Assembly: GCA_964016885.1 (NCBI GenBank)
Contig: OZ024746.1
Coordinates: forward strand, 47,430,001 to 47,494,000
DNA: 64,000 bases
Direction of reading: 5' to 3'
DNA from: Eledone cirrhosa
Taxonomy: Eukaryota
In this document: positions 1 through 64,000 of the stretch, one piece after another
How positions within the stretch are numbered: the first letter of the stretch is position 1
Layout of the letters: every line of letters starts with the position of its first letter
Translations under genes and position numbers: made by a program
Notes under the pieces: model-generated
Database searches by the model: none
What the model saw: the letters and a program-made list of their open reading frames with translations, nothing else
Told to the model about the DNA's origin: nothing

Positions 1-63
<63 letters not shown>

Positions 64-220
64 AAAGAATAGAGGTGTAACACACAAGTTATTATATATT
101 GGTAAACGGAATAGAAAATGCTGACAAATTGTTCACAGTTGAAAAATGGTTTAATTAGGAATAAAAGAGTATTAGCAATTGTATGGGTTAGTATTCAGTT
201 GTGGTTTTAAGTTTTTAAGT

Positions 221-257
221 TTTTACCGGTTGCGCATTTCTAAATGCTTTTCAAAAA
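221..257 (-). ncRNA. Degenerate type I hammerhead ribozyme (U3-A8 core variant) in the PLE 1 3' region
   Basis: Minus strand reads UUU-UUGAAAA-GCAUUU(AG)AAAUGC-GCAA-CCGG-UA-AAA. It is homologous to the intact motif at 38485-38522, but GAAA is mutated to GCAA. Confidence 0.6.
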
Positions 258-1037
258 TAATTTTGAGATAGAGTGTCCGTGTTGTTTGCTCTGATCTGAT
301 TAGTTTTGGGAATTCTACCTGTTTTTATGTTAAAAAAAAAGTGGCTCCAGCGCTACTTTGGTGTTGCAAAAATACTCTATCATGATGTACTAAAGGTATA
401 TATATTAGGATGATTACTCCCTATCATACAGTGCTACAACTGAATACTCCATACAAAGAGCCATATCTTTATATCAAAGTTCACTGCAAATGTAGTCTAC
501 TCTCAGAACATGTCAGGGGACTTATTAGAATTATGTCTACAAAACCCCTGGTAAGTTCTGGAGCAGCGTATGGCTGTTTGCATGGCAAAGCCAAATACAT
601 CTCTTGGGCAGACAAATACATCCCTCATTTACAATGTCATTAATCTATGCATCAAATTATACTTGCATATATAACTCACATACTATTCATACATAATTCA
701 TTGCACTCAACATATAAGTTAGACAGATCTCTTATGTTAATAAATTAATCTTATATATATCCAATGTTATCACTCCATACATATAAATACAATTGCATTG
801 TCGAATCTGGTATTTAAAGCTTATATAGACTGTATTGTATCCCTATATAATTATAAGTAATTGAAAGTAATTATACTAAAAGTAGGTGTTTATGGGGATA
901 TTTCTAGGGTATAAAGTTATAGATAGATGGAATGATTTGTGTCGAAATAGGGTGGATCAGAGAGTGTGGAGTTGTGGTGTGAGGTGTGCCCTTGAGGTGT
1001 GGTGTTAGAAGTGGTGATGGGTTCAAGTCTGACATTG

Positions 1038-3378
1038 TTATATATTGGGTTTAAAGTTTTGGAAGGAGTGCCGGAAGCGGTGCTGGCACGACGCAGTCAC
1101 TTCCAATTTTTTATTAAGTAGGTTATGGTTTGAGAAGATTATAGTATGGATCTCTAGTAGACAGAGGTTACAGAATATATTAGGTGGTTTGTACGATGCC
1201 GCCTTACCTATCACTTCCCATTTAAGTGTATAAGATCTATTTCTAGTTTTTAGATAGTGTATGTAGCTAGATAGTGAAGTGGAGTTGACTAGACTGTGTT
1301 TTTTGAAAGAATGGAGGTGTGAATTGTATCTGGTTTTGAAGCAGTTTGAAGTAGAGCCTATATAGGTTTCAGAAGAGTTGCTAGTTATGACAGTGCATGA
1401 GTATATGATGTCCTTGATTAAGCAGTTTTTATCTAAAGGGCTGGTTCTATTAGATCTACAGTTACAATTATTTTGGATGTTAACCTGCCGGTTATTATGT
1501 TGTGTAGAAGTCTGGTTGCTAGGTATTGTATTATGGCTATGGGGGTTGTCGCTCCCAGCGTTATTGATTTCACTAGTGCTATTACTATTATTACTATTGA
1601 TATCAGGGTTTGCATATATAACGTTGTTTTGAAGGTTTACCCCCTGTCGTGTTTTAGTTTGTTGGAAGTAAGTATTAATGTTTCTTTTATTGCTACTAGC
1701 TATGTGGTATGCTATGTTAGGCGTGGTAGAGTAGGAGATTTTAATGGTGTTTTTGTTTATAAGACTATGATACTTGTGGCCAGATAGGAAGTTTTTATCC
1801 AGGAGTGAGAAGAAAGCCTTAGGTAGGTTGGTAGAGACGTTTAGATTGAAAGTGGGGGGGGTGAAAAATGTATTATTTCTTCTATTTTTGTTTTTTATGT
1901 CTGCTGAGATGCTTCCGTTTATGGTATTTTGGTGACCTCCCTGGTGTGGGTTACGTTTGTTGCCACCCTTCGTACTAGTGTGTGTGTGGTTATTATTCTT
2001 ATTATTATTTTTCCTCATGGACATATTGTGCGAAATAATGTTGTAACTATGTGTTTTTGTAGGCAGGAACTCGATCTCATTATTATGGCCTGATCTAGCT
2101 AATGCCTGATTATAATATTGTGAGTTTTTGCTAAATATGTTTTCGTCATAAGATAGATTAGAAATTCTATTGGATATTCCCTTAGAGATAGAGTTTAATA
2201 TTGATCTAGGGTGGTTAGACTTGGTATCTACGTAAAGCAGTGTTTCGTTAGGTTTATGGAATGGTGTATATATCCTAGAGTCTAGGTAGGGGGTGGCATC
2301 TAGGAAGTTAACGTTTTTAGTGTTTTTGTCTATGGTGATACTTAGGTTATAGTTTTTGAAAGTCTTGTGCAATAGTTTTCTAGTTCTTTCTATATTAAAT
2401 TTTTTATAGTCTATAAGGAGAAGTGCATCATCGCGGTACAAACCACCGTTGAGGTATGGAAGGTCCTTATGGATTTCGTTTAGTAAGTATAGGCCCACCA
2501 AATCAGTGACCTGCGCCGAGTCACTAGATCCCATGGTTATGTCGAAGTTGTTATGCGTATCCTTGCGGGTCCATAACTGGTCTTCAAAAGTGATTACGGT
2601 TTTACGGGCCGCAAGTATGACATCAATCTGGGGTCTAGTCAGGTCACTATTGTTCATGGCCATAATTAGTGCCTTATTTAATAGGTTAGGGGAAATAGAG
2701 GTGTAGTATGAATTGATATCAAATTGAATAAATGTGTTATCTTTGTTTTCCTTGATATCCTTAAACCATTCAATAAATTCACCTGTATTTCCCCATTGTT
2801 TAAGGTATATTTTGTGTTTAATCTGTGGGATGATTTTATCTAAGATTTTCTTACTGATAATGCCAATATCAGACTTGGCAGGGCAGATTAGTCTAATGCA
2901 GATTAGTCTTAGGCAGATTGCTAATGAAATCCTCCTCATGGTGCTTCAGAGAGAACCTAGGGGGGTTTGGTGTGTATGGTTATGTATGTCTCTGAAGTCC
3001 TAGTTTGGACACTATACTACGGCCTTCTATATTAATTTCTTCTAAGTTTTTCATAGTAGTTTTCTTGAAGCTCTTATGTAGTTCATTATATATAAACTTT
3101 CTATATGTATTATAATCTAGGCTGCATATGTTATTAGTTTTGTCCGCATGCACAATAATTTTACTACTTGTGTTGAATTCATTAATAGAGGAGTTAAGTT
3201 TGTTTAAGAAGGTGTTGTTTTTATTACGATGCTTTTTGTATTTAATGTTCTTAACTAGTTTTATTAGGTCATTTTCAAAGGAGTTTAGTAGTGTTGTGAG
3301 GGGGGCTTCTAAAAGTTTTAAAGCCGAAGGAGTCGAATTTGTTAGTATTATCAACTTTGTTAGATTTGTTTTTATCAT
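1038..3378 (-). pseudogene. PLE reverse transcriptase-GIY-YIG endonuclease ORF, frameshifted near 2900-2980
   Basis: Motifs seen: ADKTNN, FIQFDINSYY, MGSSDSAQVTDLVG, GGLYRDD, NFLD, YVDTKSNHP, CNCR..PL..NC, IIYSC..TYIGST..FKTRY..H, C-terminal LLNKKLE. The ORF is split into 2980-3378 and 1038-2939, with a short tandem duplication (ggcagattagtct) near the break. Confidence 0.9.
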
Positions 3379-3570
3379 AATGGAATGTCCTCCATCTCAC
3401 TATAAATATATATATCTTTTGCTGAGCTATTTATCTTACTGGTAATAAGGTAGTAATAAATTACTGACCTTCACTGTTTAGGGTTTAAAATATACATAAC
3501 TATAAAAAGTTTTAGTATATACATAACCATAAATAGTATCCTTAATATTATATATATATATATATATATA

Positions 3571-4472
3571 TGAATAAAGTGGTCCTTCATCAGTGATCTT
3601 CCAACCATCATCGGTATTTCTTCGCTTTAAAGACCATATACCTCCGGTTGGTGCGAGCAACGGCTAAAGAAAGTCGTTGGGACATGGGAACAGCGAGAGT
3701 GTAAACAAACAAAAATGGTGAAGCAAAGAAAAGTGAGGAAGAGCGAGTCAAGTCCAAAAATTTTCCATGAATATAAGTTCGGTGAAATCGTGAACGAGAG
3801 AGAATAAAGACCATCAAACCTGGTTGAAATGTGAGCAAGGAAGGAATTTCGCACAGGTCTAACGGGAGGAAGAAGGGGTCTAGTCTGTGAATTCGGTAAA
3901 CATAAGTTCTGTGAAATCGTAGACGAGAGAGAGAAAAAATGCCGACTGGCCTGGCCAAGCGTGCGAAAGAAAAGAATTACGCACAGGTCAAACGGGAAGA
4001 GGGAGGGGGAGGAGGAGGGGGAGGAGGAGGAGGAGGAGGAGGAGGAGGAGGAGGAGGAGGAGGCGGAGGAGGAGGAGGAGGAGGAGGAGGAGGGGTAGTA
4101 ACAGAGAGTGAGTGAGCAAAGGGTGAGGAAGAGGCTAACAGAGAGAGTGACTGTTAGAGAGGGTAAAGATACAGAGAAAGAGGAAGCAGTAACAACGAAA
4201 TAGACGGGTCAACAGCGGGAGAAAAAATATGTGTAAATATGAGAATAAACGTGCTGCGGAGTTGCAAATGGGTTACATATGAATAAAGTGGTCCTTCATC
4301 AGTGATCTTCCAACCATCATCGGTATTTCTTCGCTTTAAAGACCATATACCTCCGGTTGGTGCGAGCAACGGCTAAAGAAAGTCGTTGGGACATGTAAAT
4401 AAAGGGAACAGCGAGAGTGTAAACAAACAAAGATGGTGAAGCAACGAAAAGTGAGGAAGAGAGTCAAGTCCA

Positions 4473-4475
<3 letters not shown>
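3571..4475 (-). mobile_element. Non-coding element with ~195-bp partial tandem terminal repeats (pLTR-like), flanked by (TA)n
   Basis: 3571-3765 is repeated at 4281-4475. There is an internal (GGA)n tract, TA flanks and no ORF. Strand is inferred. Confidence 0.6.
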
Positions 4476-4510
<35 letters not shown>

Positions 4511-4632
4511 TATATATCAGAATGGAAGCGGTAAAAACCAGTTAGACCATTACTGACCAGAGTGCTCAATACTTGGGGTAGTAGAGTGGGAATATGAAAA
4601 TTTCGGGCCCCCGACGGCTGAGCCGAATTTTT

Positions 4633-4699
<67 letters not shown>

Positions 4700-5149
4700 T
4701 TGTATAAGTTCGTTATTTCATTCAGTGAGAATATTTTCGGCATCCCATGGGTGACAGACAACGAGAGATTAGACGGTGTAAATTATATTAAAAGATGTGT
4801 ATGTTATTACATAATAAAGCTTATCAATGACCAGAAAGTACAAGTGTAATGTTTTCCATTCATATTAAGAAATGTGATTATTAATATATTTATCTTTCTT
4901 GTTGATTTGCTACAATGCATATCAGTTGAAATGTAATTTCCACATCGGTACAGATTTTTCTGATCCAATATAGGAAAAAGATTAATGCCATTGTTTTATT
5001 GTTTGTTCGTTTGTTTGTTTGTTTGTTTGTTTTTATTTTCATTGTTTTATCTTATCCAACTTGAAAAAACTAGAAGGTAATGGGGGGGGGTAATAAGAAA
5101 AGATTGTATTAGTTGAATCTGCTAATATATGTGTGCGTGTAGTGTATAA

Positions 5150-6175
<1,026 letters not shown>

Positions 6176-6176
6176 G

Positions 6177-6387
6177 CGAAGGAGGTGTGGTAAGGAACCA
6201 GATGGACCATAACGCCCCAGAGTACTCAATACCTAGGGTAGTAGAGTGGTAATAGGAAAATGTTTGACCCCGACGGCAGAGCTCAAGCCGTTTCGACGGC
6301 TATTCTGGACCCCAGAAATATTTCTGCATTCCAGAAATAGCCGTCGAAACGGCTTGAGCTTTGCCGTCGGAGTCAAACATTTTCCTG
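6177..6387 (-). mobile_element. Solo 3' fragment of the PLE 2 pLTR family with a 5' inversion (fold-back), carrying the 3' half of a hammerhead
   Basis: Similar to 9793-9930, 16131-16387 and 4550-4630. Contains UAGCCGUC-GAAA-CGGC-uugagcucu-GCCG-UC-GGGGU. Confidence 0.75.
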
Positions 6388-7639
6388 TATATATATATAT
6401 ATTGTTATACTTTGGGAGGGTCATGTTGCCAATAAAAACACACGCACCTGTTGGTTTTCACTTCAATTTATTATAAATATATTTCCTGTTGGTTGGTTAG
6501 TTGGTTCGATAACCGGAAGGTTGTTTATATGTTGTCAAAGCTCCTTCATCACACATTCTGTGACTAGGTTTTTATTTTTGCATGTCTCTCTTTTTTTTTC
6601 TGTCCTACACCATCTTCCTTTTTGTGTGTTGCGTTCACACAACACACAAAATTAGATTAGGAGTCATTACAAAGTAAAATATAACTGTTAGCCTATTTTT
6701 TCAAACTTGCTGCTCTTCATAAAGTAAAGCATACGACCTAGGTGGGATCTTTTCTTTGGCGAACTAATTCGTACAATTTTTATACTTTTTTTGATAAGTT
6801 CATGTTTACAGAAAGACAACTATAACTAACTGAAAAGTGTTATGCAATAACATAAAAAATGTTACTAAATTGTAATTCCTCTTCATCATATTCATATCTA
6901 TATAATACAAAATGAACAAATGGTTATTTTCATAGAAGGATTCCGATGATTTTGCAGTTAAACTAAATGTTTTATCTTTCACTTGAAATTTTTTTTAATG
7001 TCAACTTCTAACGAAAATACAGAGTAGCTTGTCTTATTAATTTTTATTTACCTCAGATAAGTGTTATATAAGAAGTGAACTGATTAGCACTATTATAGAT
7101 CAATGGAACAATTTCTTTCTGTAGAGGCAACCATATAAAGAAGTCTGCAATGGACTTACTAATTAGGTTTTCAGTTAACGATATATGTATTACGTGTTTT
7201 GTTTTTGTGTTGTTTTCTTTTACTGTGGTTATTTACCTATAATTGAAACTTCATTCCAAATGTAATTTCTATTTTGGCATTATATATATTCTGCTTTCTC
7301 GCTTTATAGTATTTCGTTTAATCAGCGAGTTCCGATGTTCGTCTGTTCTGGGCTTTAGAAACAAGAAATATTAGTCTAATAGTCAGGAAACTTCAGACTA
7401 CTCCAAATATAAAGTTTTCTGTAATTTTGTTTTTTATAGTAATCATGTTTTGGCAAACTTCCGTACAAATCCAAACATATGAAAACTAATGTTTTTCAAA
7501 AGAATTTCTCCTCTTGTATGTTTATCTATCATGTTGATTGTATGTCAGACTTGTGTGTCTGTTTTTCATAATAGCAAATATAACAAATCAAAAATTCTGT
7601 TTAGTGACTCAAACATAGACCTGTGAAATTGACGTAAAC

Positions 7640-8035
7640 TAATAATTTCTGATTTAAGTAAAAGGCCAGCAATATGTAGGTAGAAGGAAGTCGATTACAG
7701 GGACACCAGTGCATTATTGGTACTTTATTTTACCAATCTCTGAAGGATGAAAGGCAACATTGACCTTGGCGGTATTTGAAATCAGAATGGTGATGGCTGT
7801 AGCTAAATGCTGCAAAGCGTTTGACTTTGAAAATACGCCGGCTTAAAATTGAAGTATAATTGTTTCTACTTTTGGCACAAGGCCAGCAATTACCCATTAT
7901 TGGTACTTTATTTTATCGACCCCCGTAAGGATGAAAGGCAAAGTTAACCTCAGCGGGATTTGAAGTCAGAACGTAAAGGGCCGTAACTCTATGCTGTAAA
8001 GCATGGTGTCTACCGATACTACCAATTCACCACCT
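7640..8035 (-). mobile_element. Two copies of a tRNA-derived SINE
   Basis: Reverse complement of the B-box-like gttcaaatccc followed by gcctttcatccttacggggtcgataaaataaagtaccag. The family recurs more than 10 times in the window. Confidence 0.8.
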
Positions 8036-8522
8036 TCAAATTGAAGTTTAATAATTCATACTTCAAATTGAAGTATAATGATATGATTACTAACACTGAC
8101 ACAGGAAATTAGGATAGTCGATTAAATCAAGTTTAAATCATAACTGGCATTAATTTCATTGACCCCGGAGGGATAAAATGGAAAAATCAATTTAAACTTA
8201 AAACGTAATTAAATACTATAACACATTTTGGCAGTTCTTATCCGATTCTACTTTCTACTAACTCCACTGTCTGTAGCAATATTAAAATATACTAACAAAA
8301 AAATTTCCTTTCGATATATATATATACAATGATATTAAATAAATGGAAACTATATTTATAAAATCATATTTATTCTATAGCAAAAGGGATATTTAATTTG
8401 TTGGTAATTCAACAAATATAAATGTTTAAAACTGATTCGAAGCACTCAACAGTTTTCTGGAGTATAATATTCAATGATATTAAATTATGGAAATACTCAA
8501 TAAATGGAAATACTCCCTTTTG

Positions 8523-8594
<72 letters not shown>

Positions 8595-8724
8595 AAAGTT
8601 CTATTTAAATTGTTGGGATACAACAAGCAAATATTTTTATAACTGATATAAAGCACTCAACAAGTATTTGGAGTAAACATACAATATTAACAAATGGAAA
8701 CTATATTTATAAAACCATATTTAT

Positions 8725-8778
8725 TTCATTATACTTCAAGGACACCAAGTTATGTTATGGTGTGCTTTCATCAGACAA
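8725..8778 (-). ncRNA. Degenerate hammerhead remnant
   Basis: Minus strand reads CUGAUGA-AAG(C)ACACCA..UGGUGU(C)CUU-GAAG-UAUA. The core and stem II are recognisable, but the 3' half has decayed. Confidence 0.4.
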
Positions 8779-9676
8779 AATATAATATAGATCAGTTTTA
8801 TAAATAAATATTGACATACCCTTAAAAAATGCAACCATTACTATATATATATAATGCTTAGATAGCAGAACGTATGTATAAAAAAACCACACCCGTAATG
8901 TGTATTACTTGTGACAGTATCTTGTTAGCTCAATGTACGAAAACAGAGCCGAAAACAAAGAGCGCTTATAACATCAATCAGAGCATTGAAAACAAAAATA
9001 CAATAATGAAGATAAACTCTACCGACCTACATCATAAGAACAATAGATATATGGTACAGGATCATAGGATAATAGTGAGAATGGAGATGATACATAATAA
9101 GGTTGTTAGTCAGAGTAAGGAAAAATAAAATAAACTGAAGTAATCACAGAGGAGATAGATGCATATGAAGGAATCAGTCAAGGCGATAAAGAAAAAAGAA
9201 AAAAGAAGGAATACTCAAAAATAATTAAAAAATTAATTAAAAAATTAAAAATTAAAAAATAAAAATAAAAATAATAAAAATAAAAAATAAAAAATAATAA
9301 TTATTAATTAAACAATAATTAAAAAATTAAAAAATTAATAAATTAAAAAATAATTAAAAAATATCTTTTTTAAAAATGTAAAAATATAAAAAAATATATA
9401 TATTAAAAAAATATAAAAAATATATTAAAAAATATATATATTAAAAAAATATAATAATAATTAAAAACAATTAAAAAATAAATAATTAAAAATAAAAAAA
9501 TAAATAAAATCGAAATTAAAAACTAATTAAAAAACTAATTAAAAAAATAATTAGAAAATATATATTTAACAAAATAATTAACAAGAGAGAGGGGGAGGCA
9601 TAGATGCATATGAGGGCACACAAACGCAAGGAGAGGAAGCATGCATCGGTCATCATTATTGTATTTTTGTTTTCAA

Positions 9677-9723
9677 CACTCTGATGAGTCCTACCCTATG
9701 TTATGTATGAAACACTGTCAGCG
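9677..9723 (+). ncRNA. Partly degenerate minimal type I hammerhead at the 3' end of an A-rich pLTR-like element (~8830-9768)
   Basis: cact-CTGATGA-g..t-GAAAC-act-GTC-agcg, followed by AATAAA, a T-rich tail and (TA)n. Stems I and II have mismatches. Confidence 0.55.
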
Positions 9724-10539
9724 AATAAAAATTGATTGATGTTATAAGCACTCTTTGTTTTCTCTTACTATATATACATATATATATATATAACGAAGGA
9801 GATGTGGTAAGGAACCAGGTGGACCATAACGCACCAAAGTACTCAATACTTAGGGTAGTAGAGTGGGTAATAGGAACGAGTAGGACCCCGGCGGCTGAGC
9901 TCAAGCCGTTTCGACGGCTAATTCTGGACTAAATGAAAAGTTTTATCCTGGTATATGAATAGCCGAGCTTCTCAGGGTGTAATTCCATATATGGTAAAAG
10001 TGATTGTCACAAGGATTGGTCAAAAGTTTGTTGTTGAGACACATAATTCTATCATGGCAATTTGTGGAAGGAAGGGGTAGCTGAACCTGCCAGTAGAAGA
10101 AAGAGGGAGAGGGAGTGGAAGAAACCCAGTAGTGCGTTATAGTGCCAACTACAGCAGGGCAGGAGGTCAAGCAAGTATACTAGGGAGGGGGAGAGGGAGG
10201 GGGAGGAAGTCGAAACAATAAGTAAATCAATATGGAGTAAATATATAGAAGAATACCAAGAATGTTAAAAATATAAAAAAACAATTTCTGGTTACTATTT
10301 CCTAACCACAGTCATCAAGTTTCTCACTGGTACTGCTAAGCTATAGAAAAGTTTACTAGGTGGGACGGAATTGTAGTGAGACCATTTTAAGAGTTAGTAG
10401 TAATCAACTAGTATATCTTACGGTGACAGGTCAACAAGTGGGGGGGGCCAAAATACTAAAGAAACTACCACGAAATAATAATTCAGATACCCGAAACTAA
10501 TACGAAATAATTGTTTCTACCCTAAGCACAAGGTCGCTG

Positions 10540-11935
10540 ATGGGCGAGACACTTGCGCCCATCACCGACCAGGAAAGAAACATCATCCTCCACGCCAGGA
10601 AGACAGTCCTACTTTTCGACAACTCCAAATGGATAAAGAGAGCTCCCGACTCACCTTTCGACGTCAGCATGGGCGCGACGGATTCGGCTGAGGTCACAAA
10701 TCTTATAGGATTATTCCTACTAGTTAAACTCATCGATATGTTTCCTGCATTCGGCGGTGGATTGTACCGTGATGATGGGCTCCTTACCCTTAAAGGGTAC
10801 AACCCCAGTAGTACAGACCGGGTCCGTAAACAATTAATCAGCTTCTTCCGCGACTTGGGATTTAAAATAATCCTACAAACGTCCCTGACTCGAGTAAACT
10901 TCCTGGACGTTACCCTTGACCTCGATAATTATCTGTACTACCCATACAGGAAACCCAACGACAACCTGCACTACATCCACCGCCGGTCAAACCATCCTAG
11001 GAACATCACCAATAACCTGCTTAAAAACATCTCCCTCCGCATATCTTGTTTGTCCGCTAATGAGCAGATATTCGAGGAACATGCGCCTTATTACAACCAG
11101 GCCCTCAAGCGGAGTGGCTTCCGGGAGGAAATATCCTACTGTCCAGCTTCCATTAGCGCAACCAGCAGGCGACACCGCCGCTCACGCAATGTAACATGGT
11201 TCAAACCTCCTCACAACGCCGAGGTGATAACTCCTATCGGGAAAATCTTCTTTAGGCTCATCGAAAAACACTTCCCACTACAACACCGCTACCACAACAT
11301 AATCAACAAAAATACCATCAAACTCTCCTACAGCACCACACCAAACTTTGCACAAACCATCGTCTCCTCTAACAACAAAAAAACTCAACCTCTATGGAAG
11401 AAATAACCTAAATAGCAGTTGAGAGCCGACCAGGAGGTGCAACTGTCCTGATGGATCCATTTGTCCCCTCGACAGCAGATGCAGAGATCGTAATGTGATC
11501 TACCAGTGCAACGTGAGGACGGACACCTCCAACAAAGCTTATATAGGATTAACCGCATGTGACTTCAAGACCCGGCTATACCAACACAGACATACTTTCC
11601 GAAACCCGGCCCGGCGTCACGCCACCACACTTTCGGGCCACATCTGGGACCTCAAAGATAACAATATTACCTATGATCTCACTTGGAGCTTACTGTCCAG
11701 AGCCAACTCTTACACCGGAGTACGCCGTCCGTGCAATTTATGCTCGGAGGAAACTTTACAAATGTTGTTTTCGACGGACCTAAACAAGAAAGACGAACTG
11801 GTAACTGCATGCAGACACAGATTGCGTAGGACTTACCTCGCCCACAAACCCCATAATGACCCGGGGGGGGTAGACAAGGGCTGTAACACCCCACTTGCCG
11901 ACTTTGTAATGGGTAACCCCTGCTTGCAAAGGTAG
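10540..11935 (+). pseudogene. Truncated and frameshifted PLE RT + GIY-YIG ORF
   Basis: FDVSMGATDSAEV, GGLYRDDGL, VNFLDVTLDL, YIHRRSNHP, then after a frameshift near 11400: CNCPDGSICPL, VIYQC..AYIGLT..FKTRLYQH, CNLCSEE, LNKKDE. Confidence 0.9.
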
Positions 11936-12985
11936 ACGTAAGATCTTCTTTTATATCTTTTTATCGTTTCCTCTATATTTCCTTCTTCCCCCCATCCCTT
12001 CCTAGTCCTTCCACCCCAGTCCTCCTTCTTTGTCGTCGTCCTTTTCACTTTCTCGCCCACCCGAGGCAGCCCCTTGGTCCTTTGTAGCCTCAGTACCCCC
12101 ACCCCCATCCCCTATTCTATGATAGAATTGGCCGACTCCGCTTTTTATAGCAGATGTGATAGACCCCAGATACTTGCTTCCTTATCCGATGGCTGCCCCA
12201 TTTCCGTGCTTTCTACATTTCTTAGTGGTATCTCTGCTTTAATTTCTCGTATATCAGTATTTATGGTTTTTTTTGTGGGGGGGAATTCGGAATTAATTTT
12301 CCGTATCAAATTTTTCATATACTTCGTACGAGCATTTATGTAGTTTGCACTAGAATTTTTGTATCGTAGCGGCACCCTTAGAGATAGTATTAGTATTCAT
12401 TTTCGGGATTCTGAATTATTATTTCGTATTAGTTTATTTTTTGCACTGGGTGGTTGCTGGCCTTGTGCCTAGGGTAGAAACAATCATTTCGTATTAGTTT
12501 CGGGACTCTGAATTATTATTTCGTGGTAGTTTCTTTAGTATTTTGGCCCCCCACTTGTTGACCCGTCACCGTAAGATATACTCGGTTGATTACTACTAAC
12601 TCTTAAAATGGTCTCACTACAATTCTGTCCCACCTAGTAAACTTTTTTATAGTTTTTGCAGTACCAGTGAGAGACTTGATGACTGTGGTTAGGGAATAGT
12701 AACCAGAAATTGTTTTTTTTATATTTTTAACATTCTTGGTATTGATTTACTTATTGTTTCGACTTCCTCCCCCTCCCCCTCCCTAGTATACTTGCTTGAC
12801 CTCCTGCCATGCTGTAGTTGGCACTATCAACGCACGGCTGGGTTTCCTCCACTCCCTCTCCCTCTTTCTTCTACTGGCAGGTTCAGCTACCCTTCCTTCC
12901 ACAAATTGCCATGATAGAATTATGTGTCTCAACAACAAACTTTTGACCAATCCTTGTGACAATCACTTTTACCATATATGGAATT

Positions 12986-13080
12986 ACCCCCTGAGAAGCT
13001 CGGCTATTCATATACCAGATAAAACTTTTCATTTAGTCCAGAATTAGCCGTCGAAACGGCTTGAGCTCAGCCGCCGGGGT
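12986..13080 (+). ncRNA. Atypical extended hammerhead in the PLE 2 pLTR (inverted copy at 9885-9980)
   Basis: Stem I ACCCC/GGGGU, core CUGAGAA, long stem II CGGCUA..UAGCCG, GAAA, stem III CGGC/GCCG with a palindromic UGAGCUCA loop. The triplet is GCC here but GUC in the sister copies at 6.3 and 16.2 kb. Confidence 0.6.
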
Positions 13081-13090
13081 CCTACTCGTT

Positions 13091-13143
<53 letters not shown>

Positions 13144-13420
13144 ATAATAATAAATTTGAAGACTAAAATCCAAAGAGGGCTCGATAAGGATAAATATATA
13201 TCAAATATATAAGAACCGTAGAGCAAATATTTATTAAAATAACAGATTAAAGTTTAAGCAAAGAATCGCCGCTTTCACCATTAACGGGATCTTCTGAAAC
13301 TAACAAAGTCAATCTGTAAACGCAGAAGTGGATATTTAAAAAAACGTTGCAACCGGAGGAACACAGGAAGACGATATATACATATATATATACATATATA
13401 TATATATATGTGTATGTTTG

Positions 13421-13486
<66 letters not shown>

Positions 13487-13712
13487 CTTCTGGTTTTATA
13501 ATTTCACAAAGTTTTCCCAATAGAGAGAAGGTCGGTTTCTAACATAGACACAAGACTCTCTCATTGGAATTTACACAACATCAACTAGGTAGATATGTAT
13601 GTATGCATGCATGTGTAGATATGGATGTTATTGTATGTGTGGATGTGTATATTTTGAGTTGTATGTGTGCATGTGTATATGCTTTGTATCTGTACATGTG
13701 TATATGCAGTTA

Positions 13713-15555
13713 TTAGATGCAAAATTTTTGGAATGTTTTACATATTTTTACTGTTCCATTAATGGATCGTACTTGTTGTTTCCTAACTAGTTGTGTTCTT
13801 TCTGTTCCTGTGAAGCCTAGCTTCTCAAGATTTGTATTGAGGCAGTTACTAACATATCCCAGTGCCCCAATAATCACAGGCTTAAATCTGAAGGTGTAAT
13901 CAGGGTGGAGTATCTGCAGATTTCTCATCAGTTCTGCATAAATATTCTCCTTTTCACTAATCTTTGATATTATATTGGCATCTGCTGGGCAGCTAATTTT
14001 CACTACTGTGCATGTTTTCTTCTCCCTGTCCCATATCATAATATCTGGTCTGTTATGCCTGCATTTTATTGGGGTTTTTACTGGAACATTCCACCAGTAC
14101 TTTTTCATATTATGTACATGGATGTCTTCCACATTGTTGTAGCTTTTAATGTGTTTATTATCGGGGCTATCTTTTTTACGAACTGCATTGTACAGTGTTT
14201 TGGCCACTACATCATGCCTCATAGGTAGATAGTACTGCGATGACATCTTTGGGCAGCTGCTGATGACATGGGTGATATCCCCGATGTTAGTTCTGCAGAG
14301 TCTGCACTTGTTATCACATCTAGGTGTTTTGCCTGCATCCCTATCTCTTTTGTGAATCAGGTATTTCGTGCTAATCTCCTGTTCTTGGATTGCAAAAGCG
14401 TATCCTTCAAAGTGGGAGCCAATAGAGCGGTTGTTGGTCCAAGATAGACTACTTTCCTTATCTATATTACTCTGACTCTGGAGCTTCCTGGCAACATACC
14501 CATGCATGATTTTTTGCTGATAGGCATGCAGTTTTTCATCCATGGATTCACTGCGATACTGCTGAGCGACATCCCTGGGTGTGAGTTTTTGATTATCACA
14601 CAGGGAATATCTCTCAAGGAGTTCCTTCCCAACTCTCATGATCTTATCTGTTTCATGCAGATAGACTTGCTCGAGAAGCGGGCTCCTACACTTCGAGGTT
14701 CGTAGATGTTGTCGGAGAGATATGATGCGACATTCAAATGTTGTCTGGACTGATGTTAGGCCTCTGCTTCCCTGCTTACGTTTCAAGTAAAGGCGGTCTA
14801 TGTCACTGTTGATGTGGAAGTTTCCGGTGTTCAGTATTTTTCGAGTTCCAACATCAACTGCTCGGATTTCGTCTATCGTCCAATTGAGTATTCCAAACGT
14901 TGGTGTTAGGACAGGCACAGCAAACACATTGTGAGCCACTGTTTTGTTTTGCGCAGAGAGTTCCGATGACCAGATCTTTCTTAATCGGGTGTAGTATTCC
15001 CTGGTTACGCGTTCTTTATTACAGATACCATTATAGGATATGTTCTCATCTATCCCCAGATATCTGTAGCAGTCCTCATCAGATATCGGTGAAACAGTTA
15101 GACCATTGATGACAATGTTGCTAGATTGGGTTGTTGTTTTCCCCCGCTTTACAGTCATGTATGAGCATTTATCTTGGCCAAACTCCATTCCTATATCCTT
15201 TGAGAACGTTGTAACCCGGTCAAGATTTTTCTTCATCCCTTCCATGTTCTTGGCATAGAGTTTCAGATCGTCCACAAAGACGTTATGGGTTAGGTTCGTA
15301 TTTCTGTCCTCCTGTGAGCCAATGATGTATCCCTCACATTTCTTGAGCAGAAAGGACAAGGAGTTTAATGACAAGATGAACAATATAACAGAGAGACTGT
15401 CCCCCTCAAATATACCCCTGCAATATTTTATTTTATCAGTGAAAATAGAGTCCTCCCTCTCTGTCTTTAACCTTAGGATAGTAGCCCAGAAGAAGACAGC
15501 CTCTCTATGGCTCTGACAATAATGTCTGGGACTTTAGCAAGTTGGAGGGCCTCTA
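13713..15555 (-). mobile_element. 5'-truncated non-LTR retrotransposon with RT and restriction-like endonuclease (R4/Dong-like)
   Basis: GIFEGDSLS, FVDDLKL, YRYLG, CCHC knuckle CRLC..HVISSC, RHD, RPDIMIWD, KENIY, PVIIGALG. The 556-aa ORF spans 13713-15383 and sits in TA/TATG microsatellite. Clade assignment is from motif recall. Confidence 0.85.
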
Positions 15556-16130
15556 TATGTATGTATATATGTATGTATGTATGTATGTAAACATTCGAGT
15601 AGTTCTCTAAGAACATGATATTTCTAATTTCAAGAATAGCTGTTTATTATACCTCGGTCTTTACATATGAATGGAAAACTTTCGGAAAGTAATTTCTTAC
15701 TCTACAGCTTCACTGGAGATTTTTCAGATATCTACTTTCTCCCAGATGGGTTAATAACACATCTTTGTCTTCTAGGTATTCATATATCTCTAAGATAAAT
15801 CTACAATAAGCATCACTATTCTAGAATTCATTCTGTAGAATGTTGTTCTCCTATTACCTGTTATATAAAATTTGTCTGTTTCTTTCTTTCTTTTTACTAT
15901 AAAAATGATGAAATTTATCGATTCTTACAATGAATTATGAGGTTCAAATGACTCATTACGTGCAGTATTGAATACTAAATAAAAGAAGCAATCACCCGAA
16001 TCCTAAAGAATTCTCTGTATACATAAATACAAATTCATATACACATTCATGCTTACCTGCTTTTCTATATACACACGCATACAAACACCATACACACACA
16101 CACACGCGCGCGCGCATATATATATATATA

Positions 16131-16387
16131 ACAAAGGAAATGTGGTAAGGAACCAGATGGACCATAACGCACCAGAGTACTCAATACTTAGAGTAGTAGA
16201 GTGTATGACCCCGACGGCAGAGCTCAAGCCGTTTCGACGGCTATTTCTTCGACTGCTATTTCTGGACTAAATAAGAATTTTTAGCCTGGCTAAATTAGAA
16301 TTTTTAACCAGGCTAAAAATTCTAATTTAGTCCAGAAATAGCCGTCGAAACGGTTTGAGCTCTGCCATCGGGGTCATACTTTTTCCT
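16131..16387 (-). mobile_element. Fold-back solo fragment of the PLE 2 pLTR family
   Basis: Homologous to 6177-6387 and 9793-9950, with an inversion centre near 16295. Confidence 0.75.
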
Positions 16388-16722
16388 ATATATATATATA
16401 TATTATATGTACGGCCGTTACTTAAATATAAGTATGTATACGTACATACATATATGTATACAGTAGTATGTATATATATATACATACATGCACACATATA
16501 TATGTACGTATGGGTTTACCGAACATTTATTATAATGCTCGGTGTGTTTGTAAACAGCCGTACTAAGAGTGAGAAATGAAATTTCGTTTCATTTTTTCCG
16601 TTTATCGTTTTCGGTACCCCGGCCGATTAACTCACTCGATATGCAAATTAGGCTGCTCAGCCGTTAATATGCATAAGGAAAGTATATACTTTCAGACGTT
16701 CAACTATCTGGCAGGAAGGTAT

Positions 16723-16765
16723 ACATTGCTGACGATAGCTAATAAGCTTGAAACTAGTACAGCGT
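16723..16765 (+). ncRNA. Type I hammerhead in a diverged copy (~16400-16970) of the ~470-bp element family
   Basis: acattg-CTGACGA-T-AGCT-aata-AGCT-T-GAAAC-ta-GTA-cagcgt. Confidence 0.75.
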
Positions 16766-16966
16766 TCCTTTGTCAGTGTTGAACAAATGAGCAACGATGG
16801 TTGCTAGACACTGTACGGCTTAATTCGGGATGTTTGTTTACAAACACACCGAGCATTATAATAAATGTTCGGTGAATCCATACGTACATATATATATATG
16901 TGTGCATGTATGTATATATACATACTACTGTACGTCTGTATACATATATGTATGTACGTATACATA

Positions 16967-17043
<77 letters not shown>

Positions 17044-17161
17044 TTATATATATATATATATATATTTATTTCTAGGTTTCTTATATATTTGATATATATT
17101 TATCCTTATCGAGCCCTCTTTGGATTTTAGTCTTCAAACTTATTATTATTACTATTATTAT

Positions 17162-17307
<146 letters not shown>

Positions 17308-17689
17308 GTTCCTTTACTACGGACTTGTTATTGAACTGGTTAGGAGAAAACAAACTTATGTTGGGGTGCGTAACAAGACCTGAACTTCGGGAGTAGATGA
17401 CTCTTTCTAACGTTTGTTAATGTTTGTTATCCAATAAATAACAATTCAACAAATATGTTGTTATTTTGCCTATAATTTAACTAAAGCTATAAATGATAAC
17501 CACGAAAAAAAGAAAACAGACAAAACCCATAATGATGACAAGTGTAAACACAGTCGCTCTTAACTTCGCACAGTTCTGGCAAAAGCTAGCCGTAGTATGG
17601 TTCGCACAAGCCGAGGTACAGTTCACCATAAAAAAATATCACTTCGGGTCGAACAAAATACTCGTATGTTACAGCAACCCTGGACAAAG

Positions 17690-18205
17690 AAACAGTAACA
17701 AAGGTATTGAACATCCTAATCAGACCACCTTATGATTAAAGTAGTAGAAAAACCAGGAGCTACCATAAAATCCCAAATCAGTAGGACATACCCCTTTATG
17801 AAAAAACCCTGGACTGATAGAAATTGTATAGTCTGTAAGAAAAGCCCACAGATAAACTGTAAAACTAGAAATGTAGTCTATAGGATAAGATGTACAGAGG
17901 GATGATGCCGATACAAGACAACGACATACATAGGAGAGACAGCCTATAGTATTGAAGAAAGATTAAAGCAACACAGGCTAGAACTTAAGGAGAAGAAAAG
18001 CTCATCAGTGCTATATCAACATGTGAAACTAGAATACGAGGGCTCTGTAGATAACATAGAAATAAAGATCCTGTCCACACATAGAACTGACGCAACACTC
18101 AGACAAATTACGGGGGCTACTAACATAATAGAAGATAGTCCTAGCCTGAACAGAAAACACGACTGGAATAGTAACAACCCGCAACTTAATGTTGAAGACA
18201 GAATA
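17690..18205 (+). pseudogene. 3' fragment of a third PLE family: Cys-rich linker + GIY-YIG endonuclease
   Basis: Manual translation: IKVVEKPGATIKSQISRTYPF..CIVC..NCKTRNVVYRIRC..*C..YIGETAYSIEERLKQH..SVLYQH..RQITGA..LNRKHDW, with one in-frame TGA. Confidence 0.8.
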
Positions 18206-18292
18206 AAGACACACACACATATATATGTGTGTGTGTGTGTGTGTATGTGTGTGTGTGTGTGTGAGAGAGAGAGAGTGTGTGAGAGAGAGAGA

Positions 18293-18331
<39 letters not shown>

Positions 18332-18348
18332 CATATATATAAACATAT

Positions 18349-18422
<74 letters not shown>

Positions 18423-18524
18423 GTTTCTGAATTTGTTTAGCAAGATTCTTTATCTGAAATCGTGTGTTGAAACCGATATTGTTATACTTTGTTTCTTATT
18501 GGCAACATGGCCCTCCCAAAGTAT

Positions 18525-18560
<36 letters not shown>

Positions 18561-18786
18561 CCTGTTGTAAAGAGATGCGTGCCGACAAGTACACTGGTAT
18601 AATTATATATGGAAATATAGCGATAAGAAAAAAAGCAGATCGATTAATCTAATTCTTGTAGTCTTTAGGAAGAAGACAGTAAAACTATTGCTTTGGATGC
18701 TTGTATTTCTGATGTATTTATTTTGTCTATTGAGATAACGTCACTATGGTAATGAATATAAGTAGTATTATTAATTATCTGTGTGA

Positions 18787-18975
18787 AGGCGGTGGATTGC
18801 CAGTATCGGTAGAGGGTCAGACGCCATGCTTTCCAGCATAGTTATGTCCCTTTTAGATCTGAGTTCAAGTCCCGCCGAGGTTGATTTTGCCTTTCATCCT
18901 TACGGGGTCGATAAAATAAAGTACCAGTAATGCACTGGGTAATTGCTGGCCTTGTGCCAAAAGTAGAAACAATTA
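18787..18975 (+). mobile_element. tRNA-derived SINE, near full length
   Basis: A-box-like head, B box gagttcaagtccc, shared central domain and tail ccttgtgccaaaagtagaaacaatt. Confidence 0.85.
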
Positions 18976-19216
18976 TTAATTATCTGTGTAACGATTTAGT
19001 TATAAAGACAATTCTTGCTAAACAATAATATTCTGTTTCTGATACATGTTTGAGTTAATCCAATACTATGCTATCTGAACTCAACACGTGTGTATGTATG
19101 TTTTAACGTGCACTCGTATATTTAAATAGGTATATATATATATATATTCCATGCCAGTTACGACAACGCTTGTAACATGTATTCGTTAAATAATTTAACT
19201 TGGCACTTCTTTGTCA

Positions 19217-19402
19217 TAATTGTTTCTACTTTAGGCACAAGGCCAGCAATTACCCAGTTCATTACTGGTACTTTATGTTATCGACCCCGTAAGGATGAAA
19301 GGCAAAGTCAACCTCGGCGGGATTTGAACTCAGATCGTAAAGGGACGTAACTATGCTGGAAAGCATGGCGTCCGACCCTCTACCGATACTGCCAATCCAC
19401 CG
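19217..19402 (-). mobile_element. tRNA-derived SINE with target-site duplication
   Basis: Reverse complement of the same family. gcacttctttgtcataat is duplicated on both sides (about 19203-19220 and 19402-19419). Confidence 0.85.
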
Positions 19403-21269
19403 CACTTCTTTGTCATAATGATACTAAAATATAAATTTCTTAAGAAAATTATTTGAAAATTTCGATCAAAACTTATTTTGAATTTTATAAATAGCCATTT
19501 TGTACACCATCCACAAAAGTTAGCTTTCAATGAATACGTTAGTTAAAGCAAGTCATGAACTAAACATCATTATAGTATAATACCTAACACGGAGTATGTA
19601 CTGTGAAAGAAAATGTTCAACGCTACTTCGTAATACAAAAGCTAAAAGATGTTAAACACCTGTTTGACTCAATCCCGTTAACAATTAATCGAAATCGCCT
19701 GCACTGTAACGAAAGAAATAAAACAAAATGCTCGAAAACTATATTTCTAATTGATGCAATAATTTCCGTTACACTGGCGGAACAATGTTTTGATTTAGAA
19801 ATTAATGCAACTTGACAAATTCTAATTGTACAAGGATAATCAATACCCCCAATACATTCCTTACGGTTTTTCTACTTTTTTTGTTTCTTTTGGTTTTTGT
19901 TCTCGGTTTTTTAATCAACTCGTCAATGTCTGAGCGAATTTTCCAGCGATTAGCTTCACTAAATCCTAAAAATATTTTCTCATCAGCTACGACCTCTAGG
20001 TTTCCTTATCCTGTTTCCATGTTATTACTTCATTCAAGCATACTTCGTCCAGAATAGCAGAAAATAATCTGCTTTTATGTTACAAAATTGTTTGCTGAAA
20101 GCATTTTTTTTTTAATCTTAGATCTGCCAGTGAATAAACTGATGATCTCAATGTGAAAATAGAAATCTCAATCTGTGAGACATGGTACATTTGGATGCGT
20201 GTAAACAGATGTGATATAATAGATGATAGAAATATTTATGGGTTTTGACATTTACAGTGAGGGATTTAATGAATGACAAAATGGAATATATAAGCCTATT
20301 TGCAACATCATAGAATCAGAAAATATGTGAAAATAGTGGAAAGACATTAATTCCGAGATGTATTGATTATTTTTCCTAATCTATCATTGAAACTATACAT
20401 GTATAACAACCCAAAACAGCATAACATGAGCTAACATTGCTCTTCAAAAAAAGAAGAAAAACTTCAGCCCTCATCAATGGCTGACCTTCGGTAGCAAAGG
20501 TGCGCGTTACAATTTACAGTAACGCTCATATATTCGGGACAGGGTGCTGCTACTCATACAAACATATCAAGAACAATTTATTATATATTTTGTAAAATGC
20601 GTGTATGTGTGTGTTAGTTTGTGTATGTGAGTGTAGATGTGTGTTTGTCTTTCTGAGCGTATGTGCGTGTGTGTTTGCTTGTGTGTATGTGTGTGTGTGT
20701 GTGTTTTTGCTAATCTTTTTTTTTTCTATGCATCTATCACATTCTCTCCGCTATCACCACAGTACTAAATCTTACCTCTTATTGTTACTTTCTTTCTTTC
20801 ATACTATTACCAACTTTCCTTTTACACACCTGCCCCTCGCCTTCTCTTCCTTTCAATATCTTTGTTGTAGTCTCTCTCTTTCTTCTCTATTTCTTATTCC
20901 TTCGATTTCTCCTTTACTGTCACTATGTATGCTTTGTTTATATTTGCTTCATTCCTTTACCTTCCAATTACATTTCTATTTAAAATCAGATTTCATTAAT
21001 TTCTCTTTAATTTGAAATAGCATTTCTATTATTTCTTACTGAACAATTTTCGTTCTTTGCTTCCTGAATTCAAATAATGCTATGACCTATTTGGGGTGGC
21101 TGATTAATCTGTTTTAGCACCACCACCTGGCCATTGGATGCGACAGAATCTATTATCGTAATATCATTAAAAGAAATCATACTGTTTCCCAAATACGCTT
21201 CGAAGTAAAGAAAATCTGTTCATATCCAAGCTACTTTGCAAAGAGAAATTCTTTAGATAATCATGAAAA

Positions 21270-21485
21270 TAATAGCTTCTAATTTAGGCACAAGGCCAGT
21301 AAATTTGAAGGTAAGGCAAAATTGATTAAATCAAGCTCAGTATATAGTAGGTATTTTATTTTATCGACCTCGGAACGATGAAAGGCAAAGTTGATCTCAG
21401 CAGAAATTGAACTCAGAATGTAAAGAAGAACAAATACCACAAAATATTTTTCCGACGCTCTAGGTATTCTGCCAATTCACCACCC
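21270..21485 (-). mobile_element. Diverged SINE copy
   Basis: Same central domain (gatgaaaggcaaagttga..gaactcagaa). Confidence 0.7.
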
Positions 21486-21950
21486 TAGGTCAGAAGAATA
21501 TTAAAACCTTTAAGCGTTGACCTGACCAACAGGATAGAATACTAACACTATTGAATTTCTGAGGTTATTATCGTGATCAACATCTACAGTCTCATCAATA
21601 TGGCATTTTGCTATTGTTCAGCTGAATAGCTTTAAGAACAAGTTCCAAACCATTCCTTATGACAATTTCTATTGCTTCCTTTACAGTTAAAATTATAATA
21701 TCCTCCCCAACAGTATGTGAAATTCATTTTATATTCTTGTGTTAAAAGATATACTGTAAGAGGTTACAGTGTGACTTGATACTTTCTTCCCTCGCTCCAG
21801 CCAGTCTGGCGCGGTGCTGAAAAGAGTCATGGTCACTGCCCATCTTCTCAGATTAAACCATATAAATGTCAAGAAAAAAGAAAATATTTGATTCAATGAT
21901 AATGTAAATGAATTCGGTATGACGAATTATTATTTGTTTGTGAGAGTGAT

Positions 21951-21997
<47 letters not shown>

Positions 21998-22003
<6 letters not shown>

Positions 22004-25000
22004 GATCGAGTATCGAAAAATCGGCGCACGAGTTCACGATAAACGAAATTCGATATGAGCGGCAGAGGGCTCAATAATTCAGATGAATCAGAGCTATAAC
22101 TATCGTTAAAATACCGTCACATATAGAACAAGTCTACAATCAACCATACGATTTAAAATCGATAAAGGAAGATTCGGGCCAAACAGATAAAAAATATCAA
22201 TAAAACAATACGTCAATAATTTAAATGAATGTAAAATCATACCCGGACCCACTAGACAGGTGTTAAATCTAGCTTCATGGGTTTCTGTAAATCCTTAGAC
22301 TGTACTCTATCAGCTCACATATAAATATAAAAGCCTACTAGAGCAAGTGGAACGGAGGTTTACGTTATCAACGAGTTTTTTCCTGGCGGCAGAGGAGCCA
22401 ACTACCAGTGAAAAACGCACATGGCATTAGACAAGGGAGATGACCCCTATATCCGCGAAAACAATTCGAGTGAATGTGGAAATACACATATCGAATTAGA
22501 GTGCTCAATAGACATGTTAAAATAAAACAAAAGCTATTCATCACTCAATAGAATCGACAAAAAATGAGCAATAAAATTAACTGGTGGATAGCTATGTCCA
22601 GAGCTAAATATATTAGAAAGATCGAGTATCGAAAAATCGGCGCACGAGTTCACGATAAACGAAATTCGATATGAGCGGCAGAGGGCTCAATGATTCAGAT
22701 GAATCAGAGCTATAACTATCGTTAAAATACCGTCACATATAGAACAAGTCTACAATCAACCATACGATTTAAAATCGATAAAGGAAGATTCGGGCCAAAC
22801 AGATAAAAAATATCAATAAAACAATACGTCAATAATTTAAATGAATGTAAAATCATACCCGGACCCACTAGACAGGTGTTAAATCTAGCTTCATGGGTTT
22901 CTGTAAATCCTTAGACTGTACTCTATCAGCTCACATATAAATATAAAAGCCTACTAGAGCAAGTGGAACGGAGGTTTACGTTATCAACGAGTTTTTTCCT
23001 GGCGGCAGAGGAGCCAACTACCAGTGAAAAACGCACATGGCATTAGACAAGGGAGATGACCCCTATATCCGCGAAAACAATTCGAGTGAATGTGGAAATA
23101 CACATATCGAATTAGAGTGCTCAATAGACATGTTAAAATAAAACAAAAGCTATTCATCACTCAATAGAATCGACAAAAAATGAGCAATAAAATTAACTGG
23201 TGGATAGCTATGTCCAGAGCTAAATATATTAGAAAGATCGAGTATCGAAAAATCGGCGCACGAGTTCACGATAAACGAAATTCGATATGAGCGGCAGAGG
23301 GCTCAATAATTCAGATGAATCAGAGCTATAACTATCGTTAAAATACCGTCACATATAGAACAAGTCTACAATCAACCATACGATTTAAAATCGATAAAGG
23401 AAGATTCGGGCCAAACAGATAAAAAATATCAATAAAACAATACGTCAATAATTTAAATGAATGTAAAATCATACCCGGACCCACTAGACAGGTGTTAAAT
23501 CTAGCTTCATGGGTTTCTGTAAATCCTTAGACTGTACTCTATCAGCTCACATATAAATATAAAAGCCTACTAGAGCAAGTGGAACGGAGGTTTACGTTAT
23601 CAACGAGTTTTTTCCTGGCGGCAGAGGAGCCAACTACCAGTGAAAAACGCACATGGCATTAGACAAGGGAGATGACCCCTATATCCGCGAAAACAATTCG
23701 AGTGAATGTGGAAATACACATATCGAATTAGAGTGCTCAATAGACATGTTAAAATAAAACAAAAGCTATTCATCACTCAATAGAATCGACAAAAAATGAG
23801 CAATAAAATTAACTGGTGGATAGCTATGTCCAGAGCTAAATATATTAGAAAGATCGAGTATCGAAAAATCGGCGCACGAGTTCACGATAAACGAAATTCG
23901 ATATGAGCGGCAGAGGGCTCAATGATTCAGATGAATCAGAGCTATAACTATCGTTAAAATACCGTCACATATAGAACAAGTCTACAATCAACCATACGAT
24001 TTAAAATCGATAAAGGAAGATTCGGGCCAAACAGATAAAAAATATCAATAAAACAATACGTCAATAATTTAAATGAATGTAAAATCATACCCGGACCCAC
24101 TAGACAGGTGTTAAATCTAGCTTCATGGGTTTCTGTAAATCCTTAGACTGTACTCTATCAGCTCACATATAAATATAAAAGCCTACTAGAGCAAGTGGAA
24201 CGGAGGTTTACGTTATCAACGAGTTTTTTCCTGGCGGCAGAGGAGCCAACTACCAGTGAAAAACGCACATGGCATTAGACAAGGGAGATGACCCCTATAT
24301 CCGCGAAAACAATTCGAGTGAATGTGGAAATACACATATCGAATTAGAGTGCTCAATAGACATGTTAAAATAAAACAAAAGCTATTCATCACTCAATAGA
24401 ATCGACAAAAAATGAGCAATAAAATTAACTGGTGGATAGCTATGTCCAGAGCTAAATATATTAGAAAGATCGAGTATCGAAAAATCGGCGCACGAGTTCA
24501 CGATAAACGAAATTCGATATGAGCGGCAGAGGGCTCAATAATTCAGATGAATCAGAGCTATAACTATCGTTAAAATACCGTCACATATAGAACAAGTCTA
24601 CAATCAACCATACGATTTAAAATCGATAAAGGAAGATTCGGGCCAAACAGATAAAAAATATCAATAAAACAATACGTCAATAATTTAAATGAATGTAAAA
24701 TCATACCCGGACCCACTAGACAGGTGTTAAATCTAGCTTCATGGGTTTCTGTAAATCCTTAGACTGTACTCTATCAGCTCACATATAAATATAAAAGCCT
24801 ACTAGAGCAAGTGGAACGGAGGTTTACGTTATCAACGAGTTTTTTCCTGGCGGCAGAGGAGCCAACTACCAGTGAAAAACGCACATGGCATTAGACAAGG
24901 GAGATGACCCCTATATCCGCGAAAACAATTCGAGTGAATGTGGAAATACACATATCGAATTAGAGTGCTCAATAGACATGTTAAAATAAAACAAAAGCTA

Positions 25001-28000
25001 TTCATCACTCAATAGAATCGACAAAAAATGAGCAATAAAATTAACTGGTGGATAGCTATGTCCAGAGCTAAATATATTAGAAAGATCGAGTATCGAAAAA
25101 TCGGCGCACGAGTTCACGATAAACGAAATTCGATATGAGCGGCAGAGGGCTCAATGATTCAGATGAATCAGAGCTATAACTATCGTTAAAATACCGTCAC
25201 ATATAGAACAAGTCTACAATCAACCATACGATTTAAAATCGATAAAGGAAGATTCGGGCCAAACAGATAAAAAATATCAATAAAACAATACGTCAATAAT
25301 TTAAATGAATGTAAAATCATACCCGGACCCACTAGACAGGTGTTAAATCTAGCTTCATGGGTTTCTGTAAATCCTTAGACTGTACTCTATCAGCTCACAT
25401 ATAAATATAAAAGCCTACTAGAGCAAGTGGAACGGAGGTTTACGTTATCAACGAGTTTTTTCCTGGCGGCAGAGGAGCCAACTACCAGTGAAAAACGCAC
25501 ATGGCATTAGACAAGGGAGATGACCCCTATATCCGCGAAAACAATTCGAGTGAATGTGGAAATACACATATCGAATTAGAGTGCTCAATAGACATGTTAA
25601 AATAAAACAAAAGCTATTCATCACTCAATAGAATCGACAAAAAATGAGCAATAAAATTAACTGGTGGATAGCTATGTCCAGAGCTAAATATATTAGAAAG
25701 ATCGAGTATCGAAAAATCGGCGCACGAGTTCACGATAAACGAAATTCGATATGAGCGGCAGAGGGCTCAATGATTCAGATGAATCAGAGCTATAACTATC
25801 GTTAAAATACCGTCACATATAGAACAAGTCTACAATCAACCATACGATTTAAAATCGATAAAGGAAGATTCGGGCCAAACAGATAAAAAATATCAATAAA
25901 ACAATACGTCAATAATTTAAATGAATGTAAAATCATACCCGGACCCACTAGACAGGTGTTAAATCTAGCTTCATGGGTTTCTGTAAATCCTTAGACTGTA
26001 CTCTATCAGCTCACATATAAATATAAAAGCCTACTAGAGCAAGTGGAACGGAGGTTTACGTTATCAACGAGTTTTTTCCTGGCGGCAGAGGAGCCAACTA
26101 CCAGTGAAAAACGCACATGGCATTAGACAAGGGAGATGACCCCTATATCCGCGAAAACAATTCGAGTGAATGTGGAAATACACATATCGAATTAGAGTGC
26201 TCAATAGACATGTTAAAATAAAACAAAAGCTATTCATCACTCAATAGAATCGACAAAAAATGAGCAATAAAATTAACTGGTGGATAGCTATGTCCAGAGC
26301 TAAATATATTAGAAAGATCGAGTATCGAAAAATCGGCGCACGAGTTCACGATAAACGAAATTCGATATGAGCGGCAGAGGGCTCAATAATTCAGATGAAT
26401 CAGAGCTATAACTATCGTTAAAATACCGTCACATATAGAACAAGTCTACAATCAACCATACGATTTAAAATCGATAAAGGAAGATTCGGGCCAAACAGAT
26501 AAAAAATATCAATAAAACAATACGTCAATAATTTAAATGAATGTAAAATCATACCCGGACCCACTAGACAGGTGTTAAATCTAGCTTCATGGGTTTCTGT
26601 AAATCCTTAGACTGTACTCTATCAGCTCACATATAAATATAAAAGCCTACTAGAGCAAGTGGAACGGAGGTTTACGTTATCAACGAGTTTTTTCCTGGCG
26701 GCAGAGGAGCCAACTACCAGTGAAAAACGCACATGGCATTAGACAAGGGAGATGACCCCTATATCCGCGAAAACAATTCGAGTGAATGTGGAAATACACA
26801 TATCGAATTAGAGTGCTCAATAGACATGTTAAAATAAAACAAAAGCTATTCATCACTCAATAGAATCGACAAAAAATGAGCAATAAAATTAACTGGTGGA
26901 TAGCTATGTCCAGAGCTAAATATATTAGAAAGATCGAGTATCGAAAAATCGGCGCACGAGTTCACGATAAACGAAATTCGATATGAGCGGCAGAGGGCTC
27001 AATAATTCAGATGAATCAGAGCTATAACTATCGTTAAAATACCGTCACATATAGAACAAGTCTACAATCAACCATACGATTTAAAATCGATAAAGGAAGA
27101 TTCGGGCCAAACAGATAAAAAATATCAATAAAACAATACGTCAATAATTTAAATGAATGTAAAATCATACCCGGACCCACTAGAAAGGTGTTAAATCTAG
27201 CTTCATGGGTTTCTGTAAATCCTTAGACTGTACTCTATCAGCTCACATATAAATATAAAAGCCTACTAGAGCAAGTGGAACGGAGGTTTACGTTATCAAC
27301 GAGTTTTTTCCTGGCGGCAGAGGAGCCAACTACCAGTGAAAAACGCACATGGCATTAGACAAGGGAGATGACCCCTATATCCGCGAAAACAATTCGAGTG
27401 AATGTGGAAATACACATATCGAATTAGAGTGCTCAATAGACATGTTAAAATAAAACAAAAGCTATTCATCACTCAATAGAATCGACAAAAAATGAGCAAT
27501 AAAATTAACTGGTGGATAGCTATGTCCAGAGCTAAATATATTAGAAAGATCGAGTATCGAAAAATCGGCGCACGAGTTCACGATAAACGAAATTCGATAT
27601 GAGCGGCAGAGGGCTCAATGATTCAGATGAATCAGAGCTATAACTATCGTTAAAATACCGTCACATATAGAACAAGTCTACAATCAACCATACGATTTAA
27701 AATCGATAAAGGAAGATTCGGGCCAAACAGATAAAAAATATCAATAAAACAATACGTCAATAATTTAAATGAATGTAAAATCATACCCGGACCCACTAGA
27801 CAGGTGTTAAATCTAGCTTCATGGGTTTCTGTAAATCCTTAGACTGTACTCTATCAGCTCACATATAAATATAAAAGCCTACTAGAGCAAGTGGAACGGA
27901 GGTTTACGTTATCAACGAGTTTTTTCCTGGCGGCAGAGGAGCCAACTACCAGTGAAAAACGCACATGGCATTAGACAAGGGAGATGACCCCTATATCCGC

Positions 28001-30262
28001 GAAAACAATTCGAGTGAATGTGGAAATACACATATCGAATTAGAGTGCTCAATAGACATGTTAAAATAAAACAAAAGCTATTCATCACTCAATAGAATCG
28101 ACAAAAAATGAGCAATAAAATTAACTGGTGGATAGCTATGTCCAGAGCTAAATATATTAGAAAGATCGAGTATCGAAAAATTGGCGCACGAGTTCACGAT
28201 AAACGAAATTCGATATGAGCGGCAGAGGGCTCAATAATTCAGATGAATCAGAGCTATAACTATCGTTAAAATACCGTCACATATAGAACAAGTCTACAAT
28301 CAACCATACGATTTAAAATCGATAAAGGAAGATTCGGGCCAAACAGATAAAAAATATCAATAAAACAATACGTCAATAATTTAAATGAATGTAAAATCAT
28401 ACCCGGACCCACTAGACAGGTGTTAAATCTAGCTTCATGGGTTTCTGTAAATCCTTAGACTGTACTCTATCAGCTCACATATAAATATAAAAGCCTACTA
28501 GAGCAAGTGGAACGGAGGTTTACGTTATCAACGAGTTTTTTCCTGGCGGCAGAGGAGCCAACTACCAGTGAAAAACGCACATGGCATTAGACAAGGGAGA
28601 TGACCCCTATATCCGCGAAAACAATTCGAGTGAATGTGGAAATACACATATCGAATTAGAGTGCTCAATAGACATGTTAAAATAAAACAAAAGCTATTCA
28701 TCACTCAATAGAATCGACAAAAAATGAGCAATAAAATTAACTGGTGGATAGCTATGTCCAGAGCTAAATATATTAGAAAGATCGAGTATCGAAAAATCGG
28801 CGCACGAGTTCACGATAAACGAAATTCGATATGAGCGGCAGAGGGCTCAATAATTCAGATGAATCAGAGCTATAACTATCGTTAAAATACCGTCACATAT
28901 AGAACAAGTCTACAATCAACCATACGATTTAAAATCGATAAAGGAAGATTCGGGCCAAACAGATAAAAAATATCAATAAAACAATACGTCAATAATTTAA
29001 ATGAATGTAAAATCATACCCGGACCCACTAGACAGGTGTTAAATCTAGCTTCATGGGTTTCTGTAAATCCTTAGACTGTACTCTATCAGCTCACATATAA
29101 ATATAAAAGCCTACTAGAGCAAGTGGAACGGAGGTTTACGTCATCAACGAGTTTTTTCCTGGCGGCAGAGGAGCCAACTACCAGTGAAAAACGCACATGG
29201 CATTAGACAAGGGAGATGACCCCTATATCCGCGAAAACAATTCGAGTGAATGTGGAAATACACATATCGAATTAGAGTGCTCAATAGACATGTTAAAATA
29301 AAACAAAAGCTATTCATCACTCAATAGAATCGACAAAAAATGAGCAATAAAATTAACTGGTGGATAGCTATGTCCAGAGCTAAATATATTAGAAAGATCG
29401 AGTATCGAAAAATCGGCGCACGAGTTCACGATAAACGAAATTCGATATGAGCGGCAGAGGGCTCAATAATTCAGATGAATCAGAGCTATAACTATCGTTA
29501 AAATACCGTCACATATAGAACAAGTCTACAATCAACCATACGATTTAAAATCGATGAAGGAAGATTCGGGCCAAACAGATAAAAAATATCAATAAAACAA
29601 TACGTCAATAATTTAAATGAATGTAAAATCATACCCGGACCCACTAGACAGGTGTTAAATCTAGCTTCATGGGTTTCTGTAAATCCTTAGACTGTACTCT
29701 ATCAGCTCACATATAAATATAAAAGCCTACTAGAGCAAGTGGAACGGAGGTTTACGTTATCAACGAGTTTTTTCCTGGCGGCAGAGGAGCCAACTACCAG
29801 TGAAAAACGCACATGGCATTAGACAAGGGAGATGACCCCTATATCCGCGAAAACAATTCGAGTGAATGTGGAAATACACATATCGAATTAGAGTGCTCAA
29901 TAGACATGTTAAAATAAAACAAAAGCTATTCATCACTCAATAGAATCGACAAAAAATGAGCAATAAAATTAACTGGTGGATAGCTATGTCCAGAGCTAAA
30001 TATATTAGAAAGATCGAGTATCGAAAAATCGGCGCACGAGTTCACGATAAACGAAATTCGATATGAGCGGCAGAGGGCTCAATAATTCAGATGAATCAGA
30101 GCTATAACTATCGTTAAAATACCGTCACATATAGAACAAGTCTACAATCAACCATACGATTTAAAATCGATAAAGGAAGATTCGGGCCAAACAGATAAAA
30201 AATATCAATAAAACAATACGTCAATAATTTAAATGAATGTAAAATCATACCCGGACCCACTA

Positions 30263-30266
<4 letters not shown>
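21998..30266 (-). repeat. Tandem array of a 616-bp unit (~13.4 near-identical copies) inserted in (TA)n; retrozyme-like
   Basis: aaagatcgag recurs at 22001, 22617, 23233 ... 30009. Only a few SNPs separate the units, there is no ORF, and each unit has one variant hammerhead on the minus strand. Confidence 0.97.
22241..22376 (-). ncRNA. U3-A8 variant type I hammerhead with giant stem II (first of 13 copies, period 616)
   Basis: ACUCG-UUGAUAA-C-GUAAA-CCU..60 nt..AGG-A-UUUAC-A-GAAA-CCCA..CUAGA..UCUAG-UGGG-UC/CGGGU. All three helices pair around the core, and the triplet is GUC. Confidence 0.72.
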
Positions 30267-30357
<91 letters not shown>

Positions 30358-31293
30358 TTCTCTCCATCTCTCTCCCTCTCTCTGCTAAGATAACATTCTC
30401 ATATCGCAAGCTATATGGTGTGATATGTGGCTAGAAAACGACAATTGCTTTCTATAGAAGGTTAGTAGAAGGTATGGCCTAGAAGCAGCTCTTGGCGTTG
30501 GCAAGGGCAGTCTGAAGAGACTCTTCTGGAGGACTTTCAAGTCGGGATTTATGGACAATTCCTCAAACTTCTTGGCGTGGCAGTGCTACAGAGAGGCTCT
30601 ATCAGTTCAAGACAAGCTCTACAGACACGGAAGGACCAACAACCAGACCAGTCCGTGATGCATCGCATGCTATAGCCCTGTGTCTATGCATTGCAGACTT
30701 GTGAGCTTGTGTCGAACAACTGATATTACGTGCAGAGCAGATCCGCCTATCGGCCGTGTCTCTAGGGAAGAGTGAGTCCCCAACTTCCTTTTGGAGAGAA
30801 GCACGGCAAGTCCCCTTCTGTCTGCTAGCTACAGTAAAGGAAGATGTATGGTGAACGCGTTTAAAAGGATCGAGGACAGGAATTTTTCTCTCCGACCAAA
30901 ACCTCATCAATTTCTTCAAGTTTCATTTGAAGATGATAAAGGTGAGGGGGGAGAGGGAGGCACCGCCTTCTAGTATGTTTTATGAAAGATGAGTGAGAGC
31001 GATGAAATTGAAAGCAGATGGAAAGGACCAGGAGAAGGCATTTTTAAGGCCCTTGAGGCATTGTATGGGGTTCTCCGTAGCCATGAATTGGGCCCTATTT
31101 TATGTACTGTTAGCCAGAGCTAGCCTGGGGATCAATATATATAAATATTTCCTATGATTTTACGTAGTTATTCAAGTAAATTTCCACAAAGAAAAATATT
31201 TGTGAAACCATTGTATATGGATTTAAAGATGTTGTTCAAAGTTATTGTTGCACATATATAAACATTAAATAGATATATGATATATGACATATA

Positions 31294-31465
<172 letters not shown>

Positions 31466-31781
31466 AATGTCTTTAAATCTATACAACTATTTCACACATC
31501 ATTTCTTAATAGAAATCTACTTGAATATGTATGTAAAAATCATAGAATATATTTTCACAGGAAATATTTCCTGTTGTGATGTATGTGAATATGGAAGATC
31601 ATTTGCCAACCATAAGTATGAATTTTGAGAGATACTTAGAGAAGTTTAACCCTCTTACTATTTATCTGATAATTAAGCTTTGTTCTTAATGCTGACCAAA
31701 GAATTACTTACCAGGGACTTTCCTTAAAAATATAACAGTGAGCTACAGTGTAAAAAAATAAATTTCAGTATTTTAACACCT

Positions 31782-31824
<43 letters not shown>

Positions 31825-31908
31825 AGTTCCAGGCCCAGCTAGCTCCTGCTGTATCTGGAATGTGGCCTCCATATCTTAAAGAAGAAGAAGAAGAAGAAGA
31901 AGAAGAAG

Positions 31909-31953
<45 letters not shown>

Positions 31954-33168
31954 CACAACAACAACAACAATAACAATATTCTGGTATTCGTTCCGGCTCT
32001 GTTCTCTGAGTTCAAATCCCGCCGAGGTTAACTTTGTCTTTCATCCTTTCAAGGTCGATACAAAAAGTACCAGTCTAGTACTAGGGTCCATTCTTTTTTC
32101 CTCTATATCTTTTTCTCACTTCCTATCCTTCACTGGAAGAAATCTGCTGTGTTCAGACCTGGAAAGAAGTTACAGGACCATACTATACCATACCGTACCC
32201 AAGTTTTTACGAATTAAATGAGTTTCACGAAGAGAAGTCATAGGAACACAAATGGATGCATTTGAAGCATCAGGATGAGTTGTTATACAAATGTTGTCGT
32301 CTATTTTAAATAAAATATCCGCAATTATCGTTCTTGTCTACCTTACTTAATTGTATTTTCTCCTGTCTCCTGCAAACTTATTGTGTGTGAGTGTGGTTGG
32401 GGTGTATACAAACATACAGTCGTACGTTCACAATTGTGCATTTCTGCTATGTCTCTAGCATTCGTATAATTGAAATGTTTAACAATATATCCAAATCTAT
32501 ATTCCATGCAGTTTTCCTTACTAGATATCTAGCTAAATAATTACGTATCAATGAAATAGTGATCCATATATATATGTATCATAGACACGACATTTTTACC
32601 TACAAATGTATAATGAACACATTAATCTTGTAGGATATAAAATCATAGACGTATATATCGTATAATATATGTGTATGATGAAAGATGCGTGGGTGTTTTT
32701 AATAGCCTACCAATATATTCTTCACATTTTAGCTTGAATAAGCAAATTATGTTGTGTCTAGCAATTATTGCAGCCAAATAAATATGTGGGACTTTTAGCA
32801 CTAGTATTTTTAATATGCTTCTTATCATATTTTACCGTATCTGTCGTCAATAAACTCTTGTACTTAACAAAATATCTAATTTTAATGAATCACAAGATTT
32901 TGAGTAAAAAATAGTAAAGTTTCAATTATTTCTAAGAATAAACTTTGAAGACAATATAATTTCACCTTCATATATTTATTTTATATCTAAATCCAAAAGC
33001 ACAAGTTTATAAAAAACGAAAAAGATATTGGAAGCAAAATCAGCTAGATTAGCCACACGGTTCCGGGTTCGGACTAAACTGGGCAGCACCTTGAACAACT
33101 TTCTTCTACTATATATATATAGGTTAAGGGGGAAAGCAGCGATTCTTTGCTTAAACTTTAATCTGTTA

Positions 33169-33219
<51 letters not shown>

Positions 33220-33321
33220 CGTTTTTGAAATTGTTTTGCGAGATTTCTTATCTGAAAACGTGTGTTGAAACAGATATTGTAACATGACCCGCCGAAAGTA
33301 TATATATATATATATATATAT

Positions 33322-33437
33322 AAGTTGAAAAATGAAAACGAAATTTCATTTCTCACTCTTAGTATGGCACTTACTTAAATGTAAGTATGTATGTATGTAT
33401 ACGTACATACATATATGTATACAGACGTACAGTAGCA

Positions 33438-33514
<77 letters not shown>

Positions 33515-33952
33515 GCATACAGGTACACATACATATATGCACGCATCAGTTTAGCCGACGTTTATTATAACGCCTGCTTTGTTCGTTTGTTTGTCAACAA
33601 ATCGAACAGCCTGAATTTATGCCATACGTTGTTAAGGCAACCACGTCACCTTTTTGTTCAACACTGACACAGGAAGGATGTACTAGTTTCAAGCTTGTTA
33701 GCTATCATCAGCACCGTTTACCCATCTGCCAGATAGTTGAACGTTCGAAAGTATATACTTTCCTTATGAAAATTAACGGCTGAGCAGCCTAATTTGCATA
33801 TTGAGTGAGTTAAATCGGTCAGGCATACCGAAAACGATAAGTTGAAAAAAATGAAAACGAAATTTCATTTCTCACTCTTAGTATGGCACTTACTTAAATG
33901 TAAGTATGTATGTATACGTACATACATATATGTATACAGACGTACAGTAGCA

Positions 33953-34042
<90 letters not shown>

Positions 34043-34530
34043 TATACACATATGCATACAGGTACACATACATATATGCACGCATCAGTTTAGCCGACGT
34101 TTATTATAACGCCTGCTTTGTTCGTTTGTTTGTCAACAAATCGAACAGCCTGAATTTATGCCATACGGTGTTAAGAGTGAGAAATGAAATTTCGTTTTCA
34201 TTTTTTTTCAACTTATCGTTTTCGGTATGCCTGACCGATTTAACTCACTCAATATGCAAATTAGGCTGCTCAGCCGTTAATTTTCATAAGGAAAGTATAT
34301 ACTTTCGAACGTTCAACTATCTGGCAGATGGGTAAACGGTGCTGATGATAGCTAACAAGCTTGAAACTAGTACATCGTTCCTGTGTCAGTGTTGAACAAA
34401 AAGGTGACGTGGTTGCCTTAAAACCGTATGGCATAAATTCAGGCTGTTCGATTTGTTGACGAACAAAGCAGGCGTTATAATAAACGTCGGCTAAACTGAT
34501 GCGTGCATATATGTATGTGTACCTGTATGC

Positions 34531-34571
<41 letters not shown>

Positions 34572-35020
34572 TGCTACTGTACGTCTGTATACATATATGT
34601 ATGTACGTATACATACATACTTACATTTAAGTAAGTGCCATACTAAGAGTGAGAAATGAAATTTCGCTTTCATTTTTTTCAACTTATCGTTTTCGGTATG
34701 CCTGACCGATTTAACTCACTCAATATGCAAATTAGGCTGCTCAGCCGTTAATTTTCATAAGGAAAGTATATACTTTCGAACGTTCAACTATCTGGCAGAT
34801 GGGTAAACGGTGCTGATGATAACTAACAAGCTTGAAACTAGTACATCGTTCCTGTGTCAGTGTTGAACAAAAAGGTGACGTGGTTGCCTTAACACCGTAT
34901 GGCATAAATTCAGGCTGTTCGATTTGTTGACGAACAAACGAACAAAGCTGGCGTTATAATAAACGTCGGCTAAACTGATGCGTGCATATATGTATGTGTA
35001 CCTGTATGCATATGTGTATA

Positions 35021-35116
<96 letters not shown>

Positions 35117-35170
35117 TGCTACTGTACGTCTGTATACATATATGTATGTACGTATACATACATACTTACA
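33322..35170 (+). mobile_element. Tandem + inverted array of a ~470-520-bp hammerhead-bearing unit with an internal (TA)n tract
   Basis: The left arm (33322-34172) is inverted relative to the right arm. HHRs lie at 33674-33718 (-), 34335-34379 (+) and 34806-34850 (+). Confidence 0.9.
34335..34379 (+). ncRNA. Type I hammerhead ribozyme
   Basis: AACGGUG-CUGAUGA-U-AGCU-aaca-AGCU-U-GAAAC-ua-GUA-CAUCGUU. Stem I is 7 bp, and stem III is the palindrome ACUAGU. Confidence 0.9.
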
Positions 35171-35189
35171 TATATATATATATATATAT

Positions 35190-37964
35190 AAATTGGAATA
35201 AATGCTCTGAAATAGCGATATATATGTGAATATAGACATAGAATATTCGAAAATATTCTGTATGTTTATAATAAACATTTTGAAGACCTAATCGCTATAG
35301 AATAGAATACGTCACGTATTACAATTAGATTCTCGATAAAAGCAAGGGAAGTAATCTACGCGTTTCATTCTTGTTAGAAATCATCAGGACTACATATCCA
35401 GTGCTTTTATCGAGAATGACACAGCTAGAGACTTATAGAATACTTAGCTGTGTACAGGAACTGGTTTGAAAGAGCGGTTGCCGGTCCGGCAGAAATTAGA
35501 AATTGGAATAAATGCTCTGAAATAGCGATATATATGTGAATATAGACATAGAATATTCGAAAATATTCTGTATGTTTATAATAAACATTTTGAAGACCTA
35601 ATCGCTATAGAATAGAATACGTCACGTATTACAATTAGATTCTCGATAAAAGCAAGGGAAGTAATCTACGCGTTTCATTCTTGTTAGAAATCATCAGGAC
35701 TACATATCCAGTGCTTTTATCGAGAATGACACAGCTAGAGACTTATAGAATACTTAGCTGTGTACAGGAACTGGTTTGAAAGAGCGGTTGCCGGTCCGGC
35801 AGAAATTAGAAATTGGAATAAATGCTCTGAAATAGCGAATTTCTGCCGGACCGGCAACCGCTCTTTCAAACCAGTTCCTGTACACAGCTAAGTATTCTAT
35901 AAGTCTCTAGCTGTGTCATTCTCGATAAAAGCACTGGATATGTAGTCCTGATGATTTCTAACAAGAATGAAACGCGTAGATTACTTCCCTTGCTTTTATC
36001 GAGAATCTAATTGTAATACGTGACGTATTCTATTCTATAGCGATTAGGTCTTCAAAATGTTTATTATAAACATACAGAATATTTTCGAATATTCTATGTC
36101 TATATTCACATATATATCGCTATTTCAGAGCATTTATTCCAATTTCTAATTTCTGCCGGACCGGCAACCGCTCTTTCAAACCAGTTCCTGTACACAGCTA
36201 AGTATTCTATAAGTCTCTAGCTGTGTCATTCTCGATAAAAGCACTGGATATGTAGTCCTGATGATTTCTAACAAGAATGAAACGCGTAGATTACTTCCCT
36301 TGCTTTTATCGAGAATCTAATTGTAATACGTGACGTATTCTATTCTATAGCGATTAGGTCTTCAAAATGTTTATTATAAACATACAGAATATTTTCGAAT
36401 ATTCTATGTCTATATTCACATATATATCGCTATTTCAGAGCATTTATTCCAATTTCTAATTTCTGCCGGACCGGCAACCGCTCTTTCAAACCAGTTCCTG
36501 TACACAGCTAAGTATTCTATAAGTCTCTAGCTGTGTCATTCTCGATAAAAGCACTGGATATGTAGTCCTGATGATTTCTAACAAGAATGAAACGCGTAGA
36601 TTACTTCCCTTGCTTTTATCGAGAATCTAATTGTAATACGTGACGTATTCTATTCTATAGCGATTAGGTCTTCAAAATGTTTATTATAAACATACAGAAT
36701 ATTTTTGAATATTCTATGTCTATATTCACATATATATCGCTATTTCAGAGCATTTATTCCAATTTCTAATTTCTGCCGGACCGGCAACCGCTCTTTCAAA
36801 CCAGTTCCTGTACACAGCTAAGTATTCTATAAGTCTCTAGCTGTGTCATTCTCGATAAAAGCACTGGATATGTAGTCCTGATGATTTCTAACAAGAATGA
36901 AACGCGTAGATTACTTCCCTTGCTTTTATCGAGAATCTAATTGTAATACGTGACGTATTCTATTCTATAGCGATTAGGTCTTCAAAATGTTTATTATAAA
37001 CATACAGAATATTTTCGAATATTCTATGTCTATATTCACATATATATCGCTATTTCAGAGCATTTATTCCAATTTCTAATTTCTGCCGGACCGGCAACCG
37101 CTCTTTCAAACCAGTTCCTGTACACAGCTAAGTATTCTATAAGTCTCTAGCTGTGTCATTCTCGATAAAAGCACTGGATATGTAGTCCTGATGATTTCTA
37201 ACAAGAATGAAACGCGTAGATTACTTCCCTTGCTTTTATCGAGAATCTAATTGTAATACGTGACGTATTCTATTCTATAGCGATTAGGTCTTCAAAATGT
37301 TTATTATAAACATACAGAATATTTTCGAATATTCTATGTCTATATTCACATATATATCGCTATTTCAGAGCATTTATTCCAATTTCTAATTTCTGCCGGA
37401 CCGGCAACCGCTCTTTCAAACCAGTTCCTGTACACAGCTAAGTATTCTATAAGTCTCTAGCTGTGTCATTCTCGATAAAAGCACTGGATATGTAGTCCTG
37501 ATGATTTCTAACAAGAATGAAACGCGTAGATTACTTCCCTTGCTTTTATCGAGAATCTAATTGTAATACGTGACGTATTCTATTCTATAGCGATTAGGTC
37601 TTCAAAATGTTTATTATAAACATACAGAATATTTTCGAATATTCTATGTCTATATTCACATATATATCGCTATTTCAGAGCATTTATTCCAATTTCTAAT
37701 TTCTGCCGGACCGGCAACCGCTCTTTCAAACCAGTTCCTGTACACAGCTAAGTATTCTATAAGTCTCTAGCTGTGTCATTCTCGATAAAAGCACTGGATA
37801 TGTAGTCCTGATGATTTCTAACAAGAATGAAACGCGTAGATTACTTCCCTTGCTTTTATCGAGAATCTAATTGTAATACGTGACGTATTCTATTCTATAG
37901 CGATTAGGTCTTCAAAATGTTTATTATAAACATACAGAATATTTTCGAATATTCTATGTCTATA

Positions 37965-37969
<5 letters not shown>
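35190..37969 (+). mobile_element. Non-LTR retrozyme-like array: 310-bp unit, ~2 inverted + ~7 direct copies, in (TA)n
   Basis: Period 310 (aattggaata at 35191, 35501, 35811), inversion junction near 35837, and one hammerhead per unit. Confidence 0.93.
35942..35984 (+). ncRNA. Type I hammerhead ribozyme (also at 36252, 36562, 36872, 37182, 37492, 37802; minus copies at 35351-35393 and 35661-35703)
   Basis: GUAGUC-CUGAUGA-U-UUCU-aaca-AGAA-U-GAAAC-gc-GUA-GAUUAC. Stem III is the palindrome ACGCGU, and stem I is extended by the 16-bp helix AUUCUCGAUAAAAGCA/UGCUUUUAUCGAGAAU. Confidence 0.92.
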
Positions 37970-38017
<48 letters not shown>

Positions 38018-38025
38018 ATAAATTA

Positions 38026-38065
<40 letters not shown>

Positions 38066-38116
38066 GAAGAGTGAAGAATAACATGGTCAACAGTACAAAA
38101 AGGGTTTTACTTACAG

Positions 38117-38218
38117 TATTAACAATTGTTTCATTGATTAGGATGTCAAAAGATTGCTAATCACTCGAAGTTGTGTCACCCAATCTTAAATACAGTATAT
38201 TCCTAATCAAATCATCAT
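38117..38218 (-). ncRNA. Hammerhead with long stem II, 5'-truncated at the core by an inversion
   Basis: (A)UGAUGA-U-UUGAUUAGGA..UCCUAAUCAA-U-GAAAC-aauu-GUU. The fold-back junction is near 38219, and the 5' arm of stem I is lost. Confidence 0.65.
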
Positions 38219-38341
38219 TCCGATGATTTGATTAGGCATATACTGTATTTATATATATATACTTTCGGCGGGTCATGTTTCAATATCTGATTCAACATAC
38301 GTTTTCAGATAAGAAATCTCGCAAAACAATTTCAAAAACGA

Positions 38342-38412
<71 letters not shown>

Positions 38413-38415
<3 letters not shown>

Positions 38416-38775
38416 AAAAAGAGATGAAATCGAAAATGCAACTGGAGTCTTATTTTTTTTTTAAATATATATATTTATTTGGTTCCTTTACCGGTTTCGC
38501 AGTTCTTCTGCTTTTCAAAAGGTGAGTTGAGATGGAGGGTCTGTGGTTTTTCTCACATCTGATGTGAGAAAAACCACAGACCCTCCATCTCAACTCACCT
38601 TTTGAAAAGCAGAAGAACTGCGAAACCGGTAACGGAACCAAATAAATATATATATATTTTTTTTAAATAAGACTCCAGTTGCATTTTCGATTTCATCTCT
38701 TTTTCTTTATACTTTCACTCGTGTAGGACACCTCGGTTATTTTTCATTTTGTAAAAAAAAACCTCACTTTCTAAT
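38413..38775 (+). mobile_element. Fold-back pLTR element with two U3-A8 hammerheads (38485-38522 minus, 38598-38635 plus)
   Basis: Near-perfect ~145-bp-arm palindrome centred near 38560. Motif CCUU-UUGAAAA-GCAG-aagaa-CUGC-GAAAC-cg-GUA-AAGG. The element ends ctttctaa(ta)n. Confidence 0.85.
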
Positions 38776-40149
38776 ATATATATATATATATGTCTGATTT
38801 TTACCAAGACGTTCTAGATTATATTCACTCCGTTTATATTCGACTTTGCATTATACTGTCTTGGCCAGTAATATTTTTTCAGTTTTATGGTGGCACGTAA
38901 TATATTTTTCCCTTTTATATTTTGCCCTAAGCTTTTTTAATCCGGAATTCTATTATTTCTTCCTCTGTTAGGGATATTCTCTAATTTATGATTTTATTTT
39001 TAAAATCAATCTTTTTTTTTTTCAAATATTTTATTTTATTTCAATTGTATTATGGTTTTGTAAACCAATTTATCAAGATTTTCCTTTAGAATTTTTCACT
39101 CAGTTTTTGCTTCATTTATTTCAAGCTTATTCTTAGTTGTCTATTTTCAGTTTGGCGTTGGCTTTTCTTTCTTTTTCTCTTGATAAGTTTTTTTTTTTAC
39201 TTTTCCTTTATATTATTACTGTACCTTTTCCTTCTTTCGTTTTTTTTTAACAAGGTTTTTATAACTTGTTTTATTCTTTGATTTTATTACCAGCTTTTTC
39301 GATTATTGTTAGGACCGTTTTATAAATTAGGTAATTTATATCAGTTTTATCAATTTCATTTTCTTTCCTAGCAATTATTGTAATGAGTTTTCTTTCGTTT
39401 CATTCGTGTTCTATTTTAAATGTTAAAAGGTATCTAACCGCTTGCAACCTTCTATGAATTGGCATACATATTATTTTTTTGATAGCTTCAATTTAATGTT
39501 TTGTTACATAATGTCTGATGAGTTACAATTATTACTATGCTTTTACAATTTATGCTGATACAGGTAACTTATGATATTGTTTTATGCTTTTTTATAGTAT
39601 CCGCTATAGTAGACCATATCTATCGATCAAAAGATGTTTCAATATCGATTTTAACAAAAGCTCAAGACATTTTGAGGACGGAGAAAAATCGATTCAGTCG
39701 ATCTCAACTAGTACCTATTTTATCGACCCCGAAAGAACATAAAGAGTCGTGTGAAAATACCGCAAGGTATTTCATCAGCTGTTTTACAATTCTACCAATC
39801 TTCTACCTTTTAAAACTATTTATATTCTGCACTTTTAGTCTATCGAGTGAGAAAACGTCACTGAAGGTAGATACAAATCCTCATACACTGGCGTTTGGCT
39901 ACAGAGGCAGCTGTGGCATAATCACAGCTTAAAATACCCATAGCGAGACTTATGTATGTTTACTATACAAACAAAAACATATTGTATGTGCTTTCATAAA
40001 ATTTACATTTCTTTTTTGGGGGGGGGATAATAACATTTTCAACTTTAAAGGACTGAAACAAGATTTAGAATTTTCAGTAAGCGAAGTAGGGCTATGCTAA
40101 AACTTTCAATATTGAATACACATTACTGTCTTTAGGTGAGGTAGGCCCC

Positions 40150-40680
40150 TTGACCCCACAGACCTTCATGGTTTGTTGTGCCGTCAGAATGCTCGTCATT
40201 CCACTCACTATACCGAGCTAAACTTAATTATTAAGCTCGCTCTGGTTCGAGTAAATATCTCCTCAATTCTGGAACCGGTTGAATTGTCTAGAGGTGACAG
40301 GAAGAGACCAAATGGTCTTACCCGTTGTTCTTGGGTAAGAGGCAAGTATCTCATTTAGGAGGCCACACAGTCTGTAACTCTTTGGCTCCTTCCCACATCC
40401 TGGATGCCGCAGTAAATGTGAGAGTCACTGCTTCCGTAGCAGAACGGAATAAAATTTTAAAATACCGAGAATTATTGACAGACTATTTTTCCAGTCTGTA
40501 CCGTTCGAGACGTTTGGAAGAACTGGGCCACTGACAACGAGATTCTTGTTATCGCTGGCGAACTATAAGGTGATGATCATGAGGGTGCTTGGTTGTTCCA
40601 GCGCCTCACCCTCACCCACCGCAACGTTGCCATAGTGTTTTTTGTTTCAAAATGTATTAGAGAGAGGCTCCAGCACCCCT
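40150..40680 (+). mobile_element. Decayed 3' fragment of a CRE-like non-LTR retrotransposon (REL endonuclease)
   Basis: ELNLIIKLAL..ILEPVELSRGDRKRPNGLT..WVRGK, then TVCNSLAPSH..AERNKILKY in another frame. Confidence 0.7.
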
Positions 40681-41464
40681 TACGGTGGTGACCGACTGAC
40701 ACAATTAGTGTTGACTTAATATTTTCTTTCGTTTCAATTCTATATTTTCATGTGAAATATTTATGTAATTAAGTAATAGAGATATATGTATGAATGTGTT
40801 GATTTTTGACAGCTATGACATTTGTGTTTGTAATTTCAAGCTATCTAAATTATGAGCATATTTGTTTGGGAAACAATGTGAATTTTGCTATTCTGTAATT
40901 TCATGTACATCGTTTATTTCAATAACAAAATATTCCTCCTCTAAAAAGAAAACTTAGATCCGCAGTTCTAGGTAAACATGTTTTTCTGCATACTGCACAA
41001 AATTAATCATCCAAACATTTAATTTGATGAATAGTGGATAAAAATTTTGTCTTTTTCTGGAGACGTTTATCAATTTCCAAGGTTCTAATAATGTAAAGAA
41101 AACAAGAGAGAAAGTACGCACATTATGGCCCTGGTAGTGAAAATTAAGGAGTGATAAAGAGAATCGGTGTGCGAGAAAGAAAGTTAGAGAAAAAGATAAT
41201 GTGGAGGAATAAAGACAAGAGAAAGGAAAGAGTGGGAATACGTAAGACACCTGTGAGAGCAGTTAAGATACAGAAACAGATAAACATATGCTGTAAGTTT
41301 AAGATGTGTGTGTGCTCATGTCTATATGTATATATAAGAATGATAAATCATTGAAGTTCCGTTGATGTAATTTAAGTCATTTAATATTCTAAGACGTAAA
41401 ACGAACACTTTTGTTCACATAAATTTCCTCGTTCGTAGAACTCACTATAGGCAATTAATGAAGA

Positions 41465-41635
41465 TAATTGTTTCTACTTTAGGCACAAGGCCAGCAAATA
41501 CCCAGTACATTACTGGTACTTTATTTTATCGACCCCGTAAGGATGAAAGGCAAAGTTAACCTCGGCGGGATTTGAACTCAGACTGTAAAGGGACGTAACT
41601 ATGCTAGAAAGCATGGCGTCCAATCCTCTACCGAA
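41465..41635 (-). mobile_element. tRNA-derived SINE
   Basis: Near-identical to 19217-19402. Confidence 0.85.
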
Positions 41636-44253
41636 TAATTTGTAATATAAATACGAGATCAAAAGTGTTGATGAATGCTGTAGTTGATTTGATTGACTCT
41701 TGTACGTGACTGGTGCGTATGTCATATTATCGACTTACCAAGTGGTACATATTTCATATTTTAGCGACTAAAGGGATTTGTATTGGTGTTATCGAACCCC
41801 AAAAGTACTTTGATCAAAGTCGAATGAGGTAACATTTTATCCGTAAATTAGTCTCAATTCATGCTGTATATGTCGTGATATGCCACTAATGCAATACTCT
41901 TGAAAACGCATCACTCTCTCAACTTAACATTTTCCCATTCTTTTAATATTTTACGTCTAAATATCTCAGCTTTCATGACAATTTTAAAGACATTCACCAT
42001 TATTGTTGTGCTTTGCTATACTTAATTACAGCTCGTTACGTTCTGAATTCAAATTCTGTCGAGGTCAATTATGCCTTCCATCCTTCCGGGGTCAATAAAA
42101 AACAGACCTGCCAACTTCTAAAAACACAAACCAGGAGGACCATGAAACAAAAGTGCATCAAAACTGAAGGAAATGAGGCAAAATGGGGAGATTTTACATA
42201 ATGAAAACTATACCCACCACAAAGCAAATAGATCTTCTCGTCAGACGGGGAGAGTTGACACGTCTGAATAAAATAAAGTACCAGTTCAGTACTGGGGTCT
42301 ATTTAACTGACTTACCCTCGAGCAAAATTGCTGGCCTTGTCCATATGTTAGAACTCATTATTGTTGTTTTAGAAAACACGCAAAAACATTTAATGTAGAA
42401 AAATTACTAAGATTACGAAAAATAGGGCATATTTTTTTAAACACAAATGAGAATTTTGACAACAACAAACATAGTTTTCCAATGAGTGAGCTTGAAAGCT
42501 CACTCAAACTAGTCACTGTAAAATATCAGATCTGGATAACTAACCACACACTTTTTTATGTTTTATACTACAATTCAATGTGTTTAATTTCAATCTAATA
42601 GAGGAACATCTATGCAAATAACAGCCAAATCTAAAAAAAATTCACACCGTACAGTCTTAAAAATAGGTCATATGAGATACTTTATTCATAGATATATTAA
42701 GTCTGGAAAACAAAATTGAATGATAATGCTTTTTAACAAAAGTCTGCTGAATTACAACTGGTTTGGTGCTAAAAAAATATGTTTCATTTCTGGTTACACT
42801 CGAGTGTATATATTCTTAAATATATAGGTACTTATCTTTAGGATTGGAATCCTTATTTCTAACACAGTATCATAATATTCTTAAGAACTACACCATAGTT
42901 CAAAAAGACCAGTCCAACAGTACAAGGACTGCAATTCTAAAAGTAAACGTGTTGGGAGGCTAGTGTTTGACAATCAGAGGCATTATAAGATTTGAGATGA
43001 CTCTTCAGTCTAGCCAAGCATGTGATAACTTCTCTAGTGCTGGTGCCATGATAAAATACACCCAGTTGACCTTATAAAGTGTCAATGTGGGTGTCAGTCT
43101 ACTCTTTAAAGTAGTAGTGCTGGTATCATGAAAATCCCCCCCCCCCCCTCCAATATACTTTGTAAGGAGGTTGGCAAAAGGAAGAGCATTCAGCCATATA
43201 ACCCATGCTAAATATGGAATGTGATGAGCCAAATGAGGTTGCTCTGACCCATCTGGTTTTGGATTGGGACAATCCATCCAAGAATAGAAAATGAACATAT
43301 GATGCTAATGATGATGTTATGTTACATTTCCATACAACAGTTATTAATTTTAGAATATATAAACTCATTTCGGAAATTAGCTTGATCTGGAGAAAAGGGT
43401 AATAACCATAGCTTGTGCAGGCCTTCCGGGATTAGTGAGTTTAAGTTATTAACATTCTTCTTAAGCTATTGCAAGCTGATGACAGCAAGAAAGATATCTG
43501 TAAGGAGAGGTTCCCAGAGAGCCAATATTCTAGGGAGGAAGGATTGGATGTAAAGGTGTGTGACAGGAGGGGGGTTGAGGCATAGGTGATGAGACGAGGT
43601 CAAACAAGTGAATCAGGATTGCTTAAATGGAGGTGGCATGATACCAACCAGCTCCTAGGAACAGAAGCGATTGTAGTAGCAATAGAAAAAATAGAAAGAA
43701 AAGCACCATGTCCGTGGGACAGAAGTTGAAGCATGGCAAATGAATGTTTTTATGTCAATAGGTTATGTGGCCTTTCTCTGGATGCAGTCTAGGTTGTATG
43801 TGTTTCTACCATGTTTGTGTTTTACACGAAGATGCATTCATGAACGCACCGTGTAAAGCAAATTCAGATAATTCAAGTCTTTTATTTCCTATAAATAAAA
43901 GAATTAAAAGCCACACCCATTATAGTGCATTATTCACACAAAGTGAATATTTAATAATATTTTTTCAAGAGGTATTAAAGCGAATTCGTGTACTTCAAGT
44001 TTGCATAAAAACCAAACAGACTGTATGTAGTAACAGGACTGTCCCAGGTGTAAGAACAGTACTTCATTAGGAGGTCTCACCTGGAGTTTGTAAAGGATTA
44101 ATAGTAAGAATAAAAACATCACAAAAATTTACTCAGAAAAATATCGATTTTAATATTTTACTCTAAAAGAAATAACAGAGAATCTCGTGTAAAAGTTGTT
44201 CTTCTAAAATGGTGAAATAAAGACAACTGGGTACAACCAAAAGCTTCTGTATA

Positions 44254-44372
44254 TCACTTATACTTGTAATATCCTTCCCCTGTCTTACGTCCAAGTTTGC
44301 CTTCAGCTACCAACTTATTCAGGAACTCACATGGTTCAAACAATGGATTATCAGGGTAAGATTCATGCCAAC
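44254..44372 (-). CDS. HADH: 3-hydroxyacyl-CoA dehydrogenase, last coding exon (exon 8)
   Basis: cag acceptor; (G)[38 protein letters not shown]; TGA at 44254-44256; phase matches the previous exon. Confidence 0.95.
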
Positions 44373-44625
44373 CTGTTAAAATGTAAAAGAAAAATTATGA
44401 ATATTTAAAAATAATGTGTAAATACAATTGAGTTTGTCAAAACTTTCTAGTTTAGCACATTGTTTCATCATCATCATCATCATTTCATTTTACGTCCGCT
44501 TGCAAGGGTGGGACGGGAACTGATTCTGGCTTGATTTCTACAGCTGGATGCCCTTATGTTTATGTAACTTATTTTATTAGTAATATTGTTGGAGCCGCAG
44601 TGGCATAATCAGTTAGCACAACAGG

Positions 44626-44850
44626 GTGATGGAGGATTTGCAATATTGGTAGAGCATCAGACACCCTGCTTTGCGGCATGGAGTTACGACCCTTTACGTT
44701 CTAACTTCAAATCCTTCTGAGGTTAGCTTTGCCTTTGATCCATACGGGATCAATAAAATAAAGTACCAGTCATGCACTGGGATCGATTTATTCAACTTTC
44801 CCCTCCCACAAAATTGCTGGCCTTATGCCTACATCAGAAACCACTATTAG
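44626..44850 (+). mobile_element. SINE in HADH intron 7
   Basis: Same SINE family motifs. Confidence 0.75.
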
Positions 44851-45743
44851 TAATATTGTTAGGAAGTAGATTGGTAGAGTCGTTAGAGTGTTGGACAAAT
44901 ACTTAGCAGTATTTGTTAAGGCTCATTAAGCTCTGAGTTCAAATTCCATCATGGTCAACTTTGTCTTTGATCATACTGAAATTGTGGGCCTTTTTTTAAA
45001 TTAGAAATTATTATTAACACTGCTTTTGTATCAACAAAGACTGGGTTTGTGAATTAACTTGCATCAGATCGATCCCTACCAAAAATATATAATTTCCCAC
45101 CACAACTTTTAAATTCACTTAGGCTTCAGGTAAGAAAATATACTGTTTTTTTTATGCTGGAGGACATAGAAAGGAAGAGCAATAGGATAAGAAGAATATA
45201 CTGCAAAATGTGTCAAGATTTAGATCAGTAATGGGCAAACTGCAGCTTTCAAAATGCTGTGCCCAATTTCAAAATTACTTCGAATTTTTTAATAGTGCAG
45301 CCTGCCTTACGATGAGTCATATCACATGCAGCCCATCAATAAAAAAAAGGTTGCCCATGGTTTAGATAATAAATATTATGTCTAATATTACTCTTTATCA
45401 ATATAAATTTGAGATAGAAAAGAGAGCAAGAGGTTCACAGACAAAACTTGAGCCATGTATTAACCACATGTTGGATGACAGCATTTTGTTTTCTTTAATT
45501 GTTAGATCTAGAAGAAGGGACAGTGCCCTTGGCCTTTGCAGACCCTCTATGACAGATAAGAGCGAGAAGGATATGTGTGTATGTGCATATTATAGCTGCC
45601 ATTACTACTACAATGTCGATGAATTTGACCCCTTGACTACTACTGTTACTATCGCCATTGCTACTGCTACTATTACAACTACCAGTATTACTGCAACTAC
45701 CACCCCAACAACCAATACCCCTGCAACTACCACAGTTTCTACA

Positions 45744-45830
45744 GATTATGTAGGCTTGGAGACATACAAATTTATTCTGGATGGTAGTATCATGATAACA
45801 TTGTTTTCATTTCCTTCCTTCCTAGGAATT
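45744..45830 (+). repeat. Inverted duplication of the HADH exon 7 3' end and intron 7 start (partner at 46082-46169)
   Basis: 87/88-bp arms with 8 differences counted by eye and a 251-nt spacer. Confidence 0.92.
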
Positions 45831-46129
45831 GTACAATTGAGTTCAAATCCCACCAAAATTAACTTTCATCCTTTTGGAATGTATAATGTACAAATCAAGT
45901 ACTTGGCTGGGATTGATTCTCACTCTCTCTCTATATATACATATTTCTGTCTTTCTCATACACACATATCACGCACACACACACACACAACAACAATGAA
46001 GAAATCAGCTGTGGTCAGATCTGAATTTAGATGCTTAAGATACAATGTATGTCACAAGAGTGTCCCATTAACTCTATTAAGAATTCCTAGGAAGGAAGAA
46101 AATGAAAATAATGCTATCTTGTTACTTAC

Positions 46130-46246
46130 CATCCAGAATAAATTTGCATGTATCCAAGCCTACATAATCGGATAATTCAAATGGACCCATGGGATAACCA
46201 GCTCCGAGTTTCATGGCAATATCGATATCTTCAGGACTTGCATCAC
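46130..46246 (-). CDS. HADH: HADH exon 7 (117 bp)
   Basis: cag..gtaagt; (G)[38 protein letters not shown](G). Confidence 0.97.
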
Positions 46247-47807
46247 CTGGATAAAAGGAAAATATGAAAGATGTGAAAGTTTAGTCTGTATTACATAGGA
46301 AAAGAAAAGATTTACCCAAGAGGTTCTCACTAACTCATCCTATGCATTGTTGGGTCTGCTTTCACAACTTCCATCTACTGAGATTTCTCTGCACCTCTTT
46401 ATACAGTTGTCTTCTTCCATACACATCACAAATCTATACCAACATAATCTTCTCTCTGGAACACTACATCCATAAAATGACAATCTTCCTAGTGTTTGGT
46501 GATCAACATGATAAATGCACCCAGCACACTCTGTAAAGAGGTTGGTGACAGAAACAGCATCCAACTGTAGCAAACTTGCCAAAAAGAAGGGTCTGAAGGA
46601 TTCTTCACCTGTGTCAATGACATCATCCTAGTGCGATAATAAGATGCACTCAGGGGATCATGGGAACATTTTGTAAGTGAGCTGCAGGCTCCTGGAAGAG
46701 CTGCAGGCTCTCGGAAGAGTGAAAGAACAAGTGAGATGTAGGCTCCTGGCCCATCTGAGAGATCAGTAGCTTCACTGTGTACTGATTTGGTCTGTGATAA
46801 CCCACCCAACCCTTGCTAACAGGGAAAACAGACATTGAATAATGATGATGATGATGATGAAGATGAAGGGACAGTAAGCATGACTTTTGCAGTCCATCGA
46901 AGAGCAATATGATTGATATGGTTAATATTCAAATTGAACATCTGTAAGCTGACATCTGCAGAAACATCATTAAAGGTTGAAATTCTAACAAAAATTTACT
47001 GCCATTATTTTTTAATTATCAAAATAATCAACTGTTTGAACAATTTAGTGAAATAACTAACTTTTAATTTAAAAGACAAATATTCAACTACTGAAATATA
47101 TTATCTGGTATGTAATACTAAGATAGTCCACTTTAACAGAGGCAGCTTTTGGTGGGTTGGTATTTAAACCGGCTGTATCTGGCCAGAATTCTCCCACCTA
47201 TTTCTGTTCAAACCAGCCATAACTGGCTGCTCATACTGATATTAAGGTATTTCCAGAGAGACCTGCCTATATGCAAATTGTAAATGATATATAATAAATA
47301 GAATCGTTAGTTTATATATAATAAATAATATAATATATACTATATATAAATATATATTATATATTTTTATTTTACTATATTTATATATAATATGTATCAT
47401 TTGATATCTAACATACTATTATATCATCTCTACCATCCCCTTATGCTGCAGTGACCCCTAGACATTCTCAACGCGCCCTGAGGAACGGTAGCACCCACTT
47501 TGTGAACCTTTGCACAATACATAGCTATACATACACTGAACATTGCTATCTTGTTAGTACTTTATCATATTTTATATCATGGGTAGTTTACTGCAGCAAC
47601 TAAATATTTAGAATGCTGAAGTTAAATATCAGATATGTAAACGATATTGTAACTTTTCGCAATATCAATCTCCATTCACAGACAGTTTTTGCAATATCCA
47701 CACCTACATGAGGTTTCAATTGGTCTGCTTTTTAACAGAAACTTAGTGTAGGTGTAAATATTAATATTTATATCTCCAAATATGAGGTTGACATAAAAAA
47801 AAAAATG

Positions 47808-49168
47808 CTCTCATACACAACAGTTAATCATCTGGTTAATGTCTCTCATAAGCAACTGTTTGCCATCTGGCTAACATCTCTCATACACAACAGTTAATCA
47901 TCTGGTTAATGTCTCTCATAAGCAACTGTTTGCCATCTGGTTAATGTCTCTCATAAGCAACTGTTTGCCATCTGGCTAATATCTCTCATATACAACAGTT
48001 AATCATCTGATTAATGTCTCTCATAAGCAACTGTTTGCCATCTGGCTAATATCTCTCATATACAACAGTTAATCATCTGGTTAATGTCTCTCATAAGCAA
48101 CTGTTTGCCATCTGGCTAATATCTCTCATATACAACAGTTAATCATCTGGTTAATGTCTCTCATATACAACAGTTAATCATCTGGTTAATGTCTCTCATA
48201 AGCAACTGTTTGCCATCTGGTTAACATCTCTCATATACAACTGTTAATCATCTGGTTAATGTCTCTCATAAGCAACTGTTTGCCATCTGGCTAACATCTC
48301 TCATATACAACTGTTAATCATCTGGTTCATGTCTCTCATAAGCAACTGTTTGCCATCTGGCTAACATCTCTCATACACAACAGTTAATCATCTGATAATG
48401 TCTCTCAAAAGCAACTGTTTGCCATCTGGCTAACATCTCTCATATACAACTGTTAATCATCTGGTTCATGTCTCTCATAAGCAACTGTTTGCCATCTGGC
48501 TAACATCTCTCATATACAACAGTTAATCATCTGGTTAATGTCTCTCATAAGCAACTGTTTGCCATCTGGCTAACATCTCTCATACACAACAGTTAATCAT
48601 CTGGTTAATGTCTCTCATAAGCAACTGTTTGCCATCTGGCTAACATCTCTCATATACAATAGTTAATCATCTGGTTAATGTCTCTCATAAGCAACTGTTT
48701 GCCATCTGGCTAACATCTCTCATATACAACTGTTAATCATCTGGTTAATGTCTCTCATAAGCAACTGTTTGCCATCTGGCTAACATCTCTCATATACAAC
48801 TGTTAATCATCTGGTTAATGTCTCTCATAAGCAACTGTTTACCATCTGGCTAACATCTCTCATACACAACAGTTAATCATCTGGTTAATGTCTCTCATAA
48901 GCAACTGTTTGCCATCTGGCTAACATCTCTCATATACAACAGTTAATCATCTGGTTAATGTCTCTCATAAGCAACTGTTTGCCATCTGGCTAACATCTCT
49001 CATACACAACTGTTAATCATATGGTTCATGTTTCTCATAAGCAACTGTTTGCCATCTGGCTAACATCTCTCATATACAACAGTTAATCATCTGGTTAATG
49101 TCTCTCATAAGCAACTGTTTGCCATCTGGCTAACATCTCTCATATACAACTGTTAATCATATGGTTAA
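47808..49168. repeat. Minisatellite: two 35-bp subunit types mostly alternating as a 70-bp dimer
   Basis: tctctcatayacaacwgttaatcatctggttaatg and tctctcataagcaactgtttgccatctggctaaca, about 39 subunits, in HADH intron 6. Confidence 0.95.
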
Positions 49169-49879
49169 CTTTCAGAATTACATAACTTATTCATAGTTAA
49201 GTATTCTTAGGCAACATGAGCATCATGTTAGGAGAAATTTCTTTGCATACAGTGTGGTCTCAACTTTTTCAAACCACAGCCTAGCATATGCTATTGTTTA
49301 TCCCTACATTGCTCCTAACCATTCCATCTTATTTTCAGGAATAGTGTACCCAGAATTGCATTATCCAGAGTATCCTTTTCTCAAGAAATAATGTAAAATT
49401 TGAGGCATATTTGGTTGTTATTTTTAGCAGATGTAACAGTTGAGTAGATGCTTTTTTGGCAGCTTTTCATCAGTTTCGATATGAGGTGGCAATATCAACA
49501 AACTTGAATCCAAACAAGGAGGTTGATGTGATCTCTTGGCATGCGGACAGTCCACCTTCTACACTAGCATGGATTAGACGGGTTGTCCCATTTGAGGAAA
49601 GTTAGATCAGGTGACTGTATCCAGCTCATACAGAACTGTTTCTGGCTAGATTTCTACAGCTGGATGTCCTTCCTAATGCCAACCACATTTACAGTATGTG
49701 CTGGGTTCTTTTTGCTGTGACTCCTACACAACCACTTTACAAAGTGGGCTGGGTGTTTTTTGTTGTGACACCAACACAACCACTTTACAGTGTGGACTGG
49801 GTGCTTTTTGTCTACAAGACAATTCTCACTCCTCTTCTCATATATTGTCATCATCATTTAACGTCCATTTTATATAATA

Positions 49880-50548
49880 CTAGCTGGCCCATCTGGCTGG
49901 CGTCCGGCTAGGTATACCAGCATTTTATCTTTTCAGGATTCTCCCCTCCACTCCAGTGCAAAGATACCACACACCCTCTCACGTCAGCGAGGGTGGGGAG
50001 GTTAACGTGCTCTGATGTTGGGTTTGAATAGTTTTTAGGATTCCCCAGTTCAGCAGCCAGTACGTTAAAGAAAATTGATAGTTACAACAATAAAGGTTGA
50101 ACAGAGAACAAATTTTTTTAACAAACTTTACAATAATTTGTACAACCATAATGGAAATTCCAAGTAACAGAAATTATATTGTTAGAGCCTCAGAGTATAC
50201 AATATTTTTTGTTCAGCCCTCAGGAGCAAAGATGAAGAGATTGTTTGGCGAACTCACCCTAGAGCATCCTCCATAGAATTGACCATGAGAGAAGCATGGT
50301 TTTCCCAGATGAAGGCCAGCCACTGTTAGGGTTTGACCCTGAGCTTTGTTGATGGTAATCGCGAAGCTTAGTCTCTCTGTTGCTCTAGTAACATTTTTTT
50401 CTTCTGGAAAATCTGATCTTGCAGCCAGGCTGGGATTGTTTGGGTGGCATATCAGCAGTAACAATGACGATAAGCCGGCTGAGCTTTCGTGAAATAAATA
50501 CGTTGTTTATATTTTGGTTTTTGTATATGCAAAAATATCTGTACACGA

Positions 50549-50581
<33 letters not shown>

Positions 50582-51063
50582 TAACAGATTACCTTTAATG
50601 GGATCTTCTGAAACTAAAAAAATCAATCTGTGAACACAGAAGTAAATATTTCGAAAAACGTTGTAACCGAAGTAAAACAGGAAGACGATACTTTAGTTCG
50701 TAGACAGACAGATATTATAAGCGTGCGACGTTATAGCTATGTATCTAATGCAGACAGACAGACATACAGACATATTATAAGGGCGCGACGTTATAGCTAT
50801 GTATCTATCTAAAAAGACAGACTAAGAAAGAGAGGGGAATGTCGTATAACCGGAAGTGGTGACATTTGAAAATTTTAAAGAAGTGAATATTTAAATAAAC
50901 GCTAAAATATCTTTAATCTTTTAACGAAATTTAGAAGACAAAAATACCCTCACTTTCTTACTTGGAAAAAGTTACATCTATGGTGCAAATTTGGTGCTGT
51001 TTGATTCAGTCGTTTGGAGAAAAGTTTGTTACATACATACGGCCGTCAGCTTTATAATATAGA
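49880..51063 (-). mobile_element. Non-autonomous Helitron with a PIF1-type helicase remnant
   Basis: The minus strand starts TCTATATTATAAAG and ends with a GC-rich segment plus CTAG, inserted between A and T. 50213-50372 encodes RLSFAITINKAQGQTL..GLHLGKPCFSHGQFYGGCSRV. Confidence 0.85.
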
Positions 51064-52675
51064 TATGACAGGATGGTCATCATCGAAACGCCTTTGATCA
51101 TTCTACTACAACATAAGGATTTTGATTTTCATTTCACCATGAATTGTTTCCCTTTAACCATAGACAATTTGCTTTTATGAATGTATGTACATATATGTGG
51201 TGTGTTTGTGTATAGATGTATGATCTATTCATATGATTGTGTCTATATATGTGATCTATTAATGTGTGTATGTGTAAATGTACTTTAGTGCCAGTGTGCA
51301 TGAATATGTGTATGCGTATGAGAATTATTATGTGATGAACGTGTGTATGGATAGTGTTGTGTGTGCGTATGTGTGTAGTGAGTATGTATAATATGTATGT
51401 GTGTATGAATGAATATAAGCAGTAAACAAATAAACGTTTATTGTTACTGTTAGCCACAGGTCAACCATGATCAAATATTTGCTAGCGATGTCCATCCAGT
51501 CTTTTTGATTAACCTCTTCAGTGTCATAGATGAGATAACTCGTTTTATCATGTATGCATTCCAGTGCCACAGATGAGATAACTCGTCCTAACATGTTTGA
51601 ACTCTTTTCCAATAGTTCATAACTTCAAAGTTATGAACTTGTTTCCAACAGTTCATAACTTCAAAGTTATGAACTCGTTTCCAACAGTTCATAACTTCAA
51701 AGCTAGATGGGGTTACTAGTTTATTGATGTGACGTTTGTCAATCATTCAGATATGTGTTGTTAATAAATGTTTGTTTTAAATAACAGTCATTTTACTGAA
51801 AAAAAAACCTGGCAAAGCAACTATAGCTGTGCAAAAGATATGCGGCAGTCAACTGGTTAATGTATCCATCCCTTTTTAAGACATCAGCATCAGTTCCCAC
51901 AACTGGTGCAGCCATTCGTTGGGGTGGCACCCTAGACATTTTCACAATTATGTCCGGTCCTTGATGATGTCAGATCAGGATTTTCTTTGACTACCTCTTC
52001 TTTGCCCTCCCTCACTTTTTAAAGCATAAAGGGATAAGTAATTGACTAAAAAATTCAGATGATTATCTGAAAGAGTGAAACATGCCACCATCATGTAGGT
52101 AGGTGGGTGAACAAAACATGGAAAAATATATAAGAACCAAAAGCTTTTAACTCTTTAGCATTTACATTACTGTATATTTAATTGTATTTTCACCGTAAAC
52201 ACTTTATCTCATATATCGAATCTACAAGATTTTGATATTATTCATTTTGAGAACAATACCTTAACATAAGTATGAGCAGCTGGTTACGGCTAGTTTGAAC
52301 AGAAAAAGGTGAGAGAATTCTGGCCAGATACAGCTGGTTTAAATGCTAAAGGGTTAAGTCATGGGAAAATTTCAAGACAGTGATAACGGAAGTAGGGATT
52401 GTGAGCTTTTTAGGCTTTAACAATTCTGAAGAATTTCAGCTTTGAAAATAAAACACTATCATTTACCCTTATTCTATTAGTTTTTATTTATAGTCAAGCA
52501 TTTTTTTTTTAATGAAATATTTTTAATGAAATATTTTCTTCTATAGCTTAATTGCTTTGTTTTTCTTGCAAAAATACACTACTGTAATAATTGTTTCAAC
52601 TTTTGGCACAAGGCCAGCAATTACCCAGTACATTACTGGTGCTTTATTTTATCGACCCCGTAAGGATGAAAGGCA

Positions 52676-52990
52676 ATGTCTAGTAGGGTGAAGAAGTGCC
52701 AAGAAATTCCAGTGGAAGTAAGCTGCAATAGAGGCAGACCAAAGAAGACCTGGGCAGAGATGGTGAGAGCTGATCTCAAATCACTGAGACTCACAGAGGA
52801 GATGACAAAGGAACACAGCGAGTGGAAAGATGCTGTACGGAGAGGACCAGTCCAATATACTGTATGGAAGAGGACTGGTCAAACCCATGAAAGCATGGAA
52901 AAATGGGTGTATGATGATGATAATGACGATGATAATGATGATGATGATGATAATGACGATGATTATTATGATGATGATGATGATGATGAT
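52676..52990 (+). mobile_element. RTE-like LINE 3' tail ending in (GAT)n, fused to a truncated SINE
   Basis: RGRPKKTWAEMVRADL..LTEEMTK..WKDAV motif. Related remnants lie at ~46340, 54590-54740, 57090-57290 and 57930-58060. Confidence 0.65.
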
Positions 52991-53926
52991 CACAAGGTAT
53001 GTTTTAGATAAATGACCAGTTTGTTTTCTCTGGATTCAACTGTATTGGAAGTTCATCTTTTTATAGAATGTTTTCTATAAAAATGACTACTGCAGTGTGG
53101 ACTGTGCTCTTTATACTTAACTTTTAGCACACTAGAAATTATGAATTGCTTCCCTTGACACTGCATTATGTATTAAGGGGAGATTACTCTATTCGCAACA
53201 TTATGTGCCTAGAGCATGCTGACAACTTTTTTTCCTGGATATTCCCCACTGAACAACTTCGTGTAGATGCCTTGATAAAATGCACTCTGTAGAATGCAGG
53301 ATCATAAGTCAGGCCCCCAACCACCTGGAGGACAATGGCTCCACTTGAGTACTGACCGGTTTGTAACAACAGATTGTTTATATGGCATATATAAGCCAAC
53401 CTCACCCCCAGCAGGAAAACATGTTAAACAATGACGATGTTGACAATGATGAAATGAGATAAGATTTTATAAGTTACTTATTTATTAGTGAGACCCATGG
53501 AAATTCTATTTTTTATAAATTCCCGTTTTTATTTTGCTGCTTAGATTTAGATTATGTTTTCAATTCTGTTACATAGTTTTATAGTAATAGTGTCATGACA
53601 AAAGGCACCCAGTCCACCCTGTAAGATGGTAGTGCCAGGGTCATAATAAAATGCTCATAGTATTCACTGTAATGTGGTTGGCATTAAGAAGGGCGAGCAG
53701 CCATAAAAACAAAAATGGAACATACAAGCAAAATGCAGTCACCTGACCAGACAAACTCCAGTATATGATAACTCATACATGCATGGAAAATAGAGGTTAA
53801 ATAATGAGGATGATGATGAAAATGTAACAATAGAACATACATCTTGATTAACAGAACAATATTATAGGTAATGCTCTATATACATGTTGATATAGTGCAG
53901 TGTAAAAGCAATACAGTTTAATACTA

Positions 53927-54079
<153 letters not shown>

Positions 54080-55557
54080 CTAAATTAACTTTTTCTTGTT
54101 TAATATTTTTAACTTTTTTATAAGAACATATCCACCCTGCAAGGTTGTCATGCAGATGACACAACAAAAAGCTCCCAGACCACTCTGTAAGGTGGTTGTA
54201 CTGGATGAAAAATACCCATTCCACCCTGTTAGATGATCATTTTTGTACCACTATAAAAAGCACCCATGACATCCAGCTGTAGAAACCAAACCAAAATACA
54301 GATCCCTATGAACAAGATGTGGTCACCTGACCTGACAAGTCTCATAATGCCGCAACCTCTCTAAGCAAGGAAAATAGATGATAAATGATGATATATATAT
54401 ATCACAAGCACACCCCCATTTTTCTATTTTTTGTCTAACCTATCTACTATTGTACTTTCCTGACAAAGGACTAATGTCTAAAACATTGAACTTCTTTTTT
54501 TTTCATCCAAAGTGTGAACCTAATACCACTAATTGTTTTTGTATCTCTGTGTTTGTCATTTTTTATTTTATATATATATATATATATAAAAATAGACGGT
54601 AGCCACGGAGTAGGCAGACCCAGAAAAACCTGGGACGACTTGATAAATTCCGACCTCACACACTTACACCTCTCCAAGACTATGTCACTGGACCGAGATC
54701 TTTGGCGCTACACAGTTATACAGAAGACCCGCCTTGCCTAAGTACAAAGCGAAACCTACAGTCAGTAGGCACCTCTAACAAAATATATCCCCGTCCCACT
54801 ACCCCCACCCCATCCACACCACCCCCTTAAATGTGAAGTTATGTTGGTACCACAACATCCAGTCCGAAACAAATGAGGTCGTGTAGGTGTCACGACAAAA
54901 AAACACACAGTCCACGCTGTAATGTGGCCGTGTAGGTAACACGGTAAAAACCTCCCAGTACACACTGTAAACGTGGTTGGTGTTGGGAAGGGCACCCAGC
55001 CGTAGAAAACCCGCCAGACGTGTAGGTGTCACGACAATAAAACACACAGTCCACGCTGTAATGTGGCCATGTAGGTAACACGGTAAAAACCTCCCAGTCC
55101 ACACTGTAAACGTGGTTGGTGTTAGGAAGGGCATCCAGCCGTAGAAAACCCGCCAGACAGTCCTGAGCAAGACAACCAATCTTGCCTCAAGTGGGACAAT
55201 TCCCATCTAGACCCATGCTAGCGTGGAAAATGGACGTTAAACGATGATGATGATGATGATATATATATATTCTAATATAAAATATTATGAGACATAAACT
55301 TTGTCCAATTTTTTTTCCTTTCCTAAGGGTATCTTACATGATTTTCATCAACTGCTGTTACAGTTATTATCTGCATTTAGCACCCTCATATTTTCAAGTT
55401 ATAAGATATGTTTTAATATTTCAATACAACAATTGGTATTCAATGTTTACAAACATTTTCTCCAAAACTACAAATCTTAGAGAATTCTAAATGAAAATTA
55501 CATTAATTTTGTTCATTCTATAATACCTCTGTTTTTTTCTTATATTCCAAGACTTAC

Positions 55558-55647
55558 CTTACATTTCACAGTCGTTTTCTTCATTGTCTTACCAAAGTCC
55601 AGCAGGGTCTGAAAGGTTTCCTCTGACGTCTGATCAGTTCTTACCAC
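55558..55647 (-). CDS. HADH: HADH exon 5 (90 bp)
   Basis: tag..gtaagt; VVRTDQTSEETFQTLLDFGKTMKKTTVKCK. Confidence 0.95.
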
Positions 55648-55692
55648 CTAGGTAAACAATAGGGAGACAATTAACAAGAAAAGTATGAAAAC

Positions 55693-55940
55693 AATGTACC
55701 CTTTCAATGTACCCACTCAATGAACCCAGTCAGTGGACCCACTCAATGTACCCACTCAATGTACCCACTCAGTGGACCCACTCAATGGACCCACTCAATG
55801 GACCCACTCGATGGACCCACTCAATGGACCAGCTCAATGTACCCACTCAATGTACCCACTCAATGTACCCACTCAATGGACCCCCTCTCAGTGGACCCAC
55901 TCAATGGACCCCCACTCAATGTACCCACTCAATGGACCCA
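55693..55940. repeat. 13-bp minisatellite (caatgkacccact)n
   Basis: Seen directly, ~45 nt from the exon 5 acceptor. Confidence 0.9.
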
Positions 55941-58105
55941 TCTTGCGACTTCTACAGCATCGCACTGCCCAAGACCTGAATCAATATTTTTCCCAAATTT
56001 CCCATCTAAACTACTTCCTAATGACCCCCTCCCTATGTCCACAAACACTCTGGCTCTTCCAAACACCAGTGGGAGTCTGCTAGAAATAGCAGCTAAATCT
56101 CCCTGTAATCACACCCTACCATCTTAAAAAAGGACACATTGTATAATGTGGTCTTGGCGAGAATACCTTTGCTCATAGGTCTGCTCGAGTCAACTTGACT
56201 TGGAGCTAAACAACAACAACCAATCTGCAGAAATTTAAATTGAGTATAAACCATATCAACCTTATTAAGTTATTACTAAGCAACAAAACAACAAATTGCA
56301 AGGTGGCGTCTGAGAAAATATATAGAAAGTAATAACTATTGTTCAGATTAGTTAATAAATAAGACATTCATCATCATCATCATCACCATTTAATGAATAT
56401 CTAACCCATTGTCTGTGAAATATTTAGATGATACTTTTTAACAAATTGGAAGCAGCAGTGAAGAATCAGATTAAATACAACAAGCGTTTCAGATCCCTTT
56501 TCCTGATAAAGTAGAAGTTAACCTTGTGGGCCCTATGACTTATCATGGGATAATTTTCAAAACAATGTTTTGTGATTAACCCTTTAGCATTTAAACCGGC
56601 CGTATCCAGCCAGAATTCTCTCACCTCTATTCTGTTCAAACCGACCATAACTGGCCCCTCATACTGATGTTGAGGTATTGTTCTCAAAATAATTAACATC
56701 ATAATCTCATAGATTCGATATTATGTGAGATAAGTAAGAGAGAGAAAGCCTTTACGACAAAAATACAATAGTATATATAGAGTAATGTAAATGCTAAACG
56801 GTAAATGCCTTTCCTGGTTACAGCTTAGCTGACTAGGTTACTTGGCCAGGGACACAAAGCAACGATTGTCAAAATAGATCGACATTTGACCTCCTGGTTA
56901 GTTGACCACTCTTTACTTGGCTGTTTGCATCTTCCTTATATGTACTATTTAGTGGCAAGGGGAGCTATATCGATGAAAATCTATATGAAGGGAGACAACT
57001 ATCAACTTCAATTTTTCGGCTAAGTATATGACCCAAGTTATTATTTCAATCCATAATGTTCATAATTGAAGAGATTTGAGCCATATATATACATCAGTAG
57101 CAGCAGCAACAGAAGCCTTTTACGCTTGCTTTTCCAGGTTTGCAAGTGTTAGCCAGGTCTTTTACAGCAGAGCTTCCCTCCACATACTGTGTTCCTTTAT
57201 CATCTCCTCTGTCAGGGTCATCATTATGAGATTCACACTCACCACTTCTGCACAAATCTTCCTTGACCTTCCTTAACTGCATAATGTGTACACATTTTGA
57301 AAGGTAATATGGAACTTTTTAAACTCACACTATGTGATTTTTTAAAATAAAAGTAAACATCTATATAAATATATTTTATGTTTGACTGTCTTATCAATTT
57401 AACTGCAACACATTCTACATAACTAACCTGTTAGGCTAGAGATTATTATAAAACACCAACAGTAAATGAAAATTCATAAACCAGTGGTTAAATACCTTAT
57501 TCACATGTTCAGTTTGTTTCTACAGATAAGTTACCTCCTCTTTATATTCAGCAAAATTTCTATGTAGTAGGTGTCGAACACTACTGGTACCATGTACTGA
57601 CTGTGTTTATTATGTAGGTCACCAAACACTAGGCAGGCTGTCATGTATTTGATACAACTGAAGGGTCTTCCTAACCCTTTGTTTGACAAGCCCTCTGTGG
57701 ATGTCCTTCCCATTACCAACCACTTCACAAGGAAGCAGCAGCTAGGAATGTGAGGGAGGGGGGGGGGGGCATAGGGAGATAAGGGTAATGTTAGGATTTT
57801 GTAATGTTGGGAATAGCTGAGCCAGTGAGTGCTAGTGGAATGGAGGGGTAGGCTAGGCCACATTATATGCTGCAAGTTGGGTCTTCCTCAGCACTGTATA
57901 GCACCAGCCCTCATGGTTGTTAGTCATTTCTGTTGAGAGGTTTAGTTTTTTAAGATCAGCCTTCACAAGCTCATCCCATATCTTCCTGGGTCTGCCTCTT
58001 CCACAGGTCCCAGTAACTGGGGTTTCTCTACATTTCTTTATGTAGAGCTGTTATCTTCCATGTGCATCTATCAATGGGTAGTCAATACTATTTAATTCAA
58101 TACCA

Positions 58106-58299
58106 GAGTCGGTTGAAAGGTTCATAGACTGACTATGAAGGAGTGATGCTAGAGCTGTGAAATCTTGCATGCATTAACTTCAACTCTTCTTCTTAATAAT
58201 TGCATTGTTTCTTTCCAGGGACTATGTTGAAAAATAAACCTCACTTGGTCATTCTATGAGAGTATCTTGGTCAGCCTATGAATTTTTCAGCTGACCTTT
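58106..58299. mobile_element. Tc1/mariner-type MITE
   Basis: Imperfect ~26-bp TIRs gtcggttgaaaggttcatagactgac / gtcagcctatgaatttttcagctgac in a TA context. Confidence 0.6.
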
Positions 58300-58804
58300 A
58301 TATAACATCTATCCAGGTTATAGTCACAATAAGACATGAACCATGCACTACAAATTAATGTAATGCTTATAATTATATAGTGTTCTTGAAGTTCTATGAT
58401 GCACATATACATATATCTTGCTCAGGGTCTACCCCTGAGTCTCCTGTCGGTTGGTTTTGCCCATAAAATCTGTCCAGTGATTTTTTCCTGAGACATTCTA
58501 ACCACATGCCCATAGCAGCTGCTCTACCTGGAGTGACTCTCTAATCTCTGAGCTACACACTCTATCGAGTAACATTACCTAACATTACTCTAAAGACCCT
58601 TCAGAGGAATCCCATTTTGGTTGCTTGTATTCGCAATCTTTTTCATTCGGTCATTACCCAAGATTCATGACCATAGGTAAGGGTTGGCACAAATACTGAA
58701 TTAAAGATAGCGAGTTTGGCTTTTACACCTCATTTCAGTACTGATTTGGTCTACGTAGACCTGTCCAATCCTTGCTAGCAGGGAAATCGGATGATAAAAC
58801 AATG

Positions 58805-58995
58805 ATAATTGTTTCTACTTTTGGCACAAGGCCAGCAATTACCCAGTGTTTTATTGGTACTTTATTTTATCGACCCCGTAAGGATGAAAGGCAAAGTTAA
58901 CCTTGGCAGGATTTGAACTCAGAATGGCAAGGGCCGTAACTCTATGCTAGAAAGCATGGCGTCCGACCCTCTACCGATACTGCCAATCCACTGCC
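58805..58995 (-). mobile_element. tRNA-derived SINE in HADH intron 4
   Basis: Near full-length family copy. Confidence 0.85.
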
Positions 58996-59793
58996 CTTAT
59001 AAATGATGATAATGATGATAATCAGCTGAAAAAATGTTTTTAAATTTTCATTTAAATAAATTGAAAGCCTATTCCAATATAACACAGATTATAGTCCACA
59101 ATGCTTTTCCAGTATAAACCATTTTAGCAAATTACAAATTTGTTTTGAAGCTGTTTTAAAAAAAGGCCACGGGGGCATTCTAACCATGACCATCTCATCG
59201 TTACAGACATACTTTATTTCAGACAATAATATCAAATATATCATTCTGTTTTTGTAAGACAATAAAGTATGATGTGAGGGAGATTTAGCTAGTATCTCTA
59301 GCAGCTCAAGTGACCATGTGACAACTCTTACATTGGCTAAGTTTAAACCTTTAGCATTTACATTATTATATACTATTGTATTTTCACTGTAAACACTTTA
59401 CCTCACATAATTATCTCATATAATCTCGAATTTTGATATAATTTATTTTGAAAACAATACCTTAACATCGGTATGAGTTGCCGGTTACAGCCAGTTTGAA
59501 GAGAAAAAGGTGAGAGAATTCTGGCCGGATATGGCCAGTTTAAATACAAAAGGATTAAGAGAAAGTTTGTCTCCCTAGTAATTTCATTGTTCTGTTGTAA
59601 TACTTTTCTGGCTCTGTTTTGTGAACGGTAGCATCCTCAATTAATGTGAAAGTTTCCTGATCTATTTATTCTTTCCAATAATTTGTGAAATAAATTTCAT
59701 GTACATAAATAAAAAAAATTATCGAACAAACCATTCAAAATAAATAAAGCTAATAGACTCTAAATATCAGGTAGAAACTTAATTAGAATTTAC

Positions 59794-59920
59794 CTCAAGA
59801 AGTTTCATCATTGGAACAGGATTAAAGAAATGCAGCCCTCCAAAGCGATCCTGTCTTTTAGTTGTAGAAGAAATATCTTTGATAGAGAGAGAAGATGTAT
59901 TGCTGGTAAATATCACACTC
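59794..59920 (-). CDS. HADH: HADH exon 4 (127 bp)
   Basis: cag..gtaa; [42 protein letters not shown], containing the catalytic His motif GLHFFNP and the partner Glu. Confidence 0.97.
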
Positions 59921-60301
59921 CTGCAAGAGATATATTGAGAATAAGGAGTTATACAATAAATAGGTATACATAAACATTTTCAATTTTTAAATATTTTATA
60001 TGAAATAGGTTACAGTTATTATATTTGGGGATGATCCTTTTGCCAATTTTGCCAATAAAAACACACGCACTATTCAATTTTCACTTCAGCTTTATTATTA
60101 GTTATTAAACAGTTCAACAAAGCTCTTTCATCACACATTTTGTGTCTTCCTCAATGACTATTTGTTCTTCTCTGTGTCTCCTCTTCTTTTTGGTCTTAAT
60201 CCGTTTACTCCATCATTCTCTATCCCAGTCCACGTTTTCCCTCTCACAAACACTAATCATCATCATCACTATTTAACATCTATTTTCTATACTTGCCTAA
60301 G

Positions 60302-60517
60302 TTAACCCTTTTGCATTCACATTACTCTATATATACTATTGTATTTTTGTGGTAAACACTTAATCTCACATAATACTAAATCTACGAGATTTTGAGATTA
60401 TTTATTTTGAGAACAATACCTTAACATCAGTATGAGTGACTAGTTGCAGCCAGTTTGAACAGAAAGAGGTGAGAGAATTTTGGCCAGATACAGCCGATTT
60501 AAATGCTAAAGGGTTAA
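60302..60517. mobile_element. piggyBac-type MITE (TTAA-CCCTTT...AAAGGG-TTAA); other copies at ~52147-52357, 56576-56805, 59345-59557 and 62079-62304
   Basis: TIR ccctttagcattta / taaatgctaaaggg with TTAA on both sides and a shared internal sequence. Confidence 0.8.
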
Positions 60518-60583
60518 ACTGAGCATCAATTATACCAAGTAATACAAAAAAATGAAAATAAGTAAAACTGAAAATCAACTTAC

Positions 60584-60741
60584 TGTGGTGCTACTTGATC
60601 AAGATCTGAAAACAGTTTCTGCTTGATACTAACATTTTCTATAATAGCTTCAATAACAAGATCAGTTTCTTTCACCACACGAAGGGGATCTGTGTGGATG
60701 CTGATACGAGACATTACATCTGATATAAACTTCTTTCCTCC
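60584..60741 (-). CDS. HADH: HADH exon 3 (158 bp)
   Basis: tag..gtaagt; GGKKFISDVMSRISIHTDPLRVVKETDLVIEAIIENVSIKQKLFSDLDQVAP(Q). Confidence 0.96.
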
Positions 60742-62713
60742 CTACAAAACAAATAGTTTTATTTTCTTTTATTTCCATTTTGTTTTCATTTTCATTTTTT
60801 TAACTACTGTATGTACTCAAATAGGCAGCGAATTAGCAGAGTCGGATAGAATGCTTTATGGCACTCTTCAAATTCCACTGAGGTCAACTTTGCCTTTCAT
60901 CCTTTCAAGGTCAATAAAAAAAGTACCAGTTTAGTACTCTGGTCGATTTTTCCTCTCTCTAGAAAAAATCTGCTGTACACAAACCTGGAAAGGCATGGGC
61001 TCTGCCAGGCTTAAAATGCCCAAGAAACGTTGTATATCAATACAGCACCCCTCAACTCTCTTAGGAGTTATGGGATCATACCATGTACTCGAATATAAGC
61101 TGATATGAATATAAGCCAACCCCACTATTTTATGTCTGAGAAATGGGCAAAAATCCAAACCTCATTTAGAAGCTGAGGCAGCTAATCAACACATTGTTTA
61201 TATGGCATATATAAGCCAAACTCACCCCCGCCCATTTTATCATCGATATTTTGGTCACATATTCCTCAGCTTATATTCAAGTCTATACAGTAAGTCATAA
61301 AAATCTAAAATAGAAGAATTGAATTCCATCAATAAGTCCACAACTCTTGATTGTACCATAAAGGTGCCATACTGATATGTAGTGATGTCATGGGTATTTA
61401 AACCTGAACACAGTCAATTTCTTTCAGAGAGAGAACAGGGAAGAGAGAGAGAGAGGGAGAAGGGAAGAGAGAGAGGGGAGCAGGGAAGAGAGGGGGGAGA
61501 GAAAGAGAGGGGGGGACAGGGAGATACAGAGGAAATTAGAAAGAGATACAGAGTAAGAATCAACCCCAGTAGTGGACTGGTACTTTATTGACCACAAATT
61601 GATAAACAGAAATGTTGACCTCTGCAGGATTTGGACTCAAAGCATAGAGAGCCAGAGGGAATACAGTAAAGCATTCTATCCGACATTCTAAAGACTCTGC
61701 CAATTTGCTTCCTTTATATTAAAATGTGGTGCATATTATAATCTGATATAGATTATGATATGATATACACTATGTCCTATAGTAAAAAATATATTATAGC
61801 AGGGCCAACTAAGACTGCAAGATGAATATTGTCACAAATATAAGTAAAATATACAAAGATACTTGGGAATAGAAATCAAAAAGCAACAACCTTTAACTAA
61901 CTCAAATTTGTACAAATTCAAATGTAAAACATAGACATTTTTGGCATTGAGGATTATCAACTAAACTGTAGACCAACATAAGTTAAGGCTTCAACAAATA
62001 CATTATAATAGATAGGTTTAAACTGTAATTTAGAGTTTGATTCATTGTGTTCAAGTTATGTGCTTGATGAAAACTGACTTAACACTTTAGCATTTACATT
62101 ACTCTATATTTACTATTATATTTTCGTGGTAAAGGCTTTACCTCACATAATTATCTCACATAATATCGAATCTATGAGATTTTGATATTATTTATTTTGA
62201 GAATACCTTAATATCAGTATGAGCAGCCAGTTATGGCCAGTTTGAACAGAAAGAGGTGAGAGAATTCTAGCTGGATATGGCCGGTTTAAATGCTAAAGGG
62301 TTAAGGCTCCAACAAATACATTATAATAGACATGTTTAAACTTAAATTTAGAGTTTGATTCACTGTGTTCAAGTTATGTGCTTGATGAAAAATGACTTAA
62401 GTAAGAAAACCTACAATATCACTGCCTTGTCTTTTGCTTTTATCAACATCATTGTTGCCACTGTCATCATTATTGACATCGACATCCTCAATGTCAACTA
62501 TGAATCATGTACAATCTACAGTTGTTCCAGTTGCCATGATTCCAAACATGCTAAATGAGTTGAAATGGATAGAATTAAAATAGTATCAGAAACAAAATGC
62601 TAGCACTATTTCTTTGACGCTGAAACTGAAAGGGTCAACCAAATCAACCAGTTAACCTACCAACCAAGTAAGCAAGCAATTATAAAAAAAACATAGGTAA
62701 ACTAGCTACTCAC

Positions 62714-62842
62714 ATCAGGGTCTTCTGAAAATTTTTTCTTCACCACTCGACCCAAGCTCTTTTCAATGCCAGCTGTTGTTTTAAGAAGTAACTCATTCTG
62801 CTGATCAACAATAGTAACCTTGTGTCCAGTTGTAGCAGCAAC
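62714..62842 (-). CDS. HADH: HADH exon 2 (129 bp); exon 1 with the transit peptide and GxGxxG motif lies outside the window
   Basis: cag..gtgagt; VAATTGHKVTIVDQQNELLLKTTAGIEKSLGRVVKKKFSEDPD. All seven exons splice in frame. Confidence 0.95.
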
Positions 62843-64000
62843 CTGAAATTGAAAAAAATCTATATATAAATTTGAGCAACTTCCATCCGTCCTTCTGTCA
62901 CACATTAGAGATGACTGAGGAAGGAAGGGGTGATGACAAACTACAGAAAACAGTGTCTAACATTCACTACAAGTGTGTACAATCTACATGCGCACACATC
63001 CACGTTAGTGTGTTGAAAAAAATTCTAGTAAAGTAAACTTCCTACAGGCATAGCTCTATGGTTAAGGACTTAATGTCAACTATTTGATTCTGGGTTCAAC
63101 CATGCTGTGTGATACCTTGGTTCACCAATAATAGCCTCTGGTTCACCAATACATTGTGGTACAAAAACTGCAGTAGCTCGTTTTGTGTGGGTGTGAGTGT
63201 GTGTGTGTGGGTGTGAGTGTGTGTGTGTGTGTTGTGTAACTTACTAGTTAAAAAAAAAAAGGGATCAATAGCTGATGCCACAACAAAAAACATCCAGTCA
63301 GTCCTGCACAGTGTTAGTGCTGGTGTCACAACAATGAAAAGCTGGTCCTACTGGTTCCACAATGAAAAGCCCCCAGTCAGCTCTGCACAATGTTAGTGCT
63401 GGTGTCACAACAAAAGCACTCATTCCACGCTGTAAGCAGGTCCTATTGGTGCCATAATGAAAAACACCTAGTCCACCCTATAAGGTGGTAGTGCTGGTGC
63501 TACAACAAAAGGCATCCAATCCACCCATAATGAAAAACACCCAGTCTTCTTTGTAAAATGACCAAGGCAGTGTCCCAGCATAGCTGCAGTCTGACGTCTG
63601 CTACAGAAGACCTACCCAATAACAACAGAACTATAGTAAAAGGAATATGATGTATCACCAACTATTGCAATATATATATAGATATATGTGAGTGTGTGTG
63701 TATATATATATATATATGTGTGTGAGTGTATATATCATCATCACCGTTTTACGTCCGTTCTTCCATGCTAGCATGGGTTAGACGGGTTGTCCTGTTGTGG
63801 GCAGTGTCCGGTCGGCTGACCTTGTCTTGCTCATACGGGAACTGATTCTGGCTTGATTTCTACAGCAACCTCATTTACAGTGAGTGCTGGGTGCTTTTTT
63901 TTTTCCATGGCACCTACACATCCACTTTACAGTGTGGGCTGGGTATTTTTTTGCCGTGGCACCTCCACGACCACTTTGCAGTGGAATCATAGAGACCCCA

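Follow-up and report, generated by a model that had tools for sequence, protein, structure and literature searches.

Hammerhead ribozymes are described with a canonical geometry in which helix I has 6 bp, helix II has four positions and helix III is short and palindromic (PMC4209133). At position 10.1-11.1 of helix II the consensus pair is G10.1-C11.1, and U10.1·U11.1 is a rare natural variant, reported to be the mismatch that this position tolerates best and the one that leaves the ribozyme most active (Perreault et al. 2011, PMC3088659). In the axolotl, helix II has a U·U at its base in about 60,000 retrozyme motifs, those of the HHR_Amex2 type (Cervera and de la Pena 2020, PMC7229834; the preprint agrees); these are reported to show 22% cleavage in one hour as monomers and much more as dimers, and the supplement of the paper includes motifs from mussel and other invertebrates. 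Newts and the axolotl motif Amex1 have a helix III of one pair closed by a palindromic tetraloop (PMC7229834). Retrozymes have been linked to Penelope elements, and cleavage in vitro is reported for one of nine Xenopus retrozyme dimers (bioRxiv 10.64898/2026.07.22.740005). Penelope-like elements themselves leave a footprint that is inverted, one-tailed and targeted to microsatellites (PMC8557442, PMC11167929).

How does a locus of Eledone cirrhosa compare with these systems? In the window, by which we mean the whole stretch of 64,000 nucleotides that was analysed, the pattern CTGATGA-N10-40-GAAAC has 13 matches where 0.28 are expected: three belong to a family A, nine to a family B, and one at 9681 is unrelated. 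The family A hammerhead reads ACGGUG-CUGAUGA-U-AGC-UAACAA-GCU-U-GAA-ACUAGU-A-CAUCGU-U, and that of family B reads GUAGUC-CUGAUGA-U-UUC-UAACAA-GAA-U-GAA-ACGCGU-A-GAUUAC-U. The cores, U10.1, U11.1 and the palindromes ACUAGU (A) and ACGCGU (B) were found where a sequence-only reading of this DNA had placed them. At 9675-9722 lies a degenerate hammerhead-like motif in which 10.1-11.1 is G·U, the helix II region is longer and helix III reads ACACUGU. A motif scan of metagenomes returned no matches.

The family A hammerhead at 34336..34379 (+) is supported by the pattern, by alignment to the Rfam family HH9 (RF02275) and by covariation. Its core lies at 34342-48 and its helix I at 34336-41/34373-78; helix II comprises U10.1 at 34349, the strands AGC/GCU, the loop UAACAA at 34353-58 and U11.1 at 34362. 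The palindrome ACUAGU of helix III is at 34366-71, the cut is predicted after A17 at 34372, and U1.7 is at 34379. The second hammerhead of this plus arm (34807..34850, core 34813) has a G>A change at 10.3 that breaks the 10.3-11.3 pair, and the inverted arm holds a pattern match on the minus strand at 33675..33717 (core start 33711). An older family A hammerhead, in a diverged copy, lies at 16729..16759 (+) and has CUGACGA, U·U and an AAUA loop. The first family B hammerhead of the plus arm, at 35942..35985, has a helix I (35942-47/35979-84) extended into a 16-bp stem (z = -5.8), followed by U10.1 at 35955, UUC/GAA with the loop UAACAA, and U11.1 at 35968; ACGCGU lies at 35972-77, with the predicted cut after A17 at 35978 and U1.7 at 35985. 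By pattern, identical family B cores are found at 36258, 36568, 36878, 37188, 37498 and 37808 (+), and two on the minus strand have their 5' ends at 35387 and 35697.

The type I core (CUGANGA, GAAA and UH) is present in both families. The consensus G10.1-C11.1 is absent and replaced by U·U; since this is a published natural exception, the missing pair does not bar A and B from the type I hammerheads. Helices I to III covary, helix I is open in A and B, and it takes a dimer to complete helix III. The U that opens the helix I bulge is the same in 12 of 12 subfamily representatives, as is U1.7, which in all 12 directly follows the 6-bp helix I. The last loop A and U1.7, the nucleotides of a tertiary contact, are present by sequence in A and B, and they may pair as in the Schistosoma structure, where U1.7 makes a Hoogsteen pair with the final A of the loop (PMC11875169). 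A whole-window Rfam scan gave 116 matches at E values up to 1, none of them a hammerhead; small-window scans gave two HH9 matches of 19.2 and 18.5 bits, below the threshold of 52. A and B resemble the Schistosoma type and HH9 in the 6-bp helix I, the four-position helix II, the six-nucleotide loop ending in A, the bulge and U1.7, but have U·U for G-C and a helix III cut down to a six-nucleotide palindrome.

The sequence-only reading had described helix II as a 4-bp stem closed by an AACA loop. This parse does not hold: the fourth pair, U-A, never covaries, and HH9 places it inside a six-nucleotide loop. Among 14 representatives, positions 10.2-10.4 are paired in all and covary, while 10.1-11.1 is paired in six; the fourth position is U-A in 12 and an unpaired C·A in the two rows of a further family, D. 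In the small-window Rfam matches, UAACAA is aligned to the six-base HH9 loop CAAAAA, and within helix II only 10.1-11.1 is flagged. A five-pair helix II (U·U plus 4 bp) was considered and ruled out, the fourth pair being without covariation. Judged from the sequences, helix II of A and B is thus the U·U, three pairs and a six-base loop, UAA(C/U)AA. Nor is AACA fixed, as AAUA subfamilies are common. From the loop alignment, the 6-bp helix I and U1.7 it follows that the geometry is the canonical one; as read from sequence, the loop UAA(C/U)AA with U1.7 is an ordinary Schistosoma/HH9-like design.

The compensatory changes that had been noticed between A and B were borne out in an alignment of 12 hand-picked subfamily representatives: 93.6% of cells are paired, both sides have changed in 10 of the 13 pairs, and slid controls are only 27-44% paired. 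Because the rows are kin to one another, they stand for about four lineages rather than 12 events. The two units are also as dissimilar outside the hammerhead as had been claimed, with a local score between their bodies of 21 against a shuffle mean of 19.5 and maximum of 30. A common ancestry of the A and B bodies was accordingly ruled out, and their sole similarity is the hammerhead itself, 26-29 nt at 83-88% identity.

Does the palindromic helix III favour dimers, as had been proposed? The proposal fits the covariation, the energy model and the literature. The centre of helix III is self-complementary (UA, GC or AU) in 12 of 12 representatives. Since a 2-bp helix III would leave a loop of two nucleotides, the lone motif should consist of one pair and a palindromic tetraloop, as in Amex1 and the newts; HHR_Amex2, by contrast, has a 2-bp helix III and a tetraloop (PMC7229834). 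When two-copy transcripts were folded under constraint, the double hammerhead lay 4.7-11.8 kcal/mol below two single hammerheads in five of five subfamilies, and 6-13 kcal/mol above the free minimum fold of the same transcripts. In a circular monomer of family B, helix II has a pairing probability of 0.15, compared with 0.32 for C·A. These constrained-folding energies support dimeric cutting as a predicted mode.

In the 3.0-Gb genome, the pattern U-N4-AACA-N4-U has 15,963 matches (control 0), and the broader census pattern CTGANGA-N5-AAYAA-N4-GAAAC-N3-TH has 53,139 (control 1). The census counts units, many of them in arrays, and the copy numbers reflect a few amplification bursts and not independent events. 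By subtraction, 37,553 matches, or about 71%, are U·U. Rarity of U·U among genomic copies had been set beforehand as the test of the sequence-only reading, and the result is the contrary. A G-C pair occurs in 9,537 matches with the same UAA(C/U)AA-type loop, and 5,511 have A or C at 10.1, including 1,271 with C·A. G10.1 opposite a base other than C (278 matches) and U10.1 opposite a base other than U (260) are scarce by comparison. A tighter pattern finds 3,959 copies of family B with A-U. Conversely, U·U occurs beyond the AACA loop: with AAUA, with CAAACA in family D, and with a long helix II in the third family described below. The distinct subtype that had been proposed, joining U·U to a 4-bp stem and an AACA loop, therefore finds no support, as the three features are not exclusive to one another and subfamilies with G-C, A-U or C·A carry this loop too. 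U·U is nonetheless neither rare nor decayed; it is constrained, since it is the majority state and is found with three helix II sequences in two unrelated retrozyme lineages, and in a Penelope terminal repeat as well. It is recurrent and preferred, but not required.

The states at 10.1-11.1 can be set against the relationships of the families. Family C, which has G-C, is homologous to A in its body (65-67% over ~250 nt; score 94 against a shuffle maximum of 30) and is young, with arrays of 30 or more units. In a midpoint-rooted tree of 55 of the 134 distinct A/C segments, which does not thereby fix the ancestral state, C (100/100) stands apart from an A clade in which young U·U copies, older U·U copies and C·A copies form subclades. 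The commonest A-U unit of family B is 99% identical to a U·U unit, from which it differs at 10.1-11.1 by one base, and A-U units form perfect arrays at many loci. On sequence comparison the A-U state in family B is probably derived, because the more diverged B variants seen carry U·U. Family D has 404 matches against a control of 5, with U·U built into the search pattern; its loop is CAAACA or CAACCA, its helix III is a non-palindromic 3-bp helix, and its flanks are homologous to those of B (median score 61.5, shuffle maximum 29). A route from G-C to U·U through CpG decay was also considered: in an old G10.1 family, position 11.1 is U in 19, C in 8, A in 5 and G in 2 of 34 copies counted by hand, and in young family C there is no excess of U at 11.1 among the G10.1·not-C matches listed.

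Several arrays show further variation. A young A-U sublineage of B (loci L144 and L146, on contig C1) has a one-base insertion just past the cut site that bulges helix I, and its arrays are still perfect. A family C array (contig C1:14044535-14051131) has units with a palindromic helix III irregularly alternating with a non-palindromic ACUCGU variant. In two family B arrays, all units listed (6 and 11) have G10.1·U11.1 (L150; contig C2:315864076-315867248), which suggests that a rare variant was copied from a single template. In sequencing runs X1-X6, labelled as four organisms and four studies, a fraction of 0.96-1.00 of family B words is present, and family B is a single 340-base contig in three of four contig sets of unknown kind.

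The units of A and B have the hallmarks of non-LTR retrozymes: they are tandem, each carries a type I hammerhead, the GC content is ~33%, and they are without protein; an ORF search at a minimum of 120 aa found only a low-complexity frame. Family A units, of ~466-502 bp (~470-480 bp in the window insertion), are slightly longer than the range of 150-450 bp quoted for non-LTR retrozymes, and have an internal (TA)n; (TA)n also flanks the insertion. The family A insertion at 33320..35171 consists of a minus arm from ~34175 to 33320, the long end, and a plus arm from ~34172 to 35171, a short end that was read by eye. The family B insertion at 35190..37977, sited in (TA)n, has 310-bp units and nine hammerheads; one arm has 2.1 inverted units (35190-35838, long end 35190) and the other, joined to it back to back, has 6.9 units and the short end (35838-37977). 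A pair of inverted repeats, 33174-33321 and 38238-38388 (94.7%), encloses the A, B and third-family insertions, which suggests that an older two-armed element received all three as nested insertions in its (TA)n centre.

These inverted arms are not peculiar to the window. Both orientations occur in 25 of 56 clusters, and all 25 are back to back; cluster coordinates come from the matches listed (84 and 62 of 100 each, in two listings), with interior units of long arrays left out. Among 41 two-armed cases (40 hand-picked regions and the window), nine were unscorable, and each of the 32 scorable insertions pairs a short end with a long one; almost all of them border on (TA)n or AT-rich DNA. An assembly artefact was ruled out as the source of the inversions, given how stereotyped their orientation and end positions are. 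In three of 13 family B arrays (L146, L148 and L150), array-specific changes are found in every scored unit of both arms, which is consistent with copying from one template. A and B thus show the features of mobilisation by Penelope-like enzymes: an inverted, 5'-truncated arm, a one-sided tail and a microsatellite target. Families A, B and C resemble Penelope-like elements in their tandem and inverted arms, one-sided tail and (TA)n targets, but the tails of A (~60 nt) and C (~70 nt) are longer than the published 30-40 bp, and A and B encode no protein. For the axolotl elements, the word 'inverted' is absent from the main text of the paper (PMC7229834). HHR_Amex2, in the element Rtz353, is a close counterpart in that both are non-LTR retrozymes whose helix II has U·U at its base, the equation of the axolotl U·U with 10.1-11.1 being our inference from the text.

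The window holds other elements besides. Two broken retrotransposon frames, at 1038-3396 (-) and 10501-11935 (+), look Penelope-like, presumably encoding reverse transcriptase (RT) and GIY-YIG motifs; we take them as such from their motifs together with mutual tblastn matches, and a Pfam search found no family in any of three window ORFs. The second frame overlaps one arm of an inverted repeat (9870-10533/12461-13095). A 606-aa frame at 13713-15533 (-) resembles the RT of a non-LTR retrotransposon, apparently followed by a restriction-like nuclease at the C-terminus. A 616-bp tandem array of ~13.4 copies with 99.7-99.8% identity lies between (TA)n runs at 21989-30266; it has no standard hammerhead pattern and no Rfam match, and could be a further retrozyme-like element that carries some other ribozyme. 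A near-perfect (93%) palindrome of 300 bp, with (TA)n on one side, is present at 38408-38711, and a 35/70-bp minisatellite of ~39 copies at 47804-49168.

What is the third family? The sequence-only reading had grouped it with A and B for its U·U and palindrome; both are real, but it shares nothing else with A and B, as it has a long helix II and mostly a CCGAUGA core. Of 2,278 candidates in a DNA search, 40 were scored and yielded 70 matches; 30 loci were taken, and U·U is found in 33 of 33 distinct copies, whose cores are CCGAUGA (19), CUGAUGA (4) or damaged (10). The architecture comprises a long helix II on a 9-bp base, a short helix I, ACAAUUGU and U17. The window copy at 38062..38218 (-) is truncated, with U10.1 at 38211, the long helix II and GAAAC-AAUU-GU-U; it is split by an inversion at ~38218, lacks the 5' strand of helix I, and departs from the type I core with AUGAUGA. 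An inverted stub at 38220..38251 (+) has CCGAUGA, U10.1 and the beginning of helix II. At two loci (L062 and L064) a frame similar to the last part of the window retrotransposon ORF (E 2.5e-7 and 1.3e-5) lies ~600 bp upstream of the family, and for this reason the family is identified, from sequence, as a putative Penelope terminal-repeat hammerhead. Families A and B have no match to the window copy. The hammerheads described in Penelope elements are similar in their long helix II, short helix I, palindromic helix III and site downstream of the endonuclease C-terminus, but there G10.1-C11.1 is reported as highly conserved, whereas the third family has U·U (PMC4209133).

A literature search by title and start of abstract, with most subscription papers outside its reach, found no paper describing these families. 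A and B are new families of the known class of non-LTR retrozymes, and their U·U variant is already published: the mismatch and its position are the same as in the variant of Perreault et al. (PMC3088659), which is described there as rare but is here the majority state across several families. The explanation that we favour, and hold to be probable, is that A and B are type I hammerheads in non-LTR retrozymes likely copied by Penelope-like enzymes, and that U·U is likely the best-tolerated substitute for G-C and marks no separate subtype. Sister repeats have spread with G-C, A-U or C·A, and U·U is published; it is thus likely one tolerated option and not a new type of ribozyme. Under this explanation, the loop-terminal A would contact U1.7 and prop a weak helix II, so that any of G-C, U·U, A-U or C·A at 10.1-11.1 would allow enough cutting for propagation. 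A lone motif would have a helix III of 1 bp only; in a multimeric transcript the palindromes of two tandem copies would pair with each other, and the resulting double hammerhead would cut after GUA. A host ligase would circularise the freed monomer, and a Penelope RT-endonuclease would reverse-transcribe the circle again and again, starting from two fixed sites.

Several points strain the tolerance reading. U·U is about four times as frequent as G-C and turns up in lineages that are not related, which is more than pure tolerance obviously predicts. The active folds lie above the predicted minimum, eight of nine Xenopus dimers are reported not to cut in vitro, and the tails of A and C are longer than those published. 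Could U·U instead be positively selected as a brake, which together with a 1-bp helix III makes cutting strictly dependent on dimers or protein, so that monomer circles survive, and which has been adopted repeatedly in Penelope-mobilised RNAs? Its prevalence (~71% of matches), its retention while all three neighbouring pairs differ between B and D, and its presence in the unrelated A lineage and in all 33 third-family copies would fit such a role, as would reports that a Penelope hammerhead is protein-assisted (PMC11167929) and that half of axolotl retrozymes are marked by U·U (PMC7229834). We nevertheless doubt it. A one-base change to A-U has reached 3,959 copies, family C, with its G-C pair, is young and has arrays of at least 30 units, and family D joins U·U to a non-palindromic 3-bp helix III. 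Moreover, the axolotl U·U motif is reported to cleave to 22% as a monomer against 6% for the other axolotl motif, although helix III differs too (PMC7229834).

Shared descent would account for the resemblance of A and B differently, by a single hammerhead module inherited by or swapped between two unrelated bodies, with C later regaining G-C. That the hammerhead is the only A-B similarity, and that loop and bulge are near-identical in A, B and C, speak for it. But A and B differ in all pairs of helix I and in two of the three of helix II, and loop and bulge resemble the HH9 consensus, so that constraint alone explains what the three families share; U·U also occurs in the different architecture of the third family, and the midpoint-rooted tree does not fix the ancestral state. 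On this evidence descent from one module seems distinctly improbable. It is harder still to believe that the hammerheads are now inert passengers, with U·U and C·A as fixed defects in repeats that spread without cutting. The amplification of C·A to 1,271 copies, the U4C change in most third-family cores and the difference between active and minimum-energy folds could be read in this way, but the core is invariant, the helices covary strongly across subfamilies, and U·U is reported as more active than any other mismatch (PMC3088659).

Tolerance by an otherwise canonical ribozyme thus remains our preferred reading. More speculatively, and in our judgement improbably, U10.1·U11.1 might be a tuning mutation that was selected repeatedly, in this one genome by three or more unrelated lineages and also in the axolotl, with slower, dimer- or RT-dependent cutting protecting the circular template. 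If this were true, G-C, U·U, A-U and C·A would form a natural fitness series for the most conserved helix pair of the hammerhead. Descriptors that require G10.1-C11.1, or any pair there, would miss most such hammerheads in this genome. The co-amplified subfamilies, including the U·U and A-U pair one base apart, constitute an allelic series for the cleavage needed by a spreading retrozyme, and the insertions add evidence for Penelope enzymes mobilising animal retrozymes.

What the first reader, a model, noticed from the sequence alone, without database searches (positions are those of the whole stretch)
35190..37969. 310-nt retrozyme with viroid-like folding, nine near-identical copies and a PLE-style inversion
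Seen: one intact type I HHR per unit, with stem I prolonged through an internal loop into a 16-bp perfect helix. Further hairpins include ACACAGCUA/UAGCUGUGU, AUGUUUA/UAAACAU, AGAAUAUU/AAUAUUCU and AUAGCGAU/AUCGCUAU. Copies are almost invariant, so the insertion is probably recent. Known: this matches the non-LTR retrozyme architecture that yields circRNAs in other animals. Inference: an active cephalopod retrozyme. The head-to-head inversion would also produce ~650 bp of dsRNA.
Basis: partly seen in the sequence, partly recalled or inferred. Interest (0 to 1): 0.8.

Follow-up and report, generated by a model that had tools for sequence, protein, structure and literature searches.

The report
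Two-armed ribozyme arrays copied from circles
This is one of well over a thousand young insertions of a 310-base ribozyme-bearing repeat that almost all land in TA repeats as two back-to-back arrays with fixed outer ends, which likely records how jumping-gene enzymes copy a small RNA, probably a circle, into both strands of a chromosome break at once.

Summary
Observation confirmed: nine 310-nt units (2.1 on minus, 6.9 on plus), one type I hammerhead each, one internal mismatch, TA flanks. The ribozyme has only a palindromic 2-bp helix III and a U·U at the base of helix II, so it probably needs a dimer. No RNA evidence was obtainable.

The inversion is the family rule, not a local accident. 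The genome holds 17,058 cores. Of 94 two-armed insertions, 92 end at one 'short' and one 'long' site about 35 nt apart (the Penelope-like 'tail'); none has two of a kind. Both arms carry the same variant in 87 of 89 insertions (18% by chance), insertions differ from each other, and inner ends ignore the ribozyme cut site. Two protein-coding Penelope-like families in this genome obey the same rule.

Best reading: a non-LTR retrozyme moved by a Penelope-like RT/endonuclease that primes twice on one RNA, likely a circle, and rolls. Against: no partner shares sequence with it, a few insertions point to multimeric templates, and long arms also duplicate at DNA level. Known class; the insertion anatomy was not found described for retrozymes.

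The parts
35190..35838 (-). Left arm: 2.09 units, ribozyme sense on minus; outer end is the 'long' (T) site, unit position 167 counted from the base after the cut
35838..37968 (+). Right arm: 6.87 units, ribozyme sense on plus; outer end is the 'short' (S) site, unit position 130
35190..35226 (-). 37-nt 'tail' (unit positions 131-167), present at this end of the insertion and absent from the other end
   Evidence: family-wide; PLE tail described in PMC8557442 and PMC11167929
35838..35838 (.). Inner junction of the two arms, 1-nt overlap; position differs from insertion to insertion
35942..35984 (+). First type I hammerhead of the right arm (core 35948-35978, predicted cut after GUA 35978); repeated every 310 nt to 37808-37838
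35357..35697 (-). Two hammerhead cores of the left arm (35697-35667 and 35387-35357)
35918..36006 (+). 16-bp perfect helix (35918-35933 with 35991-36006) extending stem I
36037..36146 (+). Conserved multi-hairpin module holding both end sites and the motif GCTATTTCAGAG; likely RT recognition element (inferred)
   Evidence: 26 predicted pairs, 5 with two-sided changes across 15 sequences
36706..36706 (+). Only internal variant in the array (C>T, in a UUCG loop)
35169..35189 (.). Left (TA)n target
37969..38013 (.). Right (TA)n target

Best explanation
The array is one insertion of a young, high-copy non-LTR retrozyme that was likely written into a TA repeat by a Penelope-like reverse transcriptase/endonuclease, which likely primed from both cut DNA strands at two fixed sites on one RNA molecule, probably a circle, and copied it round and round. 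SHOWN: family size; two divergent arms; one short and one long outer end per insertion; TA targets; an 11-bp or longer target duplication at one non-TA site; variable inner junctions enriched for microhomology; the same variant in both arms; a hammerhead conserved by compensatory change in sibling families; the same anatomy in protein-coding PLEs of this genome. INFERRED: (1) arrays are transcribed; (2) tandem hammerheads cut as dimers, and the 310-nt monomer is ligated to a circle; (3) a PLE protein, probably a dimer, binds the hairpin module, nicks both strands of (TA)n and starts one cDNA at each site; (4) each cDNA rolls for a median of 3.4 units and stops at random; (5) the two 3' ends are joined through microhomology or short fill-in. 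Some insertions likely use multimeric templates or switch template, and long arms later expand at DNA level.
For: Scale: 17,058 cores genome-wide, control 0; 1,173 long and 1,110 short ends joined to TA. End rule: 62 of 62 outward-facing end pairs in the first 245 Mb of contig C1 are one short plus one long, 33 vs 29 in either order. Of 112 regions read, 94 were two-armed with both ends in view: 92 short+long, 2 with one end not resolved by the script, none alike; 15 looked one-armed, 2 ran off the stretch, 1 had a doubled junction. In the 10 arrays picked by the ribozyme core alone, 8 were two-armed and all 8 short+long. Single template: arms match at 6 marker sites in 87 of 89 insertions vs 18% by chance, and 103 insertions give 38 unit types; 16 of 19 substitutions private to one insertion are in both arms, e.g. 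11+13, 9+9 and 8+9 passes; mean differences 0.39 within, 0.37 across arms and 3.4 between insertions, in 54 of 71 insertions. No RNA 5' end: 3 of 188 inner ends lie within 5 nt of the cut site, 6 expected. Joining: 39 of 65 junctions without inserted bases have 2 nt or more of microhomology, vs 18% by chance. Neither arm is systematically longer, 45 of 94. TSD at L034. PLE controls: a Neptune-like family and a very young Hydra-like family with a 784-aa frame, 15 of 15 two-armed insertions short+long, and arms of several near-identical 3.5-kb units. Ribozyme selection: among 12 family and sibling copies, 6 have C3/G8 and 6 have U3/A8, none mixed. Literature: a PLE protein cuts and extends both strands and starts at two internal sites that bound the tail (PMC11167929); circular templates were proposed in PMC4209133 and PMC7229834.
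Against: No expression, cleavage or circle was shown. The ribozyme is below Rfam's threshold and weak by anatomy; 8 of 9 predicted Xenopus dimers did not cleave in vitro (bioRxiv 2026.07.22.740005). No autonomous partner was found: the two young PLE families examined have tails of about 60 and 80 nt and share only an 8-mer (Neptune-like) or chance-level hits (Hydra-like) with the unit. Three insertions fit a multimeric template or a switch better than one monomer circle: L059 and L224 carry a minor variant at the same distance from the outer end in both arms, and L236 starts both arms with two units of one type, then has 15 of another; L211 is also mosaic. L273, L035b and L050 show repeated variant patterns within an arm, i.e. 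DNA-level duplication. In vitro, PAc showed no top/bottom difference in start site and did not need ribozyme cleavage. Conservation of the core within the young family is not significant by itself: 0 of 34 fixed variants vs 5 of 136 singletons in 12 core positions. 111 of the 112 regions come from one contig, and most were picked by an end pattern that includes TA, so the TA share (181 of 188 flanks) is inflated.
Confidence: 0.66

Rival explanations
1. Same PLE twin priming, but the template is an uncleaved linear multimeric transcript of a source array. The ribozyme and circle are incidental to transposition.
For: Mirrored unit-specific variants in L059, L224 and L236. PAc uses unprocessed RNA in vitro. 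The ribozyme is weak. One unit type accounts for about a quarter of insertions, so homogeneous source arrays exist.
Against: Outside L236, only 4 of 79 testable minor calls (2 variants) are mirrored. Private variants fixed in up to 24 passes on both arms need a one-unit bottleneck followed by re-amplification somewhere in the lineage. Inner ends show no pile-up at the cut site.
Confidence: 0.2
2. One priming event, then fold-back or self-priming makes the inverted arm (the self-priming model of PMC3846280).
For: It explains identical variants in both arms with no need for two primers on one RNA. Some junctions fall in self-complementary parts of the unit (e.g. L046, 16-nt overlap). Arm lengths correlate weakly, rho 0.24, p 0.02.
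Against: It does not explain why the second arm ends at the other fixed site. Neither arm type is systematically shorter (45 of 94). Most minor variants are not mirrored. Inner positions of the two arms are unrelated.
Confidence: 0.08
3. A satellite born from a PLE terminal repeat and expanded in place by unequal crossover (the model favoured in bioRxiv 2026.07.22.740005), with later inversion.
For: Long arms show internal duplications (L273, L035b, L050).
Against: More than a thousand dispersed insertions share two exact outer ends. Both arms are usually multi-unit and share private variants. 31 of 95 insertions have no internal difference at all. No PLE with this terminal repeat was found.
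Confidence: 0.06

Closest known systems
Metazoan non-LTR retrozymes (coral, mussel, axolotl/newt satellite 2; PMC7229834)
   Same: 150-450-bp tandem unit, GC below 50%, one type I hammerhead per unit, no ORF (longest ATG frame 30 aa). The palindromic helix III resembles axolotl Amex1 and the U·U at the base of helix II resembles Amex2.
   Different: Two divergent arms with a fixed short and long end, TA targeting and single-template identity are not described in the sections read (0 hits for 'inverted' or 'tail'). Expression as circles is shown there and untested here.
Endonuclease-bearing Penelope-like elements and their insertions (PMC8557442; PMC11167929; PMC3846280)
   Same: Inverted 5'-truncated copy, 30-40-nt tail at one end, (TA)n bias, hammerhead, microhomology junctions, a target duplication at a non-microsatellite site.
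   Different: No ORF. Both arms are multi-unit arrays of a 310-nt RNA. No sequence homology to the PLE families examined in this genome.
Retrozymes as non-autonomous PLE derivatives (bioRxiv 10.64898/2026.07.22.740005)
   Same: The PLE link for animal retrozymes.
   Different: That work rests on co-occurrence and pLTR homology in vertebrates and suggests local expansion. Here the link comes from insertion anatomy and points to arrays born as arrays; no pLTR homology was found.
Hammerhead viroids (Avsunviroidae; recalled, with passages in PMC7761336)
   Same: Size, strong folding, double-hammerhead fold of the multimer.
   Different: Ribozyme on one polarity only, branched fold, thousands of genomic copies, no sign of infectivity or RNA-to-RNA replication.

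Membership tests
Non-LTR retrozyme | Tandem 150-450-bp low-GC non-coding unit in multiple copies | tested here: met
   310 nt, about 33% GC, 17,058 cores, longest ATG frame 30 aa
Non-LTR retrozyme | Type I hammerhead in every unit | tested here: met
   9 of 9 cores intact; HH9 is the best Rfam hit but below gathering; 3-8 pair covaries in siblings
Non-LTR retrozyme | Stable self-paired monomer | tested here: met
   z -4.4; compensatory pairs in siblings
Non-LTR retrozyme | Self-cleavage of dimers or multimers | not testable with these tools
   Double-hammerhead fold predicted only
Non-LTR retrozyme | Expressed as linear and circular monomer RNA | not testable with these tools
   No run on record as RNA was available to test it
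PLE-mobilised element | Inverted 5'-truncated partner copy | tested here: met
   97 of 112 regions have arms in both orientations
PLE-mobilised element | 30-40-nt tail at one end only | tested here: met
   Ends at 130/139 vs 165/167; 92 of 94 one of each, none alike
PLE-mobilised element | AT-rich or (TA)n target; TSD where readable | tested here: met
   (sample biased to TA); TSD of 11 bp or more at L034
PLE-mobilised element | Sequence shared with the terminal repeat of an autonomous PLE | tested here: not met
   No homology to the Neptune-like, young Hydra-like or old Hydra-like families examined; other PLE families were not surveyed
Autonomous PLE | RT + GIY-YIG ORF | tested here: not met
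   No ORF in the unit
Hammerhead viroid | Ribozymes in both polarities | tested here: not met
   Hammerhead found on one polarity only
Hammerhead viroid | Autonomous RNA-to-RNA replication | not testable with these tools
   No RNA data

The most novel reading that the evidence does not exclude
Retrozymes and their autonomous Penelope-like hosts share one unrecognised integration route: a ribozyme-made RNA circle is held by an RT dimer that starts one rolling cDNA on each strand of the target, always one from each of two sites. A-to-I edits made on the circle are written back into the germline, so these arrays are a fossil record of circular-RNA reverse transcription and of RNA editing. Editing hints: A>G is 11 of 34 insertion-fixed variants vs 10 of 136 singletons (p 4e-4), and one UAG site changes on four backgrounds; but A>G vs T>C is only 11:7 (p 0.24), and wobble tolerance could explain it.
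Probability: 0.25. Interest if true: 0.85.

Novelty: new variant of a known kind. Interest (0 to 1): 0.62.

Why it matters
How animal retrozymes get into DNA, and why PLE insertions have an inverted copy with a one-sided tail, are both stated as open in the papers read. This family gives over a thousand near-identical natural products with built-in sequence markers. They argue that arrays are born as arrays, from one RNA molecule primed twice, and they name the two start sites to the base. That makes the circle model directly testable, both by a genome census and in vitro with the very young intact PLEs in the same genome. Each insertion is also a long inverted repeat, a possible source of dsRNA and instability across about 0.18% of the genome.

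Tried and rejected
1. The window's inner ends (139 and 170) coincide with the two start sites, which suggested collision or L1-type twin priming. It is not general: 1 of 94 has both; 5 and 8 singly vs 4.9 expected.
3. Partner hunt: degenerate core, shared motif (only older sibling retrozymes), a Hydra-like fragment next to a sibling arm (old and unrelated), Neptune-like and young Hydra-like families. None shares the unit's ends.
4. Expression: no RNA holder listed, which is no evidence either way. Of four runs of unknown kind, three hold one closed 340-nt contig at depth 10-15 and one holds hundreds of fragments; a closed contig cannot tell a circle from a tandem array.
5. No contig bridged the window's junction; uninformative.
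6. Pfam found nothing on two Hydra-like frames and only weak RT/GIY-YIG hits on the Neptune-like frame; the clade labels are my reading of motifs against PMC8557442, not a tree.
7. The first unit-splitting script had a faulty pattern and returned nothing; redone.
8. Host group was not tested.
9. Earlier findings: none by place or by sequence.

Full report
OBSERVATION. The region is an array of a 310-nt unit between two (TA)n runs: 2.1 units on the minus strand (35190-35838), then 6.9 on the plus strand (35838-37968), diverging from the junction. Nine hammerhead cores are identical, and the whole array has one internal difference. Rfam finds nothing at gathering level and HH9 at 19.2 bits, E 0.055. 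Helix III is the palindrome ACGCGU and helix II opens with U·U; a stretch with two ribozymes folds into the double-hammerhead. This is the dimer-dependent type described for animal repeats (PMC4209133 passages; PMC7229834 results).

FAMILY. The 3.0-Gb genome has 4,587 exact cores and 17,058 with the common variants, about 5.3 Mb. At a mean of 4.5 units per arm that is roughly 1,900 insertions; strict end patterns give 1,173 and 1,110 ends. The core list already showed minus-then-plus arrays as the norm.

END RULE. Numbering from the base after the cut, outer ends fall at 130/139 ('short') or 165/167 ('long'). In the first 245 Mb of C1, all 62 outward-facing pairs were one of each, in either order; 75 of 199 ends were unpaired under the strict patterns. 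I read 40 of those: 28 were two-armed with slightly shifted ends, and 12 looked one-armed. Over all 112 regions read: 92 short+long, 2 with one end unresolved, 15 one-armed, 2 cut by the stretch edge, 1 doubled junction, none with two alike. [quoted passage not shown] One insertion outside a microsatellite has a target duplication of 11 bp or more. Inner junctions are scattered; 29 of 94 have inserted bases, and 39 of the other 65 have 2 nt or more of microhomology against 18% by chance.

ONE TEMPLATE. Insertions differ from each other (38 types in 103), but their two arms agree in 87 of 89 at six marker sites, against 18% by chance. Sixteen of 19 substitutions private to one insertion lie in both arms. 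Inner ends do not pile up at the ribozyme cut (3 of 188, 6 expected), so the template shows no 5' end there. A circle explains this most simply. Against a pure monomer circle: two minor variants sit at the same distance from the outer end in both arms (L059, L224), L236 is a two-type chimera and L211 a mosaic; long arms show repeated variant patterns from later duplication.

CONTROLS IN THE SAME GENOME. A Neptune-like PLE (open frame up to 1,239 aa, hammerhead in the repeat, ~60-nt tail) and a very young Hydra-like PLE (3,531-nt unit, 784-aa frame, 80-nt tail) show the same two-armed, short+long, TA-targeted anatomy. All 15 two-armed Hydra-like insertions read were short+long, and one arm holds more than four units differing by 0-1 base; these were picked for having hits on both strands. 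Neither family is homologous to the unit, so the partner is not identified. Older sibling retrozymes (about 316-320 nt where measured, 67-78% identical) keep the anatomy, the motif between the two sites and the hairpin module with compensatory changes. Their ribozymes switch between C3/G8 and U3/A8, 6 and 6 of 12, never mixed, which indicates selection on catalysis in the lineage.

EDITING LEAD. Insertion-fixed variants are enriched for A>G over singletons (11 of 34 vs 10 of 136, p 4e-4), and 276A>G in a UAG context occurs on four backgrounds. The strand test alone is not significant (11:7, p 0.24). The ADAR context preference is recalled, not from a call.

WHAT IS KNOWN. Retrozymes, their circles and the proposed PLE link are in print: PMC7229834 (results and discussion read), bioRxiv 2026.07.22.740005 (introduction to discussion read), PMC7761336 (passages). 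Circular templates for PLE tandems were proposed in PMC4209133 (passages), and self-priming in PMC3846280 (passages). Eight library searches and word finds in the two retrozyme papers showed no description of two-armed, tailed retrozyme insertions or of arm-sharing variants. Earlier scan notes report PLE-type ends on other non-coding arrays in other genomes; these are unchecked leads.

VERDICT. A real, young non-LTR retrozyme family. PLE-type double priming is well supported (about 0.85), a circular monomer as the main template less so, and the whole model about 0.66. The element class is known; the value lies in the insertion anatomy, which makes an open mechanism testable.

Noticed in passing
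window 33320-35171: A second two-armed hammerhead family: unit about 470-530 nt with an internal TA run, three ribozymes with an ACUAGU palindrome, ends about 61 nt apart. The 310-nt array sits in the TA run at its right end.
   Followed up: partly
L318-L337 (G000 C1, C2); fragment at window 10501-13140: Very young Hydra-like PLE: 3,531-nt unit, 784-aa frame, near-identical multi-unit tandem arms, 15 of 15 two-armed insertions short+long with an 80-nt tail. A candidate enzyme for in vitro work, and a hint that autonomous PLEs also roll.
   Followed up: partly
L091, L280-L287; fragment at window 17906-18530: Neptune-like PLE family with frames up to 1,239 aa, an N/T-rich insert, a hammerhead-like motif in the terminal repeat and a ~60-nt tail that overlaps the ORF start.
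   Followed up: partly
L135, L137, L140, L141, L147, L160: Sibling retrozymes whose hammerhead has U3/A8 in place of C3/G8 and a longer helix III; standard CUGANGA searches would miss them.
   Followed up: partly
L236 1-6901; L211: Chimeric insertions. L236 begins both arms with one unit type and switches in one arm; L211 gains 276A>G part-way along one arm.
   Followed up: partly
L037 3099-3370: A 272-nt foreign, GC-rich filler at the inner junction, possibly captured from another RNA or DNA.
   Followed up: no
window 38413-38710: A near-perfect ~190-nt palindrome (arms 38465-38559 and 38561-38655) after a TA run; a related copy occurs in L091.
   Followed up: no
window 33216-33300 and 38063-38345: Inverted fragments resembling the Neptune-like PLE end bracket the two ribozyme arrays, suggesting nested insertion into TA runs.
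   Followed up: no
window 1038-3396 and 13713-15533: A further degenerate Hydra-like PLE (minus strand) and a non-LTR RT fragment (Pfam RVT_1).
   Followed up: no
window 35979-36288 against runs X1, X3, X6: Three runs labelled as three different organisms each hold the unit as a single closed 340-nt contig at low depth; contamination, diet or sharing between species cannot be told apart.
   Followed up: no
window 47804-49168: A 70-nt tandem repeat of 19.5 copies at 94% match.
   Followed up: no
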